A stretch of 64,000 bases of DNA from a virus (IMGVR_UViG_3300030376_004742:1-64000); one strand, 5' to 3'; shown: positions 1 through 64,000, counted from the stretch's first letter. A program made the numbers and translations. Notes: generated from the letters alone by a model not told the origin.

Positions 1-1691
1 GTAGATCCTTGAATCTGTACATTACTAATAGTTCCTGGTTTTTGGTAATTTTTAGCCCATAAAGAATTTGTAGCTTCGTATGCTTTATTACTATAGCTAT
101 CCATTTCTGCTTGATATTTTGAAACAACTTTTATAGGATTTAATAAATTAGTAAATATTTGGTTAGCTTTATCAGCGTTTAGGTACTGTTGATCCTTTGA
201 CCAATCACCACCTCTAGTATTATTTGCTACTCTTTTTCTATTACCCATTATAGCAAGTAAACCCTCTTGTAAATCACCTAACTCACCTTGTAAGAATGTA
301 GCTGCGTTTGCATTTTTATGACTAGTTAAACCTTTATTATCATAACGTAAACTTTCTAATCTAGTCTTAATCGTATTTAATTTACTTAAAACTGATTTAG
401 GCATGTTTAATCCATTAAATGAATTTTCCATTTCAGCAATAGACGCAAGTGAAGATTCTAAATTTGAATTTAAATTTTTACCTGCTTTATCAAATTTTCC
501 AGTAAATTTACTATCTTGTTTTTCTTTAAGCCTAGTCCAATCTGAATTTTTAGTCTTCACTAAGTAATCTCGTTGAGCATCTATATTATTCATTTGTTTT
601 TTTAACTCTGTTACTTTACTTGGAGTTAAACTTGGATCTAATCCGTTGTTTATTCTTTTGTTATTTTCATTTAGTTGGTCTTGTATATTTTCACGGTTAG
701 TTAATAACTCCTTAATTTTGTTATCTCTGCCTTGATTAGTCGTAGCTCCAGTAGACAATACTTTTGTTTCTGTAGGAAGAATAACAGCCTTATTTTCCAT
801 GTCATACTTATGTTGTGCTCTATAAGCTTGATCAACATTTGTAGTAGATTTACCATGAATTACTGTACGGCCTACATTTAAGAAATTATTTCTTTGCATG
901 TTATCTAGTTCTTTATCTAGTTTTGCTTTAGTGTCTTTATCTAATGCATTGTATTGAGTTTCTACTAACCCTGCTTGCATTAATAAACGTAATTTTTCTT
1001 GTTTAAAAGCATCAGTAGTTTTCCAGTTCCCATACATTCTTTCTGCTTGTTCTTTTACTCTTTTACTAGAGATACCAGTCCAACCATTTTTGTATGCAAT
1101 ACCAGAACCTAAAAATTTAACTCCTTCGCTACCACTAGCCTTTAAAGGAGTAAATATTTCTAACGCATCACCAAAGTAATCTCTACCTTCTTGAATGCCT
1201 GCATCACCTAAACCTAAAGGACCTTCAAAGCCTTTACCGTCTTTTTTAGTATAATTTGCAAATCTCCAAAGATAATCCGCTTCTAACTCTTGAGCAGCAG
1301 CTCCATTACCTTTTTTAATTAATTCTTTATGTCTTTCTAAATATGCATTATGTGTATCTACAGATGCTTGAATCTTTTTTAAGTTTTTATCATTCTTAAT
1401 TTTATTCGTTAGCATTAAATACTTTCTTTGAAACTCTGGAGAAGTTCTATCTTGACTCATTGCATCTGATGCAAATTGTTGTACTTCTGATTTAATGTCT
1501 TCTACATATTGTGTATCTCTACCTTTTAAGGCAGCTTGTTCAAATTCTCCTAACTTAACAGAGGCAGCCAACATTTGGTCGGCTTTGCCCTGTTTTGCAT
1601 AAAGAGTCTTAGCCATTAAATCTACTGGTAGATTAACGGGTACAAACTGGCTTTTATACCTAGCTTGTGTTGGTCTAAAAAATCTATTCAT
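1..1691 (-). CDS. Virion cargo/ejection protein, 3'-truncated at window edge (starts MNRFFRPTQARYKSQFVPVNLP...)
   Basis: ATG at 1691 just after the stop of the upstream gene; frame is open at both ends where I translated it and runs off the left edge (about 563 codons), which explains its absence from the ORF track; position after muzzle and cargo-1 genes matches crAss-like gene order. Confidence 0.6.
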   Translation of the reverse strand, partial: MNRFFRPTQARYKSQFVPVNLPVDLMAKTLYAKQGKADQMLAASVKLGEFEQAALKGRDTQYVEDIKSEVQQFASDAMSQDRTSPEFQRKYLMLTNKIKNDKNLKKIQASVDTHNAYLERHKELIKKGNGAAAQELEADYLWRFANYTKKDGKGFEGPLGLGDAGIQEGRDYFGDALEIFTPLKASGSEGVKFLGSGIAYKNGWTGISSKRVKEQAERMYGNWKTTDAFKQEKLRLLMQAGLVETQYNALDKDTKAKLDKELDNMQRNNFLNVGRTVIHGKSTTNVDQAYRAQHKYDMENKAVILPTETKVLSTGATTNQGRDNKIKELLTNRENIQDQLNENNKRINNGLDPSLTPSKVTELKKQMNNIDAQRDYLVKTKNSDWTRLKEKQDSKFTGKFDKAGKNLNSNLESSLASIAEMENSFNGLNMPKSVLSKLNTIKTRLESLRYDNKGLTSHKNANAATFLQGELGDLQEGLLAIMGNRKRVANNTRGGDWSKDQQYLNADKANQIFTNLLNPIKVVSKYQAEMDSYSNKAYEATNSLWAKNYQKPGTISNVQIQGS

Positions 1692-1697
1692 AACTCT

Positions 1698-4600
1698 TTA
1701 ATTATATTTTTTTGTTTCTTTTTTTTCTTTACCTACATCTTTTGTAGCTTTGTCTCCTCCTATATACGTAATGTCAAATCCACCTTCGCCATTTGGTATT
1801 ACTTTATACTCTCCAGTGTTTAACATATTTAATATTCTCTTATTAGCAGCTAAATTTTCTCTGGTCATTGTTTTATCTTTAGTATATCCTTGAATATTAT
1901 CTGTTAATGTCGTTATAGCATTTTGCAGTGTAGTCTGCTCAGCAGCCTTATCCATTTGTTGAGCTTCTTTTTCTTTGATGCTTATATTTGCATTTATGTT
2001 TTTTACATTCTGAACATCTTGCGTATTCATCAGAGTTTCTTTGTCACTGATGTTATTTAGCATTTGGTTTTCTCCAGCTTCAATTCTTGCATTACCTGCT
2101 GATAAAGCCGCTAAAGCTTCACCTGTTGATGTAGCCGTATTACGAACATTTTTTCTAAGTGTTTTCTTAGCTCTCTCTGCAGAAGCTTTTACTTCTTTTT
2201 TCTGTGCATCTAATTTAATAGGAGTTTTTGTTACTCTATCAAAAGTCGTTGGGTTACTACCTAGTGCACTAGCCATCATAGTTCCTAAATTTGCTGCACC
2301 AGTTGCTAATAATGCTGTTTCTGGTGCACCCCAATTACCGTCTGTTTCTTCTGTTCCTTCTTTTTTTGCTTTTTTTGCTAAGCGTTTTTTCTCTCTGTCT
2401 GACAGATTCTGTAGCAGCATTAACTCTGCCATCTTTTTTGATTTTTCTTCCTCAGTTAAATTTCCAAAGTTTGTTATTGGCATTGGTTTACCATCTCTAC
2501 CTAAAAGCCCACGTTCTGGTGTATCAATAGGTTTAAGATCTTTGTACTCTAATCTAGGAATTGATAAATCAGGAACGTCATATCCTAAAGAATCTAAAAT
2601 TGTTGTCATAGTTTCTTTTTGCTCACCATATGTAGGTAGTGAATCATATACCATATCAGAAAGAGAGTTACTTTCTGACGTAGGAATACTATAAGTTAGG
2701 GCGTCATCAACAATACCTTGTTGGTTACCAGCTCCTGCTACTTCTTCTCTAATCATATCTAACTCTGACATCCCGTGTGGTCCACCATGATTATAATACT
2801 TTTTAGGTTCTTTGTTCATCGTACCACCATAAGCCATATGTTGGTATCCTTGGTTTTGTAAATTTAAATGTTGATCATATGTATTAGCAAATACTTGTTG
2901 TCCATTTTTATGCATCATATGTGGCTGAAAACTTTGTGGGTTTTGATTAGCCATTTGATTTTGGTTAGGCATTGGATTTTGATTAGTCATTGGATTTTGA
3001 TTACCCATTTGACCTCCATAAGCATAAACTTCATCTACATATTTAGTATAACTCATTCCTGCATCTTTAGCAGATTGTCTAATATTCATACGATCATTTT
3101 TATCTATCACGTATCTACCTTTAGAATCTTTATTAATCTGACCACCATATGCAGCAAATCCATCTGCTAATGTTCGTTGTTGTTGAGCATCTGCTTGTTG
3201 TTTTACTAACCTTGCTTGATCATTTTGAAATTTTAAGTCTTCAAGCTCTCTTTGTTGTGTCCTCATTGCAGGACCATCATTTTCATATTCTGAAAATTTA
3301 TCTGTAATCTTTTTTGCAGCGGTTGCAAATGTATTTCCTTTATCTGTTATTAACTGATCAGAAAAAATGTAATCCCCTACTCTTATTTCTCCATCTTCTA
3401 CTTCAGCAGTATTTCCTAAAGCAATTCCACCTTCTGCATGAGTATTACCATTATATTCTGTTGGTTTACCTGCTAAAGAAAAATCTCCTCCAGCAGCATA
3501 TTGTTCTAAAAGACCTCCATTACCCATTGTAGGTAAAGAGATTTTTTGGAACTCACTTTCAGGAGTAGGAGTAATTCCGTGATCTCTATAATACTTTGAT
3601 ATAGATACCCCCTCTGCTCTAGCCGCCGCTTTATCTTCTTCACTTGCTGTTTTTAATAACTCTATATTTGATTGGCTTTGTGCCATTTGAGCTGCTCTTT
3701 TCTCTCTTTCTGCTTTAGTATTAGCCATTCGTGTGAGAGTATTCATTTCTTTACCAGCAAAACCTTCATAAGTACCATACTCATCTGCGTCTAATAATTT
3801 TCCTGTAGTTGCATGTTTATATTGTTGTGTTCCAAATTGTGGACCTGAACGAGGTGTTGGTGTAGCTGTTGTATCACCAATACTTCTATATCTATTTAAT
3901 TCTGCTTGAGTTAGACTTGGCTTACTATAGTTGTTATCCCAAGAATTTCCGGACTCTCCTACCATTAAACTCTGGTCATTAATAAACTTATCAGCCATAA
4001 TTAACTCTGCTGTATAATTATTAATCTCGTTTTCTGCTTCAGCAATTTGATCTGCAGACATATTTGCTCTGTTTCTACCTAAATACTCTTTTGCGGATGT
4101 AATATTTGTAACAAGATTATTATGTCTATCTGTATGAAAACTTTGAATTTCTGCTGCACTTGCTTTATGTAAATTTGCGTCACTTATTGAGTCACGAGAC
4201 TCGTTGTATAGTACATTCATCCTATCTGTAATCGCGTTACCTGTTACTAGAGCATTAGGATCATTTTTCTGTGCCATAACACTGACTTCATCTAAGACTG
4301 TGTCAGCAGGATTTACTTGGTCAGGATCTGTAATATTATCAGAAATATCTGCTAATATATCTCCACCCTCTGCAAATCTTGGTAAAGTTCCACCATAAGC
4401 TTTAAAAGCACCTATAGAAGTAGGATCATAATTCATACCTCTTGCTTCTGTTATAGCTGCATTATAAGCTGTAACTTCTTCTTTTTTCTCTTGTGCTTCT
4501 TTGTTTGCAGATAACCCTCCAGTTACACCACCAATGATTGCACCTGCAGCACCACCAACTACTGTTCCTATTGGACCAAACGCACTACCAATCGTTGCAC

Positions 4601-5024
4601 CTGCTCCAGCTCCTGTACCTGCACCTGAAAGCGCTCCACTCCAAGTTTCATTAGTTGCATTAACTTCATTTTTTTCTTCAGTTGCATCAAGAAATGAGGC
4701 TGCTGTATCACCTGCAAATGAAGCTCCTGAACTTATAGCGGAAGCTGTTTTAGCAGAACTTGTACTGCTTGCTTCTCCACCTCCGCCTGTTCCACCTGCG
4801 CCGCTTATTGCGTCAAGATTCATACCTGCACCAGGCTCATCCGTAACTGGACCACCAATGGTAGATCCACCCATTGCAAATTTCTTTTTACCACCTAGGT
4901 TAATTCTTTTACCGCTAGAGTCTACTTCTATAAACTCTCCTGCGCTGTTTATTAAGAAATATGGCATAGAACCCTTAACGTTCTTAGGCATCTTCTTTGA
5001 AACATTTTTTTTATTTTTTTTCAT
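1698..5024 (-). CDS. Virion cargo protein 1-like (ejected, membrane-spanning) protein
   Basis: About 1108 aa from the likely start MKKNKKN at 5024 (the track start at 5090 lies inside the promoter/terminator); glycine-zipper hydrophobic segment GAGTGAGAGATIGSAFGPIGTVVGGAAGAIIGG; repeated [FYM]-A-x-G-G motifs; directly follows the muzzle gene as in crAss-like phages. Confidence 0.65.
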   Translation of the reverse strand: MKKNKKNVSKKMPKNVKGSMPYFLINSAGEFIEVDSSGKRINLGGKKKFAMGGSTIGGPVTDEPGAGMNLDAISGAGGTGGGGEASSTSSAKTASAISSGASFAGDTAASFLDATEEKNEVNATNETWSGALSGAGTGAGAGATIGSAFGPIGTVVGGAAGAIIGGVTGGLSANKEAQEKKEEVTAYNAAITEARGMNYDPTSIGAFKAYGGTLPRFAEGGDILADISDNITDPDQVNPADTVLDEVSVMAQKNDPNALVTGNAITDRMNVLYNESRDSISDANLHKASAAEIQSFHTDRHNNLVTNITSAKEYLGRNRANMSADQIAEAENEINNYTAELIMADKFINDQSLMVGESGNSWDNNYSKPSLTQAELNRYRSIGDTTATPTPRSGPQFGTQQYKHATTGKLLDADEYGTYEGFAGKEMNTLTRMANTKAEREKRAAQMAQSQSNIELLKTASEEDKAAARAEGVSISKYYRDHGITPTPESEFQKISLPTMGNGGLLEQYAAGGDFSLAGKPTEYNGNTHAEGGIALGNTAEVEDGEIRVGDYIFSDQLITDKGNTFATAAKKITDKFSEYENDGPAMRTQQRELEDLKFQNDQARLVKQQADAQQQRTLADGFAAYGGQINKDSKGRYVIDKNDRMNIRQSAKDAGMSYTKYVDEVYAYGGQMGNQNPMTNQNPMPNQNQMANQNPQSFQPHMMHKNGQQVFANTYDQHLNLQNQGYQHMAYGGTMNKEPKKYYNHGGPHGMSELDMIREEVAGAGNQQGIVDDALTYSIPTSESNSLSDMVYDSLPTYGEQKETMTTILDSLGYDVPDLSIPRLEYKDLKPIDTPERGLLGRDGKPMPITNFGNLTEEEKSKKMAELMLLQNLSDREKKRLAKKAKKEGTEETDGNWGAPETALLATGAANLGTMMASALGSNPTTFDRVTKTPIKLDAQKKEVKASAERAKKTLRKNVRNTATSTGEALAALSAGNARIEAGENQMLNNISDKETLMNTQDVQNVKNINANISIKEKEAQQMDKAAEQTTLQNAITTLTDNIQGYTKDKTMTRENLAANKRILNMLNTGEYKVIPNGEGGFDITYIGGDKATKDVGKEKKETKKYN
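2935..3008 (-). repeat. 18-nt tandem repeat x4 encoding NQNP(M/Q)x units
   Basis: Protein reads GNQNPMTNQNPMPNQNQMANQNPQS; plus strand shows recurring ggattttgattag-like units. Confidence 0.85.
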
Positions 5025-5063
5025 AATATATTTGGTTATGTCTAACTTTGTACTGAATAAGTA

Positions 5064-5071
5064 CAAAGATA
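5064..5071 (-). promoter_or_regulatory. Bacteroidota housekeeping-sigma -7 box TATCTTTG for the cargo gene
   Basis: caaagata on plus strand, 40 nt upstream of ATG 5024. Confidence 0.7.
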
Positions 5072-5076
5072 AATAA

Positions 5077-5108
5077 AAAAAAGGAAACATCCAAAGATAT
5101 TCCCTTTT
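5077..5108 (-). terminator. Intrinsic terminator after muzzle gene
   Basis: Minus strand AAAAGGGAAUAUC-UUUG-GAUGUUUCCUUUUUUUU. Confidence 0.75.
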
Positions 5109-5158
5109 ATTTTTAAACTTATTTTATTGTGTAATAAAACTTATTATTTTACGTAATG

Positions 5159-8100
5159 TTATAGCTTTGTTGGTGTAAATGAATAAATGACATCATGTAT
5201 TACTTTTCTAATTCCACTATCATTGTTATATTTCAAAATCATCTCTAACCATGGATTACGCATTCTAGATAACTCTTTATCAGTCTCTCTAGGTATTGCT
5301 GCTCTCCATGTTCTCATGCGTCGTTTCATATTATCTGACGTAATAGTTATTTCACCAGTGTCTTGATAATTGTTTTTAAACTGCATAGTATCAAATGTTT
5401 CGTTATACAGATCATTACCATTAGCATCATATGCTTCATTAACAAATGCTATGTTATTCCATATTTTATTTACATCTGCCGGTTGCGTAAAGATAGTATG
5501 TAACTCTGACGTTGATTTTATTCCATAAAACTCACCAGGTGTACCAGCATTATGTTGATACAAAGCATTAGGATTATTAGGATCTACAGAAAACAAACGT
5601 CTACCATATTCTAAATACATTTTTGGATGATAATCATAAAAACTTTCAAAAGCCCCTAACATTTCATTATAACTTAATGTTATATTAGGTGCAGATTTTG
5701 GTTCAAATTTATCTGGATCAAAAAAATCTGGTTCTGCTTGTGGTTGAGATACAGGTACTGTTTGTTCTGTTGCATTATAATAAACTGTACCATTACTCAT
5801 TGTAAATGAACCAGCAGGTATAACATAATAATTATCACTACCTAAACCACTTCCAAAAGATGCATTAGGATTTACCCAATAGTTTACTGGATAAACTTTG
5901 TTATCATTTAAGAATGTATACAACACTCTATTATATCGTTGATCATATACCCCATGTACTCCTAAAGGTATACTTAATCCATTTGCTCTTAGTGTTTTAT
6001 CTACATTACTTAAACTACCATTCATATTAGCGGCAAACCAACTGTTTAATCCTTTTAAATCTGATATTGGTTGTACGCCACCAGCATATTTCATAAACTT
6101 CTTTTGTCTTGCATCATAATGATACACAGCTGAATCTGTAGGTACTACTGAAAACTGATGTATTGTTCCGGTCTTTGTAGATAAATATCTATAATCCGGG
6201 AATACACCTCCTTCACCTAATACTAATGATTGACCTGATTGATCATTAATTACACTACGTTCATCTAAAGAAGCAATACCAAATGCTCTATCTTGATAGT
6301 ACATTAAGTTATCTTTAAATGATAAGATTCTATTTATAGGTCCGTATATTCCATCTACCTCTGTTTTATTAGCAATTGGAAATCTACGCCAAGAATCAAA
6401 TAACTCACCATTTAGTTTAGTATCAGAAGCCCATAATTGGTTAGGATGATTTTCTACAAACTGACTTAAAAAGTCTTCTGCAAAGTACTTTTTTTGTACT
6501 CTATCTTCTCCCATCCAACCAGCATAAATAGAATTGTTATTTTGTGAATAAGAAGTAAAGTCTGTTCTATTTCTACGCCATACGTTTCCTGTTCGCATTT
6601 CTGTGTTGACACTAGATTCACATGGTACACAAACTGCTACTGATAACCTGTTGGTATCTTGAGGCTTGTAATTTGTATGAATAGGCATTGCATCATCATT
6701 ATAAGCTTCTATCTGTTCAGAGTCATAATAGTTTACATATGTATCTCCACCAAATACTTTAGTACTTAAATTATTAGCAGCCGGTAAATCTTTAGTCATT
6801 TGAAAATGCCCTATGTATAAGTACTCATTTGTACTTCTACTTTCATAACTATTACCACCATACTGATTTTCTAAGTATCTTCTATAACTAACTAATTTTC
6901 CTACCATAGGCGCATTACTGTACTTGTTACCAGCAAAGTCTACTAGTACCCCATTAAGTAGTCCAGGTCCTCCTGATTGATTACGGTAATTCCTAGTTCC
7001 ATTAAACCAAAATGCTCCACTATGTGCAGCGGTAGCCATATGTGGAGTAGTAGTTGTTATTCCTGACCCAGGTATTTCTTCAGTATTTAGTTGATAAAAT
7101 AGTTTAGTATTTCCTATTCCTAATGGATGTAACTCTTTACTTCCACCAGTAAAAGTAGTATTATGTCTACTATAAGAACTATTATGTACTCCAGGATTAT
7201 TATCTTGCCCATTACCAGCAAGATCATAAGTAATAGGTACTGGATTCAAAGACGGTAATAATGGATGTGGAGCTCTTATAATTTCTCCTGGTCTTAGTAT
7301 TTGACCATATTTTACTTCTACTCTATCTGTTACCGCGTTTTCATACGCTGCTATATCTTGGGAGCTAAAAATTTTATAATAAACTCCTGTTTGTGAGTCT
7401 CCTCCGGCACCACCAGGACCTCCTGGATTTTCTAAATAGGTTGTTGCATAAGCTCCCGCGTGACAAATATGTTCTATATAATCTCCTGCTTTATAACCAT
7501 AAGATTGATCTACTTGTCCTAATGGACTAATCAAATATCCCATTCGTCTCCACTTTGGTGTAAGATAACCATAAGCAGAAATATCAATTTTATCATGTAA
7601 ATGCATTAATACATTATCATTACTTCCATCAAGATGTACTCTACAACTCATTTCAAAAGGATCATTAGCAGGATTCCCACTACCTAAACCTAAACCGCTT
7701 ATATACCAGCTATGCATTATAGTATTAGAATAATCTTCTTGCATTGCATCATAGAACATATGTATTCCACTACCTAGGTTTTTCTTATTTGCTGTAGTTC
7801 TTTCTAATCTTACTATAGAGTAACCACTAATTTTATCAGCAATCGTACTTACATCTACGGTAAACTCAATCCCTAATTGTTGTAAATATACAGTACCATA
7901 TGTAGCTTCAGTTAATACGGATGTATAGATATTAAAAGCACCTCCCTTATCTCTTGCGTCGGGAAATCTAATATCTCCTATCCATTTTACAAATCCTACT
8001 GTTCCTTTTTTATCATAAAGAACAACAGCAAATCTATAAGTTTCTCCTCTAGAGTAACCAGAAAAATTTGCATGTGCCCACGGCGCAGACATTGTATCTG

Positions 8101-9667
8101 TTTGGTTTTCTCTATAGATTGGTTTTAAACTTCCATCTGCTTCTAAAGCTCCAGAATAAAGTGGCGCAGTACCATAATCAAAATATTGAGGAGTATAGTG
8201 CTCCGGAGCAGTTGTTGTACCTAAACCTAGCCGCCATGTATGGCCACTAACTCCTTGTGTTACAAATTTATAACTAACAAATTTTCCAGACCCTCCTAAT
8301 GTTGAACCATCTTTTTGATATTTATAAGTTTGATCTGCCGTAAACCAATCTGCGTTTGCTTCGTCGTTATGAATATTAATAGCATCATGTTTTTCTGGAA
8401 CAGAATCCCAATCTGGAGTAGCCGTTCCACCTAGTAATACTACATCTTGCGTATTATCCGTTGAGTCTTGTAATAAAGCAACTGGGAAACCAGTTGTTGA
8501 CGGTGCATCTTGTACTGGACTTACTGGAGTATACTGTCCTCCTGGTGCATTAAATCTATAAGCTCGTGCATCCCATTCATCTAAAGCAAAATCTTTAGTA
8601 CCAATGTTTGCTGCTATTAATCTATTTCCTTGTACTTCAATATCTTTAGCAGTATCAAAACCCTTATTAATTATTGCATACTCTTCTAATGGAATAATAG
8701 TAGCTACAGTCTCATTTAATTCTGTTACAGCTACTTCTACATATCCATTACTTGGAATACCTTCTTCTTTAAACTGCCATATATTAGCTAACGTACCATC
8801 TGCATTATAAAGTATTGCAATATGCTGAACCGCTTCATATGTAGTATCTAAACCAGTAATAGAATAAGATAATCCTCTACTTGCACTAGTTCCACCTCCT
8901 GCAAAAGAAGAATATGAAAAAGCATCTGTAGATGATTGATTTAGTGGGTACATTGGTGTTGGAGGCGCATAGCCTGTTTCTCCACCACTTGCCTTAAGTA
9001 ATCTATATGTTACTGCTATTTGTGTACCAGACGTAATACTACCATTAATAACTCCTGTTACTGTTGGTTGTGCTAATGATACTCCTGGAAACAAATCAAC
9101 TGTTGCTACTGGTACATCAAAACTATTAGGATCTGCTAAATTAAAAACTCTAACTTGATTATAATTATCTGTCCAATATACACGTTTCTTTTCTTCCGTT
9201 TCAAATAAAGCAATAGCTCTACCTATACGGTAGTCTGTAGAAAAACTAAGTTTTTGATTATAAATTAAATGTGAACTTGCTACTAATTCATTTGTAACAG
9301 CATCTATACCTATAATAGTATCTGTAGCCTCATCATATTTACATACCCAAATTTGCCCATATCCATTAGGAGTAGGTGATGTCTCATTAGTTGAAAAAAT
9401 AATAATTTCATCAACTAACGTTGTTGACCCAATAATGTGTAAATCATGTTGAGCCGGTATAATTGTACCATCTGTTAACGTCATTTCGCTTACATTTGGT
9501 AATTTAAATGATATTTTATTTCCCTTTTCTGTCTCCAATGATCCAGAAGATGAACCTCCATCAGTAACAACTTTAAAATTCGTTGCAGAATAGTAAGAGT
9601 TATTATCTCGTTTAGAGTAAGAACTATCTTGATTCATCCCTTTAAGGTATCCTTGTTTTCCTTCCAT
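5159..9667 (-). CDS. Tail muzzle / stabilization protein (crAss-like, P22 gp10-related)
   Basis: 1502 aa beta-rich protein; N-terminus KGMNQDSSYSKRDNNSYYSATNFKVV and C-terminal MKRRMRTWRAAIPR...RMRNPW are typical of the family; follows the ring protein gene. Confidence 0.8.
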   Translation of the reverse strand: MEGKQGYLKGMNQDSSYSKRDNNSYYSATNFKVVTDGGSSSGSLETEKGNKISFKLPNVSEMTLTDGTIIPAQHDLHIIGSTTLVDEIIIFSTNETSPTPNGYGQIWVCKYDEATDTIIGIDAVTNELVASSHLIYNQKLSFSTDYRIGRAIALFETEEKKRVYWTDNYNQVRVFNLADPNSFDVPVATVDLFPGVSLAQPTVTGVINGSITSGTQIAVTYRLLKASGGETGYAPPTPMYPLNQSSTDAFSYSSFAGGGTSASRGLSYSITGLDTTYEAVQHIAILYNADGTLANIWQFKEEGIPSNGYVEVAVTELNETVATIIPLEEYAIINKGFDTAKDIEVQGNRLIAANIGTKDFALDEWDARAYRFNAPGGQYTPVSPVQDAPSTTGFPVALLQDSTDNTQDVVLLGGTATPDWDSVPEKHDAINIHNDEANADWFTADQTYKYQKDGSTLGGSGKFVSYKFVTQGVSGHTWRLGLGTTTAPEHYTPQYFDYGTAPLYSGALEADGSLKPIYRENQTDTMSAPWAHANFSGYSRGETYRFAVVLYDKKGTVGFVKWIGDIRFPDARDKGGAFNIYTSVLTEATYGTVYLQQLGIEFTVDVSTIADKISGYSIVRLERTTANKKNLGSGIHMFYDAMQEDYSNTIMHSWYISGLGLGSGNPANDPFEMSCRVHLDGSNDNVLMHLHDKIDISAYGYLTPKWRRMGYLISPLGQVDQSYGYKAGDYIEHICHAGAYATTYLENPGGPGGAGGDSQTGVYYKIFSSQDIAAYENAVTDRVEVKYGQILRPGEIIRAPHPLLPSLNPVPITYDLAGNGQDNNPGVHNSSYSRHNTTFTGGSKELHPLGIGNTKLFYQLNTEEIPGSGITTTTPHMATAAHSGAFWFNGTRNYRNQSGGPGLLNGVLVDFAGNKYSNAPMVGKLVSYRRYLENQYGGNSYESRSTNEYLYIGHFQMTKDLPAANNLSTKVFGGDTYVNYYDSEQIEAYNDDAMPIHTNYKPQDTNRLSVAVCVPCESSVNTEMRTGNVWRRNRTDFTSYSQNNNSIYAGWMGEDRVQKKYFAEDFLSQFVENHPNQLWASDTKLNGELFDSWRRFPIANKTEVDGIYGPINRILSFKDNLMYYQDRAFGIASLDERSVINDQSGQSLVLGEGGVFPDYRYLSTKTGTIHQFSVVPTDSAVYHYDARQKKFMKYAGGVQPISDLKGLNSWFAANMNGSLSNVDKTLRANGLSIPLGVHGVYDQRYNRVLYTFLNDNKVYPVNYWVNPNASFGSGLGSDNYYVIPAGSFTMSNGTVYYNATEQTVPVSQPQAEPDFFDPDKFEPKSAPNITLSYNEMLGAFESFYDYHPKMYLEYGRRLFSVDPNNPNALYQHNAGTPGEFYGIKSTSELHTIFTQPADVNKIWNNIAFVNEAYDANGNDLYNETFDTMQFKNNYQDTGEITITSDNMKRRMRTWRAAIPRETDKELSRMRNPWLEMILKYNNDSGIRKVIHDVIYSFTPTKL

Positions 9668-9669
9668 AA

Positions 9670-10422
9670 CTATGAGTTAAGTGTATTTCTTTTTTCTGCT
9701 TCTCCTGCAGACTTATGTCCATCTCCGTGCTGGTTAATCTTAGGGATTAATCTCAGCCAATTATTTTTAATTGATTCTGCCATATCTACTGAAGGCATTT
9801 TATCTCTAGATTGAGCTGCTCCAATATACCAATCTCTATCTTGTTCTAGTTTTTGATACACTGCTCCAGGCATTTTTCCTGACATCCATTTAATAAAACC
9901 TAATCTCCATTTAATGTGAGAAGCTACTGCTTCTTTAAATTTAACATCGTCTGGTATCTTTGGATAACCTCTATCATCTACTGGCATAGCCATATAAGAT
10001 ACTAAAACTTTTCCTTCAGAGAAATTAGGAAATAAATAATCATCATTAACTGTGTAAGTCAAATCAGAATCACAATCTGAATCTTCTGAAAAACCACATC
10101 TCCAGTGATGATAAGAATCTGTTGTGTAACGCATAGCTTTATAAGATATGTTTTTAGTATCACACTCGTCTTTATCTATTTTCATATCTACTCCAGCTAC
10201 AGTATTAATGTAGTGTAGTTCTACTGGTAATTTGGTTTTATAATTTACTACGTCTAAAGATCTTACTTTTTCATCTAAGAAAACAGTTGCACCTATGAAT
10301 TCCATAGCTTCACCTGCCCACTCAATTGCGTCTGTAATATCTAGACCATCTGTCATACCCATATCCCGGTATACTTTTGCAAGTACTGGTTCTATAGATA
10401 CATATTTTCCGTTTCCAAGCAT
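9670..10422 (-). CDS. Tail ring / tubular protein (P22 gp4-like adaptor)
   Basis: 250 aa; DAIEWAGEA and YMAMPVDDRGYPKIPD motifs; position immediately upstream of muzzle. Confidence 0.75.
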   Translation of the reverse strand: MLGNGKYVSIEPVLAKVYRDMGMTDGLDITDAIEWAGEAMEFIGATVFLDEKVRSLDVVNYKTKLPVELHYINTVAGVDMKIDKDECDTKNISYKAMRYTTDSYHHWRCGFSEDSDCDSDLTYTVNDDYLFPNFSEGKVLVSYMAMPVDDRGYPKIPDDVKFKEAVASHIKWRLGFIKWMSGKMPGAVYQKLEQDRDWYIGAAQSRDKMPSVDMAESIKNNWLRLIPKINQHGDGHKSAGEAEKRNTLNS

Positions 10423-10431
10423 TATTTTATT

Positions 10432-10998
10432 TTAAAGTAAGTAATAATCAATTTTACTGTCTTCATCTTTTAGTATCTTACTCAAATCTAATTTAGCTGT
10501 TCTACATGGTATAAAAGAGTAAGCACTCTTCCATTGATAAGTAGCTTTGGTAGTTGAATAATACCACTGGGCGATAAAACCCTTTGTATGTTCATTATAG
10601 TGTCTTACACGTTTCTTAAGACGTTTTGCTTCTTCATCAACTTCCCATAAGTCCATAGTGGCTTTCCAATCTATTGGTAACGGATTTACTAACTCTCCTT
10701 CTTTATTTATCCAAGGTGTTAGTTTCTTTTTACGTATACCTAATAAACCAAGTCTATATGGCATATTAAAGTCAAATGAATTATAAAGTATTTCATCTCT
10801 TAGTTGTTTATTAAAAGAATCTATTACTTTGCAGTAAGTAGAGTAGTCTACATAAAATGCGCTGTCTCTATCTATAAGGACTCTGTTTCTTTTTTTGTCA
10901 TGTCCTTTAAAGTGCATTATACTATAGTGATGATAAAACTCAGCACTTTTAATATGCGCTTTATATTTCTCAGATTGTTTCCCTTTCCTCTTAGCCAT
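10432..10998 (-). CDS. crAss-like IHF/HU-derived DNA-binding protein
   Basis: 188 aa basic protein; FNMPYRLGLLGIRKKK arm-like motif and IDWKATMDLW; conserved crAss-like position before the tubular protein. Confidence 0.6.
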   Translation of the reverse strand: MAKRKGKQSEKYKAHIKSAEFYHHYSIMHFKGHDKKRNRVLIDRDSAFYVDYSTYCKVIDSFNKQLRDEILYNSFDFNMPYRLGLLGIRKKKLTPWINKEGELVNPLPIDWKATMDLWEVDEEAKRLKKRVRHYNEHTKGFIAQWYYSTTKATYQWKSAYSFIPCRTAKLDLSKILKDEDSKIDYYLL

Positions 10999-11003
10999 AA
11001 GCG

Positions 11004-11696
11004 TTATTTACTAATGTTATCTTTTGCGTTGTTATCGTCATCTTTTGGAATTTGTAAACTCATTCCAAATTGTTTTAATATTTGTTCCTTAATATAAGGA
11101 ATCATCCAGTTATTTATTGGATATTGATCATCAAAACTAAAACATGGTGTACTAGTTGAATCACATCTATAATCTAATAAATCTGATGGATCAGCTGCAA
11201 TTACTCTTGCATTAATATACTGAATACCTTGATCAGCCGGTGTAGAAGCAATGATATAGATATAATCATTTAAATACACTGCTTGAATATCGTTACCTGT
11301 ATATTTATTGTATTTTCTAAAACTAGATACTGTTCCTGTTGTTACGGAGTATGGTGTATCCAATTTATTTACTGGGCCTACTCTTTGTATTGCTGGTCCA
11401 CTATGTAGTTCTAATAATGCAGGTAATTTTTTCTCTGTTCTTAGAGCTATACAACCAATATCTACAGAACAACATTCTGCAGCATCTACTTCAATAAGTT
11501 TTAAACAACCTAAGTCTGATATTAGATGTGGATCTATTTTACGACCTGGTTTATTATACTCATTTCTTAAGAAAAGTGCTCGTTGATTGTTTACGTGATA
11601 TAAGATATGCTCTAAGCTAATATCTGTATCATCACTAATTTGATTGTTTTTTAATATCTCTAGGATATCATAACTTATTTCGTTAAAGGTTGCCAT
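11004..11696 (-). CDS. Tail ring protein (crAss-like)
   Basis: 230 aa; MATFNEISYDI start and CFSFDDQYPI...IKEQIL C-terminus typical of crAss ring proteins; synteny. Confidence 0.65.
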   Translation of the reverse strand: MATFNEISYDILEILKNNQISDDTDISLEHILYHVNNQRALFLRNEYNKPGRKIDPHLISDLGCLKLIEVDAAECCSVDIGCIALRTEKKLPALLELHSGPAIQRVGPVNKLDTPYSVTTGTVSSFRKYNKYTGNDIQAVYLNDYIYIIASTPADQGIQYINARVIAADPSDLLDYRCDSTSTPCFSFDDQYPINNWMIPYIKEQILKQFGMSLQIPKDDDNNAKDNISK

Positions 11697-11724
11697 TTAA
11701 TGTTGGTATTATAAAACGAGAAAT

Positions 11725-11750
11725 GGAGGAGCACTCAGACGCACCCCTCC
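11725..11750 (-). terminator. Terminator-like hairpin after the phosphoesterase gene
   Basis: GGAGGGGUGC-GUCUGA-GUGCUCCUCC followed by AUUUCUCGUUUU. Confidence 0.65.
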
Positions 11751-11787
11751 TCTCCAGAACCCCACATCCTGTATTTTATCTCTTTAA

Positions 11788-12705
11788 TTAATTTAATTCC
11801 ATTGGGTATAAACATGGAAGTTTTCCTTTATTAGTTACTGTCCCACAACCTATAACTGGTTTAGGACCGTTTTTACCATATGCAAATGCAAATGCGGTTC
11901 TGTCTATACCACAACCTACTTGCATTCCAAATATTTTATGTTGGCTTCCTACAGAATAGTCAATGTAAAACTGTGAATGTAAGTGACCTTGTACTTGAGG
12001 ACAAAGTTCATTTTTCATTCTACTTCTTGCTGTACCTCCTTCACCATGGTTATAGTTCACTCCGCATATATCTACTTCGTGTACAAATTTCCATCCTGGA
12101 GTATTTAAAGCAGTTGAGTAATCTATAACCCATTGATCTGCTATACCAGCTGATTTTGCTTTACGGTGTACCATTCTATCATGGTTACCTATTGTAACGT
12201 AAGCTTCAGGGAATACCTTATACCAACGTTGTAATTTTGCTTTTGCAACCTCAAATTCTTCATTTGGACCAAAGGTTTGCATTTCTGACTCATGATATGA
12301 ACTATAGTGATTATCAATCACATCTCCAATAAACACTACTGTTCCGCAATTATCTCTTTCTTGTATTTCTCTACAAAATTTTAAATATTCTTTTAAACAA
12401 AATGGTTCATGTAAATCTCCTATTACTAGTACATTATCAGGATTTCCTCCTGTAAATGGTTTAGGTAGTCTTTCTGTAGGGACTTTTCTAAACGGATTTG
12501 CATTCTTTTTCCACTCTAAGAACTCTTTAAATAACGCATCTTGTGTTGCTATTGGTTCTGTATCATTCATTTCTGCAATTGCTGCTCTACGAGCTTCTTT
12601 TGCTAATTTGATTGATACATCAAATAATCTTGAAATTTTAGGTGCACCAGATTTAATGTAACCTGGTTTCTTTATTAAAAACTTTTTTAGTGCCTCTTTA
12701 GTCAT
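11788..12705 (-). CDS. Calcineurin-like metallophosphoesterase
   Basis: Motifs IGDLH, IGDVID, GNHD, HGEG, GHLH in 305 aa. Confidence 0.85.
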   Translation of the reverse strand: MTKEALKKFLIKKPGYIKSGAPKISRLFDVSIKLAKEARRAAIAEMNDTEPIATQDALFKEFLEWKKNANPFRKVPTERLPKPFTGGNPDNVLVIGDLHEPFCLKEYLKFCREIQERDNCGTVVFIGDVIDNHYSSYHESEMQTFGPNEEFEVAKAKLQRWYKVFPEAYVTIGNHDRMVHRKAKSAGIADQWVIDYSTALNTPGWKFVHEVDICGVNYNHGEGGTARSRMKNELCPQVQGHLHSQFYIDYSVGSQHKIFGMQVGCGIDRTAFAFAYGKNGPKPVIGCGTVTNKGKLPCLYPMELN

Positions 12706-12832
12706 ATTGTTTTAAATAATGATATGTTCCCTATCAACATATCTAGTTAAATACCCAAATTTAGGGTACAAATAATCTGTACTAATATCTCCTCTGAATA
12801 CTAATACGTAATACTTCTTATTCCTTCTTTTA

Positions 12833-12840
12833 CAAAGATA
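12833..12840 (-). promoter_or_regulatory. -7 box TATCTTTG upstream of the phosphoesterase
   Basis: tacaaagata on plus strand in an intergenic gap. Confidence 0.65.
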
Positions 12841-12886
12841 CAAAAAATATTGACTAAAACCATGGTTGACACCAATTTTTTTTAAT

Positions 12887-13072
12887 TTATTTTAAAAGCT
12901 TAGAGCAATTCTCTTCAATAGTCTTTAGAATACTCTCTTCTAAATCTTTGATTTGTTTCTCTAATTTGTCCAGTTTTTCTGGAGCTTCATTTGCAGCTTT
13001 AATTGCTTCTGTAAATTCTGCTAAACTAACTTTGGGCTTTTTTGCTAAAAATTTCATCACTTTGTTCATCAC
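12887..13072 (-). CDS. Small coiled-coil hypothetical protein
   Basis: 61 aa, co-oriented, tight spacing, heptad-like LEKQIKDLEESIL. Confidence 0.55.
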   Translation of the reverse strand: MMNKVMKFLAKKPKVSLAEFTEAIKAANEAPEKLDKLEKQIKDLEESILKTIEENCSKLLK

Positions 13073-13079
13073 TTTATTC

Positions 13080-13457
13080 TTATTTTTTAGTTAAGTTTTT
13101 TAACTCTTCACGTAATAATGCTAAATCTTCTAACGCTGCTTCTAATTTTGCAACTAAGGTAGCATTTTCTGTGGATAGTACTAAGATCTTTTCTGAGTAC
13201 ATTTTAATTAGCTCTTCTATATGAAGTCTTAGTGTTACTACTAATTCTTCTAGACTTTCTATACGTAACTTTAGACTTTCTCTATATTCATCTAGTGGAG
13301 CAGTTTCAGCTGCTTTCATTTCCTTTCTATATTGAAGGATAAGCTGTACCAATTTTACTGCTCCTCCGGCACCCACTGTTCCAATTATAGTAATTAGAAT
13401 AGTCATTATGTCTGATGTTCCTTCCCCTACGCCTGCTTGTAAAATTCGGTTAATCAT
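13080..13457 (-). CDS. Holin-like membrane protein (N-terminal TM plus coiled coil)
   Basis: Hydrophobic IMTILITIIGTVGAGGAVKLVQLIL followed by a long charged coiled coil. Confidence 0.5.
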   Translation of the reverse strand: MINRILQAGVGEGTSDIMTILITIIGTVGAGGAVKLVQLILQYRKEMKAAETAPLDEYRESLKLRIESLEELVVTLRLHIEELIKMYSEKILVLSTENATLVAKLEAALEDLALLREELKNLTKK

Positions 13458-13468
13458 ATTAATGTGTA

Positions 13469-13771
13469 TTACTCAATCCCGGCAAACTTATGCTTAGGAT
13501 CTTCTGGGTTTATTTCATTTTCTCCAAAATCTATTGTTTTGGTAGTTAAGATATCAAAGCCATAACCAGGAAAATATTCCGCTGGTGTAAGTTCAATATC
13601 GTTTTCATCGTAAGTAGCTTCTACAGACTCTACCTTACCTAATTCTACAACGGTGTCAATACCGTCTGCTTTAGAATATTTTCCTAATAAAGATTTATTG
13701 TAAACTTTTTTCTTTACTAAATCTTTTAGAGCTTTTTTTCTAGTGTCGTATGATAATTTGTAGATATTCAT
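13469..13771 (-). CDS. Hypothetical protein (fibre-associated region)
   Basis: 100 aa ORF abutting its neighbours. Confidence 0.55.
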   Translation of the reverse strand: MNIYKLSYDTRKKALKDLVKKKVYNKSLLGKYSKADGIDTVVELGKVESVEATYDENDIELTPAEYFPGYGFDILTTKTIDFGENEINPEDPKHKFAGIE

Positions 13772-13772
13772 A

Positions 13773-14771
13773 TTAAGCGGTATATATTACGTGTTTAATT
13801 CTTCCTAGAGACATAAAATACGTATTTGGATTATTAATTGTATTAGTTGTCCCATCTTCAAATGTTTCTACAATACTACCTGTTCCTGGTAATCCAGCTT
13901 TCTGTATATTATCGGCTGCTCTTGTAACTTGGGCAGATGTAGTTGCAATATAACTTGTAGCTGCAGATGTTTGCTCTAATTGAGCACCCCATGCATATAA
14001 GTCAGTTGCATTATTACCGTTAGTAGCTCTATTAATTACCCTTACAGTTGTTGCTGTAGTATGAGTTGTATTAGTTAAACTATGTCTAACCCAATCAGCC
14101 GTTAAAGTAATAACTGAAGATGCAGACCCACATTCTAGTGTAACTGTCTGTCCAGCTGTTCCTTTTAACCAAATTGAAAACGTAGTATCAGAACTTCCAC
14201 CTGTTGTGGTATTATTTCTAAATACACGGGCTAAATCAGTTCCACCTAATGCAAACGTTTCTGCTGTTGTTGTTCCGTCAGGAGCTACAGTTGTATTTGC
14301 GGTTACAGTTGAACTGTTTTTCTTCCAATAAGTATTATCAAAATCTTGCGAATGTAATAATAAATTAGTAGATGCTGCTTCGTTTAATATTACTGCTGTG
14401 CCTCCACCATAATCTATTCTAGGTATAAATACAGCTACAGTTTCTATTAATCCACTAGAATTAACTCTAGTAGCTGTTGTAGATCTTACGCTCCCTAAAT
14501 CTCTTGTAGCATCCAGTGGAAAAAGTGCATATATAGTCGCAAAGTTAAATGCATTTGGAGTAACTATAAAATCAGCCGCGGCATATGTACCGTCACCTAA
14601 CCAAGTAGCTAAACTAGAAATTAATGTAGATGTGTCTTCAAATGTACCACTAGCTGTTGCAACTCTAGTTTGGAAATCACTAACCAACGTAGTAGCTTGG
14701 GCAGTATAATCTACTGCACCGCCTAACATTGACTTCTTTAAGAAGTAGGCGTTATTATAATATCCGTACAT
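13773..14771 (-). CDS. Head/tail fibre protein with carbohydrate-binding-like beta-sandwich
   Basis: 332 aa Thr-rich; TNLLLHSQDF...W, AWGAQLEQ...ATSYI.T...VTRAAD motifs typical of phage spike/fibre domains. Confidence 0.6.
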   Translation of the reverse strand: MYGYYNNAYFLKKSMLGGAVDYTAQATTLVSDFQTRVATASGTFEDTSTLISSLATWLGDGTYAAADFIVTPNAFNFATIYALFPLDATRDLGSVRSTTATRVNSSGLIETVAVFIPRIDYGGGTAVILNEAASTNLLLHSQDFDNTYWKKNSSTVTANTTVAPDGTTTAETFALGGTDLARVFRNNTTTGGSSDTTFSIWLKGTAGQTVTLECGSASSVITLTADWVRHSLTNTTHTTATTVRVINRATNGNNATDLYAWGAQLEQTSAATSYIATTSAQVTRAADNIQKAGLPGTGSIVETFEDGTTNTINNPNTYFMSLGRIKHVIYTA

Positions 14772-14781
14772 AGTTTTTGTT

Positions 14782-15057
14782 TTATAGTATTATTGAAACA
14801 GATCCACTTGTTAATGTGATTCCATCAAATGTATCACCATTATGTCCTGTAATTAAAGCTCCAGCCTTTATTGCTGTAGCGGGTGTAGTAATGTAATTAG
14901 CTCGTACATTAGTACCTCCTACTGTTAAGGAAGCAATAACTGTATCTTCTAATGCCATTACTGCGTCAAAGGTTCTAGATACTGCATTAGTATCATTTAC
15001 GATTACAACACCTCTAGATGCAGAGATTTTTTGTAATCTTCTTGTTTCTTCACTCAT
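14782..15057 (-). CDS. Small beta-rich virion-associated hypothetical protein
   Basis: 91 aa; ends ITLTSGSVSIIL. Confidence 0.55.
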   Translation of the reverse strand: MSEETRRLQKISASRGVVIVNDTNAVSRTFDAVMALEDTVIASLTVGGTNVRANYITTPATAIKAGALITGHNGDTFDGITLTSGSVSIIL

Positions 15058-15100
15058 GTTATTAAATTTTTAAATTGTGTGTGGGTTATTATTTATTTTA

Positions 15101-15108
15101 CAAATATA
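15101..15108 (-). promoter_or_regulatory. -7 box TATATTTG
   Basis: ttacaaatata on plus strand, 44 nt upstream of ATG 15057. Confidence 0.65.
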
Positions 15109-15146
15109 AGAAAAATTATTGACAAATCCAATCTTTTCTTTATATA

Positions 15147-15176
15147 AAAGCCCCTACCTTTGTAGATAGGAGCTTT
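15147..15176 (-). terminator. Intrinsic terminator after the LamG-domain gene
   Basis: AAAGCUCCUAUCU-ACAA-AGGUAGGGGCUUU, 13-bp stem with G-U pairs. Confidence 0.65.
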
Positions 15177-15184
15177 ATTTATTT

Positions 15185-16825
15185 TTATGGAGCAGGAGCA
15201 TCAGTAACTATATTTGCTGAAGTTTGATTATACATTACCATTACAGATGTTGTATCACTTGCATCAGCAGAGTTACGAATATTAGGATAACTATCGTTTT
15301 CTCCATCTCCCATTCTAAACCATTTTATTGGGGTATTATTTGTACCTAATAACATTAGGTCATGAGCATCACCAGAATTATAAATATTTGCTATATTAGA
15401 TGAGACATCTTTATCCCAAATAGCAAACTCATCTACTTTAGCTCCTCTTAAAGTATTACCAGAAACTAATTTTCCAATTCTACAATTTTCTCCTGTAATA
15501 CCGCCATTATATCCATAGTTATTATGAGAATCACTTGTTGTTTGTAACGTACCGTCTATATAGATTTTAAATCTAGAATAGTAGTCAGATACACTTCCAG
15601 AAGCTACTCCTGTAGTTCCACCATCATAAGTTACTAATATGTGTTTCCATGTGCCTGCTACTAATGAGTCTGCCGGCGTTGACATTTGAATATAATTAGT
15701 ATTCCTTCCATATCGTAATCTTAATCGTTTGTGATCTCCAGTATCATTATTTAAATTAGTTTGACGTAATTCAAAATGTCCTTCATTTACAGTATCATTA
15801 CCTCCATAATAGAAGATTACTTGTCCATTATTATTTGTATTTGCTTTATACCATAACGCAATAGACCAAGCATCAGAAGAACCTGAGCCATTACCACTAC
15901 GTTCAAATTCTGGATATACTGCTGCATTTGCACCTAAGTAATCTGATTGTTCACATAGAATAGATTTAGTATTAGCAAAAGCGGGTTCATTTACTGTTAA
16001 TGTAATTGTTTCTGTATCTGCACCATTATAGTTAATAGCCTTTGCTGTAAACGTATAAGTACCGGCAGCTAAACTAGCACCTCCTATTAACTTTCGTAAA
16101 TTACCATTTACTTGAGTTATACCAGAAGGTAAACCTGTCCACTCATATCCTACACCATTAGTTGCTGTTAACTCATAATTTAATGTATCACCTTTGGTCA
16201 TAGTTACCGTAGTACTAGATGTAATAACAGGAAGATCTCCTGTAGATGTACCAGATTGTGCAAACAATGCGTTTAATTGATTAATTTTATTTGCATTTGT
16301 ACCAGTTAAAGCTGCGCTATTAATAGTTACATTTGCTAGATTAATATTTACATAATAATCTTTAGATCCGTATTCTGATCTTAATGTTAATGTATTATCA
16401 TTAGCTAAAACAGCTTTAATTCCATTTACATTAAAATAATCTCCAGTAGAGACTAATATTGTATTATTTCTAACATCTAATTTAAAATCAAATGCGGTTG
16501 TACTAATAGCTGTAGAAGTTCCGGTAGATCCTACTAAATTAGCTTGTTCATTAATATAAGTAATAACTTGTGCTGTACTATATCCTAATGTAGCAACTAA
16601 TAATTCTCCATCTTTATTTTTAACCCTTGTAGGATTCATTCTTTTAAATAAAGGTCTTTTAGTAACTCCGTCAGATTTAAATTTATCATTTCTAACTATT
16701 ACTATTCTATCTTCATCACTTTTTAAAGAGGCTTCTACTGTCCCTAATGCTTTAGGTTCTACTACTGAACCTTCAAAGAAAATTTCTCCACTATTAATAT
16801 CTCCGTATATTTTTACTTTTCCCAT
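15185..16825 (-). CDS. Virion decoration/fibre protein with Ig-like and LamG/ConA-like domains
   Basis: 546 aa; PVITS...YELTATN...LPSGIT...GTYTFTAKAIN (Ig-like repeat) then WSIALWYK...WKHILVTYDG...KIYIDG...VDEFAIWD (LamG). Confidence 0.75.
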   Translation of the reverse strand: MGKVKIYGDINSGEIFFEGSVVEPKALGTVEASLKSDEDRIVIVRNDKFKSDGVTKRPLFKRMNPTRVKNKDGELLVATLGYSTAQVITYINEQANLVGSTGTSTAISTTAFDFKLDVRNNTILVSTGDYFNVNGIKAVLANDNTLTLRSEYGSKDYYVNINLANVTINSAALTGTNANKINQLNALFAQSGTSTGDLPVITSSTTVTMTKGDTLNYELTATNGVGYEWTGLPSGITQVNGNLRKLIGGASLAAGTYTFTAKAINYNGADTETITLTVNEPAFANTKSILCEQSDYLGANAAVYPEFERSGNGSGSSDAWSIALWYKANTNNNGQVIFYYGGNDTVNEGHFELRQTNLNNDTGDHKRLRLRYGRNTNYIQMSTPADSLVAGTWKHILVTYDGGTTGVASGSVSDYYSRFKIYIDGTLQTTSDSHNNYGYNGGITGENCRIGKLVSGNTLRGAKVDEFAIWDKDVSSNIANIYNSGDAHDLMLLGTNNTPIKWFRMGDGENDSYPNIRNSADASDTTSVMVMYNQTSANIVTDAPAP

Positions 16826-16836
16826 TTTCTTTTTTA

Positions 16837-17517
16837 TTATTTATTAATATACCAAGTTAAAGCTCTAATACTTAATGTACCAGGAACATTACATTTTATT
16901 TGAAATCTACATTTCCCTGCATCATGTGGGTGATTTGTATCAATAGTATCACCAACAAAAAAAGATAACATAGGTTCAGACACATACTCTATATCTGCCC
17001 CATTTTGCATAGATAAAGATACTTCTTCAATAGCAAAATCTCCAGAAGGAGTAGTTCCAGAATGTCGGTTAAATAATAATCTACTTTCTAATTGAGATTC
17101 ATCTTCTTCAGGATTAAAAGACATAGATGCTCTAAAGTTAGCAAAGGCATGAGTAGTTAGTCCTTCTAGATGAAATACAATAGGAGAACCTGTTTGTCCA
17201 GTTCCGTCATGTCCTTTATCTCTAGCATCTTTCATTACTGGAGGTCTACGATCAAATAAACCAGCATTTAATTCTGGTCCTTGATAAATATCTATATTAA
17301 CATCTACCCAATTATTAATATCTGCTTCGGTAATTGTTGTAGTTGTAGCATTACCACCATAATAAAATTCAGTTAATAAACCATAATAGCCAGTAATAGC
17401 ATCGGTTAATCTTTGTGCGTTAATTCTAAATTTACTTCCTTTAGTTTCTGATACTAAAAATTCTGCGTCTCTAGCTCTTTTTAAAATAGGTAGAACGTGT
17501 GTAGAAAATTTTCCCAT
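16837..17517 (-). CDS. Hypothetical virion-associated protein
   Basis: 226 aa ORF overlapping the upstream stop; beta-rich C-terminus. Confidence 0.55.
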   Translation of the reverse strand: MGKFSTHVLPILKRARDAEFLVSETKGSKFRINAQRLTDAITGYYGLLTEFYYGGNATTTTITEADINNWVDVNIDIYQGPELNAGLFDRRPPVMKDARDKGHDGTGQTGSPIVFHLEGLTTHAFANFRASMSFNPEEDESQLESRLLFNRHSGTTPSGDFAIEEVSLSMQNGADIEYVSEPMLSFFVGDTIDTNHPHDAGKCRFQIKCNVPGTLSIRALTWYINK

Positions 17518-18107
17518 TATTTCTTAGATTTAAAAAGTTTAAACTTAACCCCGCCAAATATATTTTTATTAATGGGGTCATATCCTAGTTCATAATAAGT
17601 ATCCTTTTTAGTCTTAAGCCCTATAGAACCAATAACAGAAAAATTCTGTACTGGACTTACCATTACACCTCCATATATTTGCCATTCAGGTCTTTTAATT
17701 AATGTTGTTGTTTCCTTATTAACAAATATAGAATCTGTTTTTATAATATATTTAGGAAACTTTGGTAAATATGTAAATCCTTGATTTACTAATTCGCCTT
17801 CATTTGTAACTACTGTATTGATCTTACCATCTATTAAAGAATCAGATACTTCAGTAGTATAAGTAAACTCAGTACTATCTGTATTAACTGTTTCTGAAAT
17901 AACAGGAAGATCTACCCAACGTACACTATCTATGATATTATAAAAAGGTATAGTATCAATATGTGTTACGCGGGTAGTATCTACAACTGTAGTGGTACTA
18001 ATAATTTCATCCTGTAGCGGAGAATTATTACACCGTTGTAAAGATACAATAAATAATAAAATTAAGCAAATTAAAATTAGAATTTGATTGATCTTTTTTG
18101 TATCCAT
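17517..18107 (-). CDS. Membrane-anchored lysis accessory (spanin-like) protein
   Basis: N-terminal TM/lipoprotein-like ILILICLILLFIVSLQRC, TRVTHIDT linker, and C-terminal beta-hairpins ending GGVKFKLF as in Bacteroidota phage spanin-like proteins. Confidence 0.45.
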   Translation of the reverse strand: MDTKKINQILILICLILLFIVSLQRCNNSPLQDEIISTTTVVDTTRVTHIDTIPFYNIIDSVRWVDLPVISETVNTDSTEFTYTTEVSDSLIDGKINTVVTNEGELVNQGFTYLPKFPKYIIKTDSIFVNKETTTLIKRPEWQIYGGVMVSPVQNFSVIGSIGLKTKKDTYYELGYDPINKNIFGGVKFKLFKSKK

Positions 18108-18126
18108 GTGTCTTCTCTTTTGTGCA

Positions 18127-18774
18127 TTAACAATTACAATCTTTTAATAAATCTCGTAATTGGCATACTATTTTTGCTATCTCATCATATGTAAGACAGT
18201 TTTTAGTATCTAAATATTTCCCTACTGTTGAAAAATCTAAATCATTAGCTACTTGGGTAATTGTAGTAGTACATCCTGTTTCAGTAGTTACTACAACTTC
18301 ATAAGGATATTTAAATCCTAGGTTATAGATGTCTACTCCTTCAAATAATGGATTAGAAGGATGTGTTCTTGGTACTGCATAAAACCCGTGAGTTGCTGTA
18401 TTTGTATTTACAGCAGCTACAATTGCTTCAATTAGTTGAATTAATGTTCCTGTCATGTTTACTGACCCTAATAAATACGTTGGAGACGCAATACTAGCAT
18501 ACAGATTATATGTATAAGGAACACTAACAGTTGGGCCGGTAGAACTAACAATGTATAATTGATTAGTATTTATTGAAGTAACAAAATCAGAATATGGTTG
18601 ATATCTGTATACTACTTCTATTAAATTACTAATCAATAAATTACGGTCTACCCATTGTTGCGCACAGAGACCTCCACCACCATATGATAATTCTTTATCA
18701 TATTTAATTAACCAATCTGCATGTTTACACTGCAAGTCTTGGATAATCTTTTCTCTTGTCGCTGTTGTTGTCAT
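18127..18774 (-). CDS. Structural (tail hub/fibre-associated) protein
   Basis: 215 aa; Cys-rich end KNCLT...IVCQL...DCNC. Confidence 0.5.
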   Translation of the reverse strand: MTTTATREKIIQDLQCKHADWLIKYDKELSYGGGGLCAQQWVDRNLLISNLIEVVYRYQPYSDFVTSINTNQLYIVSSTGPTVSVPYTYNLYASIASPTYLLGSVNMTGTLIQLIEAIVAAVNTNTATHGFYAVPRTHPSNPLFEGVDIYNLGFKYPYEVVVTTETGCTTTITQVANDLDFSTVGKYLDTKNCLTYDEIAKIVCQLRDLLKDCNC

Positions 18775-18785
18775 TTTATTAAATA

Positions 18786-19499
18786 TTAATTATGTATAAC
18801 AGATAAATGTACTAATTGCACAGATCCACCTGCATTAACAAACGCAGACATACCTAATGTACTTGCTGCTGACCAAGTCACACTATGTTTCTTAAAATAG
18901 TGATCTTGTTGTGTTGCCATACCATAAGCATCCATTCTATTTCCTACATATCTATAAAATGCTGTTGTAGCATTAATTCGTTGAACTTCTACTTCTAAAG
19001 TATAAAATGCTGCTGTTTTATCAACAGATGGAAAATCACCGTTAAATGACTCTGCTCCTGCTGCTTGTGTTTTTTCTGGCATATACATTGTACCAACCCC
19101 ATTAAAACTTATGTAAGGCATAAATCCTGCAGCTGGTCCTGCTGTAGGTGCTACAGTTCTAGCATAAGATGCTATAATTTTAATTGTATCACCATCTACC
19201 ATAGTTGGGATAGTAATTGTAGACGGTAACGTAAAATAATCTGCTCCGTCAGTTACTCTTGACACTGTATCTTCTACTAATCCATTAAATAAGATTGTAG
19301 CTACAGTTGAATTGGTACCATTTGTACCGTTTGTACCATTAGCTCCGGCTGGTCCAGTTGGCCCTGCAGGTCCCGTAGGTCCCGTAGGTCCTGTTGGTCC
19401 TGTAGCACCGGCCGCTCCTGTTGCTCCGGTTGCACCAGTAGCTCCAGTAGGTATTGTTATCGCTGATGTATCTAAACATCCATCATTACATGTACTCAT
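18786..19499 (-). CDS. Collagen-like tail/head fibre protein
   Basis: About 15 Gly-X-Y repeats ([12 protein letters not shown]) followed by a beta-rich C-terminal domain. Confidence 0.8.
19312..19443 (-). repeat. 9-nt-period collagen (Gly-X-Y) repeat
   Basis: [45 protein letters not shown] in the translation. Confidence 0.9.
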
Positions 19500-19503
19500 T
19501 TTT

Positions 19504-20091
19504 TTAACAATTACAGTTTTCTAATTTACAAATTCTTTGCAGCTTTTCTAATAAAGCTGTTCTTGCGTTTGTATTATCACAAGAAGTACCACTTATAATT
19601 GCTCTATAAGTAGCCTCTGCAACTAAAGCTCTACTAGTATAAGATGTTTTATCATCTATACAGTTACAATCTTCAGACATTAATCCTGAAGCTGCTTTAG
19701 CCCAAAGTTTATCTACGCAACATCTTACTACGCATAGTGATGTTACTGTATATTTTCTAATTACAACTTCTGCACCATCAAACACTTTATATTCAAATGT
19801 CCAATCGCCATCTTTTGCAGTATCTAAAGTTATAGTCGCTAAAACAAATTCACCTCCTACAGGTGTTTGTAAGTTAACTATAGTTGTTTTGTCTAATTCC
19901 GTTGCGGTTGTTTCACCTGGCTTTGTATAATAAAACATAGCCCTTGTTGCTGCCGAAGCAGTAATGTTTGCAGCTCCCCATCCTCCAGTGTTGGCTGGTG
20001 AATGAGCACCTGTAGTATCGTAAACTTTTATAGTTTTACAGTCGTCTTCCCAACATACTCTGAAGTTAGGTGTTAAAGTATCTACTGCCAT
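19504..20091 (-). CDS. Structural (tail hub-like) protein
   Basis: 195 aa; Cys-rich ([19 protein letters not shown]); follows the gene-73-type protein as in crAss-like phages. Confidence 0.55.
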
Positions 20092-20103
20092 TTTTTATAA
20101 GAT

Positions 20104-20137
20104 AAAAAAAGGGAGGAAAGAAAAATCAATCCTCCCC
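20104..20137 (-). terminator. Intrinsic terminator
   Basis: GGGAGGA-loop-UCCUCCC-UUUUUUU on minus strand. Confidence 0.75.
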
Positions 20138-20163
20138 TTTGGGTTAATATATATGTGTTTAGC

Positions 20164-21390
20164 TTATGATACAGCTAAATCACCAGTTGCAGATCCAAGG
20201 CAAAGTACCTCTAATACGTCTGTAATATCGTCAGCAGTACCGGCGATAGCGTAGTTAGGTGCAGTTGCAGGAATAGCTAAAGTAAATTCTTTAGATATTG
20301 GTCCGCTTACTATTGATCCTTTATAAGTTTCAACAGTTTTGATATCAATTAGGTCATAAGCTCCAGAAGCTTCTGATCTACGTGTAATCAAGTTAGGCTC
20401 TCCCATTCTGTAGAAATCACCTTCATTACCTTGACAGAACCACTCTAATTCTTTAACTTGTTTCTCAGTACCGTTACCAGCAGAAGCTGCAGTAGCAAGA
20501 ACAGGAACAACAGCTCCAAAGTTCTCAAGAGATACGTCAAAGATATTAGGTGTTAAGTCAGCATGTAATTTACCAGTTACGTGAGATGCAGCAAGACCAG
20601 TGATCTTGATACCGTAAGCAGCAGCTTCAGAATTTGTTTTAGAAACAGCTTCAGCAGCACCTATACCGTATTGTGCAGTAGCTTCGTTAACTTTTGTGTC
20701 TAATGTAATGTTGTTACCAGAAATAGCAACTACTTTGTAAACTGGAGATGAAGTTGCAGTTCCTAATCTAAGAACACCACCTACTTCAAAATCACCAGGT
20801 ACAGAAGCAACAGCTACTTTAGATCCTTTTACTACGTCAGTTGTACCAGTAGTTGATGTACCAGCATTGTTCATAAGTAAAGAAAAGATCGCAAATGGCT
20901 CTGCATCTTTAGATACATTAGCAGTAGCGTCTTTTACAAGACCTGCTGCAACTTCAAATGCCGTAGCACTTGTGTCAGATTTATAGAAAGCATGTTTGAT
21001 GTAAAGTCCACCGTGGTTAGAAACATAACCTTGTCTTAAAGACATACGTAAGTGGTACTCATTATCATTGATTGCTTCTATAGCTCCGTTAGTTCCATCA
21101 TAACCAATTGTAGTTACTTGTTCAGCAGCTGCTGCAGAAACTACACGTTTAGCTGAAGTAACATCAGCTTTAGTGATTATTGGAGATACTAAAGGAACAC
21201 CTCCGTTAGCAGTTTTCTTAACGATAATGAATTTCTCAGCTGTAGCTGCAGAAGATTCAGTTATACGTGTTCCTGCTGGAGTAAAGATACCGATCTCACC
21301 GTCATTCATTGCGTCAATAGCTCCAGTTGTTTTAGTAGCTGCTCCACCGATAAATAACAATTGTAGATCTTTTTGTGAAAATGTACTCAT
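20164..21390 (-). CDS. crAss-like conserved structural protein (auxiliary capsid/gene-73 type)
   Basis: 408 aa Ala/Thr-rich, strong codon bias like the capsid gene; GNGTEKQVKELEWFCQG motif; synteny. Confidence 0.6.
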   Translation of the reverse strand: MSTFSQKDLQLLFIGGAATKTTGAIDAMNDGEIGIFTPAGTRITESSAATAEKFIIVKKTANGGVPLVSPIITKADVTSAKRVVSAAAAEQVTTIGYDGTNGAIEAINDNEYHLRMSLRQGYVSNHGGLYIKHAFYKSDTSATAFEVAAGLVKDATANVSKDAEPFAIFSLLMNNAGTSTTGTTDVVKGSKVAVASVPGDFEVGGVLRLGTATSSPVYKVVAISGNNITLDTKVNEATAQYGIGAAEAVSKTNSEAAAYGIKITGLAASHVTGKLHADLTPNIFDVSLENFGAVVPVLATAASAGNGTEKQVKELEWFCQGNEGDFYRMGEPNLITRRSEASGAYDLIDIKTVETYKGSIVSGPISKEFTLAIPATAPNYAIAGTADDITDVLEVLCLGSATGDLAVS

Positions 21391-21424
21391 TGTTTTGTTT
21401 TTTTGTTTGTTAAACGTTAATTAA

Positions 21425-22135
21425 TTAATTGCCCGTTTGTTGCTCTATTGTTTTAATCTGATACTTTTCAGGATCAGTGATCCCGGTTGCTATCTTAACT
21501 GCTTCGTCAATTATTTGCTTGTGCATAATAGAATTTAACTCACAGTTTAACGGACCTGCCGCGCCATCAACAGTTCCAGACCCAATAACAATTGGGGTCA
21601 AAGTCTTCAAGTATCGTAAATGATACTCTGCTACAGAGAAAGTTGGATCAGTTACAAGCTCGTGCTTATCACCTGAAAAATCTAATCTCCACACATAACT
21701 AGTTATGCTAGGCTTTTTAAATGGATTTTTACGGTTAATAGATAACTCATCATGTGTTATCGGTTTCACCATAAGCCTTTTACCATCTTTACATGAATCA
21801 GTGGAAGATGTTGTAATTTCCTCTGAAATAGCTAACATAAAGTCAGCCGGTAAATCGTAGAAGGTACCGTTTTCTGTGGCACCTGTTTGAGTAGCAGAGG
21901 CAGTATTTATTGTTACTGCCCGTACTAACTCATTTAATTCTTTGCGGCGTATCTCAGTTTCTTCAAAACTTTCCCTATATTTATTTCCTAGGGACCTTAT
22001 ATGTCTGAGTACTACTCGCTCTTGTGCTTTTGTCAGAAAAACACTGATCTCTAAAGATGTGTATCCTGGAGCATCAAAGTTTGTAACTTTATCATAGAGT
22101 ATTAAAAACTCTTGTTCCATTTCAGTGTTTGTCAT
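21425..22135 (-). CDS. Head-tail ring/adaptor protein (crAss-like)
   Basis: 236 aa; EISVFLTKAQ...LNEL and CELNSIMHKQIIDEAV motifs typical of crAss ring proteins. Confidence 0.7.
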   Translation of the reverse strand: MTNTEMEQEFLILYDKVTNFDAPGYTSLEISVFLTKAQERVVLRHIRSLGNKYRESFEETEIRRKELNELVRAVTINTASATQTGATENGTFYDLPADFMLAISEEITTSSTDSCKDGKRLMVKPITHDELSINRKNPFKKPSITSYVWRLDFSGDKHELVTDPTFSVAEYHLRYLKTLTPIVIGSGTVDGAAGPLNCELNSIMHKQIIDEAVKIATGITDPEKYQIKTIEQQTGN

Positions 22136-22141
22136 GATCTA

Positions 22142-22999
22142 TTAATCTTTAGCGTTTTTTATTCTAGCTTTAATAGTAGTTAAAACGTCTTGGTTTGCTT
22201 TATTAGTTAAATAAAGTATTGCGTTATCTAACGTAGGAATATCTCCTTCACCACATAATGCATCACCTCCTGGTAAGTAATACTTTCTTTTATCTTTCAT
22301 TATTGCACCAGCTTCAACACCTTTAGCAATAATTAATTTAAGTTCGTAATTACCTTTATCTTTTGCTGTTGTTAAGAAACCTTCTAAATCATCAGAAATG
22401 ATTTTTTCAATTTCACCAACTAAAAATTCAATTTTAGATACAGAAGAAACTTTCTTTCCGTATACTTTTAAGAAGTCTAACATTGCTTGTTTATCATCTT
22501 CAATCTTACCTAAGAATTTATAAGCTTCAATACGTTGGTTAGCTTTAGATGCAGTAGCTTTAATCTCTGCGTTCTCTGCTACAATAACATATTTATAAGT
22601 TGCTTTCTTAGTAGATGCTGCTAATGATGGTGCAACATATTGTTTATTAGCTCTTAATATTATGTACTCTAAGTACTGTTTTGGGTTAGATAAATCTATT
22701 CTTTTATCTGATTTACCCAATGATACACTAGCTGTATGAAAGTAGTTCTTTTCATTTCTGTGGTAGTTAAGATCTAAATCTAGTTCTTTTTCTAACCATA
22801 GTTTTTCTGCTGTACTTTCAAAAGGGTTGTGTAAATTCCCTTGTCTGTCTACAGGTACTAGATAATCTCTAGTAGATGTACCGAATAAATTATAAGCTTC
22901 ATGTGCTGGGTCAGTAATCAAAGAATTAACTCCCTTAGCTATTAATTTAATACGAACTTTCCCTGATGGTGTTACCCATTTTTTTGCCTCGTTACTCAT
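22142..22999 (-). CDS. crAss-like conserved protein downstream of the major capsid gene
   Basis: 285 aa; conserved position after MCP; LDLSNP..YL.Y..L motif. Confidence 0.65.
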   Translation of the reverse strand: MSNEAKKWVTPSGKVRIKLIAKGVNSLITDPAHEAYNLFGTSTRDYLVPVDRQGNLHNPFESTAEKLWLEKELDLDLNYHRNEKNYFHTASVSLGKSDKRIDLSNPKQYLEYIILRANKQYVAPSLAASTKKATYKYVIVAENAEIKATASKANQRIEAYKFLGKIEDDKQAMLDFLKVYGKKVSSVSKIEFLVGEIEKIISDDLEGFLTTAKDKGNYELKLIIAKGVEAGAIMKDKRKYYLPGGDALCGEGDIPTLDNAILYLTNKANQDVLTTIKARIKNAKD

Positions 23000-23030
23000 T
23001 CTCTATATTTAATTTAATTGTTTACTTTTA

Positions 23031-23038
23031 CAAATATA
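23031..23038 (-). promoter_or_regulatory. -7 box TATATTTG
   Basis: ttacaaatata, 32 nt upstream of ATG 22999. Confidence 0.65.
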
Positions 23039-23040
23039 CG

Positions 23041-23074
23041 AAAAAAAGAGCCACCAACCTAATGATGGCCCTTA
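23041..23074 (-). terminator. Intrinsic terminator after the major capsid gene
   Basis: AAGGGCCAUCA-loop-UGGUGGCUCUU-UUUUU. Confidence 0.8.
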
Positions 23075-23116
23075 TTTTTTTCATATTATTTAAAATAATA
23101 ATAAATATTATTCTAA

Positions 23117-24595
23117 TTATACTGCTTGCATGTTATGGATAAAGCTTGCAGTTCTAGATGGATCACGAACTATCGCTGCTCCACAGTAGTACTTATGCTC
23201 TTCCCACGCATCCTCAGCTGTTCCTATTGCAGAAACTGCACCATCAGGAGAGAAAGGATTTCTTAAACCTGCGATGTATTTGTGGATGATTGGTTGTCCT
23301 TTAACACCAACTTTTTGGATGTTTGGAGCACCTTCAGATGTACCGATATCAAGGATATCATATCTGTAAGATTCTACAACACCTCCATTTGGATGTAACA
23401 TTTTGTTACGGTTTCTGTCATCGTACATAGAGTCAACAGATAAATTCACTTGCGTGTTATTTGGTCCTCTAAATTCTACGAATTGTCCTCCGTAACCTAA
23501 TTCCATTTTAGAAATACCAGACTTAGTAGTATACATTCTGTCTGTATTTAAAAGTGGAGTGAATAATTGAGAAAATTTCTCTAATGATTTGTGGAATTCA
23601 TAAGCACCACGCTCACCAGTTCTCAATACAAAACCTCTTTGGTCTGTTTTTAGTTTTCCTTCTGAAAGATCTAATAATCTAGAAGCTAATGATTCTATAG
23701 AGAATACATTGTAGAAACTAGAGTTAGCTGCTTCCATTTGTTGACGGATACCAGCACCTTCAGTAATCTTGTAACCAGACTTACCAGAAATTGAGTAATT
23801 TCCTTCAGCAGTCTTGTTAGATGTACCAAACATGTGTAGTTTGTTGATATCTTCACGGAATGCATTGTCAAACATGAAAGACTCATAGTGTTGCCAGAAT
23901 TTAACAATTTTCCCATCTTCACCTTTGAAGAAAGATCCCATTTTACGGTTACTTAAGTTACCAGGAGTTTTCTTTTGGATACGGATTTGAGAGAAAGAGT
24001 TTCTCATTGAGATATGAGATTTAAATTTGATCTCACGTCCTTTTCTAGACATTGTTCTTTCTACTGGAGAAAATTCACCTGAGAACTTCTTACCAGCTAC
24101 AGCTTCTTCATAAGGAAGAGACATAGTTGGATCACCAGAATCCATTCTACAAGTATAAACCCAGTTCATACCTTCACGTACAGGCTCTTCAATGATTAAT
24201 ACAGGATAAACTTCATTAAGTTCACCTACTATTCTTTCTGTATCAGAGAACCAGTTTTTAGGGAATACTAATTCAAAAGTAGTTCCGTTTTTCCCTGGCT
24301 CGTCAGCTGCAGTAATAGGAGTTCCGTCTATACGACATTCTACTAATTCACAGTTATCTAAACCTTGAGATTGTAACTCCCATGTAAAGTCATCATCAGT
24401 ATCAAACTCTAACGTTGGGAAAGAAGCAAGAACACTGTCAATGTTATTACCGAAGTAATTTTGTTGTACTGTCATTATCATGTCAGATACTTTCTGTGGA
24501 GCTGCTGACCAAATTGCACCTAAGTGATTTTCAGTAGTCAAACCTTTCCATGACGTCGCATCTGTCATTTGTAATGGAGATAATTTTGTTGCCAT
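23117..24595 (-). CDS. Major capsid protein (crAss-like HK97 fold)
   Basis: 492 aa; GLTTENHLG start, GAGIRQQM, FVLRTGERG, VDSMYDD motifs; optimised codons; follows portal and scaffold; strong terminator downstream. Confidence 0.9.
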   Translation of the reverse strand: MATKLSPLQMTDATSWKGLTTENHLGAIWSAAPQKVSDMIMTVQQNYFGNNIDSVLASFPTLEFDTDDDFTWELQSQGLDNCELVECRIDGTPITAADEPGKNGTTFELVFPKNWFSDTERIVGELNEVYPVLIIEEPVREGMNWVYTCRMDSGDPTMSLPYEEAVAGKKFSGEFSPVERTMSRKGREIKFKSHISMRNSFSQIRIQKKTPGNLSNRKMGSFFKGEDGKIVKFWQHYESFMFDNAFREDINKLHMFGTSNKTAEGNYSISGKSGYKITEGAGIRQQMEAANSSFYNVFSIESLASRLLDLSEGKLKTDQRGFVLRTGERGAYEFHKSLEKFSQLFTPLLNTDRMYTTKSGISKMELGYGGQFVEFRGPNNTQVNLSVDSMYDDRNRNKMLHPNGGVVESYRYDILDIGTSEGAPNIQKVGVKGQPIIHKYIAGLRNPFSPDGAVSAIGTAEDAWEEHKYYCGAAIVRDPSRTASFIHNMQAV

Positions 24596-24618
24596 TATTT
24601 GTTTTTTTTAAATTAAGA

Positions 24619-25785
24619 TTATAGCTTTAGGTTGTCTAAAGCGTTTTTCATGTCAAGTTGCGATGTACTAACTACGCCGCCATCTTTCATGCTACCACCA
24701 GTTATAATTCCTTGTTGAGCTAATTGCTTTTCAAGTTTTTTTGCTGCACTTGTTTTCGCAGTTTTAGTAAACTTTGAAAAGTCAGTGAAGCCTTTGGTAA
24801 CAACATCAAGTGCGTGTAATCTCATCTTATACTCAAGGTCATTAGCGTATTTCTCCATAACTGAGTTTAGAGCAGTATCTTCAGTGACTTTAGTTGGCGT
24901 AGTCATAGAAGCAAATATCTTCTCTCTCTGTTTTGAGTTTACTTTAAGACCCGGTATAACCTCAGAAGTCTCAAGCACGGTTGATTTTAAATTAGCTAAC
25001 GCTTCTTGCGCTGCTTTTTCATTATCAATGATTGCTTGCTTTCTGGTAGTTATTTCTTTCTCAATTTTACTGTTTTCGTAGGCAACTAGGGCGTTTCTTG
25101 CGTCCACAGCATCCTCTTGAAAGGAATCTCCTTTTGTAGCTAATGAAGCATACTTTTCTGCTTTAGCAGCATCAAAGCCTTTTATCAAAAAGCTACGCTT
25201 AATTAATTCTTTACCTAACTCAGGTCTAGAAATAATGTGTTGGTCAGTAATTTTTTCATACTGGTCTGCATTACTTTTAGTTGTTGCATAAGTTTCATGC
25301 GGTACACCTAGTTCTAATGCTTCTAAATATTCTTTTTGAGTTTCTGATAAATTAGAGAACTCATTAGCCTTAAGCTGTTTTTCAAACATAACTAATAAAG
25401 AGTCAGCATCTGTAATAGATTCTAAGTCTTCATCAGTTATATCTATAAAGGATCCAGCCTCTTTCAGGGCTGAGGCTAGGGAAGTAAACGTATTCTGAGA
25501 AGAGGAAGTAGCCACTGTTTTATCAGCTGAATCCTTTTTAGAAATATTTTCTGTTCCTTCTTCTTCCGTTGTACTTTCCGGAGTATTATCAATTGCACCA
25601 GCTTCTGCTAAAAGGTCTAAATCAATACCGTCTGCATCTGCAGTAGGTAATTTAGCGTCTTCGCTATCTGGTGTTTCTTCTTTTTCGTTTGTGCCTGCTT
25701 TCTCATCTATCTCACCTGCAACTCCTTCTATAATTGCAGATTCTGAATTAGCTAGGTCTTCCAAGTCTATGCCATCAAATTCCAT
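24619..25785 (-). CDS. Capsid scaffolding-like protein
   Basis: 388 aa, very acidic N-terminus, helical; sits between portal and MCP. Confidence 0.6.
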   Translation of the reverse strand: MEFDGIDLEDLANSESAIIEGVAGEIDEKAGTNEKEETPDSEDAKLPTADADGIDLDLLAEAGAIDNTPESTTEEEGTENISKKDSADKTVATSSSQNTFTSLASALKEAGSFIDITDEDLESITDADSLLVMFEKQLKANEFSNLSETQKEYLEALELGVPHETYATTKSNADQYEKITDQHIISRPELGKELIKRSFLIKGFDAAKAEKYASLATKGDSFQEDAVDARNALVAYENSKIEKEITTRKQAIIDNEKAAQEALANLKSTVLETSEVIPGLKVNSKQREKIFASMTTPTKVTEDTALNSVMEKYANDLEYKMRLHALDVVTKGFTDFSKFTKTAKTSAAKKLEKQLAQQGIITGGSMKDGGVVSTSQLDMKNALDNLKL

Positions 25786-25819
25786 CTTCTATTTAAATTT
25801 TGGTGTTTACTATATATTA

Positions 25820-25827
25820 CAAAGATA
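25820..25827 (-). promoter_or_regulatory. -7 box TATCTTTG for the scaffold-MCP unit
   Basis: ttacaaagata, 35 nt upstream of ATG 25785. Confidence 0.7.
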
Positions 25828-25924
25828 ATATATTTATTTTGATTATTCCTAATAAATTACGTAATGTAATCTTTTTTATTACAAAAGTGATAGCTAAAAT
25901 TAACTATCACTCCTGTATTTGTTT

Positions 25925-28333
25925 CTATTTCTTACTCTTAGCTTTAGCTTTAATTTTCTCATTTGCCTTATTTGACCGTTTTTTCTCAGCCAATTCTTTT
26001 TCTTTAAGGTTATGAGCTAACTTAATTTTATCTGCTTCTAACTTTAACTTTTCTAGTTCATTCTTAGATCCTTGATCAAAGTAACCTTCTTTATAGTAAC
26101 GTCCATCTTTATTATCTTGACGCATACGTTCTATATCTTTTTTAGTATCGTTATTAGCTTCATTAGTAGCATCTTTTCTATCCCATTCTTCACGTTGGAA
26201 TTCTCTAGCTGCTTCTGCTTGCTTAGCCATTGCTATATTTTGTTCACGTTGCATTTCTTGTTGACGTTCTTGATTCTTTTGTTCTCTTTCCATTTTCTCA
26301 CGTTCTGCTCTTTCAAGTTTTCTACGTATAGAAGCAGTAGAAGATGTAGAATAAATGTCTAACAATTGAGAGAAGTTTACTGCACCAGTCTGAATACCAG
26401 CGTGTGCAAGACTTTTCATTGTTTGTAAAATCTCATGAGAGTTTCTACCGTTAGTTATTTGCAACCCAAACTCTGATTCTCTAAATTGTTCAACATCAAT
26501 ATCAAACATTATAGTAGAACCATCATCTAGTACATGTTGTACTTTTTTATTTGTTTTATCTCTCCACGCATGTTTAGCAGTTTCAAGTAATATATTTAAT
26601 GCACGTAATTTTGTTTCTTCATGCTCTAAGAACCAATATTCAGTAATATGAGAAGACTGTGTCATTTCTCTTTCTGTATTACCTACAGATTGTCTACTGT
26701 GTATTTGTCCTTGTCTAGCTGATGATACACCTGCAATTTCTCCAAGTTCTTGTTTAATGAAGTTCATCATATTCATATAAAGCTGAATAGTGTTACCCAT
26801 CTCTAAGTCAATTACTGGAGCACTAGCATTCATTGTTCCAGCCATTTTACCTTGAGATGCACCTTTATTTCCTTCTTTAAATGAATCATAAAATGCTACG
26901 TTCATTCCTTGTGCAAAGCTCATCCATTTATCAACTTTCCAGTTTTCAGGAATACTTGCCATATCAATACGCATAATCTTACCATAATTCTTTGCAATAG
27001 ATAACTCAGTATTATAAGCTAATACATTGTATAAATATTGATATGGTTTCATACGGTCCATAAGAGAAACTCCTCGGTTGTCATTAGTATTATAGATTGT
27101 ACCTACAATACCAGGGTGACATTTACTAGGATTTTCCATTGATCTAAACTGAATTGGTTTTGGTCTCATACGTACGTATATAGCTTGGTCATCACCTTCC
27201 CCGATGTTTCCACCTAGTTTAGTTCCTTCCCACCATTCGTTTATCCAAAGGATAGTTTCTTCTTCACCTGCGTCTTTATTAATTTTATATGACTCATCAA
27301 ATATATCATATTGTTCGTCACCGTTTTCATCATAATATTTTACTTTCTTAACTTTACGTAAAGATTTCCAAAATACTTGAGTTACTCTAATATTACCACT
27401 ATCATCAAATTGTGATCCATATCCTACATCGTTAGCCAATGTACTCATTAGAACACCATCGTTATTTGCTATAGGTAAATCTGGTTTATTACCAATATGT
27501 AATCCTTTGTTTTCTGTCTCATTAGTAGTAAAGCCGCTTTCAATTCTTGCAACTTCTGTTGGTGTTAAATACTCATGAAACTCATCAATAATTTGTCCCG
27601 GTGAGTTATAACCTACTAATGCAATAATATCTGAATCTTCTATTCTGTTAGATTCTCCAGACCTTACTGTATGAACATTTTTAGGATTTCTTCTTCTTAT
27701 AATAGGTTCACCTGCAATAATATCTGCTTGGTAAACTTCTTCTGCACCAATCAAAGCATCTTTAAATCCTTGAGAAAACATATGATCTAATCTCAAGTCT
27801 TTGTCTAAATACTCTAATATCTGTGTTGCTGTACGTTCTCTTAAATCTTGATACTCGTAATCACTCCACTGTTGGAATTTTCCTAATTCCTCTTTCATCT
27901 TTTCTTCACTGATTGACTTATTAGAGATATGAGCAGTCATAAGTGCTGTAAACTTTTCTAATAATTCTTCCTCTTTTGCAGAGATAGCATCATCATTAAG
28001 TACTCTTACTTTCCAGTCAAATTTTCTACTAATAGCTTCACCTACTAAAAGATCAATTTTTGGATTACATATAGGATAATTTTGCATCTTTGCTGGTGCT
28101 ACCATTCCTGGTGTCATCATAGGATTACATATTTTTTCTACATCATCTTGATCTAGGATATCAGAATAAAGATCGTAATTGATTCTTTTATTTCTGTAAG
28201 AAGATCGGACACCGTCATCTGCAAATAGAGCTAATTGCTCAGCTCCATTTACACATTTCTTTCTCCAATCTTTATTCTTTTGAGCTTTACTCTTCTTTTG
28301 TGAAGGAAACTCTGCGTCTGTATATATACTCAT
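25925..28333 (-). CDS. Portal protein
   Basis: 802 aa; FPSQK start, NYPICNPKIDLLVGE, GVSSARQGQI, C-terminal coiled-coil barrel; follows terminase. Confidence 0.9.
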   Translation of the reverse strand: MSIYTDAEFPSQKKSKAQKNKDWRKKCVNGAEQLALFADDGVRSSYRNKRINYDLYSDILDQDDVEKICNPMMTPGMVAPAKMQNYPICNPKIDLLVGEAISRKFDWKVRVLNDDAISAKEEELLEKFTALMTAHISNKSISEEKMKEELGKFQQWSDYEYQDLRERTATQILEYLDKDLRLDHMFSQGFKDALIGAEEVYQADIIAGEPIIRRRNPKNVHTVRSGESNRIEDSDIIALVGYNSPGQIIDEFHEYLTPTEVARIESGFTTNETENKGLHIGNKPDLPIANNDGVLMSTLANDVGYGSQFDDSGNIRVTQVFWKSLRKVKKVKYYDENGDEQYDIFDESYKINKDAGEEETILWINEWWEGTKLGGNIGEGDDQAIYVRMRPKPIQFRSMENPSKCHPGIVGTIYNTNDNRGVSLMDRMKPYQYLYNVLAYNTELSIAKNYGKIMRIDMASIPENWKVDKWMSFAQGMNVAFYDSFKEGNKGASQGKMAGTMNASAPVIDLEMGNTIQLYMNMMNFIKQELGEIAGVSSARQGQIHSRQSVGNTEREMTQSSHITEYWFLEHEETKLRALNILLETAKHAWRDKTNKKVQHVLDDGSTIMFDIDVEQFRESEFGLQITNGRNSHEILQTMKSLAHAGIQTGAVNFSQLLDIYSTSSTASIRRKLERAEREKMEREQKNQERQQEMQREQNIAMAKQAEAAREFQREEWDRKDATNEANNDTKKDIERMRQDNKDGRYYKEGYFDQGSKNELEKLKLEADKIKLAHNLKEKELAEKKRSNKANEKIKAKAKSKK

Positions 28334-28350
28334 TTTTTTAGATTGTCTTA

Positions 28351-28358
28351 CAAAGATA
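28351..28358 (-). promoter_or_regulatory. -7 box TATCTTTG for portal
   Basis: ttacaaagata, 18 nt upstream of the portal ATG. Confidence 0.65.
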
Positions 28359-28370
28359 CATAATTAATTT

Positions 28371-30671
28371 TTAGAATCCAAAGCCTTTTTGAATTCTTTG
28401 TTCATAATTTCTGGAAAAGAAGTCATCGTCTAATAATGTTGCTATTTTTTGACGTTGTTTTCTTTCCACAAACTTTACTCTTTCTTCTTTTAATATCATA
28501 ACCATAATCATCGCAGAAACTCTATCAAAGTTTCCTTCTGTATTAAAGTTCATTAACTCACGGATTAAACCTTCATTTCTGATTTTATGTAAATTTAATA
28601 TTTCACTATCTTCTGCTTCTCCATATGCTGGAGTTAATAACCAGTCTAATATTAATCTTAATCCATAAGCATTAATTGGTTTAGATGCATATGTACCTTT
28701 TCTCTTATTACCTACTTTAGATATTGTTATATCTGCAACATCTCTAAGAGACTCAGGAGTATCACATAATAAATGTGTACTATTTTTCTGATCGTAATAT
28801 GTGTATAAACCTTTTTTATTCTGCTCGTAGTTATGTATAGCTCCGTAAAAGATATTTAGTTTTCTACATATTTCATAAAAATCTTTTGTACCTCTACGGC
28901 CTGTATACTCTGCTACAATTCTTTCTGTCCATGTATCCATTATAAATGTAGATCCTAATGATGTTGTTTTAGATTCATCATCATCATAGGTATCGGTACC
29001 TTGTATATAACGGTTAGTAATTACTTTACCATTATTATCTTTTTTAGGCATTTCTATAATTTCAATAATACCTGGACGTTCTTTGTTATTATCTATTGGG
29101 TATTGTCTTTCTAGTTTTTGTGCTGAGGTTTGTGTCCACTTTAACTGACCTTTATCATCCCATACTAATTCTCCATGATAATGAGCATTCTCATATTCAT
29201 GAGGTTTAGATGTTATCTCTGCTAATCTTGCTTTTAGTTCCGGTTGTGGAAACATAGCTCCTTTTGCATTCAAAAACATTTCTGATGGTACAATAGGGTA
29301 GTTCATCATTTCTAGAGATAAAGCTGATGAATCTTTAGATCTACGTTTTTCTGCACGTCTAGCCTCAATAAATTCCATTGCTGCTGCGACATCTGTATTA
29401 CCGTTCTTATCTTTAAAATCATTCATACCATAATATGCAGGTACAAACCAACCTATCTCTCCAGATTGTTCCCATAAATCAGGAAAGGCTAATGCCTCAA
29501 ATCCTTTTGGGTTTCTGAACATAATCTCACCTTCTTGTATTTTCTCAACGTTACCACCTGTACCAATCCAAATACCTGTACCAAATTTCCATGGATAATC
29601 CATCATGGTGGCTGTATTAGAACCGTGGACTGTAAGTGAGTTACCTAAAAGACCCCACTCCTCTACTACTGCTAGGGCATAACGACCACCAGCTGCAGCT
29701 TCAGGATTCTCTGAAGTATAAACTCCATGTTTAATATTAGAACCAGAACCATACATTTTCCAAGAACCTCCTAATTTCTTTTCATAAGAATTAGCCCACG
29801 GTTTCTTCATGTTGTTTGGTTGTAATCCCCCACTCATTGTTTTTGCTAAAGGTGAAGGTGTATATGCTTCTCCTTCTTCCCAAGAACCCGGTAATGTTTC
29901 CATGCCTTGTCTTGTTTTAGCTAACAAATCTGAAGACTTTGCAGAGATTGCTGCTCCTACAAAGATTTCTACCTTTGATGGATTCTTTCTTGATTCTTCT
30001 GTATATGCTTTTGCACCATCAGTAATTAGCTCATGTAGAATTGCTCCTACACCTACACTAAATGATTTACCAATACCACGACAAGCAAACCAAAAGAAAT
30101 CTTGTGCCATATTCTCATACAAAGGCATTCCTAATGGTTTATTATGTAATTCTCGTAGATATTCTCTAGGATTAATATATTCTTTAAGCTCTCCTTTAGA
30201 ATTAAAACAGCTCTTATCATATTGTCCTGTAAAGTTTTTATCTATAAGTTCTCTATTACAAGTATAAACTTCATCATCCTCAAACCCAGAAAATCCCCTA
30301 GCTTCTAGGAGATTATAAAATAACTCCCAATCAATATCCCTTAATAGTGGGCGTATCTTTTTCTTAGGAGATGATTTAGGTGCACCTTCTGGACGGTGTA
30401 ATATAATACCAAAGTTAACATAAAAATAAAGGTTACCAGGCATAAATCTCCAGTTACCTTTAAGTTTACGTTCTTCTTTAGATAAATCTTCATCTACGTT
30501 AATAGTTACATCAGCATTATCTTGAGACCAATAACCTTCAACTATACGTTTCTTATGTCTTTTCCAATACTTTACATAACCTAATGATTGGGGATGTAAA
30601 GCTGGAACTTCACTAATAAGAAAATTATTTCTATTTCTTATTTTTATGAAATGGTCTACTACTATACTCAT
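28371..30671 (-). CDS. terL: Terminase large subunit
   Basis: 766 aa; Walker A ACRGIGKS, Walker B AVVEE, IGTGG coupling motif, RNase H-like nuclease GTDTYD...NFDRVSA. Confidence 0.92.
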   Translation of the reverse strand: MSIVVDHFIKIRNRNNFLISEVPALHPQSLGYVKYWKRHKKRIVEGYWSQDNADVTINVDEDLSKEERKLKGNWRFMPGNLYFYVNFGIILHRPEGAPKSSPKKKIRPLLRDIDWELFYNLLEARGFSGFEDDEVYTCNRELIDKNFTGQYDKSCFNSKGELKEYINPREYLRELHNKPLGMPLYENMAQDFFWFACRGIGKSFSVGVGAILHELITDGAKAYTEESRKNPSKVEIFVGAAISAKSSDLLAKTRQGMETLPGSWEEGEAYTPSPLAKTMSGGLQPNNMKKPWANSYEKKLGGSWKMYGSGSNIKHGVYTSENPEAAAGGRYALAVVEEWGLLGNSLTVHGSNTATMMDYPWKFGTGIWIGTGGNVEKIQEGEIMFRNPKGFEALAFPDLWEQSGEIGWFVPAYYGMNDFKDKNGNTDVAAAMEFIEARRAEKRRSKDSSALSLEMMNYPIVPSEMFLNAKGAMFPQPELKARLAEITSKPHEYENAHYHGELVWDDKGQLKWTQTSAQKLERQYPIDNNKERPGIIEIIEMPKKDNNGKVITNRYIQGTDTYDDDESKTTSLGSTFIMDTWTERIVAEYTGRRGTKDFYEICRKLNIFYGAIHNYEQNKKGLYTYYDQKNSTHLLCDTPESLRDVADITISKVGNKRKGTYASKPINAYGLRLILDWLLTPAYGEAEDSEILNLHKIRNEGLIRELMNFNTEGNFDRVSAMIMVMILKEERVKFVERKQRQKIATLLDDDFFSRNYEQRIQKGFGF

Positions 30672-31258
30672 TATATCTCGCCTTTATCAGCAGCAGATTC
30701 TAAAGCACCACCTTTCAGTTGTCCTTCTATATCTTCTTTTCCAATCTTCTCTTTAATTTTTTCTAATTCATCAAAGATCTTACCAGAGTCAACCATCATT
30801 TTATCTAGTTGAGCCGCTGTTCCTTTAATAATTTTCCCTGAACTTTCATCATATGAATCTAATGTATAATTAGTTTTATCAATAAAGTCACCTCTTTGAG
30901 ATAACTTCTTTTCATATCTTACTAATTCTTTTTCTGATATTGTTAAACAAAAGTCTTTATAAGCTTCTATTAACCCTACAATCTCTGGGTGATCCCAATT
31001 AAATCCTGGATCAAACCAATCTTCATTTATAATTTTTATTCGTGTAGTGTGAGGTTGTGTTCTTAGTTTATTATCTTCATGTGGATCTATTAGCATAGCT
31101 ATTCCCCACATTAGTTTAGAAGATTCTTTTTTTCCTTTTGTTTTATCTTTCTGATATAGCTTCTTAAAAGCACCAAACTCTTGCACCATAGGGTGAAGAG
31201 TCCAATAATTTTCATTAACAAGCCATGTTTTTGCTAAACTAACCATCTGTTTTATCAA
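30671..31258 (-). CDS. Conserved protein upstream of TerL (terminase small subunit candidate)
   Basis: 195 aa helical; stop overlaps the TerL start. Confidence 0.45.
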   Translation of the reverse strand: MIKQMVSLAKTWLVNENYWTLHPMVQEFGAFKKLYQKDKTKGKKESSKLMWGIAMLIDPHEDNKLRTQPHTTRIKIINEDWFDPGFNWDHPEIVGLIEAYKDFCLTISEKELVRYEKKLSQRGDFIDKTNYTLDSYDESSGKIIKGTAAQLDKMMVDSGKIFDELEKIKEKIGKEDIEGQLKGGALESAADKGEI

Positions 31259-31532
31259 CTTTTACAGCCTGTAACATAGCGTCACCTTGTGCAATAGTTT
31301 CTAGGTCTAATTCTTCCCCATCCGCTATTAACTCTAGGTTATTCTCATCGTCATAGGCTTTGAATATTTGTTTTAATTTAATTTCTTGTCTAGTTATATT
31401 CTGCATAAAACCTAACAAGCGCATACGTTCCTCCTCTTCTGAGCAAAAGGCAATGGCTTTTACACCATTGTCTTTCACTACAGTTAAGAAAATATCTAGT
31501 TCATTTAAGAACTCTTCCCTTTTATCTCCCAT
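31239..31532 (-). CDS. Hypothetical acidic protein
   Basis: 97 aa, overlaps its neighbours. Confidence 0.55.
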   Translation of the reverse strand: MGDKREEFLNELDIFLTVVKDNGVKAIAFCSEEEERMRLLGFMQNITRQEIKLKQIFKAYDDENNLELIADGEELDLETIAQGDAMLQAVKVDKTDG

Positions 31533-31534
31533 AT

Positions 31535-33040
31535 TTAATCTTCCTCTCTAATTACTATACAATCAGTTGTGAATATCATAGTGGCTGCGCCAATTGCATT
31601 CTTGATTGTTGATTTAATTACTAATGTTGGATCAATAATATCTAGTGTTGCTACACTCTTATTATGAGTAGACGTAGAAACAATGCCAGAGTTGCTTAAT
31701 ATTACGTTAACAATATCTGCTAAAGATTCTGATAAGATATCAGACCCTAAACTTTCTACTGTAGATAATTTACCTTCAGCTAGTTTTCCGTAAGTTAAAC
31801 CACCACCAGTTACAAATCCTTCTTCCATAGCACTACGTACTGCACGGATTGTATCATCAATTCTAGTTTTCTTTTCTCCAACTTCTGTTTCATTTGAACC
31901 TCCTACATAGATAACAGCTGCACCTGATGTAAAAAATGCTAGTCTCTTTTTATAGTTATCAACTAAACCTTCTTTATCAGTTGCAATCTTATCTTCATAA
32001 AATGCTACTCTCTTCTCAATCTCTTCTGCTTCTCCTAACCTTCCTATAATATTTGTTTCCTTTAAAGTCATCTCAACGCTTTCAGAACTACCACAATGTG
32101 TAGCTTGAAAGTCAGATACTTCCCAACCTGCTTGTTTACTTAATAGAGTTGCGCCTGTTACACAAGCTAAATCTATACACGCTTCTTTTCTTGCTTCTGC
32201 AATAAATGGAGCACGTATTACCTCTAAAGCAATTTTATACTTCTCTTTATTAAATGCTATTACTTCAGCGGCAGCTCCAGTTAAATCATTACAAATAATT
32301 AATAACGGAGTACCTAACTCTTCTTGTACAGCTAAAAGCTTTAATGCTTCTTCTGCTGTAGTAATGTCCATATCTAATACAGCAATTCTACAATCTTTAT
32401 GTCTAACATTAGATCTCCCATTAGCCAGTGAAGGAAGAATATGGGAACGGTCTAGTTTAATACCATCCGTTGCGTCCAATGTTGTTTCATAACTTCTGGA
32501 ATCAGCTACAGTTACGTGACCTCCTTCTCCTACGACTGTAAAAGCTTCAGTTACTAACTCTGCCATTTCCGAATCACCGTTACAAGCTACGAGGGCAATT
32601 GAATAAATGTTCTTATATCCAACGGGCGAACTTAACGTTTGAAGTTCTGCCAATACAATTGGCTCTACTGCAAGTAGTTCTTTTTTAAGTTGCATAGGTT
32701 GAACACCTGTTTCAATTAAATTAAATGCTCTCTCAACAAGACCTTTAGTTAATACAGTAGTACTAGTAGTACCATCACCTGCAACTTTAGCTGTCTCATT
32801 AGCTGCTTGATTTATTAATTGTGCTGCTACGTTTTTAGCAGGATCTTTTAATTTTATAAAACCTGCTACGGTAGCACCATCTTTAGTCACTGTTGGTACA
32901 TTGTACTTCATAGTGATTGCCACGTTTTTACCATAAGGTCCAAAAGTAGTGGAAACAGCATCAGCTGCTTCCTTACTACCTTCTAATAATTTGGCACGAA
33001 CCTCTTCTCCCTTTAGAATGGTTACAAAATCTCCTACCAT
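31535..33040 (-). CDS. groEL: Chaperonin GroEL (phage-encoded)
   Basis: TFGPYGKNV, VTKDGATVA, GDGTTSTT, VGGSNETEV.EKK.RIDD, GFVTGGG motifs. Confidence 0.93.
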   Translation of the reverse strand: MVGDFVTILKGEEVRAKLLEGSKEAADAVSTTFGPYGKNVAITMKYNVPTVTKDGATVAGFIKLKDPAKNVAAQLINQAANETAKVAGDGTTSTTVLTKGLVERAFNLIETGVQPMQLKKELLAVEPIVLAELQTLSSPVGYKNIYSIALVACNGDSEMAELVTEAFTVVGEGGHVTVADSRSYETTLDATDGIKLDRSHILPSLANGRSNVRHKDCRIAVLDMDITTAEEALKLLAVQEELGTPLLIICNDLTGAAAEVIAFNKEKYKIALEVIRAPFIAEARKEACIDLACVTGATLLSKQAGWEVSDFQATHCGSSESVEMTLKETNIIGRLGEAEEIEKRVAFYEDKIATDKEGLVDNYKKRLAFFTSGAAVIYVGGSNETEVGEKKTRIDDTIRAVRSAMEEGFVTGGGLTYGKLAEGKLSTVESLGSDILSESLADIVNVILSNSGIVSTSTHNKSVATLDIIDPTLVIKSTIKNAIGAATMIFTTDCIVIREED

Positions 33041-33351
33041 TTCCCTTTAAAAGTTCTTTCATTAACTATTAAGTACTCTCCATCTGGAGTAACAGTTGCA
33101 CCTTTCATAGACTCAGGAGTCCCTAGTGCAATATCACCTGCTTTAAACCTTGTACAGTCATCAGCGACAGCGATTATCTCAATCTCTCCCCACATTTTTG
33201 CAAGTACTGTTCCTAAAAATGCTTCCTTTTCTTTATTAGGAAGTTTTGATGCCTCAGCATCTATAGCTTTACCTTTTTCTTTTGTTGCTGGGTTAGCTAT
33301 TACTACATCTCCCCCAAATACTGTTGGGTAACCTGTTTTAATCTCAGTCAT
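33034..33351 (-). CDS. groES: Divergent co-chaperonin GroES-like protein
   Basis: 105 aa directly upstream of and overlapping groEL; GDVVI...EIIAVAD...KAGDI...DGEYLIVNER pattern. Confidence 0.7.
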   Translation of the reverse strand: MTEIKTGYPTVFGGDVVIANPATKEKGKAIDAEASKLPNKEKEAFLGTVLAKMWGEIEIIAVADDCTRFKAGDIALGTPESMKGATVTPDGEYLIVNERTFKGKW

Positions 33352-33356
33352 AACGT

Positions 33357-33602
33357 TTACTTTTTGTTTTGTTTAGCAGTCCTCACTGCATGTAATTTAT
33401 TAATTTTACCTGGTTTTGCTACCAGGAGGCCAATATGGCGCAGTCGTACATTTAAGAACGTAGCAGGATCTCCGGATTCACCTTTTTTCATCGCTTCCCT
33501 AGCGCACTGGAATTGGGATTCCACTATAGCTTTTGCTACATACTCCGGTATGTTAGATTCCTTAGCTACGTTCTTAATGATATTTTCAACTCTTTTTTGC
33601 AT
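33357..33602 (-). CDS. HU/IHF-like DNA-binding protein
   Basis: 81 aa basic; IIKNVAKESNIP...AKAIVES.F helices followed by NVRLRHIGLL strand. Confidence 0.65.
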   Translation of the reverse strand: MQKRVENIIKNVAKESNIPEYVAKAIVESQFQCAREAMKKGESGDPATFLNVRLRHIGLLVAKPGKINKLHAVRTAKQNKK

Positions 33603-33610
33603 TCTCCTAT

Positions 33611-33724
33611 TTATTTACCAGCCTTAATGTCTTTCTTGGCTGCTTTTTCTGCCTTCTTAATTTCCTTGATCTCTTCTTCACTGAAGCCCAATTCAATTAA
33701 TTCATACTCTTCTTTTTTTGTCAT
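33611..33724 (-). CDS. Small charged peptide (37 aa, MTKKEEYELIELGFSEEE...)
   Basis: Hand-translated ORF filling the gap between neighbours. Confidence 0.4.
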   Translation of the reverse strand: MTKKEEYELIELGFSEEEIKEIKKAEKAAKKDIKAGK

Positions 33725-33757
33725 TGCCTTAATTCGGTTAAAGTGTTTTACATTTGA

Positions 33758-34123
33758 TTAACTAACTTTAAAGATGAAGGACAAATCCAATTCCTGGTCA
33801 CTAAGATCTAATTGATACACTTTAGGAATCATATTTCCTTCTTTCAGTATCTCTTTCTTTCTTAGCGAGCTGATAGCGTTTCTAAGAATTGCTTGACTCA
33901 TATTGAGTTGCTCTGCAATCTCTTCTCTACTATTACTGTTCAATACTAAAGCGATTCTATCTCTTACATTTGATATGTCACGCTTTTGGTAATAACGGTA
34001 AAGAATCTCAGCAAACACATCAGCCTCCCTTGGCCGTAGGCCTTTTAGGAATGGTCTGATTAATTCCACATATGCGCGGAATATCTCCCTTTCACCTTTA
34101 TTAATTCTAAATTCTTTTCTCAT
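33758..34123 (-). CDS. Winged helix-turn-helix DNA-binding protein
   Basis: SREEIAEQLNMSQAILRNAISSLRKKEIL HTH. Confidence 0.75.
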   Translation of the reverse strand: MRKEFRINKGEREIFRAYVELIRPFLKGLRPREADVFAEILYRYYQKRDISNVRDRIALVLNSNSREEIAEQLNMSQAILRNAISSLRKKEILKEGNMIPKVYQLDLSDQELDLSFIFKVS

Positions 34124-34161
34124 TATTATAATTTATTATTAATAATTTTGTTTACATATTA

Positions 34162-34192
34162 CAAAGATAATAATAATTTTCATTTTAACAAA
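34162..34192 (-). promoter_or_regulatory. Full -33/-7 Bacteroidota promoter (TTTG-N19-TATCTTTG)
   Basis: caaagata 34162-34169 and caaa 34189-34192 on plus strand, upstream of ATG 34123. Confidence 0.7.
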
Positions 34193-34287
34193 TAATTAAT
34201 TACATTATTTTAGTAAAAAATACAAAAAAAGACCAGATAACTACACTATTTCAGCAATTATCTGATCTATGTCATGTTTCTTACTCT

Positions 34288-34383
34288 TTATGACTTGAAG
34301 ATTTTGCTAAATACAGCTGGAAATACTAAAGTACCAACTACACCACAAAGTGCTCCAAGAAATAATCCTGTTAAAAATCCCAT
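34288..34383 (-). CDS. 31-aa single-pass membrane peptide (MGFLTGLFLGALCGVVGTLVFPAVFSKIFKS)
   Basis: Hand-translated; has its own TATCTTTG box at 34411-34418. Confidence 0.55.
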   Translation of the reverse strand: MGFLTGLFLGALCGVVGTLVFPAVFSKIFKS

Positions 34384-34410
34384 ATTAATTCTTTTTTATT
34401 GTTATTGTTA

Positions 34411-34418
34411 CAAAGATA
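34411..34418 (-). promoter_or_regulatory. -7 box TATCTTTG
   Basis: ttacaaagata, 28 nt upstream of ATG 34383. Confidence 0.65.
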
Positions 34419-34826
34419 CGTAATTTATTCCATTATAAAAAATTTTTGGACAAAAAAATGCGTAAATTTTTCACTGTTTAGTGTACTTTGTTATAATATT
34501 GATTGTTATTATTGATTTATAGGATGTAATCCTATTAGGATCTATTTACTGGCTATAAGGTTCTTAGTAGGAACTAGAACTAATGTGGTAATAAGGTGTT
34601 ACTAACATGAGCCTATAAAAAAAGAAACAAACTTTCTCTCCCTATGTTTTTTTGTTTGAAAATCTACCAATAAAAAACTGCTGACATTTCATCACCAGAG
34701 AAACTTGAACCATACCTTCATAACAAGTTATCTTTTGTTCTGTACCTTTAAAAAGGTATTTACCTGATCCAAGTAACTTCCGACTTTTATTAGGTGTTAC
34801 AAGTGTATTGAATTACTCAACTGTTA

Positions 34827-34834
34827 CAAAGATA
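34827..34834 (-). promoter_or_regulatory. -7 box TATCTTTG with no obvious downstream ORF
   Basis: ttacaaagata in a non-coding stretch. Confidence 0.5.
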
Positions 34835-34874
34835 GTAAATTTCTTCGCTTAATACAAGCTTTTTTAAAAAAAAC

Positions 34875-35075
34875 TTACAAAAAGTTCACAATTTCCTTAT
34901 CTCTGGAGAGTTCTACTGCTTGGACAATGAAGATTTGAGACTCTGCTGCTACTTCATATTGTACATTGTCTCCACTAATTACATGTCTAGTTACTAATCT
35001 AGGTTGTTGATTAGGATCTGTTTTTAGATAGACTATGTCACCGTGCAAAAACTCTGCCTCATATGTTAATGTCAT
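34875..35075 (-). CDS. Small SH3/KOW-like hypothetical protein
   Basis: 66 aa; GDIVYLKTDP...RLVT...YEV pattern; TAACTTTG box at 35120-35127. Confidence 0.6.
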   Translation of the reverse strand: MTLTYEAEFLHGDIVYLKTDPNQQPRLVTRHVISGDNVQYEVAAESQIFIVQAVELSRDKEIVNFL

Positions 35076-35119
35076 AAGATTGGGGTATTAGTTTCTACTT
35101 TTATACTTATTGACTTGTA

Positions 35120-35127
35120 CAAAGTTA
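35120..35127 (-). promoter_or_regulatory. -7 box TAACTTTG
   Basis: gtacaaagtta, 45 nt upstream of ATG 35075. Confidence 0.6.
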
Positions 35128-35309
35128 AGTAATTTTCAGGATTATTCAAAGGGAAAAAAGAAAAAAGTAGTTAAAGGTGTAAAAAAGGAATTTAAAAAGT
35201 AGGTACACTTACATAACTAAAAGATAAAACTAATGGTAAAATTTTTTTTGGAATTTTTTTTGATCTGCGTATTTGCTTTTATGTCATAACTATAATAAAA
35301 AGCCACCCC

Positions 35310-35900
35310 ATCATGAGTATGGGTGAATAGCCCCGTGTGTAAAATTAAATCGCTCTCAGTTAAGTCAAGTAGATTTAGTTAGCAGTTTAGTCTGTAATTA
35401 TGCACGTGATATCTAGTGTCCGCTGCCCTCTTGACGGTACGTTGCAGCCGTTCTAGTTATCATTTTTTGTACCATATTAAACTATTCAGGTACTATTTAT
35501 TCAGAACAGGTAATCAGGTGTACTTGTGAGTAGTAGCTTTGACTACACGGTGTGATACAAACTCTCACCTGTTCTATTTTAAATGTGTTCGTGACGCCCA
35601 TCACGTGTAAAGTTGTTTGAGAGTGCAACACACATTAGACATTGTGTATTTATAGTATGTAGGGTACCAAGAATGAAATAGTTCTTGGATGCAAACTATG
35701 AATACATATTTTTTCATCAATTAATTTGTTTTTAGTGTGTAAAATTTATCAGGAATAACTAAGATAATTCAGTACACACTGTGTTTTTATTTAATATTTA
35801 CCAAGATAGTTCTCAGACGTTGTGAAATATATGTGCTGACGACTATCTTGTGTATTTATTATGAGATTTGTTGTGCGTTTGTGAAAGAATGTGCTAACAA
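35310..35900. other. Non-coding strand-switch region rich in inverted repeats (candidate origin, terminus or early promoter zone)
   Basis: Genes diverge on either side; hairpins at about 35408-35462, 35503-35574, 35584-35631, 35667-35688 and 35802-35850. Confidence 0.5.
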
Positions 35901-35978
35901 CTATCTCCCCTTATTTTGTATTTTCAGATACTCATTCATCACAGTATCATTATTATTATATAACTAAAACCTTGTATT

Positions 35979-36161
35979 ATGTTTAAATTTACTTGGGCTA
36001 CTTTGTTAGCTTTACTTATGACTTTATGTTGCGCTGCATTATGGATATGTGGATACGTAACAGAGGAACTTAATGATGCTGCTATGAATATGCTAGTATT
36101 ATTCTTCTTTGGATTGTTAGGCATTACTGCTCTATCAACATTACCTGAAGATAAGTTTTAA
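35979..36161 (+). CDS. Early two-TM membrane peptide
   Basis: 60 aa with two hydrophobic helices. Confidence 0.6.
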   Translation: MFKFTWATLLALLMTLCCAALWICGYVTEELNDAAMNMLVLFFFGLLGITALSTLPEDKF

Positions 36162-36251
36162 CTTACTACCTGAACATGTGTTTAAACTGTTCAATTTTTT
36201 GTTTATTTATTTATTAATTTAATTAAGTCTTTAGGAGAGACACGATTGCTT

Positions 36252-36704
36252 ATGGCAAATTTAACTAAAAAAGATGCGTTGAACATATTAGGTTCTCGCT
36301 CACCGATTACTGAACCTGGTAAATACGTTGCAACTGTTACTAACTGTGGCGATTTCCATAGAGAACTTGCAAATGGAGGTTCTGTTGTAGCTATTGCTAA
36401 CTTCAATGCTATGACTTCTTACCATATGAGTGAGGCAAAGAAAGCCTTAACTGCAGGAGATTTAAATAAAGCTCTTAACTTTGGTCTTTCATTATCTATT
36501 AGAGATACTGATTACAGACCTGCGAAGAAAGAACGTGTACACATTGATGTTGAATACGTTACTACTAAAGCAGGAGAACAAGCACTTATGGTTGTTGGAT
36601 TAACTCCAATTGCTGCTAAGTCTATTTCTACTAAATGTGATTTCTCAGAATTCTTAACTGATGCTGAAGAGATTACTAATGAGGCTGAAGAGCAATTAAA
36701 CTAA
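36252..36704 (+). CDS. Highly expressed early protein, OB-fold/SSB-like with acidic tail
   Basis: ATG at 36252; beta-rich core, acidic C-terminus DAEEITNEAEEQLN; optimised codons; strong terminator after. Confidence 0.5.
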   Translation: MANLTKKDALNILGSRSPITEPGKYVATVTNCGDFHRELANGGSVVAIANFNAMTSYHMSEAKKALTAGDLNKALNFGLSLSIRDTDYRPAKKERVHIDVEYVTTKAGEQALMVVGLTPIAAKSISTKCDFSEFLTDAEEITNEAEEQLN

Positions 36705-36714
36705 TTTAAGTTTT

Positions 36715-36746
36715 GAGGGAGGTACTAATGTGCTTCCCTCTTTTTT
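36715..36746 (+). terminator. Intrinsic terminator
   Basis: GAGGGAGGUAC-UAAU-GUGCUUCCCUC-UUUUUU. Confidence 0.85.
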
Positions 36747-36831
36747 CTAACTCGTTTTACTTTATATGAATCGTCAGATGATCTCATACTGATACTGCAT
36801 AATAAGACAGTAAGACACAACATCATTATCT

Positions 36832-36951
36832 ATGGAGATTTCAGATATCCAAGAACCTGGAGCAGTATTCTTTTCTGCTTTGTATAAGATAGCAATCTTT
36901 GGATTCGTTGTCTTCGTAGCGTGGAATGTTCTACGTAAAAAAGAAATGTAA
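36832..36951 (+). CDS. 39-aa single-TM peptide
   Basis: Hand-translated MEISDIQEPGAVFFSALYKIAIFGFVVFVAWNVLRKKEM. Confidence 0.5.
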   Translation: MEISDIQEPGAVFFSALYKIAIFGFVVFVAWNVLRKKEM

Positions 36952-36976
36952 TTATTAACCTTTTAATATCATCACA

Positions 36977-37141
36977 ATGAAAAAGTACTTCACATTTGTA
37001 AACTTCTTTAGAACGTTGCTTATCTTGAGTCTTGTATTAACTGTTTTCTACCTTAGAGTAGGAGACCCGTATTCTGCTATAATGTCTATCATTTGTGCAG
37101 TAGCGGCAGGTAGTGTAGTACTAGATATTTCTAAATCCTAA
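36977..37141 (+). CDS. 54-aa two-TM peptide
   Basis: Hand-translated MKKYFTFVNFFRTLLILSLVLTVFYLRVGDPYSAIMSIICAVAAGSVVLDISKS. Confidence 0.55.
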   Translation: MKKYFTFVNFFRTLLILSLVLTVFYLRVGDPYSAIMSIICAVAAGSVVLDISKS

Positions 37142-37159
37142 GCTTATGTTTATAGAATC

Positions 37160-37268
37160 AAATGGTTGTGTTACACCTCAAGAGTATGTAACAAACCCAA
37201 ACTCGTAATTAAAATGGTTGTGTTACTTACCACGCCTAACATCGTACCTCAAGAGTATGTAACAAACC
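37160..37268 (+). repeat. Tandem duplication of a 38-nt hairpin-forming unit; second copy has a 19-nt insertion
   Basis: aaatggttgtgttac at 37160 and 37212; acctcaagagtatgtaacaaacc at 37175 and 37246. Confidence 0.85.
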
Positions 37269-37314
37269 ATTGTAAACCATTGACGTAAAGTCTTTGGTTT
37301 TTTGTGCGAAAAGC

Positions 37315-37457
37315 TGAGAATGGAAAGTAAAGCTGCCGCAGTTATGTATTATGCTGCCGCATCTAATTATTCTTCCAGCCGCACCTCATCATCATATCAT
37401 TAGCAGTAAAGATGAGAATGGAAAGTAGACGCATCTTAGTCTCTTCCTGACGCATCT
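37315..37457 (+). repeat. Cluster of short direct repeats
   Basis: tgagaatggaaagta at 37315 and 37413; gctgccgca at 37332 and 37353 (gccgca at 37378); gacgcatct at 37428 and 37449. Confidence 0.8.
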
Positions 37458-37490
37458 CTGTATTATAATATAAACCACATATAAAATATA

Positions 37491-37742
37491 ATGAAACATG
37501 AACAAGCACTACAATCAACTGTAGCTAAGTTTACCGATAAAGATGGTAAAGTAGTTGCTGGTGTGCGTAGTATTATTAACTTCTATCTTAATCTATTAGA
37601 TGAGACTGACTCGTCATTGAGCAATCGTCCGTCAATAGATAGAGATGTATTAAAAAGATTTAAAGAATCAAGTATTAAACATGAACTCAAGTATCTTAGT
37701 CAGTTGCAAAACTGGAGTGATAAAAAGGGTTACAAAAAATAA
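37491..37742 (+). CDS. Early hypothetical protein
   Basis: 83 aa with AT-rich leader. Confidence 0.6.
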   Translation: MKHEQALQSTVAKFTDKDGKVVAGVRSIINFYLNLLDETDSSLSNRPSIDRDVLKRFKESSIKHELKYLSQLQNWSDKKGYKK

Positions 37743-37749
37743 CATATAC

Positions 37750-37980
37750 ATGAAGAACAAACAACTTTTTAATTGGGCTATCTATGGATTATTCATACTG
37801 TTTGCAGTAGGATCTTATTTCGTAATTAAAAGCCAAAGCAGATGTGACTACAGCATCACAATTGATCACAACAATATCTTAGTAGATACTAAAGATGGTG
37901 ATCACTATGTCTTAAATGTATTAGATGCGTCAATAGACCAAATAATATTTGATGACATCGCAGAACGTGACTCGTTGTAG
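37750..37980 (+). CDS. Early single-TM protein
   Basis: Likely start MKNKQLFNW at 37750; TM AIYGLFILFAVGSYFVI. Confidence 0.6.
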   Translation: MKNKQLFNWAIYGLFILFAVGSYFVIKSQSRCDYSITIDHNNILVDTKDGDHYVLNVLDASIDQIIFDDIAERDSL

Positions 37981-38125
37981 GCAACAGAAACATTTTTATA
38001 ACGTATTATATGTAACAGGTGGACCGTAAAAGGGAGCAAGCTTGTTACAATATACAAACCACTAAAAAGAGTACCTAACCTAACCACTATTTATTAACTA
38101 TTTATTTATTATTAAAATCAAAAAA

Positions 38126-38713
38126 ATGAAATCAAACATTTTCAAATTTATCGTTGCACTAGGTGCAGCAATCGCGTGCTTATTTCTTGCGTCATGTAAC
38201 AAAGAAGAAATTAAACCTAATCCACTGACTGAATCGTCTAAGGCAGCAGAGAAAAACGTAGATACCCTAGCGTTTTTAAGTGGCCAATGGTATATCAATG
38301 AATTAACGAACGTAGGTCTGAATGATTTAGAATTAGATTACCTTAACATTAACACTGATGTACCAGCATATGCAGATAGTATGCCTAATCCATCAAATGT
38401 TGTAATTGAATTTTCATTGCAAGCTGCACCACTTCCTAGTTGGTTTATAGTAACTAACAACGGAACTCAAAGTATAGCAACTATTACTGACTTAACAATT
38501 GTACCTGGTACAGATCCTTATGCTTTTGTTTATGAAATAACTTTACAATTAGGTAATGGCGATGTAAAAGATCTTGTTGTTGAAGTAACACATCAAAATA
38601 ATTCATCTTTAGCAGATGATATGATCGTAATTGGAGCGGTAACAGATCTTAATCCTTCTTGGGGTGCTAATGCAACAGCTTGGCAACAAATCAGAGGACT
38701 AAGAATAAACTAA
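38126..38713 (+). CDS. Early lipoprotein (signal peptidase II substrate)
   Basis: MKSNIFKFIVALGAAIACLFLAS-C lipobox followed by NKEE. Confidence 0.75.
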   Translation: MKSNIFKFIVALGAAIACLFLASCNKEEIKPNPLTESSKAAEKNVDTLAFLSGQWYINELTNVGLNDLELDYLNINTDVPAYADSMPNPSNVVIEFSLQAAPLPSWFIVTNNGTQSIATITDLTIVPGTDPYAFVYEITLQLGNGDVKDLVVEVTHQNNSSLADDMIVIGAVTDLNPSWGANATAWQQIRGLRIN

Positions 38714-38722
38714 TAACTTATT

Positions 38723-38753
38723 AAAGGGAATGCTAATGTGTTCCCTTTTTTTT
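38723..38753 (+). terminator. Intrinsic terminator
   Basis: AAAGGGAAUGC-UAAU-GUGUUCCCUUUUUUUU; same C-UAAU-G loop as the 36715 terminator. Confidence 0.85.
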
Positions 38754-38774
38754 CAAAACCCAAAAACTAGAAAA

Positions 38775-38942
38775 ATGCCATTATTTAAAGTAGTAGCACT
38801 TAACAAGAAAGGAAGATACTGCAGAGATAAAGTCGTAGCTAATTCAGTAGAAGAGGCTAAGATGGAATTTATGCGTAGAAATCCGCATTATGAGAAACAG
38901 CTTAAAGCGTTTGAACAAAAACCATTATCAATTAACAAATGA
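38775..38942 (+). CDS. Small basic early protein
   Basis: Likely start MPLFKVVA at 38775 (the track start lies inside the terminator). Confidence 0.55.
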   Translation: MPLFKVVALNKKGRYCRDKVVANSVEEAKMEFMRRNPHYEKQLKAFEQKPLSINK

Positions 38943-39046
38943 TATTAACAATCAGTTTAGTAACAGTTTGCATACTAGGTATGTTTTGTGAAATGATAAA
39001 CAAGTAACAGCTCATAATATTTATTAACCTCATAATCTATTTATTT

Positions 39047-39259
39047 ATGAAAAATTTATTTATTATTATTGCAATCAGTATTACAGGAACATGTTTTGGA
39101 CTTACAACAGAAACATTAACAGTCAACAAAATAACAAAGAGTACTGACGTTACTTCCCTTACAGAAGGGGATTACAAAAGAAGAAAAAAGAGAAGAAGAA
39201 AAAAGAATAAAGGATGTTTTAACTCACGAAGAAAGTGGGATAAGAAATACTATATGTAA
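39047..39259 (+). CDS. Secreted/membrane peptide with polybasic tail
   Basis: Signal-like N-terminus; KRRKKRRRKKNKGC. Confidence 0.55.
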   Translation: MKNLFIIIAISITGTCFGLTTETLTVNKITKSTDVTSLTEGDYKRRKKRRRKKNKGCFNSRRKWDKKYYM

Positions 39260-39514
39260 GATTCTTCCAACTAATTACAGGATAAACCGATGTCCTTGTA
39301 CTTTACATCAGGACGCATTGAAGAAATGTTAGTCCTATTTGTATTTGCACAATAATGATAGGGGAATACATAACCTTATCCAGAGATCCCTTTGAACAGC
39401 GCATGTTCTTAAAGATATATGAATTAACATATGAGAGGTATATGAGAGGGATTCATCTCTGAGGAGCTACCAGCATGACCAATGAAACCTTTGGTGCTAA
39501 TTTAACAAAATTAT

Positions 39515-39587
39515 AAATGTAGGGTAAGTGATTTTTAGTGGTTTTTAAGTTTTCATAATTTTTGATTTTTGAACTTACCCTACATTT
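39515..39587. repeat. Perfect 15-bp inverted repeat flanking a 43-nt T-rich spacer
   Basis: aaatgtagggtaagt (39515-39529) / acttaccctacattt (39573-39587). Confidence 0.9.
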
Positions 39588-39611
39588 TTCTTACCCCTTA
39601 ATTATTATCAC

Positions 39612-39710
39612 ATGAGAATTACAAAAAGAAAAGTATTTAAAGTTATGGATAATGCAATTATCTTAATAGCTTTAACATCTGCAGCTATATTTACTGCAGT
39701 ATTTAACTAA
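39612..39710 (+). CDS. 32-aa single-TM peptide
   Basis: Hand-translated MRITKRKVFKVMDNAIILIALTSAAIFTAVFN. Confidence 0.45.
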   Translation: MRITKRKVFKVMDNAIILIALTSAAIFTAVFN

Positions 39711-39734
39711 TTTATTAACATTAAAATTATTGAC

Positions 39735-40058
39735 ATGGCAGATATTCGTATTACCACACAATACTATGAAAACTATTCGGAGGCTCCATCTTATCCACAT
39801 TGGAAAAAGAAAGGAGGCCATGTGTTTGTCATAGAAGAAATTCATGAAGACTTATTATTTTATCTAGAAAAAGATGCTTTATTAAATATTATTAAGGAAT
39901 TAATAGAAGAAAAAAATACAGACTATTGGAGATATGAGTATTTAGATCACGAAGTAGATTTTGTAGGAGAGAATTACTCTATTACTGCAGATCACTTTTG
40001 TGAGAAATTACAAGTATTATTAGATAACAAATATAAGGAAGATGAAAAGAAAAACTAA
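39735..40058 (+). CDS. Early hypothetical protein
   Basis: 107 aa; ITTQYYENY...PHWKKKGG motif. Confidence 0.65.
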   Translation: MADIRITTQYYENYSEAPSYPHWKKKGGHVFVIEEIHEDLLFYLEKDALLNIIKELIEEKNTDYWRYEYLDHEVDFVGENYSITADHFCEKLQVLLDNKYKEDEKKN

Positions 40059-40272
40059 CAGAGAGAGCGTTGACGTTCTCCAATTTGATGGATTTGAAAG
40101 AACATTAATTCTTGAAGCCATTGAAACACATATGGAAAATCTTGAAGAAAGAACCTTAGCTATGGATGAATTAGGTAAAACACCTATATTTGCGCCTGGC
40201 TTTTGGAAAACTGTTGGAAGAGATTTAAAAATAAAAGTAGAAGCCTTATCAACTAAGAAAGAATTCAAGTAG
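40042..40272 (+). CDS. Early hypothetical protein
   Basis: 76 aa overlapping the upstream gene. Confidence 0.55.
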   Translation: MKRKTNRESVDVLQFDGFERTLILEAIETHMENLEERTLAMDELGKTPIFAPGFWKTVGRDLKIKVEALSTKKEFK

Positions 40273-40834
40273 GAAAGTTTCCTGTTTGTTTTATTGGCTA
40301 AAATACTGATTGTGAGAAACCAAGAGGATGCAGATCCCCAAGATTTCACTAAACAGAGGATAGCTTTTGTAACCTGAAATACAACCCACATATATAACCC
40401 AACCCAATACTACCGATGAATAGGAAGAACAAAGATCAAGTTATCTTGAGCCTAATAAGTAGATTGAGGTTTTTATGATTATGACAACACAATAAGAAAA
40501 GTGGGAAATTGGAGCAAAAGTACACAATGATAAAGATGAATACCCATGGGAGGATTGCCTCTATTCTTTTATCAGCACTCTATTTATTTAACCTTAAAAT
40601 ATTAACAACATTAAACACATTGACGACTTAGCTTAAGCTATTAATTACAACAGAGCTAGAAACGCATGGAATACTACGATAATGATAACCCTTGATAATA
40701 GAACTGCAGAATGGGCTTGCCCAGTTAGATAGGGATATGTTTTTCAACAGTATACACATCACGCCTAGATCCTTGTAATATGCTGCCGCTGAGTCGTCAG
40801 TAGCTATTATATTAACCTTTAATTTAACAAAACA

Positions 40835-41284
40835 ATGAAAAATCTAATCATCATTGCACTATTGATGTGCAGTTCCGTATCTTTTGGTCAAGAAAAATAC
40901 GTAACTATGACAACACTTGACAAAAATGATCAACGTCTTAAAGATGAAACTATGTATGGTATAAGAATGAATTTTTATTATGCCGATCAAAATACTACAT
41001 GGGAAGCAGATGATCAACTTTTATTACGTTTTACTGGAGGAAAAACTCCTTCACGTATTACTACATATAATATTCAAAATATTGATACAATCTTTGTAAA
41101 AAATACAAATAAAATAAGTGTATTAATATTAGATATTATAGAATCAGAGATTAAAACAGTAGAAATCTACTTAACAGCAACAAAAACTGAGACTTATATC
41201 TTAGATATGATTGCTACGAGAGATAATGATAATCGTACTGTCCTCTTTTCTGGCAATAATCTTGGACTTTATAAAATGCAATAG
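40835..41284 (+). CDS. Exported protein with Sec signal peptide
   Basis: MKNLIIIALLMCSSVSFG-Q signal (Gln +1 is common in Bacteroidota exported proteins). Confidence 0.6.
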   Translation: MKNLIIIALLMCSSVSFGQEKYVTMTTLDKNDQRLKDETMYGIRMNFYYADQNTTWEADDQLLLRFTGGKTPSRITTYNIQNIDTIFVKNTNKISVLILDIIESEIKTVEIYLTATKTETYILDMIATRDNDNRTVLFSGNNLGLYKMQ

Positions 41285-41322
41285 TCCAATTTTCACTTTG
41301 TAACCTTAATATCAATATACAA

Positions 41323-41592
41323 ATGCAAAACAAACGCAGAATTTACAGTCCTTCACAGGAAGCGTTAGAGGTTATCAAAGATGACCTTACGGCTAAAAAC
41401 CTGAAGAGTAATAACTCTACAGCAGTTAATTACGCAGTAAAATTTACAGCTGAACTTATCGCAAAATACGGTCAAGTAGATGCTACTACTGAAGCTTGTG
41501 CTAACACAAAGAAAAACTCTAATATACTTGGGTCTTTACTTTGTCTTTGTACAGGTGCAGCAATTTCTTTTATTGCTTTTTCAGTACTGTAA
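41323..41592 (+). CDS. C-terminally anchored membrane protein
   Basis: 89 aa; C-terminal TM ILGSLLCLCTGAAISFIAFSVL. Confidence 0.55.
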   Translation: MQNKRRIYSPSQEALEVIKDDLTAKNLKSNNSTAVNYAVKFTAELIAKYGQVDATTEACANTKKNSNILGSLLCLCTGAAISFIAFSVL

Positions 41593-41693
41593 CAACATTT
41601 AAATTACCGGTGTCAAATTAAATAGTGCATTCCTTTATGGAGTCAGTACACTACTGCGCCTAGTAATTTATTGATATTATTACTATATATATT

Positions 41694-42527
41694 ATGATTA
41701 AATACCAAAAAACTAAAACTTTAGTAACTAAACCTAACAATAATAGTGCAAATTGTATAGCACCAAACATCATTTATGGTTGTTTTGGTGGTTGTGTCAA
41801 TACGTATTGTTATATGTCTAGGTATAATGGTCAACGAGTTTTTGTAAATGAAAATGTAGACGATGTATTTAATTCAGTTGTAGAATGGGAGAAAACTTAT
41901 ACGAAAGTTCCTGATCAACAGGATCCTAAGTATACAATGGTAGATGTAGCTTGTAATTCAGACTTAGTCTTAATGCAAAAACATATGCCTGAACCTTTAA
42001 TTGATTATCTAAAAAGATATGATAATCATTCACAATTGAATAGTACAATGGCTACTAAGTATCCAGGCTTATTAAAACTTGATGTAAATCATTTTAATAA
42101 ACCACCAAGAGTACGTGTAAGTCTGATGCCTCAAAAGTATTCTAATATTTTAGAACCTAAGATGCAAAAGATTACAAGTAGAATTAATGATATTAATAGG
42201 TTAAAAGATTTAGGTTGGGAAGTTCATATAAACTACTCACCTTTAATATTTTATCCTGATTGGCATGATCAATATAATGACTTATTTAAAGAAGTTAAGG
42301 AACTTGCCGGTGAAAATAAATGTGAAGTTATTGCTTTAACTAATCACAACAATCAAATGAAAAAGAGTTCACCAGAAGCTCAGGAGCTAATGAAATATAG
42401 CAATGAAATAAAAAATAATTCTGGTGTAATGAGATATCCTTTGATACACAAAACACGTAGACTTAATGAATTTAAAGCAATATTTCAAGAATATTTTGAT
42501 TTAAAAACAATTAGGTATATATTTTAA
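41694..42527 (+). CDS. Spore photoproduct lyase-like radical SAM protein
   Basis: 277 aa; YGCFGGCVNTYCY cluster motif, DVACNSD, ATKYP, RVRVSLMPQ, LEP...RI, HINYSP. Confidence 0.75.
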   Translation: MIKYQKTKTLVTKPNNNSANCIAPNIIYGCFGGCVNTYCYMSRYNGQRVFVNENVDDVFNSVVEWEKTYTKVPDQQDPKYTMVDVACNSDLVLMQKHMPEPLIDYLKRYDNHSQLNSTMATKYPGLLKLDVNHFNKPPRVRVSLMPQKYSNILEPKMQKITSRINDINRLKDLGWEVHINYSPLIFYPDWHDQYNDLFKEVKELAGENKCEVIALTNHNNQMKKSSPEAQELMKYSNEIKNNSGVMRYPLIHKTRRLNEFKAIFQEYFDLKTIRYIF

Positions 42528-42537
42528 ATTATAAACA

Positions 42538-42621
42538 ATGGACAAATACGGAATACAAATATTAATCGCTTATTTAGTATGCTTAGGTATACTATTATTA
42601 ATAGGCTTATACACCACTTAA
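42538..42621 (+). CDS. 27-aa single-TM peptide
   Basis: Hand-translated MDKYGIQILIAYLVCLGILLLIGLYTT; abuts the next gene. Confidence 0.45.
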   Translation: MDKYGIQILIAYLVCLGILLLIGLYTT

Positions 42622-42624
42622 CTT

Positions 42625-43410
42625 ATGACAGACATAGTAATAAAACTAGCTAATCTTAGAGAAGACGCTATAAATAATGCATATTGGATTGCTATTGATA
42701 ATTACTCTAAATCAGATTTTAATTATAACATCAAAATAGGAGATATTTTATCAATTGAAAAAGTTTATGCTAATGATGAGCGCACTCAGATTTATTTAGA
42801 TATGAGAAATCTAGACACTGAAGACTTTTATGAAGAAATTGCATATGATGACTTAGGGTTTATGATGGTTGATAATCTAGCAGAAGCAGAGGGGATCGCA
42901 GATGATCTTTTTCACGAAGAATGTATGCGACAACACAAAAATAATGAACTTAAGCTAAGAGACGATCGTGATTTTGCTCAAAGCTTAACAGAAGACGAAG
43001 ACAGTTTAAACTGTAAATATAAAATTGGTTCTTACGTAGAATTTAACACGGGTAGTTGTGAGATTCTTGGTAGGGTAAGAACTAACTCTATAGAAATTCT
43101 TAATGAAGATTGGAATACTCTATTTGAGGAATTAGACATCTACCGCGACGACAATGGTAACTATCGTGTAAACGGTATGGAAATACGTAAGTGTGGTAGT
43201 GGTGATGGCTTTTATCTTAATGCTACTTACAATCAACTTGCAATGGACAGCGTTATAGATTACTTATTAGCACAATGTGCTGTTGAGGAATTTGAAAACG
43301 AGCATGTAGAATCTAATGAAGTAGTAAACAAAGTACCTACAGCTAAAGAAATGTTATATAGTAGCACGGATTTAGACAATTTAACAGTAAGAAAACTTAC
43401 TATTTATTAA
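42625..43410 (+). CDS. Hypothetical acidic protein
   Basis: 261 aa ORF. Confidence 0.65.
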   Translation: MTDIVIKLANLREDAINNAYWIAIDNYSKSDFNYNIKIGDILSIEKVYANDERTQIYLDMRNLDTEDFYEEIAYDDLGFMMVDNLAEAEGIADDLFHEECMRQHKNNELKLRDDRDFAQSLTEDEDSLNCKYKIGSYVEFNTGSCEILGRVRTNSIEILNEDWNTLFEELDIYRDDNGNYRVNGMEIRKCGSGDGFYLNATYNQLAMDSVIDYLLAQCAVEEFENEHVESNEVVNKVPTAKEMLYSSTDLDNLTVRKLTIY

Positions 43411-43435
43411 TCAATAACCCCAAATTATTTCAATT

Positions 43436-43876
43436 ATGGCAAAATCAGAATTTGCATTAGTGAACAAAATCATAGCGCATTACGAGCTAGGTGAAGCAGG
43501 TAAATTAGAAACTTTCTTTGCAAAAGTACGTAAAACATTAGCGCGTGAGGTTGAAACTCTTAACAAAAGAGTTGAGTTATTAGAATTTAACTACCAAAGA
43601 TCAATGGAAGATTTACAAGAACAAATTACAGATGCTGAAGAAGCATATGATAATGCGTTTTTACAAATCAATGTGGAAGATGCTACATCTAACGCTGATA
43701 TTGATCAGTTAATTCCTCAGTATTGGAGAGGTATTGAATTAGCTAAAGCTAATTTAGAAACTCTTAAAGAAAAAAGAGACACTATTACGGAAGCGTATGA
43801 AGAGTCTAAGAAAGAGGAAGGTGCACAAATCATTGAACGTGAGCACCGTTTAGAAGTTATTTCAGCTGGAAATTAA
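43436..43876 (+). CDS. Coiled-coil hypothetical protein
   Basis: 146 aa helical, optimised codons, followed by a terminator. Confidence 0.65.
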   Translation: MAKSEFALVNKIIAHYELGEAGKLETFFAKVRKTLAREVETLNKRVELLEFNYQRSMEDLQEQITDAEEAYDNAFLQINVEDATSNADIDQLIPQYWRGIELAKANLETLKEKRDTITEAYEESKKEEGAQIIEREHRLEVISAGN

Positions 43877-43894
43877 AAACAGCCAATTCAATTA

Positions 43895-43925
43895 GTCAAG
43901 GGAGGTCAAACTCCTTTGACTTTTT
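43895..43925 (+). terminator. Intrinsic terminator
   Basis: GUCAAGGGAG-GUCAAA-CUCCUUUGAC-UUUUU. Confidence 0.8.
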
Positions 43926-44056
43926 ACTAGAGTTTGACACCTATACAAAAACTATGATGATGGAAGTGTCCGGGAAATCATCCAACTCTTTTAAGATTTT
44001 CGTGAGGTTTAAGGTTTTTCTTGCACATTAACAAAGAAAATCCCAAGGTTAAAGAT

Positions 44057-44090
44057 GCCCAGAGAGTGATGACTCTGGGCGTTATTTTAT
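44057..44090 (+). terminator. GC-rich hairpin, terminator-like
   Basis: GCCCAGAG-AGUGAUGA-CUCUGGGC then GUUAUUUUAU. Confidence 0.5.
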
Positions 44091-44110
44091 TAATATCAAA
44101 AATAAAGAAG

Positions 44111-44347
44111 ATGATTAAAGAAAAATTTACCGTACATTATGCGTGTGATGATAATGATGATCATACAGCACTTATGTCAGAATGCAAAGATTCAGGTATA
44201 GTAGAATTTAATACCTTAAAAGAAACAGAACAATTCATTACCGAGTGTACTTATGTCTATAATTTAGATGAAGTGCTAGGCAATACCGTAGATTCTAAAC
44301 CCGTACCAAACCCTATCCTGGTACAGATTGAAGAAGACTACATTTAA
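44111..44347 (+). CDS. Small acidic hypothetical protein
   Basis: Likely start MIKEKF at 44111. Confidence 0.5.
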   Translation: MIKEKFTVHYACDDNDDHTALMSECKDSGIVEFNTLKETEQFITECTYVYNLDEVLGNTVDSKPVPNPILVQIEEDYI

Positions 44348-44370
44348 TAACCCCCATAACGTGTATTACT

Positions 44371-46362
44371 ATGATTAAATTGATCACAAATCAAACTAGC
44401 ATAGAAACGCCTTATGAATTAGCAACTATAGAAGAATGTGTGAACTATTGTCAAACCAAAACCCTGCTCGGATTAGATATTGAAACTACGAGAAAATATA
44501 ATAAATGGTTTGATATAGAAGGGCTTGACCCTCACACTTCTGATATAGTTATGCTTCAAATTGGTGATATAGATGTACAATATATAATAGATACAAGAAA
44601 TGTAGATATTACATCTTTATTGCCTGTTCTTACTAACAAAGATATTACTTTAGTTGGTCATAACATTAAGTTTGAATATAAACACATCTTATCTAAGTAT
44701 GGTGTAAGGATTAATGCCTTATATGATACAATGGTAGTGGAAAAAATCTTACATAATGGATATAGACTAGAAAATTCTCTAAAAGCGTTAAACCAACGAT
44801 ATTTAGAGATTGAAGTAGATAAAACAATTAGACTTAGCTTCCTAACTATAGGAGACAGACCATTTACTACAGAAGAAATTAAGTATGGTGCTGAGGATAT
44901 TGAATTACCTTTAAAAATTAGAGAATTTCAGTTAGTTGAAATACAAAAGAAAGATTTAGCCAATGTAATTAGGCTAGAATTTAGAGTTACTGCTGTTATT
45001 GCAGAGATGGAGTTCAATGGTATGAACTTTAACAAAGAAAAATGGCTTAATACATATCAAAAGAACTTAATAAAGTTTAAAGATCAAACTAGACAATTGG
45101 ATATCCATGTTATGGAAAATTATCCTGACTCTAAGTTTGTTGATAAACAATTAGATATGTTTAATCCTGGATTCACATGTGCCATTCAATGGTCGTCTTC
45201 TAAGCAAGTAGTTGAGTTCTTTAAATTCTTAGGTTGTTGCCCTTTAGCAAAATCTAAGACAACAAAGAAAATGACTTATACAGTTGAGGCAAAAGAAGTA
45301 GAAGCACTATTAGTTACTGCGGATTTATCAGATAAAGTTAGAGAATTTGTTAAGTTGTATTTAAATACAATGGAATATAGACAAGCTGTAACTACATTTG
45401 GCGAAAACTTCTTAAAACACATCAATCCTGTTACAGGAAGAATACATTCAAACTATAACCAACTTGTTAATACAGGTAGAATGAGTTCTAGTTCTCCTAA
45501 TCAACAAAATATTCCATCTACTTTAGATATGGATTATGATGATGGAGACCCTAGACAAGATCAATTTAGGTATGCATTTGATGCTCCTGAAGGTTGTAGT
45601 ATGATTAATGCAGATTATTCAGGTCAAGAAAGTATAATATTAGTAAACAAGTCTATGGACAAAGATTTATTAACATTTTACGACGGAGACTTTAATGATA
45701 TGCACTCTTACATTGCATCTAAATTATTTCCAGATGAGTTATCTGGTATAGATTTAAATGATATAAAAAAGGAAAGACCCGACTTAAGGCAAATTGCTAA
45801 AGGTGCAGGTTTTGCCTTAGCTTATGGTGGTAATGGTCATACTATTGCTAAAAACCTAGGTTTATCAAGTGAAAGAGGAGAAACAGTATTCAATGATTAC
45901 TTTAAAGCTTTCCCAGGACTCTTACAGTTCTTTGAAAAAAGTAAAGCTGAAGCATTAAGCAAAGGTTATATATTAATAGACAAAGTCTCTAAACGTAAAT
46001 TTTATTACAAAGATATCAAAGTTCTTAGAGCTGCAGAGTATCGTGGAGATGTTAGAACTGTTAATAAATTTAAAGGTAGTATGGAACGTGCCGCTATGAA
46101 TTATATTATTCAAGGTGAAGCCGGAAGTATTACTAAATTTGCCTTAGTACTTATTTATGATGAGTTAACTGCCAAAGGTTTATTAGATAAAGTTAAAACT
46201 GTAGCAACTGTACATGATGAAATTATTTTAGAAAGTACAACAGCTTATGAAAAGTATGCTGCTGAAATGTTACAGAGAAATATGGAAAAAGCTGGTAGTG
46301 TATGGTGCAAAAGAGTACCACTAAAAGCTGAAGCATGTATTGAACAATATTGGACACACTAA
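44371..46362 (+). CDS. polA: Family A DNA polymerase with 3'-5' exonuclease
   Basis: Exo LDIET / GHNIKFE / YGAEDI; QLVNTGRMSSSSPNQQNIP; motif A ADYSGQE; motif B RQIAKGAGFALAYG; motif C VHDEI. Confidence 0.93.
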   Translation: MIKLITNQTSIETPYELATIEECVNYCQTKTLLGLDIETTRKYNKWFDIEGLDPHTSDIVMLQIGDIDVQYIIDTRNVDITSLLPVLTNKDITLVGHNIKFEYKHILSKYGVRINALYDTMVVEKILHNGYRLENSLKALNQRYLEIEVDKTIRLSFLTIGDRPFTTEEIKYGAEDIELPLKIREFQLVEIQKKDLANVIRLEFRVTAVIAEMEFNGMNFNKEKWLNTYQKNLIKFKDQTRQLDIHVMENYPDSKFVDKQLDMFNPGFTCAIQWSSSKQVVEFFKFLGCCPLAKSKTTKKMTYTVEAKEVEALLVTADLSDKVREFVKLYLNTMEYRQAVTTFGENFLKHINPVTGRIHSNYNQLVNTGRMSSSSPNQQNIPSTLDMDYDDGDPRQDQFRYAFDAPEGCSMINADYSGQESIILVNKSMDKDLLTFYDGDFNDMHSYIASKLFPDELSGIDLNDIKKERPDLRQIAKGAGFALAYGGNGHTIAKNLGLSSERGETVFNDYFKAFPGLLQFFEKSKAEALSKGYILIDKVSKRKFYYKDIKVLRAAEYRGDVRTVNKFKGSMERAAMNYIIQGEAGSITKFALVLIYDELTAKGLLDKVKTVATVHDEIILESTTAYEKYAAEMLQRNMEKAGSVWCKRVPLKAEACIEQYWTH

Positions 46363-47492
46363 TGAATAGGAGAGAAGAACTAATCCGTAATGGACTACGT
46401 AAATGGATGTCTAATAAATTTAGAGGTATCTTAAAGTATGTTACGGGTACAGGAAAAACATTTGCAGGTTTACTAGTAATAGAACAGTTTGCTAAAGTTT
46501 ATCCAGAGGAGAAGATATTAATAGTATGTCCAACTGACGCAGTCATAGTTAACTTTAAAGAAGAATTTAGTAAATTTCAAAAAGAACATTTATTGAAGCA
46601 TTGCAAATTTATTTGTTACGCATCTATCAGAAAACAGGATGGCAAATCCTACAGTGTTGTTATACTTGATGAAGTTCATCATATAACTACTGACAAAAAA
46701 ATGCCATTTTTTACGAATGTAACAACCAAAGGGATCCTTGGTTTATCTGCTTCCTTAACTCAAGAACAAATCCGTATGCTTAATTACTATATACCTATAG
46801 TAGATGAGTTAAATATGGAGGATGTTCACGAAGAAGGTTTTATTGCGGAGTTTACCATTATTAATTATCCTGTTTATTTTACACCGGCTGAAGAAGCTAA
46901 GTATAAAGAACTCTCAGGACAAATTGATTATGCATGGCAAACTTTTCATAAACAATCTTGGAAGAAAATAGGTCAAAGATCTAGGTTGGTATATTCAGCT
47001 AAAGCAAAATTACAAGCTGCACAAGACATCTTAGAATTATTTCCTGGAGAATATGGTATCATATTTTCTCTAAATAAAAAATTCTCAGAAGAAGTTGCAG
47101 ATGCTATTGGAGAAAGTTGTGTAGCAATACACAGTGGACACTCAGCAAAACAAAGGGCAAAACGCCTGGCACTATTCTCAGATGGTAGAACTAAAGTACG
47201 GACTATGTCTGTACCTAAAATATTTGATGAGGGAGTGACATTACCACGTTTAACATACGGAGTTTTATTAGCTCGGTATGCTAAAGAAAGACAACAGATT
47301 CAAACACTAGGTAGATTATTACGGAAAGATATAGACTCCAAACACAGTATAGCCATTAGAACATACGTAAGGGATTCTGTAGAAGAAAACTGGGTAAAAT
47401 CATCGCAAGAAGGATTTAACGTAATTAACGTTGATGATTTTGACGCTTTGGTATCAACCATAAACCGTATACGATCTAGTAATGAATCTTAA
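46350..47492 (+). CDS. Superfamily 2 (DEAD/DEAH-like) helicase
   Basis: TGTGKT, DEVHH, GLSAS, FDEGVTLP, QTLGRLLR. Confidence 0.88.
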   Translation: MDTLMNRREELIRNGLRKWMSNKFRGILKYVTGTGKTFAGLLVIEQFAKVYPEEKILIVCPTDAVIVNFKEEFSKFQKEHLLKHCKFICYASIRKQDGKSYSVVILDEVHHITTDKKMPFFTNVTTKGILGLSASLTQEQIRMLNYYIPIVDELNMEDVHEEGFIAEFTIINYPVYFTPAEEAKYKELSGQIDYAWQTFHKQSWKKIGQRSRLVYSAKAKLQAAQDILELFPGEYGIIFSLNKKFSEEVADAIGESCVAIHSGHSAKQRAKRLALFSDGRTKVRTMSVPKIFDEGVTLPRLTYGVLLARYAKERQQIQTLGRLLRKDIDSKHSIAIRTYVRDSVEENWVKSSQEGFNVINVDDFDALVSTINRIRSSNES

Positions 47493-47503
47493 AAACAATT
47501 AGT

Positions 47504-48082
47504 ATGGAAATTTTAATAAATCTTAAAGATTTACAAGAATTGAAATTAAATCCATCGTTGTATTGTTATTTAGCCACACTATTTTTTGAAAAACCATATC
47601 CTAATGCTTCAGATAAGTTAAAAATTCATATGAATAATAAACTTGAAGAGTTAGGTTATGCTAAAGTTACTACAAATGGAGTAGAACTAACACCAAAAGC
47701 TATTGCTATATTTGATTTTCCTATTAAAGCACCTTCGGTTGCTTTGGATGATTGGGTTAACAGTTGGCGAGAATTATTTCCTAAAGGAATTAAATCTGGT
47801 GGAAGACCTGTTAGAGGGGATAAACAAGGTGTAACTAAAAAGTTACGTCAGTTTATTAAGCTTAATCCTAAAGTAACAAAAGATCAGATTATTGCTGCTA
47901 CTCGGCAGTATGTATATGATTGTAGTTTAAATAATTATAGGTTTATGACCTGTGCAGATTACTTTATTAATAAGAACGGTAGCTCTATGTTAGGAGCTAT
48001 GGTAGAAGATATAGTAGATGGAGGAAGTTCTTTAAGAAACACCGAACAAGGTGGAGGAAGTTCTTGGCACAGAGAAATTTAA
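47504..48082 (+). CDS. Replication protein (initiator/helicase-loader-like)
   Basis: 192 aa; N-terminal winged-helix-like region; directly upstream of and overlapping the helicase. Confidence 0.5.
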   Translation: MEILINLKDLQELKLNPSLYCYLATLFFEKPYPNASDKLKIHMNNKLEELGYAKVTTNGVELTPKAIAIFDFPIKAPSVALDDWVNSWRELFPKGIKSGGRPVRGDKQGVTKKLRQFIKLNPKVTKDQIIAATRQYVYDCSLNNYRFMTCADYFINKNGSSMLGAMVEDIVDGGSSLRNTEQGGGSSWHREI

Positions 48083-49242
48083 AAAATATGGAAGAAATTA
48101 ACAAAACAGCATTTGATGAAGCCATTGACGTAGTTGATGGTGGGAGGTCTGGAGAAAACAAAGGTATTCCAATACCCTTTCAGAGACTAAAGAAATATTT
48201 ACCTAATATTCAGCAACGTACTTATTATTTAATAGGTGCTGGTACTAAAGTAGGTAAAACTTCTTTTGCAGATGATGTATTTTACTACGGAGCATATGAT
48301 TACTTTATGAATCTTAAAAGACAAGGAGCTTTAAATGGTTTTGAGTTAGATATTGACTATTTCTCTTATGAGATAGACAAGAAAACTAAGATTTTAAAAG
48401 GTATTAGTCGTAAATTATGGCATGACTACGGTATAGTAGCTGATGCTAATACGATATTATCTAGAGGAGAAAATCATTGTAATGATGAATTATATGCCCT
48501 TGTTATCAAGTATAAAGATTACTTTGATGAAATGGAGGACGTAGTAACAGTGCATGATATGCCTGATAATCCAACTGGAATGAATAAATATTTACTTCAT
48601 AAAGCCAAACAATTTGGTGATGTGAAATTAAAGAATATTAATAGAGATCCAGAAGGAACACCGATAATGAGGTTTGATAGTTATAAACCCCATAATCCAA
48701 AGAGATATTGGTTAATTTTTATTGACCATATTGCTTTAATGTTAGAAGAGAGAGGATTTAGTACTAAACAAAATATTGACAAAATGAGTCAGTATTTAGT
48801 TCAGTTACGTAATAATTATGGAGCATCGCCTATTGTTATACAACAAATGGCATTTAATGCAGAAAGTGATGAAAGACATAAAAGTAATAGACTTACACCA
48901 ACACTAAAAGATTTTGGAGATAGTAAATATACTACTAGGGATGCTAATGTTATTATGACATTATTTAGTCCTTATAGATATAATATGGAAAGATTTCAAG
49001 GCTACAATGTACAAGCTTTGGGTAATTCTTACCGTAACTTAGAAATCTTAGAAAATAGAGATGGTGAGCCTAATATTAACTTAGGGTTAAATTTTATTGG
49101 TCCGTGTGGTACATTTAGAGAATTACCAAGACAAGCAGACATGACAGATAATATAGAACAAATGGCGTTTAATTTGGAAAACAAAAGATCGCTATATGTC
49201 CAGAATGATAATGGTATTTGGGTAGACAACCCATTTGCATAA
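48064..49242 (+). CDS. Replicative DnaB-like helicase
   Basis: GAGTKVGKT, IFIDHIAL, VIQQ, DFGDS...TRDANVIM. Confidence 0.85.
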   Translation: MAQRNLKNMEEINKTAFDEAIDVVDGGRSGENKGIPIPFQRLKKYLPNIQQRTYYLIGAGTKVGKTSFADDVFYYGAYDYFMNLKRQGALNGFELDIDYFSYEIDKKTKILKGISRKLWHDYGIVADANTILSRGENHCNDELYALVIKYKDYFDEMEDVVTVHDMPDNPTGMNKYLLHKAKQFGDVKLKNINRDPEGTPIMRFDSYKPHNPKRYWLIFIDHIALMLEERGFSTKQNIDKMSQYLVQLRNNYGASPIVIQQMAFNAESDERHKSNRLTPTLKDFGDSKYTTRDANVIMTLFSPYRYNMERFQGYNVQALGNSYRNLEILENRDGEPNINLGLNFIGPCGTFRELPRQADMTDNIEQMAFNLENKRSLYVQNDNGIWVDNPFA

Positions 49243-49249
49243 TATTACA

Positions 49250-49327
49250 GGAGTACAGTAAGTGTGAATATTTCACTACCAGGGAGCAAACCCGTCAAGG
49301 TTTAATTTCACTGTACTCCTTCCCTGG
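49250..49327 (+). ncRNA. Candidate cis-regulatory structured RNA (pseudoknot) upstream of the AAA ATPase
   Basis: GGAGUACAGU/ACUGUACUCC 10-bp stem; CCAGGGA/UCCCUGG crossing stem; internal hairpins GUGAA/UUCAC and AAACC/GGUUU. Confidence 0.5.
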
Positions 49328-49368
49328 GACTATATTATTTCAATTCTTTAACAAACAAACAACAAAAC

Positions 49369-50187
49369 ATGAGTAGAGAAATCAAATTACCGGTTAAAAG
49401 TAAGCCGTCTAGAAAAGATCCTAGAATGACTATACTTTATTCCGCACCTAAGATGGGTAAAACTACTTTAGTTAGTACATTACCAAACAATATGAACTTA
49501 GATTTAGAAGGTGGGACTCAGTTCCTAGATTCACTAAGTATGCATATTATTGGAGTTAGTGCACCAGCTAATGAGACTCAAGAATCTTTTGATGCACGTA
49601 TGTCATTAGAAGTGCCTCAATATTATTTAATGGAGGCAGGGAAAGCAATTATGCAAGCAGGTAGACCTTATGACTTTATTACTGTAGATACTGTTACTAG
49701 ATTAGAAGACATGGTTCTTCCTTTAGCAGCAGAGAAATATAGAGCTACTCCTATGGGAAAAAGCTTTACAGGAGAAGACGTAAGAATATTACCTAAAGGT
49801 AGTGGTTACTTATACCTTAGATTAGCCTTTATGGAATTAATTGAAAAGATCAAGAAATTGGCTGACAATGTAATTCTTATAGGTCATCTAAAAAACTCTG
49901 TAATTGAAAAAGCAGGAAAAGAAGTTGACGCAAAAGATTTAGATCTTACGGGAAAACTTAAACAAATTCTTTGTGCTGATGCTGATGCTATTGGGTACTT
50001 ACATAGAGGTAAAGACAGTGAAGTTTTAATTAACTTTAAAAGTACTGATCAAGTTCTATGTGGTTCTAGATGTGATCATTTACGTGGTCAAGTAATCAAA
50101 GTAGCAGATTATAGCGAAGAAACAAATGAATTAACAAACATTAACTGGAGTGTAGTATTTCCAGATAAAATTAATAACAAAAAATAA
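49369..50187 (+). CDS. AAA ATPase, Sak4-like ssDNA-annealing/recombination protein
   Basis: SAPKMGKTT, DLEGG, TVDTVT, ILIGH, ADADAIGY. Confidence 0.8.
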   Translation: MSREIKLPVKSKPSRKDPRMTILYSAPKMGKTTLVSTLPNNMNLDLEGGTQFLDSLSMHIIGVSAPANETQESFDARMSLEVPQYYLMEAGKAIMQAGRPYDFITVDTVTRLEDMVLPLAAEKYRATPMGKSFTGEDVRILPKGSGYLYLRLAFMELIEKIKKLADNVILIGHLKNSVIEKAGKEVDAKDLDLTGKLKQILCADADAIGYLHRGKDSEVLINFKSTDQVLCGSRCDHLRGQVIKVADYSEETNELTNINWSVVFPDKINNKK

Positions 50188-50198
50188 TTTACTTAAAA

Positions 50199-50636
50199 AT
50201 GAGCGAAGAAAATCCAACACCAGCAGTAACTAGAACAAAAGAAGAAAAAGTAATTGTTTCTATTGTTGCTATTAAAGAAGCCTTAAAGAAAGGTATTACT
50301 AGAAGAACAGGAGACTCAGGTTATAAAGCTGAACTAGGTTCTATTCAAGAAATGTATGGTATGACTAGAGCAGAAATAAATACATTATTTCAAGATGCTA
50401 GATTAAAAGGTTTAAAAGTTGTATTTCCAAAAGAATCACGTATTGTGATTTTAGAAGATATAGCAACTGAAACACCTGTAGAAACACCTGTAGCAACAAC
50501 TGTAGAACCAACTATAGAATCTATTGATGATTTATCAGGTACTGAAGCTACAGATTTTGCAACTCAAGAAGAGTCAACACCAGTAGCAGAAGAACCAACA
50601 GTTCCTACAGCTAATGTTACGACAGTAGAATTTTAA
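50199..50636 (+). CDS. Hypothetical protein with acidic P/T-rich tail
   Basis: 145 aa in the replication operon. Confidence 0.65.
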   Translation: MSEENPTPAVTRTKEEKVIVSIVAIKEALKKGITRRTGDSGYKAELGSIQEMYGMTRAEINTLFQDARLKGLKVVFPKESRIVILEDIATETPVETPVATTVEPTIESIDDLSGTEATDFATQEESTPVAEEPTVPTANVTTVEF

Positions 50637-50745
50637 TTATTAATACTATTATAAGCGAAGAGAGAGAAGATCCCAAGAAGCAGACAGCAAACTGTCTGGA
50701 AAAACTTCCACATTTAATTATATATTTATAAATTTTTTTAAGATT

Positions 50746-51342
50746 ATGTACGGATCAAGAACAAATCAAGAAGGTGTAGCAATTAGTGCTAACGGATCAA
50801 GCCCTATATTAGTAGGGGAAAAAGTAACTGGTAATAAACTAGTTTCTTTAGAAATGGCTAAAGACCAAAACGGTAACCCAGTAGAAAACAGAGCAACGTT
50901 AACAATTTTACAACGTAATGGAGCTAAGTTTACGCACTCATTTTGGGATTCAACAGAAGAGTGGGCTATTGTACAAGTTAACCGTGAAATGCTTCACATG
51001 GCAACAAAAATAGTTACTGAAGATGAGTACTATGCTGTGATTGAAGAGCATGGAGATAATACTTTTAAAGGATTTATTAAAGCAGTTGCAGAACACATTT
51101 TGCCAAAAGCTGCAGGTAAAACTTTTAGTATGAAGATTATCTACAAAGAGAATAAATCAAATGGTAAATGGTACCCTAACTTCCCAAAGTTTCCAAACTT
51201 TATTGAGTTAGACGGAACTGAGCCATCTACATTCTCAACTAATCCAAAGTATGACGTATACACAATGCCTACGCCAACTACTATGGATTCAACACCTACT
51301 GCTGCATTTGGTAGCGAGGAATCAACTGAGGTTGTATTTTAA
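50746..51342 (+). CDS. Single-stranded DNA-binding-like protein
   Basis: 198 aa beta-rich, aromatic YPNFPKFPNF, acidic C-terminus ending EEST-EVVF; sits between ATPase and primase. Confidence 0.6.
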   Translation: MYGSRTNQEGVAISANGSSPILVGEKVTGNKLVSLEMAKDQNGNPVENRATLTILQRNGAKFTHSFWDSTEEWAIVQVNREMLHMATKIVTEDEYYAVIEEHGDNTFKGFIKAVAEHILPKAAGKTFSMKIIYKENKSNGKWYPNFPKFPNFIELDGTEPSTFSTNPKYDVYTMPTPTTMDSTPTAAFGSEESTEVVF

Positions 51343-51371
51343 TAACAGCCTGTTAAATACACAATATAGCT

Positions 51372-52385
51372 ATGGATGTAAGGAAACCCTTAACCAAAGC
51401 TAATATATTGGAAAAAGTAAGTCAGTTTGACATATTTAACAGTTACTGTAGTCCTTTTAATGCACTTTATAAAACATTTAGAAGTGAGTTAAGGACTGAT
51501 AAAAATCCCACCTGCAGTATATGCAGAGTAGGGGAGAAACTTATTTACAAAGACTTTTCTGAATCAGAAACAAGAGATTGTTTTGATTATATACAGGCAA
51601 AGTACGGTGTAAGTTTCATTCAAGCACTAGAAATGGTTAACAGAGATTTTGGACTAAATTTACTTTCTACAGTTACTTTAAGTACTGAGAGAGTTCAAGT
51701 TGCTAAATCAGATTTTGACGTAATGACAATTCCTGAGCAAGTAGTAGATATACGTGTTTGTACACGTACTTTTACTGTCGCTGATAAAGAGTTTTGGTAC
51801 GACAGATTTGGTATACATTCAGCAACTCTAGAGAAGTTCAAAATCTTTCCATTATCTGGTTTTTTCGTAAATGGAGTCTATACACAAAGTGGAAGTAATG
51901 TATATGGCTATTATTTCGGATTACTTCCTGATAAACGGGAAGCTTGGAAAATTTATCAACCTTATGCTGATAGAAAATTAAAATGGAGGAGTAATTGTCC
52001 AGAAAGTATAATTCAAGGTTGGGAGCAACTCCCAGCAGAAGGAGACGTAGTTATTATTACTAAGTCGTTAAAAGATGTTGCTGTATTAACGCAACTAGAT
52101 TTTCCTTCTGTAGCACCACAAGCAGAATCAAACACTATATCCCCAGATCTAGTATTGAATCTAAGGAAACGATATGAGCATGTAATGCTTTTATATGACA
52201 ATGATGAACCAGGTAAAATAGCTGCTCAAAAAATAGCAGAACAACATAATCTACCTGTATTCTTTATGCCAGATGAAACTAAAGATGCTTCAGATTTTGT
52301 AGAATTATATGGAACGGATGAGTTATTTCAATTTATAACAGAAACTTATGAGAAATACAGTTACAATTCCCAATTGGGAAGCTAG
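51372..52385 (+). CDS. DNA primase (TOPRIM)
   Basis: SELRTDKNPTC N-terminal domain, ITKSLKDV, LLYDNDEPG, KDASD. Confidence 0.85.
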   Translation: MDVRKPLTKANILEKVSQFDIFNSYCSPFNALYKTFRSELRTDKNPTCSICRVGEKLIYKDFSESETRDCFDYIQAKYGVSFIQALEMVNRDFGLNLLSTVTLSTERVQVAKSDFDVMTIPEQVVDIRVCTRTFTVADKEFWYDRFGIHSATLEKFKIFPLSGFFVNGVYTQSGSNVYGYYFGLLPDKREAWKIYQPYADRKLKWRSNCPESIIQGWEQLPAEGDVVIITKSLKDVAVLTQLDFPSVAPQAESNTISPDLVLNLRKRYEHVMLLYDNDEPGKIAAQKIAEQHNLPVFFMPDETKDASDFVELYGTDELFQFITETYEKYSYNSQLGS

Positions 52386-52932
52386 TTATTTGAAATCTGA
52401 GAATACTAGAGCCAAATATTGGCTTTGGAAGGACCGGGAAAAACTCCCAAAGAAATATTCAACACAATTAAGTCCTAGTCCTCTAATTAAGGGGACTAAG
52501 GCTTATTGTGCTGATATTGAGGGAAACAGGTTCGTAAAGAACACAAAAAAAGTAGGAACACAAAATAGATGGATATTAAATGGACAAGATTTATACAATG
52601 CTACATTAAACTGGCGTTTACGCAAGTCAATAGCAAAGTATTATCATGAATATTTTAGTCGGTTTATTCAAGAACAACTAACACCAATCACTATTCCAGA
52701 AGGTAAATTCCTTAGTATAGGATGTGATATTTACGAAGTTAAGCGTGGTAACATGCCTGACATAAGTAATATGTGGTTATTAGAAAAGTTTTTTGAAGAT
52801 GCGCTCCAGGAATGTGGAATAATCCCAGACGATAATTCTGATTATGTAATAGAATCAGGACGTAAGAGATATCATTTCGTTGAGACAGCAGATGACCGTA
52901 AATTAGTATTTACAATAAATTTAGTAGAATGA
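52348..52932 (+). CDS. RusA-like Holliday junction resolvase
   Basis: PDISNMW...FEDALQECGIIPDDN. Confidence 0.75.
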   Translation: MRNTVTIPNWEASYLKSENTRAKYWLWKDREKLPKKYSTQLSPSPLIKGTKAYCADIEGNRFVKNTKKVGTQNRWILNGQDLYNATLNWRLRKSIAKYYHEYFSRFIQEQLTPITIPEGKFLSIGCDIYEVKRGNMPDISNMWLLEKFFEDALQECGIIPDDNSDYVIESGRKRYHFVETADDRKLVFTINLVE

Positions 52933-53513
52933 AAAATGTTAAACTACGCCTATTTATATTTGTTATTATATGTATAGTATTTTATTATGATTATTTTACA
53001 AGTTGTAATAATTTTAACTACATAAAATTTAAATGTAAGACAATGACAAAGGATAAACCTGTGCCAGTAGAGAATACTACTACAGACAGTGCCTTTTTTC
53101 ATGCAGTGAACCATATTAAATCTTTTGAAGGCTTTCGTAGTAAAGTTTATTTAGATAATGACGGATCACCAACAATAGGTTATGGCCATCATTTGCGCCA
53201 AGGAGAAAATTATCAGAATATATCTGATAGCTTAGCCAGTATAATATTAGAACAAGATTTACAAAAGTATCTTGATCGTGTAGAGGCTAAGCATAAAGTT
53301 AAAGGAGATACTCTTTTAGCTTTAGGTTTATTTAGTTACAACTGTGGTCCAGGAGCTTTAGATAGAGCTATAGACAACGGTTTATTAGATAATCCACAGA
53401 AAATTTTACAGTATTGTCATTATAAAACAAAAGACAAAGCTGGAAATATAACAGTACACAAATCAAATCAATTATTAACACGACGTAAATATGAATTTGC
53501 GTTATTAAACTAA
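52929..53513 (+). CDS. Lysozyme (GH24) with N-terminal membrane anchor
   Basis: FEGFRSKVYLDNDGSPTIGYGH catalytic E/D/T triad; FSYNCG; LLTRRKYE; N-terminal TM. Confidence 0.85.
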   Translation: MKNVKLRLFIFVIICIVFYYDYFTSCNNFNYIKFKCKTMTKDKPVPVENTTTDSAFFHAVNHIKSFEGFRSKVYLDNDGSPTIGYGHHLRQGENYQNISDSLASIILEQDLQKYLDRVEAKHKVKGDTLLALGLFSYNCGPGALDRAIDNGLLDNPQKILQYCHYKTKDKAGNITVHKSNQLLTRRKYEFALLN

Positions 53514-53518
53514 AAAAA

Positions 53519-53758
53519 ATGACAAGAGTTATAACAATTATTAGCCCACAAGGAGACTTAAGAGTAGAATTAAATTCAACTGCTACAACGTGGGGAGAAT
53601 TAAAAGCTGAAATCAATGCAGACGGAACATTTAATGCAAATGACTCTACAGCAATGATAAGAGGAGTACGTGAAGGTTTAACATCTGATAGTAGCGTATT
53701 ACCTGTTACTCCATTTTCTGTATTCTTAACGCCTAGTAAAATTAAATCAGGTAAGTAA
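53519..53758 (+). CDS. Ubiquitin-like (beta-grasp) protein
   Basis: 79 aa; strand-strand-helix (TWGELKAEI) pattern, SVLP..PFSVFLTP tail ending KIKSG-K; upstream of E2/JAB/E1-like genes. Confidence 0.65.
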   Translation: MTRVITIISPQGDLRVELNSTATTWGELKAEINADGTFNANDSTAMIRGVREGLTSDSSVLPVTPFSVFLTPSKIKSGK

Positions 53759-53898
53759 TGAATGCAGATGCTCAAAAAGAAATAGAGTCAGATGTTAAAA
53801 AAATGAAAACGGCAATCAAAAAATGGCAAAAGAAAACAGTTATACCTGTTTTGTTAAATCCATATACTGCCGTTAATAACAGCGGCTCAATTAGATAA
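53758..53898 (+). CDS. 46-aa peptide translationally coupled to the Ubl gene
   Basis: TAATG overlap; MNADAQKEIESDVKKMKTAIKKWQKKTVIPVLLNPYTAVNNSGSIR. Confidence 0.45.
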   Translation: MNADAQKEIESDVKKMKTAIKKWQKKTVIPVLLNPYTAVNNSGSIR

Positions 53899-53913
53899 GA
53901 AGAAAACAATAGT

Positions 53914-53944
53914 AAGGAGGAGGTATTATGCCTCCTCTTATTTT
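53914..53944 (+). terminator. Terminator/attenuator between Ubl and E2-like genes
   Basis: GAGGAGGUA-UUA-UGCCUCCUC followed by UUAUUUU. Confidence 0.7.
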
Positions 53945-53956
53945 AATTTATGAATT

Positions 53957-55123
53957 ATGACAACAGAAGAACAACAAATTTCAACACAAACGGATATGGT
54001 AGATATGACTACTATAGCTGAAATTGCAGAGGAGGTACATCCAGGGAACTGGGACTTGGGTTTAGCAGAACCTGCATTAGCTCAAAAGCTAAGAAGTTAT
54101 ATCTCTTCTGATGCTTATGATGGATTTATCCAACGACTAATTATAAAATTCCCAGAAACAACAATACGAAATAGTATAGGAGATTCTGCAACAATACACG
54201 ATATGTATATCGCCATTATGTTTAATGCTGATTTTACAGAAATCTTAACACCAAAAATGTTTTCTATGCGTTCTACGGTTACTACTAAAGAATATGCTAG
54301 TGGATTTTTTCACCCACATTCTGCAGCCGTAAGTAAAAATAACAATAATGTAAGTTCTTATTTTATTTGGAGAGATATGTGTCTTGGTGGTGGAACAGAA
54401 TTAGATCATTTAATGGTCAGTTTAAGAAATGACGGAGTTACGAAAAAAGATATATTTGAATTACTAGTAATGTTACATAGATATGTTGCTTGGGAATCTT
54501 TAGAAGGAGGACCTTATAGAAAACTTAGCCATGTAGATTACCCAAGAATAGGTGGATCTGACAGAAACCATAATTCTATAAAGTCTTCAATACTTGTTCA
54601 GCATTTAGCACCAATATTTAAATATAATGATGATATTCCTTTACCAGAATTAATTAATTCAAATGGTCAGGCTACAGCCGTAACTAATGTTTATGCTTCG
54701 TTTGAAAAAGGATTACATAAGTTATTTCTAGATTATAAAAATGGAATTGTAATTTATCCTGACTCATACCGTTCAGTAGACTCACTAGTGAACTCTGCTT
54801 TAGGTGTAATAATAGAAGATCAATTTATGTCTTTTCAGAATAGCTCTGGAGGTAACGATGGAAGTGAAACTGTAAAACCATTATCTTTTTATGAAGAAAA
54901 AATAGAAGAAATAGATCAATTTAATAGATGTTATAGTGAAGATGTATTATATTTTAAGCAAAATCCTGTAGAGTTTAAGATAACTTTAGACCTAAACGGA
55001 TTAGTAGAGACTGAGATTGACGTTGATTATAACTCAGCTAGAGTAAACCCACGCTTAATCACTGCAGTAGTAGAAACATATCTTAACCAGTATAACGGTT
55101 TTATTAAATCATTATATATATAA
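53957..55123 (+). CDS. Prokaryotic E2 (UBC-fold)-like protein with C-terminal extension
   Basis: H119-P-H121 then M-C142-L-G; WESLEGGPY; cassette context. HPH-to-Cys spacing is longer than canonical. Confidence 0.55.
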   Translation: MTTEEQQISTQTDMVDMTTIAEIAEEVHPGNWDLGLAEPALAQKLRSYISSDAYDGFIQRLIIKFPETTIRNSIGDSATIHDMYIAIMFNADFTEILTPKMFSMRSTVTTKEYASGFFHPHSAAVSKNNNNVSSYFIWRDMCLGGGTELDHLMVSLRNDGVTKKDIFELLVMLHRYVAWESLEGGPYRKLSHVDYPRIGGSDRNHNSIKSSILVQHLAPIFKYNDDIPLPELINSNGQATAVTNVYASFEKGLHKLFLDYKNGIVIYPDSYRSVDSLVNSALGVIIEDQFMSFQNSSGGNDGSETVKPLSFYEEKIEEIDQFNRCYSEDVLYFKQNPVEFKITLDLNGLVETEIDVDYNSARVNPRLITAVVETYLNQYNGFIKSLYI

Positions 55124-55136
55124 TAAAATTAAAACA

Positions 55137-56474
55137 ATGAAGAATTATAAAATAATAGAAGATACTACAAAAGTTGTAGCTAAGAAAAGAACAGAAAAAA
55201 CAACAGAATATAACCCTACTTTAATTTTATCACAATCATTTTTAGATAAAGTAAACTTTTTGCACAAACAAGTAAAAAAAGATACAGAATGGAGTGCAAT
55301 TTTACTTTACTCAACTAAAGAAGGTTCTATAGATGTAGATCCTAATAAATGGGTAATATCTGTAGATGACTGTATCTTAATGGATGTAGGCACAAGTGCT
55401 TATACAGAATATGATATGGAAGCCGGAGATGATTATGCTACTGACCAGTGGATGGATCATTTAGAAAAAGGCGGTAAAATAGGGCATTTACATACACATC
55501 ACAATATGAAGTGTTATTTCTCAGGAACTGATATGCAAGAGTTACATGATAATTCACCTCAGCATAATTATTACTTAAGTTTAATTGTAAACTATGATAA
55601 TCTTGATGCTTGGTGCGCTAAAGTAGCAATATGTGGATCAGAAACTGTAGAAGGAACTAAACAAGTAACTAAATCTTGGACAGGAGCTAAAGGAGTTGTT
55701 GTACAAGAAAAAACAGAAGATTTAACTAAAACAGAAGAAGTATTATACTTAATGGATTGTAAAATCACAACTGAAGCCGTTGAACCAGATGGTTTACAAG
55801 CTAGGTTAGATAGTATAATGGCTAAGAAGGAGGCTAAAAAACCTAAATATACTTCATTACATTATGGACAAAATTGGTATTGGAATGGCTCAAGACAACA
55901 GTCATCATTTAATGTACCAGAAACAGTAAAAAATCAACTAGATTTATTTGGAGAACCAAAAGAATGGAAATCTGCAGAAGAATATAGTAAAGAAGATTTT
56001 ATTAATACTGATCCAGAATGGAATGGTTTATTTGACACTTATAATGCAGAAGTTGCATTAAAAACTGTTGATTTATCAGAAGAAGAAAAGGATTTTTCAA
56101 TTACTCCTGTTGTAGCAGAAGCTTGTATAGCGCATCTTTTAGGACAAACAGAAGAGTGTTATACTAATCTAGAAGAAGTATTAAAGTCTTTAGAAACAAT
56201 AAAACCTGAAGAATTAGATATGTTTTTACAGCAGATTGAAGTATCTTTTTCACTTTCTCTCTTTTTTAAGAAAGATTTAACACCTTTTCAACTACATGTA
56301 GTAGCCGTTGCAACTTTAGCAGTTCTAGAAAAATATTCAGCTAGTTACAAATGTGTAGAAGAAATTACATTTTTATTAGAAGACTATTTAATGCAAGAAG
56401 GAGATTTTAATTTTTCTGACGTAGAAGATATGACAGGAGTTAAGATTGAAGATCAGTATTACATAGGGGATTAA
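55137..56474 (+). CDS. JAB/MPN+ metalloprotease (deubiquitinase-like) with acidic C-terminal domain
   Basis: Complete JAMM motif: E51...H119-T-H121-x7-S129-x2-D132. Confidence 0.85.
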   Translation: MKNYKIIEDTTKVVAKKRTEKTTEYNPTLILSQSFLDKVNFLHKQVKKDTEWSAILLYSTKEGSIDVDPNKWVISVDDCILMDVGTSAYTEYDMEAGDDYATDQWMDHLEKGGKIGHLHTHHNMKCYFSGTDMQELHDNSPQHNYYLSLIVNYDNLDAWCAKVAICGSETVEGTKQVTKSWTGAKGVVVQEKTEDLTKTEEVLYLMDCKITTEAVEPDGLQARLDSIMAKKEAKKPKYTSLHYGQNWYWNGSRQQSSFNVPETVKNQLDLFGEPKEWKSAEEYSKEDFINTDPEWNGLFDTYNAEVALKTVDLSEEEKDFSITPVVAEACIAHLLGQTEECYTNLEEVLKSLETIKPEELDMFLQQIEVSFSLSLFFKKDLTPFQLHVVAVATLAVLEKYSASYKCVEEITFLLEDYLMQEGDFNFSDVEDMTGVKIEDQYYIGD

Positions 56475-56493
56475 CATTTATATAATAATTTTT

Positions 56494-57174
56494 ATGAATC
56501 AGATTGATAACAAAAAAGTTAGATTTTCTGACGCACCGTGGGCTAATGCTATCCAACACATTGTTGTTGGTGGCGTTGGCGGTATCGGGAGTTGGGCATC
56601 TCTCTTTTTAGCAAGAATTGGACACTATTTATATCTTTATGATATAGATATAGTTGATGAAACCAATATGGGAGGTCAATTATATGGTGTAGATCAAATA
56701 AGTATGAATAAAACTGCAGCTGCAAAACAAAATATAGAAAAGTTTTGTGGAAAAGACAGTCAAGTTTACTTATATGACGAATTTACTACAGAAGAAGGTA
56801 TGGTTGCACCTGTAGTATTTAGTTGCTTTGATAATATGGCAGCTAGAAAAGCAATGTTTGAGAAATGGGCACAGTATGACAAACGTGAAGTCTTTATAGA
56901 TGGACGAATGTTAGCTGAAGTAGGGATGGTATTTATTGTTCAAAAAGGACAAGAAGAAGAATATAGAAAACATTTGTTTGAAGATTCTGAAGTAGAGGAA
57001 GCTCCATGCTCATTTAAAGCTACAAGTCATTGTGGTGCATTTATAGGATCATTAATGGTATCCGGTTTAAATAATTACTTAGCCAATAAAACAGCTGGTA
57101 ATAATGACCGTGTTATTAATTTTCATACTAATTTTGCATTACCTATGGCTCATGTAGATGGAACAGAATTATAA
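56494..57174 (+). CDS. E1-like ThiF/MoeB-family adenylyltransferase
   Basis: GVGGIG, DIDIVDETN, GQL, NK, CFDNMAAR, IDGR; candidate catalytic Cys172 in EEAPCS. Confidence 0.9.
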   Translation: MNQIDNKKVRFSDAPWANAIQHIVVGGVGGIGSWASLFLARIGHYLYLYDIDIVDETNMGGQLYGVDQISMNKTAAAKQNIEKFCGKDSQVYLYDEFTTEEGMVAPVVFSCFDNMAARKAMFEKWAQYDKREVFIDGRMLAEVGMVFIVQKGQEEEYRKHLFEDSEVEEAPCSFKATSHCGAFIGSLMVSGLNNYLANKTAGNNDRVINFHTNFALPMAHVDGTEL

Positions 57175-57178
57175 ACTT

Positions 57179-57246
57179 AACTGGGAGAAACAGGCCTAAA
57201 CCGTTTCTTTAAATTTTATACTATTTGGCGTGTATAAAACCCAGTT
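57179..57246 (+). ncRNA. Candidate three-way-junction RNA between E1 and the next gene
   Basis: P1 AACUGGG/CCCAGUU, P2 AGAAAC/GUUUCU, P3 UUUUAUAC/GUAUAAAA, followed by a U-tract. Confidence 0.45.
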
Positions 57247-57263
57247 TTTTAACAAATTAAATT

Positions 57264-58490
57264 ATGTCAAGACATATTAACTCAACCGGTACACACTTAA
57301 TACGGAACTTAGTTTTTAGAATACAATCTATAGTAACCCAGAATTGGCGTGATACAGGGCTGTTTGGGACACAGTCTCATATTAACTTGTTTAGAGATCA
57401 AATAGACCTTAACCAAAGAGCTACTGGTCTATTAGGTTATAAAACATTTAAAAGTACTAATACAGCTAATTTAAGTAGAATTCCTGTAGGAGCATTAGGA
57501 GCTGGAGGATATGTAAATCAAAGTCATGATGAACATCTAGGCTCTGACAACTCTACATGGGGATTAGGAGATAGACTTATTACAGGTATTAGACAACGTT
57601 GTTTAAATCAGATATATGAAGAAAATCTACAACAATACAGAGACGAACATAATGGTGAAGAAATGCCTGACGCTGATGTAATAGATATGTACAATATATC
57701 AAACCGCTATAGATTTGCTCAAAAAACAAATGAATGTTACAATTTAGCAAATTATGTCAGTAATGCAATAGGTAATGGTAATAGATTACATAGAGCACTT
57801 ACTCTTTTACCACTGATCAATAATCCAAGTTTAATGAATAGCATAGATTATACCCAAGATCAAGACTTAATAGAAAATGACGTAGCAAAGCTATTAGAGA
57901 ACACATTAGAAGAGTCTTTAAAATTACCTACCCATTTATATACTAATATTAGTATGGGAGGTTACCCCGATAAAAGTACGTATCAAGCTGTATACAATCA
58001 TTTTACTACTACATTAGGTGGTAGAGTATTAGAATATTTTAAATTTAGAGACTATGAAGTAGCAGTAGGTTATGGTACAATAATAGACTTAAAGAATAAA
58101 AAAGTTTTAGCTATGTTAACTCTTAACCCAGAGTATCTAGATTATTATTTACTAAAAACAAGATCTAAATCTAAAAAAGACTTAAACCCCGCAATATTTG
58201 ATTTTATTATAGATAAAGATTTAAATAGTGCAGATTCTATTTATCCGTCAGAATTAACACGGTTACTTAGAATGGGTGTAACAGAAGCCTTACCAGAAGG
58301 AGTAGATGTAGAGTATGTAAATGGCTCTGAGATTTTTGATGAAATATATGCTGAAGAAATCAAAGAAAAAGAAGATACTCTTAATCCTTTAGAGGCTATT
58401 CAACGCAATGAAGAGATGCAATTAGCATTTTTTGATACATTAGAAGTAAAAACAAATTTAAAAAATAATCATATTTCTATTGTCTATTAA
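57264..58490 (+). CDS. Hypothetical protein at the end of the Ubl cassette
   Basis: 408 aa; no motif recognised. Confidence 0.7.
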   Translation: MSRHINSTGTHLIRNLVFRIQSIVTQNWRDTGLFGTQSHINLFRDQIDLNQRATGLLGYKTFKSTNTANLSRIPVGALGAGGYVNQSHDEHLGSDNSTWGLGDRLITGIRQRCLNQIYEENLQQYRDEHNGEEMPDADVIDMYNISNRYRFAQKTNECYNLANYVSNAIGNGNRLHRALTLLPLINNPSLMNSIDYTQDQDLIENDVAKLLENTLEESLKLPTHLYTNISMGGYPDKSTYQAVYNHFTTTLGGRVLEYFKFRDYEVAVGYGTIIDLKNKKVLAMLTLNPEYLDYYLLKTRSKSKKDLNPAIFDFIIDKDLNSADSIYPSELTRLLRMGVTEALPEGVDVEYVNGSEIFDEIYAEEIKEKEDTLNPLEAIQRNEEMQLAFFDTLEVKTNLKNNHISIVY

Positions 58491-58509
58491 AATAAATTGA
58501 GTATCTTTA
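58479..58509 (+). promoter_or_regulatory. Near-consensus host promoter for the amidase (ATTG-N19-TATCTTTA)
   Basis: One mismatch in each box; 36 nt upstream of ATG 58546. Confidence 0.35.
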
Positions 58510-58545
58510 TAAGTTCAATTGTAATTAACTAAATTTTATATAACT

Positions 58546-59205
58546 ATGGCAAAACTAGAATTTTTAATCCTACACTGCACCGCAACTCGTGAAGGTCACG
58601 AAGTTACCAAAGAAGATATCCATAATTGGCATATTAAAAGAAGAGGTTGGAAACAGGTAGGTTATAGTGAAATGATCCATTTAGATGGAACAATTGAAGA
58701 ATTAGTACCGTACAATGATGATGATGTTGTAGATAGATGGGAAGTTACAAATGGTGCCCGTGGCATGAACTTTAAATCTAGACACATTACTTACGTTGGA
58801 GGAGTAGAAGCAAGAAGAAGAAATGGGAAATATCAAGCTAAAGATACAAGAACAGAAGCTCAATTAAAAGCTATGGAAATGTATGTAAAAGCTCACACTA
58901 CCTTACATCCCAATTGGAAAATTGCTGGACACTACCATTTTGCAGCCAAAGCCTGTCCAAGCTTTGATGTACCTGAATGGTTAGAAAGTATAGGGATCCA
59001 GGAGAAAAACATTTATAGAAAAGAACCTAGATCACCTTTTAGTAACAAATTTGAAGGAGACGCTTTTAGATTATGGGTTAATGCCTATTATCCAGAATAT
59101 GCTAAATCTATTAATTTAGATAAGTCAGGCTCCTACAAAAATTCTTTTATCCTAAAAGCATATGCTAAACTAGGAGAAAAGTATGAAATTACAGGAAAAT
59201 CATGA
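58546..59205 (+). CDS. N-acetylmuramoyl-L-alanine amidase endolysin (Amidase_2, T7-type)
   Basis: LILHCTAT, HIKRRGWKQVGY, GH...KACPSFDV; C-terminal extension. Confidence 0.9.
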   Translation: MAKLEFLILHCTATREGHEVTKEDIHNWHIKRRGWKQVGYSEMIHLDGTIEELVPYNDDDVVDRWEVTNGARGMNFKSRHITYVGGVEARRRNGKYQAKDTRTEAQLKAMEMYVKAHTTLHPNWKIAGHYHFAAKACPSFDVPEWLESIGIQEKNIYRKEPRSPFSNKFEGDAFRLWVNAYYPEYAKSINLDKSGSYKNSFILKAYAKLGEKYEITGKS

Positions 59206-59945
59206 ACAAAACGTTAGCAATTATTGACGGAGATTCTTTATGCTTTTTAGGCTCTAAAGATACTATACAAGAAAGTATTGATAGAGTTGACACTGTAATA
59301 AGTGGTATTTTTGAAGCAACAGGTAGTACTAGTTACTACTTGTTGTTATCAAAAGGGCCTTATTTCAGACATAGCGTAAATGAAGAGTACAAGGGCAAAA
59401 GAACTAAGAGTCCTTTAAAATATCTTAGTACATTAAAACAATATCTACGTGAACAATATTTAGCAGAGTATTGGAAAGGAGTTGAAGCTGATGACGCTGT
59501 TGCATACATACAGCAATTATTTTTAGACGGCAAATTACCAGAATTTACAAACACTTTTGTTTGTTCTCTAGATAAAGATGTAAAAAAACAAGTTGAAGGT
59601 AACATGTATGATTACCGTAAAAACGAGTTTTCTGTTACAACTGCCGAAGAAGCACAAAAGTTTCTTCATATCCAATCTATTATGGGAGATAGTACGGATA
59701 ATATTAAAGGTATCCCAGGTCATGGTCCAGCTAAAGCAACTAAGTTAATAGAAGCAGCAAAGGCGGAATTACATCCACTTGTAGCTTATAAAGCTTATTT
59801 AGAACACTATGGCGAACCAGGTTATGCCCTTTATGAATATCAGAAGAATTATAGACAAGTTTATATGTTAAGAACAGATTCTGATTTTCAAAATGAAGTA
59901 GGTTATGTACCTGAATTAAATGACCCAATTAATATAATTAAATAA
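59202..59945 (+). CDS. 5'-3' exonuclease / flap endonuclease (PolA 5'-3' exo-like)
   Basis: IIDGDS, EYKGKR, VEADDAV, SLDKD, MGDSTDNIKGIPGHGP. Confidence 0.9.
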   Translation: MNKTLAIIDGDSLCFLGSKDTIQESIDRVDTVISGIFEATGSTSYYLLLSKGPYFRHSVNEEYKGKRTKSPLKYLSTLKQYLREQYLAEYWKGVEADDAVAYIQQLFLDGKLPEFTNTFVCSLDKDVKKQVEGNMYDYRKNEFSVTTAEEAQKFLHIQSIMGDSTDNIKGIPGHGPAKATKLIEAAKAELHPLVAYKAYLEHYGEPGYALYEYQKNYRQVYMLRTDSDFQNEVGYVPELNDPINIIK

Positions 59946-59946
59946 T

Positions 59947-60759
59947 ATGAGAAAATTATCATCTTTTACGCTAAACTCCGGTTTAGATATACGTATGGAA
60001 GCACTAAGTACTAGATTAATTTCTATGTACCCTGTAGCAACAAAGTATGAAGTCTTAGATGAAAGAGGTAAGCTCGTAGGTCTTGATTATGATGGGGAAT
60101 ACTCAGTAAGCGAAGGCACAGTCCTAACAGTAGGCAAGCAGAAATATAAAATAAGCGAAGTAAAAAAGAGCAGTAGATCCACAACAGGATATGAGCTATA
60201 CACTTTTCGTAAGATTACAACTACAGGCACTTTTATCTTACCTTTTCTAGGTAAAGATAGAAGTTTTTGGCGGTGGTCATTAGAGTTTGTTAACGCCTTT
60301 ATAGGTGATGAAACTCAAAGTGATGGTTCTGAGATTCATATATTATATAGATTCTCAGGAAATAAATCTTTTGCAGATTTTGAGTTTGCATTAATAGATT
60401 TACCAGGCTACATTGAGTCTGTAGATACTGATAAATATCACACTTTATACAAATTTAAATTACCAGAAGCGTATAAAGATGATATTCAGTTAATCATGCA
60501 AGGTAACTATTCTAAAATTTCAAATACTGGTAAAAACAGAATTATGGAGTTTCATAATAGTAACCGAACAAAAGCTATAGGACAGATTCTCTACAAAAGT
60601 AGAGAGAGGAGAGAAAAAATTGAGAGAGATATTAACAGTAAATTACCTGCTGATGCAGAGTTATTAGATATGTTTGATGTTTCTCAAGAGATTTTTAAAA
60701 ATAAATTTAAAATTGTAGAACACAATGACGGAGAAAAGAGAAATAGTGACTTTGAGTAA
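59947..60759 (+). CDS. Hypothetical protein
   Basis: 270 aa ORF in operon. Confidence 0.7.
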   Translation: MRKLSSFTLNSGLDIRMEALSTRLISMYPVATKYEVLDERGKLVGLDYDGEYSVSEGTVLTVGKQKYKISEVKKSSRSTTGYELYTFRKITTTGTFILPFLGKDRSFWRWSLEFVNAFIGDETQSDGSEIHILYRFSGNKSFADFEFALIDLPGYIESVDTDKYHTLYKFKLPEAYKDDIQLIMQGNYSKISNTGKNRIMEFHNSNRTKAIGQILYKSRERREKIERDINSKLPADAELLDMFDVSQEIFKNKFKIVEHNDGEKRNSDFE

Positions 60760-60973
60760 CGGTAGTAAGTTATATAACGGAGAACCAGTAATTAAAGTAA
60801 CAAAAATGTGTGCTGGTTATTATCAGTGGGCAACAAAAATTCATGGAAGATGGGATCATACTCTACTAAGTTATGTAGAAGACTTTATGAAAAGATATGG
60901 ATATGAATTTAAAATCGTAGAACAAAAAGAAGAGGACGTAGAAGATGACTTTTATGTTCCATTTTACGGCTAA
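60725..60973 (+). CDS. Hypothetical protein
   Basis: 82 aa overlapping the upstream gene. Confidence 0.55.
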   Translation: MTEKREIVTLSNGSKLYNGEPVIKVTKMCAGYYQWATKIHGRWDHTLLSYVEDFMKRYGYEFKIVEQKEEDVEDDFYVPFYG

Positions 60974-61011
60974 ATAGGGAAATAACTAATCTTAAAACCA
61001 TAATAGAACTT

Positions 61012-62916
61012 ATGAAAGAAATCAAAACTCCATGGGGAGAGGTAGGTTATTTAACTTACAAACGTACTTACGCACGTAGACTTAATGAAAAAGACGTAAA
61101 TTCACCAACAGAAGAATTTGTTGATACTGTAAACAGAGTAGTAACAGCATCTAATGAGCAATTAGGCTGTAACTTTTCTCCAAGTCAACAAAAAGAGTTA
61201 ACTGATATATTATTAAATCTGAAAGGATCAGTAGCAGGTAGATTTTGGTGGCAATTAGGCACAAAAACAGTAGATAACTTAGGTTTATTAAGTTTACAAA
61301 ATTGTGCTTTTACTAATGTTAATGAACCAGTTAGACCATTTACGTGGGCTATGGATGCATTAATGTTAGGTTCAGGTGTTGGATACAATATTCAAAAGAA
61401 AAATGTATATCAACTACCTAAACTAAAAGATAAATTAACTATAACTAGACAAGATACTGCAGATGCAGATTTTATTTTGTCTGATACTAGAGAAGGATGG
61501 GTAAAGTTACTAGGTAAAATTCTTAAAGCACACTTTTATAGTGGAGAAGGATTTTCTTATAGTACTATGCTTATCCGTGGTAAAGGCGCACCAATTAAAG
61601 GATTTGGTGGTACAGCAAGTGGACCGGAAGTTTTATGTGATGGATTAAATAAAATTCATGAGATATTAAACAACCGTGCTAATGATAAATTAGAACCAAT
61701 TGATTGTTTAGATATTATGAACATTATCGGGCAAATAGTTGTTGCAGGTAACGTAAGACGTTCTGCACAAATTGCTTTAGGTGATTGTGATGATGAAGTA
61801 TATTTAAAAGCTAAGCGTTGGGATTTGGGTTCAATTCCTAATTGGAGAGCAATGTCTAATAATTCAGTTGTATGTGATGATTCTACAAAACTTCCACAAT
61901 TATTTTGGGATACATATGAGCAAGGTGAACCTTATGGTTTAATTAACTTAGATTTATCTAGAAAAATAGGACGTATTGGAGAAACGGAATATCCAGATCC
62001 ATCTGTGGAAGGATATAATCCATGTGCAGAACAATCATTAGCAGATAAAGAAACTTGTTGTTTAGCAGAAGTATTCTTACCAAACATTGAGACTGAAGAA
62101 GAATTCCGTAAAGTAATAACATATCTTTATAGAATTAATAAACATTCTTTAGCATTACCATGTCACCTTAAGGAAACTGAGGAAATAGTACATGCTAATA
62201 TGAGAATGGGTATTGGTGTTACTGGTGTATATCAAGCTACAGAAGAACAACGTAGTTGGTTATCTGATGCATATACATACTTAAGAACATATGATGATGA
62301 ATATTCTAAGATTCACGGTTTTCCACCAAGTATTAAACTTACTACGGTAAAACCAAGTGGAACATTAAGTTTATTAGCAGGTGTAACTCCAGGAGGACAT
62401 CCGTCACCAGCAGGTCCATATTATATACGTAGAATACGTATTTCATCGGACTCACCTTTGGTAGATGTATGTAAATCTCATGGGTATGTAGTAGAGCCTC
62501 AGCAATTATTTGATGGTTCTAAGGATAAAACTACTATGGTAGCGGAATTTCCATGTAGTGTACCTGAAACTACTCCAATTGGAGGAGATATCAGTGCAGT
62601 AGATCAACTAGAATTAGTTAAATGGTTACAGGCTAATTGGTCTGATAATTCTGTTTCTGTAACAGTTTATTATAAGAAAGAAGAATTAGATGACATTAAA
62701 CAATGGTTAGCCGATAACTATATAGATAATGTAAAAACAGTATCATTTTTATTATACACAGGTCATGGATTTGTTCAAGCTCCATATGAGACTATTTCTA
62801 AAGAGGAATATGATCGTAGAAAAGAAGGAACAACACCAATAGATTCTGTTAACATAGATATAGATGGTATGGATGAAGCACAAGGCTGTGAAGGCGGTGC
62901 TTGTCCTGTAAAATAA
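61012..62916 (+). CDS. nrdJ: Class II (B12-dependent) ribonucleotide reductase
   Basis: YKRTYAR, LQNC, GSGVG, GNVRRSA, NPCAEQ.L...ETCCL, TTVKPSGT, C-terminal GCEGGACPVK. Confidence 0.93.
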   Translation: MKEIKTPWGEVGYLTYKRTYARRLNEKDVNSPTEEFVDTVNRVVTASNEQLGCNFSPSQQKELTDILLNLKGSVAGRFWWQLGTKTVDNLGLLSLQNCAFTNVNEPVRPFTWAMDALMLGSGVGYNIQKKNVYQLPKLKDKLTITRQDTADADFILSDTREGWVKLLGKILKAHFYSGEGFSYSTMLIRGKGAPIKGFGGTASGPEVLCDGLNKIHEILNNRANDKLEPIDCLDIMNIIGQIVVAGNVRRSAQIALGDCDDEVYLKAKRWDLGSIPNWRAMSNNSVVCDDSTKLPQLFWDTYEQGEPYGLINLDLSRKIGRIGETEYPDPSVEGYNPCAEQSLADKETCCLAEVFLPNIETEEEFRKVITYLYRINKHSLALPCHLKETEEIVHANMRMGIGVTGVYQATEEQRSWLSDAYTYLRTYDDEYSKIHGFPPSIKLTTVKPSGTLSLLAGVTPGGHPSPAGPYYIRRIRISSDSPLVDVCKSHGYVVEPQQLFDGSKDKTTMVAEFPCSVPETTPIGGDISAVDQLELVKWLQANWSDNSVSVTVYYKKEELDDIKQWLADNYIDNVKTVSFLLYTGHGFVQAPYETISKEEYDRRKEGTTPIDSVNIDIDGMDEAQGCEGGACPVK

Positions 62917-62921
62917 TAATT

Positions 62922-62950
62922 AAAGGGAGGTAGAGATATCTCCCTTTTTT
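62922..62950 (+). terminator. Intrinsic terminator after nrdJ
   Basis: AAAGGGAG-loop-CUCCCUUUUUU. Confidence 0.8.
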
Positions 62951-62962
62951 AATATCTACATA

Positions 62963-63154
62963 ATGAGAAACAAACTATTTAGAAATAAAAAACAAGGATA
63001 TTTTGGCGGAGTTTGTGCTGGTTTAGAAAATTATACTAGTATTCCTGCTTTGGTATTTAGAATTTTATTTGTATTTTTGCATGGGGGACTTCTTGCGTAT
63101 ATCGCATTTTGTCTGTTTACAGATGATGTCTCTGATGGAACAAAAACACTTTAA
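62963..63154 (+). CDS. PspC-domain membrane protein
   Basis: KLFR...FGGVCAGLENY...VFRILFV...GLLAYI; PspC signature. Confidence 0.85.
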   Translation: MRNKLFRNKKQGYFGGVCAGLENYTSIPALVFRILFVFLHGGLLAYIAFCLFTDDVSDGTKTL

Positions 63155-63155
63155 C

Positions 63156-63413
63156 ATGAAAGTAAAAATAAAAACACGTCAAGTATATCATAAAATGTTA
63201 GAAGTAACAGTTGATGTACCAAGCACGTTAAAACCTAATGAAATAAGAGATTATTTAATTGGGAAGGAAGAAGATTGGATAGACAATGTAGATGAGTTAA
63301 TATATGAATCAGATTTTATACCTGGATTAGGTTTAGATGAGGAATTTGTATTAAGAGACCAAGCTACAGAGTGGGTCTATGAATTAAATCAAACACACAA
63401 AGGACATTTATAA
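63156..63413 (+). CDS. Hypothetical protein
   Basis: Likely start MKVKIK at 63156, 1 nt after the PspC stop. Confidence 0.6.
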   Translation: MKVKIKTRQVYHKMLEVTVDVPSTLKPNEIRDYLIGKEEDWIDNVDELIYESDFIPGLGLDEEFVLRDQATEWVYELNQTHKGHL

Positions 63414-63832
63414 TGGACGATAGTAGTAATTTTTTGTATGTAAATACAGATGATGAAGCTACAGTTGGTAATACTTATGTATACAAGGTTAATAAAAATC
63501 AAGAAGTAGTAACAGAACCTGAAAGTATTGAACCAATCACAGATAAAGCACAGGAAAGAAAAGGTATTCCTTTATATATGGGAGTCATGAGATACTTTCC
63601 TAATGCTTTACGTGAAGTAGCAAAAACATCTAAACAGGGTAATGATCAACATCACCCAGACAAACCTTTACATTGGGATATGTCTAAAAGTAAAGATGAA
63701 TATGATGCTCTATTAAGACATTTATTAGATCATGATATAAATCCAGTAGATGATGATGGAGTATTACATCTTGCAAAGGTAGCGTGGAGAGCGTTAGCTG
63801 GATTAGAACGGTATTTAACAAATAAACATTAA
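63413..63832 (+). CDS. dATP/dGTP diphosphohydrolase (DUF5664-type)
   Basis: YFPNALREVAK.S..GN..H...W...DALLRHL...D.D.GVLHLAKVAWRAL. Confidence 0.75.
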   Translation: MDDSSNFLYVNTDDEATVGNTYVYKVNKNQEVVTEPESIEPITDKAQERKGIPLYMGVMRYFPNALREVAKTSKQGNDQHHPDKPLHWDMSKSKDEYDALLRHLLDHDINPVDDDGVLHLAKVAWRALAGLERYLTNKH

Positions 63833-63836
63833 ACAA

Positions 63837-63974
63837 ATGGCACGAAAAGTAGTTGTTAGTGGTAAAATGGAAACTGCTAAAATAAAACGTAAAGGAATAC
63901 ATAGTAAAAATAATTCAAGTAAATTGAAATCATCCAAAAACTATAAAAAGTCTTATAAAGGACAAGGTAGATAA
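63837..63974 (+). CDS. 45-aa very basic peptide ending YKGQGR
   Basis: Hand-translated; TAATG overlap with the next, truncated gene. Confidence 0.55.
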   Translation: MARKVVVSGKMETAKIKRKGIHSKNNSSKLKSSKNYKKSYKGQGR

Positions 63975-64000
63975 TGGAACAAAATAACAATATGACAATT

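Follow-up and report, generated by a model that had tools for sequence, protein, structure and literature searches.

A conserved set of ubiquitin-like, E1, JAB and candidate E2 genes in crAss-like phages

Known ubiquitin-like systems and the phage locus

To date, the conjugation of ubiquitin-like (Ubl) proteins in prokaryotes has been known as a cellular weapon against phages (Bil, Bub, CBASS Cap2/Cap3), and Ubl kits of this type have been studied only in cells. The Bil (bacterial ISG15-like) operons, BilA-BilB-BilC-BilD, are cellular and anti-phage (PMC11601596). Type I Bub operons (6E.1) consist of BubAB, BubCD and BubE and are marked by Ubl-E2 and JAB-E1 fusions and a DUF6527 partner; they follow an oxyester route without a catalytic Cys, in which the E1 uses a crossover-loop Tyr and the E2 uses Ser/His (PMC11601596). 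Among phages, the lambdoid/T1 group encodes a Ubl-containing tail-assembly protein I together with a JAB/NlpC protein K (Iyer et al. 2006, PMC1779556).

Here, the same logic would belong to a virus. The locus lies in a 64,000-nucleotide stretch of a viral record (IMGVR_UViG_3300030376_004742:1-64000, hereafter the window), and its source is a crAss-like phage. A previous sequence-only reading of the window proposed that five co-oriented ORFs at 53519-58490 form an apparently complete Ubl-E2-JAB-E1 pathway followed by an orphan gene. All five ORFs and every motif quoted for them are present (Table 1). Our results support the earlier interpretation in part: the phage carries genes for a protein of ubiquitin fold, for an E1, for a JAB protease and for a candidate E2, and these genes are conserved as a unit, but the E2 is a weak fold match.

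Table 1. Genes and elements of the phage cassette (window coordinates)
Feature	Coordinates	Strand	Description
Ubl	53519..53758	+	79 aa; predicted ubiquitin fold; end K74-I-K76-S-G78-K79
46-aa ORF	53758..53898	+	ATG overlaps Ubl stop codon (TAATG)
Terminator-like element	53915..53949	+	hairpin 53915-53939, 11-bp stem, 3-nt loop, T-rich tail
E2-like protein	53957..55123	+	388 aa; H119-P120-H121, C142-L-G
JAB/JAMM metalloprotease	55137..56474	+	445 aa; E51/H119/H121/S129/D132
Minimal E1 (ThiF-type)	56494..57174	+	226 aa; G27xGGxG32, D50xD52...N58, D136-G-R138, C172
Fifth gene	57264..58490	+	408 aa; family directly after E1

The cassette shares with Bil the same four parts as separate proteins (Ubl, E2, JAB peptidase and E1, the phage E2 being a candidate), with no E3 encoded. 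The E1 has a conserved Cys and so does the E2-like protein, which implies a Cys-based route, as in Bil. However, Bil is cellular and anti-phage, whereas the phage cassette looks virus-restricted. The phage E1 has a single ThiF domain (residues 21-211 of 226), which places the cassette outside Bil; its Cys lies in the predicted crossover loop. In addition, the phage E2-like protein has ~190 extra residues and no profile link to Prok-E2_A/B (in a comparison with a weak control), and a fifth conserved gene is present. The likeness to Bub includes an E1 reduced to a compact single adenylation domain, a tight linkage of JAB and E1, an extra uncharacterised partner gene (without a Pfam match to DUF6527) and a Ubl precursor requiring JAB cleavage, which in the phages is predicted from the tails. 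Moreover, a chain of the BubCD-BubB-BubA entry 9eav is among the fold matches of the E2-like protein (Z 4.2). Nevertheless, the cassette does not belong to Type I Bub, as Cys172 and Cys142 are invariant where Bub uses Tyr/Ser oxyester residues, and its genes are separate where Bub fuses Ubl with E2 and JAB with E1; a natural JAB-ThiF fusion occurs in one relative only. Membership among PRTRC cassettes was rejected: the E1 scores 30.4 bits with the NCBIfam PRTRC_ThiF model against a cut-off of 144.75, and the other four proteins have no NCBIfam match. As in the lambda I/K pair, a phage beta-grasp domain with a conserved C-terminal Gly and a following tail adjoins a JAB peptidase; that pair, however, lacks E1 and E2 and resides in the tail module, whereas the cassette has both and resides in the replication module.

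Protein components of the cassette

The beta-grasp fold of the 79-aa protein, named in advance by the sequence-only reading as a point on which its proposal could fall, was recovered with both Foldseek and VIA. The AF2 model (pLDDT 85.7, below 50 for residues 76-79, in keeping with a flexible end) has the strand-strand-helix-strand-strand order. The best Foldseek matches are ubiquitin and Ubl domains (TM 0.65-0.75, prob 1.00); VIA gave Z 9.5 (74 aa, rmsd 2.2 Å), and 34 chains reached a Z of at least 8. Nearly all of the VIA matches listed are ubiquitin or Ubl domains, and no ThiS or MoaD entry is among the matches listed by either tool. The protein is thus predicted to fold as ubiquitin. Searches of PDB sequences with the Ubl-family and JAB-family profiles returned nothing useful.

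Near its end, the Ubl carries the motif K-x-K-[S/A]-G, in which K74, K76 and G78 are invariant (56 sequences). Ubiquitin itself ends in R-L-R-G-G, with basic residues likewise at -2 and -4. Beyond the conserved Gly, relatives have tails that range from 1 to 267 aa in length; in the window Ubl the tail is a single residue. This pattern appears to be that of a processed precursor, of which the window Ubl would be the short-tailed form. For ten long tails, Pfam gave coiled-coil noise only; the impression of a helix-extension-helix motif in some of them found no support from Pfam and was dropped.

The E2-like protein belongs to a large family (1384 clusters at 50% identity, E<=1e-3). An alignment of 75 sequences shows no variation at H121, C142, G144, E180, S181, G184 and P186, and H119 is conserved in at least 90% of them. 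The window motif H119-P-H121 corresponds to the family consensus H-S-H, and Cys142 follows the H-x-H motif by 21 residues; in canonical E2s the gap from the His motif to the Cys is ~8 residues. The AF2 model (pLDDT 90) shows a helix, four strands, H-P-H, the Cys and two helices, an order that fits the helix, four-strand meander and helices of the UBC fold. Its fold matches are almost exclusively UEV, E2 and RWD domains, Tsg101 UEV being the best with Z 5.5-5.7, below the tool's caution line of 8; the best matches have rmsd 3.8-4.0 Å over 121-122 aa. Foldseek found no match at E<=0.001. The family has no match in Pfam (0/75 members), NCBIfam, PADLOC or PDB sequences, BFVD returned only uncharacterised crAss-like or podovirus proteins, and in the ESM Atlas both the E2-like and the fifth proteins have poor models and no usable neighbours. 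The comparison of the N-terminal domain with Prok-E2_A and Prok-E2_B by hhalign gave probabilities of 0.1-0.2%, to be read against only 3.6% for the A-against-B positive control and against thin alignments built from 9 Bacteroidota loci. Taken together, the model points weakly to a UBC/UEV/RWD-type fold for residues ~15-195, followed by ~190 C-terminal residues. The earlier assignment of this protein as an E2 keeps the weak fold match and the invariant Cys/His pair, but a profile link to UQ_con or Prok-E2 was not found. We regard the protein as the probable transfer enzyme.

All 30 aligned sequences of the JAB protease family carry H119, H121, S129 and D132, and at least 90% of them carry E51. 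The JAB domain spans residues ~28-165 and is followed by a C-terminal region of ~280 aa. PADLOC JAB models match it at 1.8e-4 over positions 15-146 of 159. The score with Pfam Prok-JAB (PF14464) is 13.6 bits, below the cut-off of 25, although nine of the 30 family members do match this model (best 1.5e-5). The window protein therefore appears to be a divergent JAB/JAMM member by motif, not by threshold.

The E1 exceeds the threshold of Pfam ThiF (PF00899) with 63.3 bits (cut-off 28.1, residues 21-211; 62.4 bits in the scan of its own genome). Members of its family are mostly 220-260 aa long. Twelve residues are invariant (G27, G29, G30, D52, N58, Q62, K73, D113, R118, D136, R138 and C172), and R10 is at least 90% conserved. 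Matched against the PDB, the family profile finds Uba5, MccB, ThiF, SAE2 and UBA3 at 1e-13 to 1e-9, while a single-sequence PDB search with the C-terminal half returned nothing useful. The models nearest to the E1 in sequence are those of the ThiF type (6.5e-15 with NCBIfam ThiF). In a MAFFT alignment C172 pairs with MoeB C187 and ThiF C184, whereas HMMER local alignments end at residue 120. ThiF C184 is the position that forms the ThiS acyl-disulfide. CxxC zinc motifs are not found in the E1. It is best described as a minimal E1 with a single ThiF-type adenylation domain, in which the conserved Cys172 is the candidate catalytic residue. Because the key residues of the cassette proteins are conserved in alignments of relatives, their motifs go beyond chance.

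Distribution and possible role

The order Ubl-E2-JAB-E1 is kept in 69 of 86 loci, including those of crAss001 and FpV4, and the five-gene set is fixed in one position throughout a phage clade of great diversity. The position is flanked by primase and by uracil-DNA glycosylase or nuclease genes, a hint that the cassette acts in the replication phase. Judging from a strict DNA pattern run on genome contigs, the cassette family looks virus-restricted; one MAG carries it. Among 301 sampled genomes of that MAG's phylum, Prok-E2_A occurs in five and Prok-E2_B in four. No near-identical DNA match to the locus was found among GenBank phages. Among the members of the carrier clade, crAss001, DAC17 and the Flavobacterium FpV4 group are in culture, and the idea outlined below is therefore directly testable. 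The records inspected label the cassette genes 'hypothetical protein', 'metalloprotease' or 'thiamine biosynthesis protein'. A literature search for crAss-like phages combined with ThiF, JAB or ubiquitin gave nothing relevant, and we found no paper on the cassette.

In our judgment, the cassette is more likely than not a virus-run pathway of ubiquitin-like activation and conjugation. Folds, motifs, conservation, linkage of the genes and the apparent restriction to viruses are results of the analysis; for all chemical steps, as well as for the target, we infer the following scheme. A separate, attenuated transcription unit would supply the Ubl in excess, and the JAB protease would trim the residues after the conserved Gly (one here, up to 267 in relatives). 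The E1 would then adenylate Gly78 and accept the Ubl onto Cys172 of its crossover loop. From there the Ubl would move to Cys142 of the UBC-fold protein and on to a target, aided either by the C-terminal half of the E2-like protein or by the variable fifth protein. The JAB protease might also reverse the tag. More tentatively, and at a little less than an even chance, we propose that crAss-like phages and related phages of Bacteroidota operate a ubiquitin-type, thioester-based pathway of protein tagging of their own in the replication phase, with an E2 lineage unknown from cells and the fifth protein setting target choice. If conjugation is real, the E2-like proteins would define a new lineage of E2s and the E1 would be a minimal one that bears a Cys, and the question would arise of what the phage tags during replication; a thioester tagging pathway would be the first virus-owned ubiquitination-like system among prokaryotic viruses.

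The adenylation domain of the cassette is minimal and equal in size to those of ThiF-ThiS and MoeB-MoaD, and its Cys aligns with theirs in MAFFT. This alignment and the proximity to ThiF-type models, along with the weak E2 assignment, would fit a sulfur carrier, in which the E1-adenylated Ubl becomes a thiocarboxylate and passes sulfur to tRNA, DNA or a cofactor, the Cys/His protein being a sulfurtransferase and not an E2. We consider this unlikely. The sequence-only reading had noted that thiamine, molybdopterin and tRNA-thiolation genes are missing from the window, and the lack of sulfur-pathway partners extends to the whole 83.9-kb viral record (88% complete): ThiG, MoaE, Rhodanese, Aminotran_5 and ATP_bind_3 have no match in it, and neither a rhodanese, a cysteine desulfurase nor a TtuA/TilS-type partner was found. 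The zinc CxxC pair and the downstream sulfur enzymes of those systems are absent from the cassette, and the Ubl ends in S-G, not G-G, and resembles ubiquitin itself, with no ThiS or MoaD among its listed fold matches. A dedicated JAB protease and long cleavable tails are not known to be part of the ThiS and MoaD pathways.

Another possibility is that the cassette mimics, saturates or reverses host Ubl immunity (Bil, CBASS Cap2/Cap3), for example with the JAB protease stripping host Ubl off phage proteins. The bacterial Ubl systems known so far are anti-phage (PMC11601596), and the resemblance of the JAB domain to PADLOC models points in the same direction. However, with Prok-E2_A and Prok-E2_B as rare in the phylum of the carrier MAG as given above, the set is nonetheless fixed across a large clade of phages, and de-conjugation would need the JAB protease alone, not the Ubl, E1 and E2. 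The kit for jamming host immunity suggested by the sequence-only reading is thus quite improbable. We find it quite unlikely, too, that the Ubl is processed without conjugation, as a cleavable chaperone or carrier for its tail or in a non-covalent role comparable to that of lambda tail-assembly protein I with the JAB-bearing protein K, with the E1 and the Cys/His protein otherwise employed. The tails are indeed highly variable and sometimes a separate small ORF, and a Ubl-JAB pairing without E1/E2 has been proposed for lambdoid phages (PMC1779556). Yet this leaves unexplained why the linkage is so strict to an E1 whose adenylation site is intact and whose Cys is conserved, and why the UBC-fold protein has an invariant Cys; the window Ubl has just one residue to remove. 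Peptide-modifying ThiF chemistry of the MccB or PaaA kind, by which the E1 would modify the C-terminal end of the Ubl or of the small peptide and so yield a bioactive product, is highly improbable. Although the best PDB matches of the E1 profile include MccB (7.5e-12) and PaaA (2.3e-11), these extend no further than the nucleotide-binding half common to such enzymes, the cassette substrate is a folded domain of ubiquitin type, and export/immunity genes are not linked.

The fifth gene and a possible Ubl transcription unit

The description of the 408-aa gene as an orphan did not stand. The protein is 35% identical to its neighbour in another locus (L003), and an iterative search assembled a family of 46 ORFs. 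Almost every one of them lies immediately after the E1, a position that the family takes in at least 40 loci. The family is a fast-evolving one. No match to the fifth protein was found in Pfam, PDB or Atlas, nor anything useful in the PDB with the family profile. The protein could act as a specificity factor or serve as a substrate.

Two elements between the Ubl and E2-like genes had been missed by the sequence-only reading. The first is the 46-aa ORF, whose start is coupled to the Ubl stop and which has a homologue at the equivalent place in L003 (E 1.4e-23). Ten of 12 tail-less Ubl loci have an ORF of 30-50 aa in a gap of ~190 nt. Homology between the 46-aa ORF and fused Ubl tails is not detectable; the ORF may be a separate equivalent of the tail that relatives carry fused to their Ubl. 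The second element is the hairpin, which lies inside the cassette and separates the Ubl unit from the E2-like gene. Its RNA fold has an energy of -16.4 kcal/mol (z -2.6), and 43 of 74 distinct loci have a hairpin followed by a T-run in this position, compared with ~1% of shuffles.

The cassette and its surroundings

The five consecutive open reading frames (ORFs) that the sequence-only reading had taken for a ubiquitin-like conjugation system, together with every motif quoted for them, were all found in the window. The parent IMG/VR record is linear, 83.9 kb long and an estimated 88% complete. The window represents a crAss-like phage. Strong PHROGs matches include the major head protein, portal, large terminase, a 1502-aa virion protein, family A DNA polymerase and DnaB-like helicase. 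Among named phages, the cassette genes are most closely matched in the FpV4 group of Flavobacterium and in crAss001 of Bacteroides.

The cassette is located within the rightward replication module, downstream of a gene labeled primase-like by positional comparison with crAss001 gp80 and the toprim gene of FpV4. Farther downstream, a 247-aa ORF looks like a candidate 5'-3' exonuclease and a 634-aa ORF was read as a putative ribonucleotide reductase; crAss001 has a B12-dependent ribonucleotide reductase near its own cassette. Inside this module, genes for two cell-wall enzymes stand on either side of the cassette. The intergenic gaps are operon-like: 13 nt between the E2-like and JAB genes, 19 nt between JAB and E1, and 89 nt between E1 and the fifth gene.

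Features of the cassette and its surroundings
Feature	Coordinates	Strand	Length (aa)	Remarks
GroEL-like chaperonin	31535-33040	-	501	phrog_5725, E 3.5e-93; beside terminase and portal genes
Primase-like gene	51372-52385
Lysozyme-type protein	52929-53513	+		phrog_7, 7e-16; hydrophobic N-terminus; upstream neighbor of cassette
Antisense ORF	53368-53775	-	135	Low-complexity, hydrophobic; overlaps Ubl gene; most likely not a gene
Ubl	53519-53758	+	79
Small ORF	53758-53898		46
Hairpin	53915-53939
E2-like protein	53957-55123	+	388
JAB	55137-56474	+	445
E1	56494-57174	+	226
Fifth gene	57264-58490	+	408
Amidase	58546-59205	+		phrog_822, 7e-46; downstream neighbor of cassette

The final base of the Ubl stop codon is also the first base of the small ORF, which is conserved in the related locus L003; an ORF of 30-50 aa occupies the same gap in 10 of the 12 loci with a tail-less Ubl. 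Downstream of it, ahead of the E2-like gene, lies the hairpin, followed by a T-run. Of 74 distinct loci, 43 share this arrangement, compared with about 1% of shuffled controls; it fits production of Ubl in excess over its enzymes.

Ubl, E1 and JAB proteins

All near homologs of the Ubl are 79-80 aa long, and once 55 more distant sequences from related loci are added to the alignment, only K74, K76 and G78 remain invariant. The AF2 model (pLDDT 85.7) has the order strand-strand-helix-strand-strand with a disordered tail (residues 76-79). Foldseek matched it to ubiquitin, Caldiarchaeum ubiquitin and Ubl domains (TM 0.65-0.75), and VIA-align superposed 74 residues at 2.2 Å rmsd (Z 9.5) and scored 34 chains at Z of at least 8; among the matches listed, nearly all are ubiquitin or Ubl domains. 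Comparison of 83 relatives shows K-x-K-[S/A]-G at the end of the domain, with a further 1 to 267 residues behind it (135 in crAss001 gp79). Because a conserved glycine is thus combined with an arbitrary extension, the Ubl shows the pattern of a trimmed precursor, and cleavage is predicted from it. In another related locus (L036) two Ubl-precursor genes stand in tandem (3622-4068 and 4140-4613).

The E1 scores 63.3 bits against Pfam ThiF (cut-off 28.1). A family profile of 32 sequences matches Uba5, MccB, PaaA, ThiF, TcdA, SAE2 and UBA3 at 1e-13 to 1e-9, within residues 21-121 only. Family invariants are the glycine-rich loop, D52, N58, Q62, K73, D113, R118, D136, R138 and C172. When E. coli MoeB and ThiF (from NC_000913.3) were joined to the family alignment, C172 aligned with MoeB C187 and ThiF C184, and both CxxC pairs were absent from the phage E1s. 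The covalent link between ThiF and ThiS forms in the crossover loop, where canonical E1s carry the Cys domain; the C172 loop of the phage E1 would function likewise.

The Pfam score of the JAB protein in the window is 13.6 bits, under the cut-off. PADLOC JAB models match it at 1.8e-4 over nearly the full model length, and the E51/H119/H121/S129/D132 pattern shows conservation in a set of 30 relatives, 9 of which match Prok-JAB. Several related loci have duplicated JAB or E1 matches, which may be split genes.

The E2-like protein and the fifth gene

An exhaustive search expanded the E2-like family to 1384 clusters. Invariant in 75 diverse members are H121, C142, G144 and the block W-E-S-L-E-G-G-P-Y, and no sequence or profile method linked the family to a named one. 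AF2 modeled the protein with confidence (pLDDT 90, pTM 0.81). Foldseek gave the model no significant match, with Ubc9, Cap2 and UEV rows scattered among the weak ones. A Foldseek-independent structure search placed Tsg101 UEV first (Z 5.5, rmsd 4.0 Å, 122 aa) and a second one agreed (Z 5.7), both Z values being under the trust level advised by the search tool itself. The next 50 rows after Tsg101 are mostly E2, UEV or RWD domains or proteins containing one, and the fold matches include one chain from 9eav, the BubCD-BubB-BubA entry. The model comprises a helix (17-27), four strands (32-36, 59-71, 77-89 and 102-109), H-P-H (119-121), C142 and two helices (148-159 and 163-177), a predicted order that is the E2 order. 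Comparison by hhalign with small Prok-E2_A and Prok-E2_B alignments (cellular E2 families) gave no match, the positive control also being weak. Taking these results together, we consider the protein E2-like with moderate confidence.

The fifth gene, previously regarded as an orphan, had no homolog in a word-based search with its protein, and no recognizable domain was found in the searches made. The neighboring protein in L003 is 35% identical to it over 258 aa, and an iterative search of related-locus ORFs collected 46 members, nearly all encoded directly downstream of E1. By these sequence comparisons, the fifth gene is a fast-evolving cassette member.

Linkage, distribution and known systems

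Scanning with our own family HMMs revealed the order Ubl-E2-JAB-E1 in 69 of 86 loci, the remainder being mostly minor variants. Distribution was assessed by searching DNA with a strict pattern that encodes the W-E-S-L-E-G-G-P-Y block; it hit 41 IMG/VR contigs, against a single contig among prokaryotic species genomes totaling 596 Gb. That contig (L086, CAYHHK010000009.1), from a Flavobacteriales MAG, carries a complete cassette in the phage order with phage-like synteny. Its E2-like frame (4297-6426) encodes 710 aa, with ~360 additional N-terminal residues. The family profile had no further match in 400 genomes of the MAG's phylum.

Known systems were compared by published definitions (PMC11601596; PMC1779556). 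Tests for membership were negative both for PRTRC, by NCBIfam models, and for the sulfur-carrier pathways, by a search of the 83.9-kb record for linked sulfur-transfer or acceptor enzymes. Bil has the same gene complement as the cassette but a different E1 architecture (PMC11601596). Type I Bub resembles it in precursor processing, a compact E1 and an additional partner gene, yet lacks the catalytic Cys residues and has fusions (PMC11601596). JAB-ThiF joining, as in BubCD, is also seen in a 539-aa relative of the JAB protein (P0216). Each chemical step of the cassette proteins we infer. The sequence-only reading had offered, as one role, the jamming or reversal of host Ubl-based immunity. Prok-E2_A occurs in 5 and Prok-E2_B in 4 of 301 genomes of the MAG's phylum, and because of this rarity a fixed five-gene set is poorly explained as a counter-measure.

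A full-text literature search returned no paper on the cassette in phages; in GenBank its genes are annotated as 'hypothetical protein', 'metalloprotease domain' and 'thiamine biosynthesis protein'.
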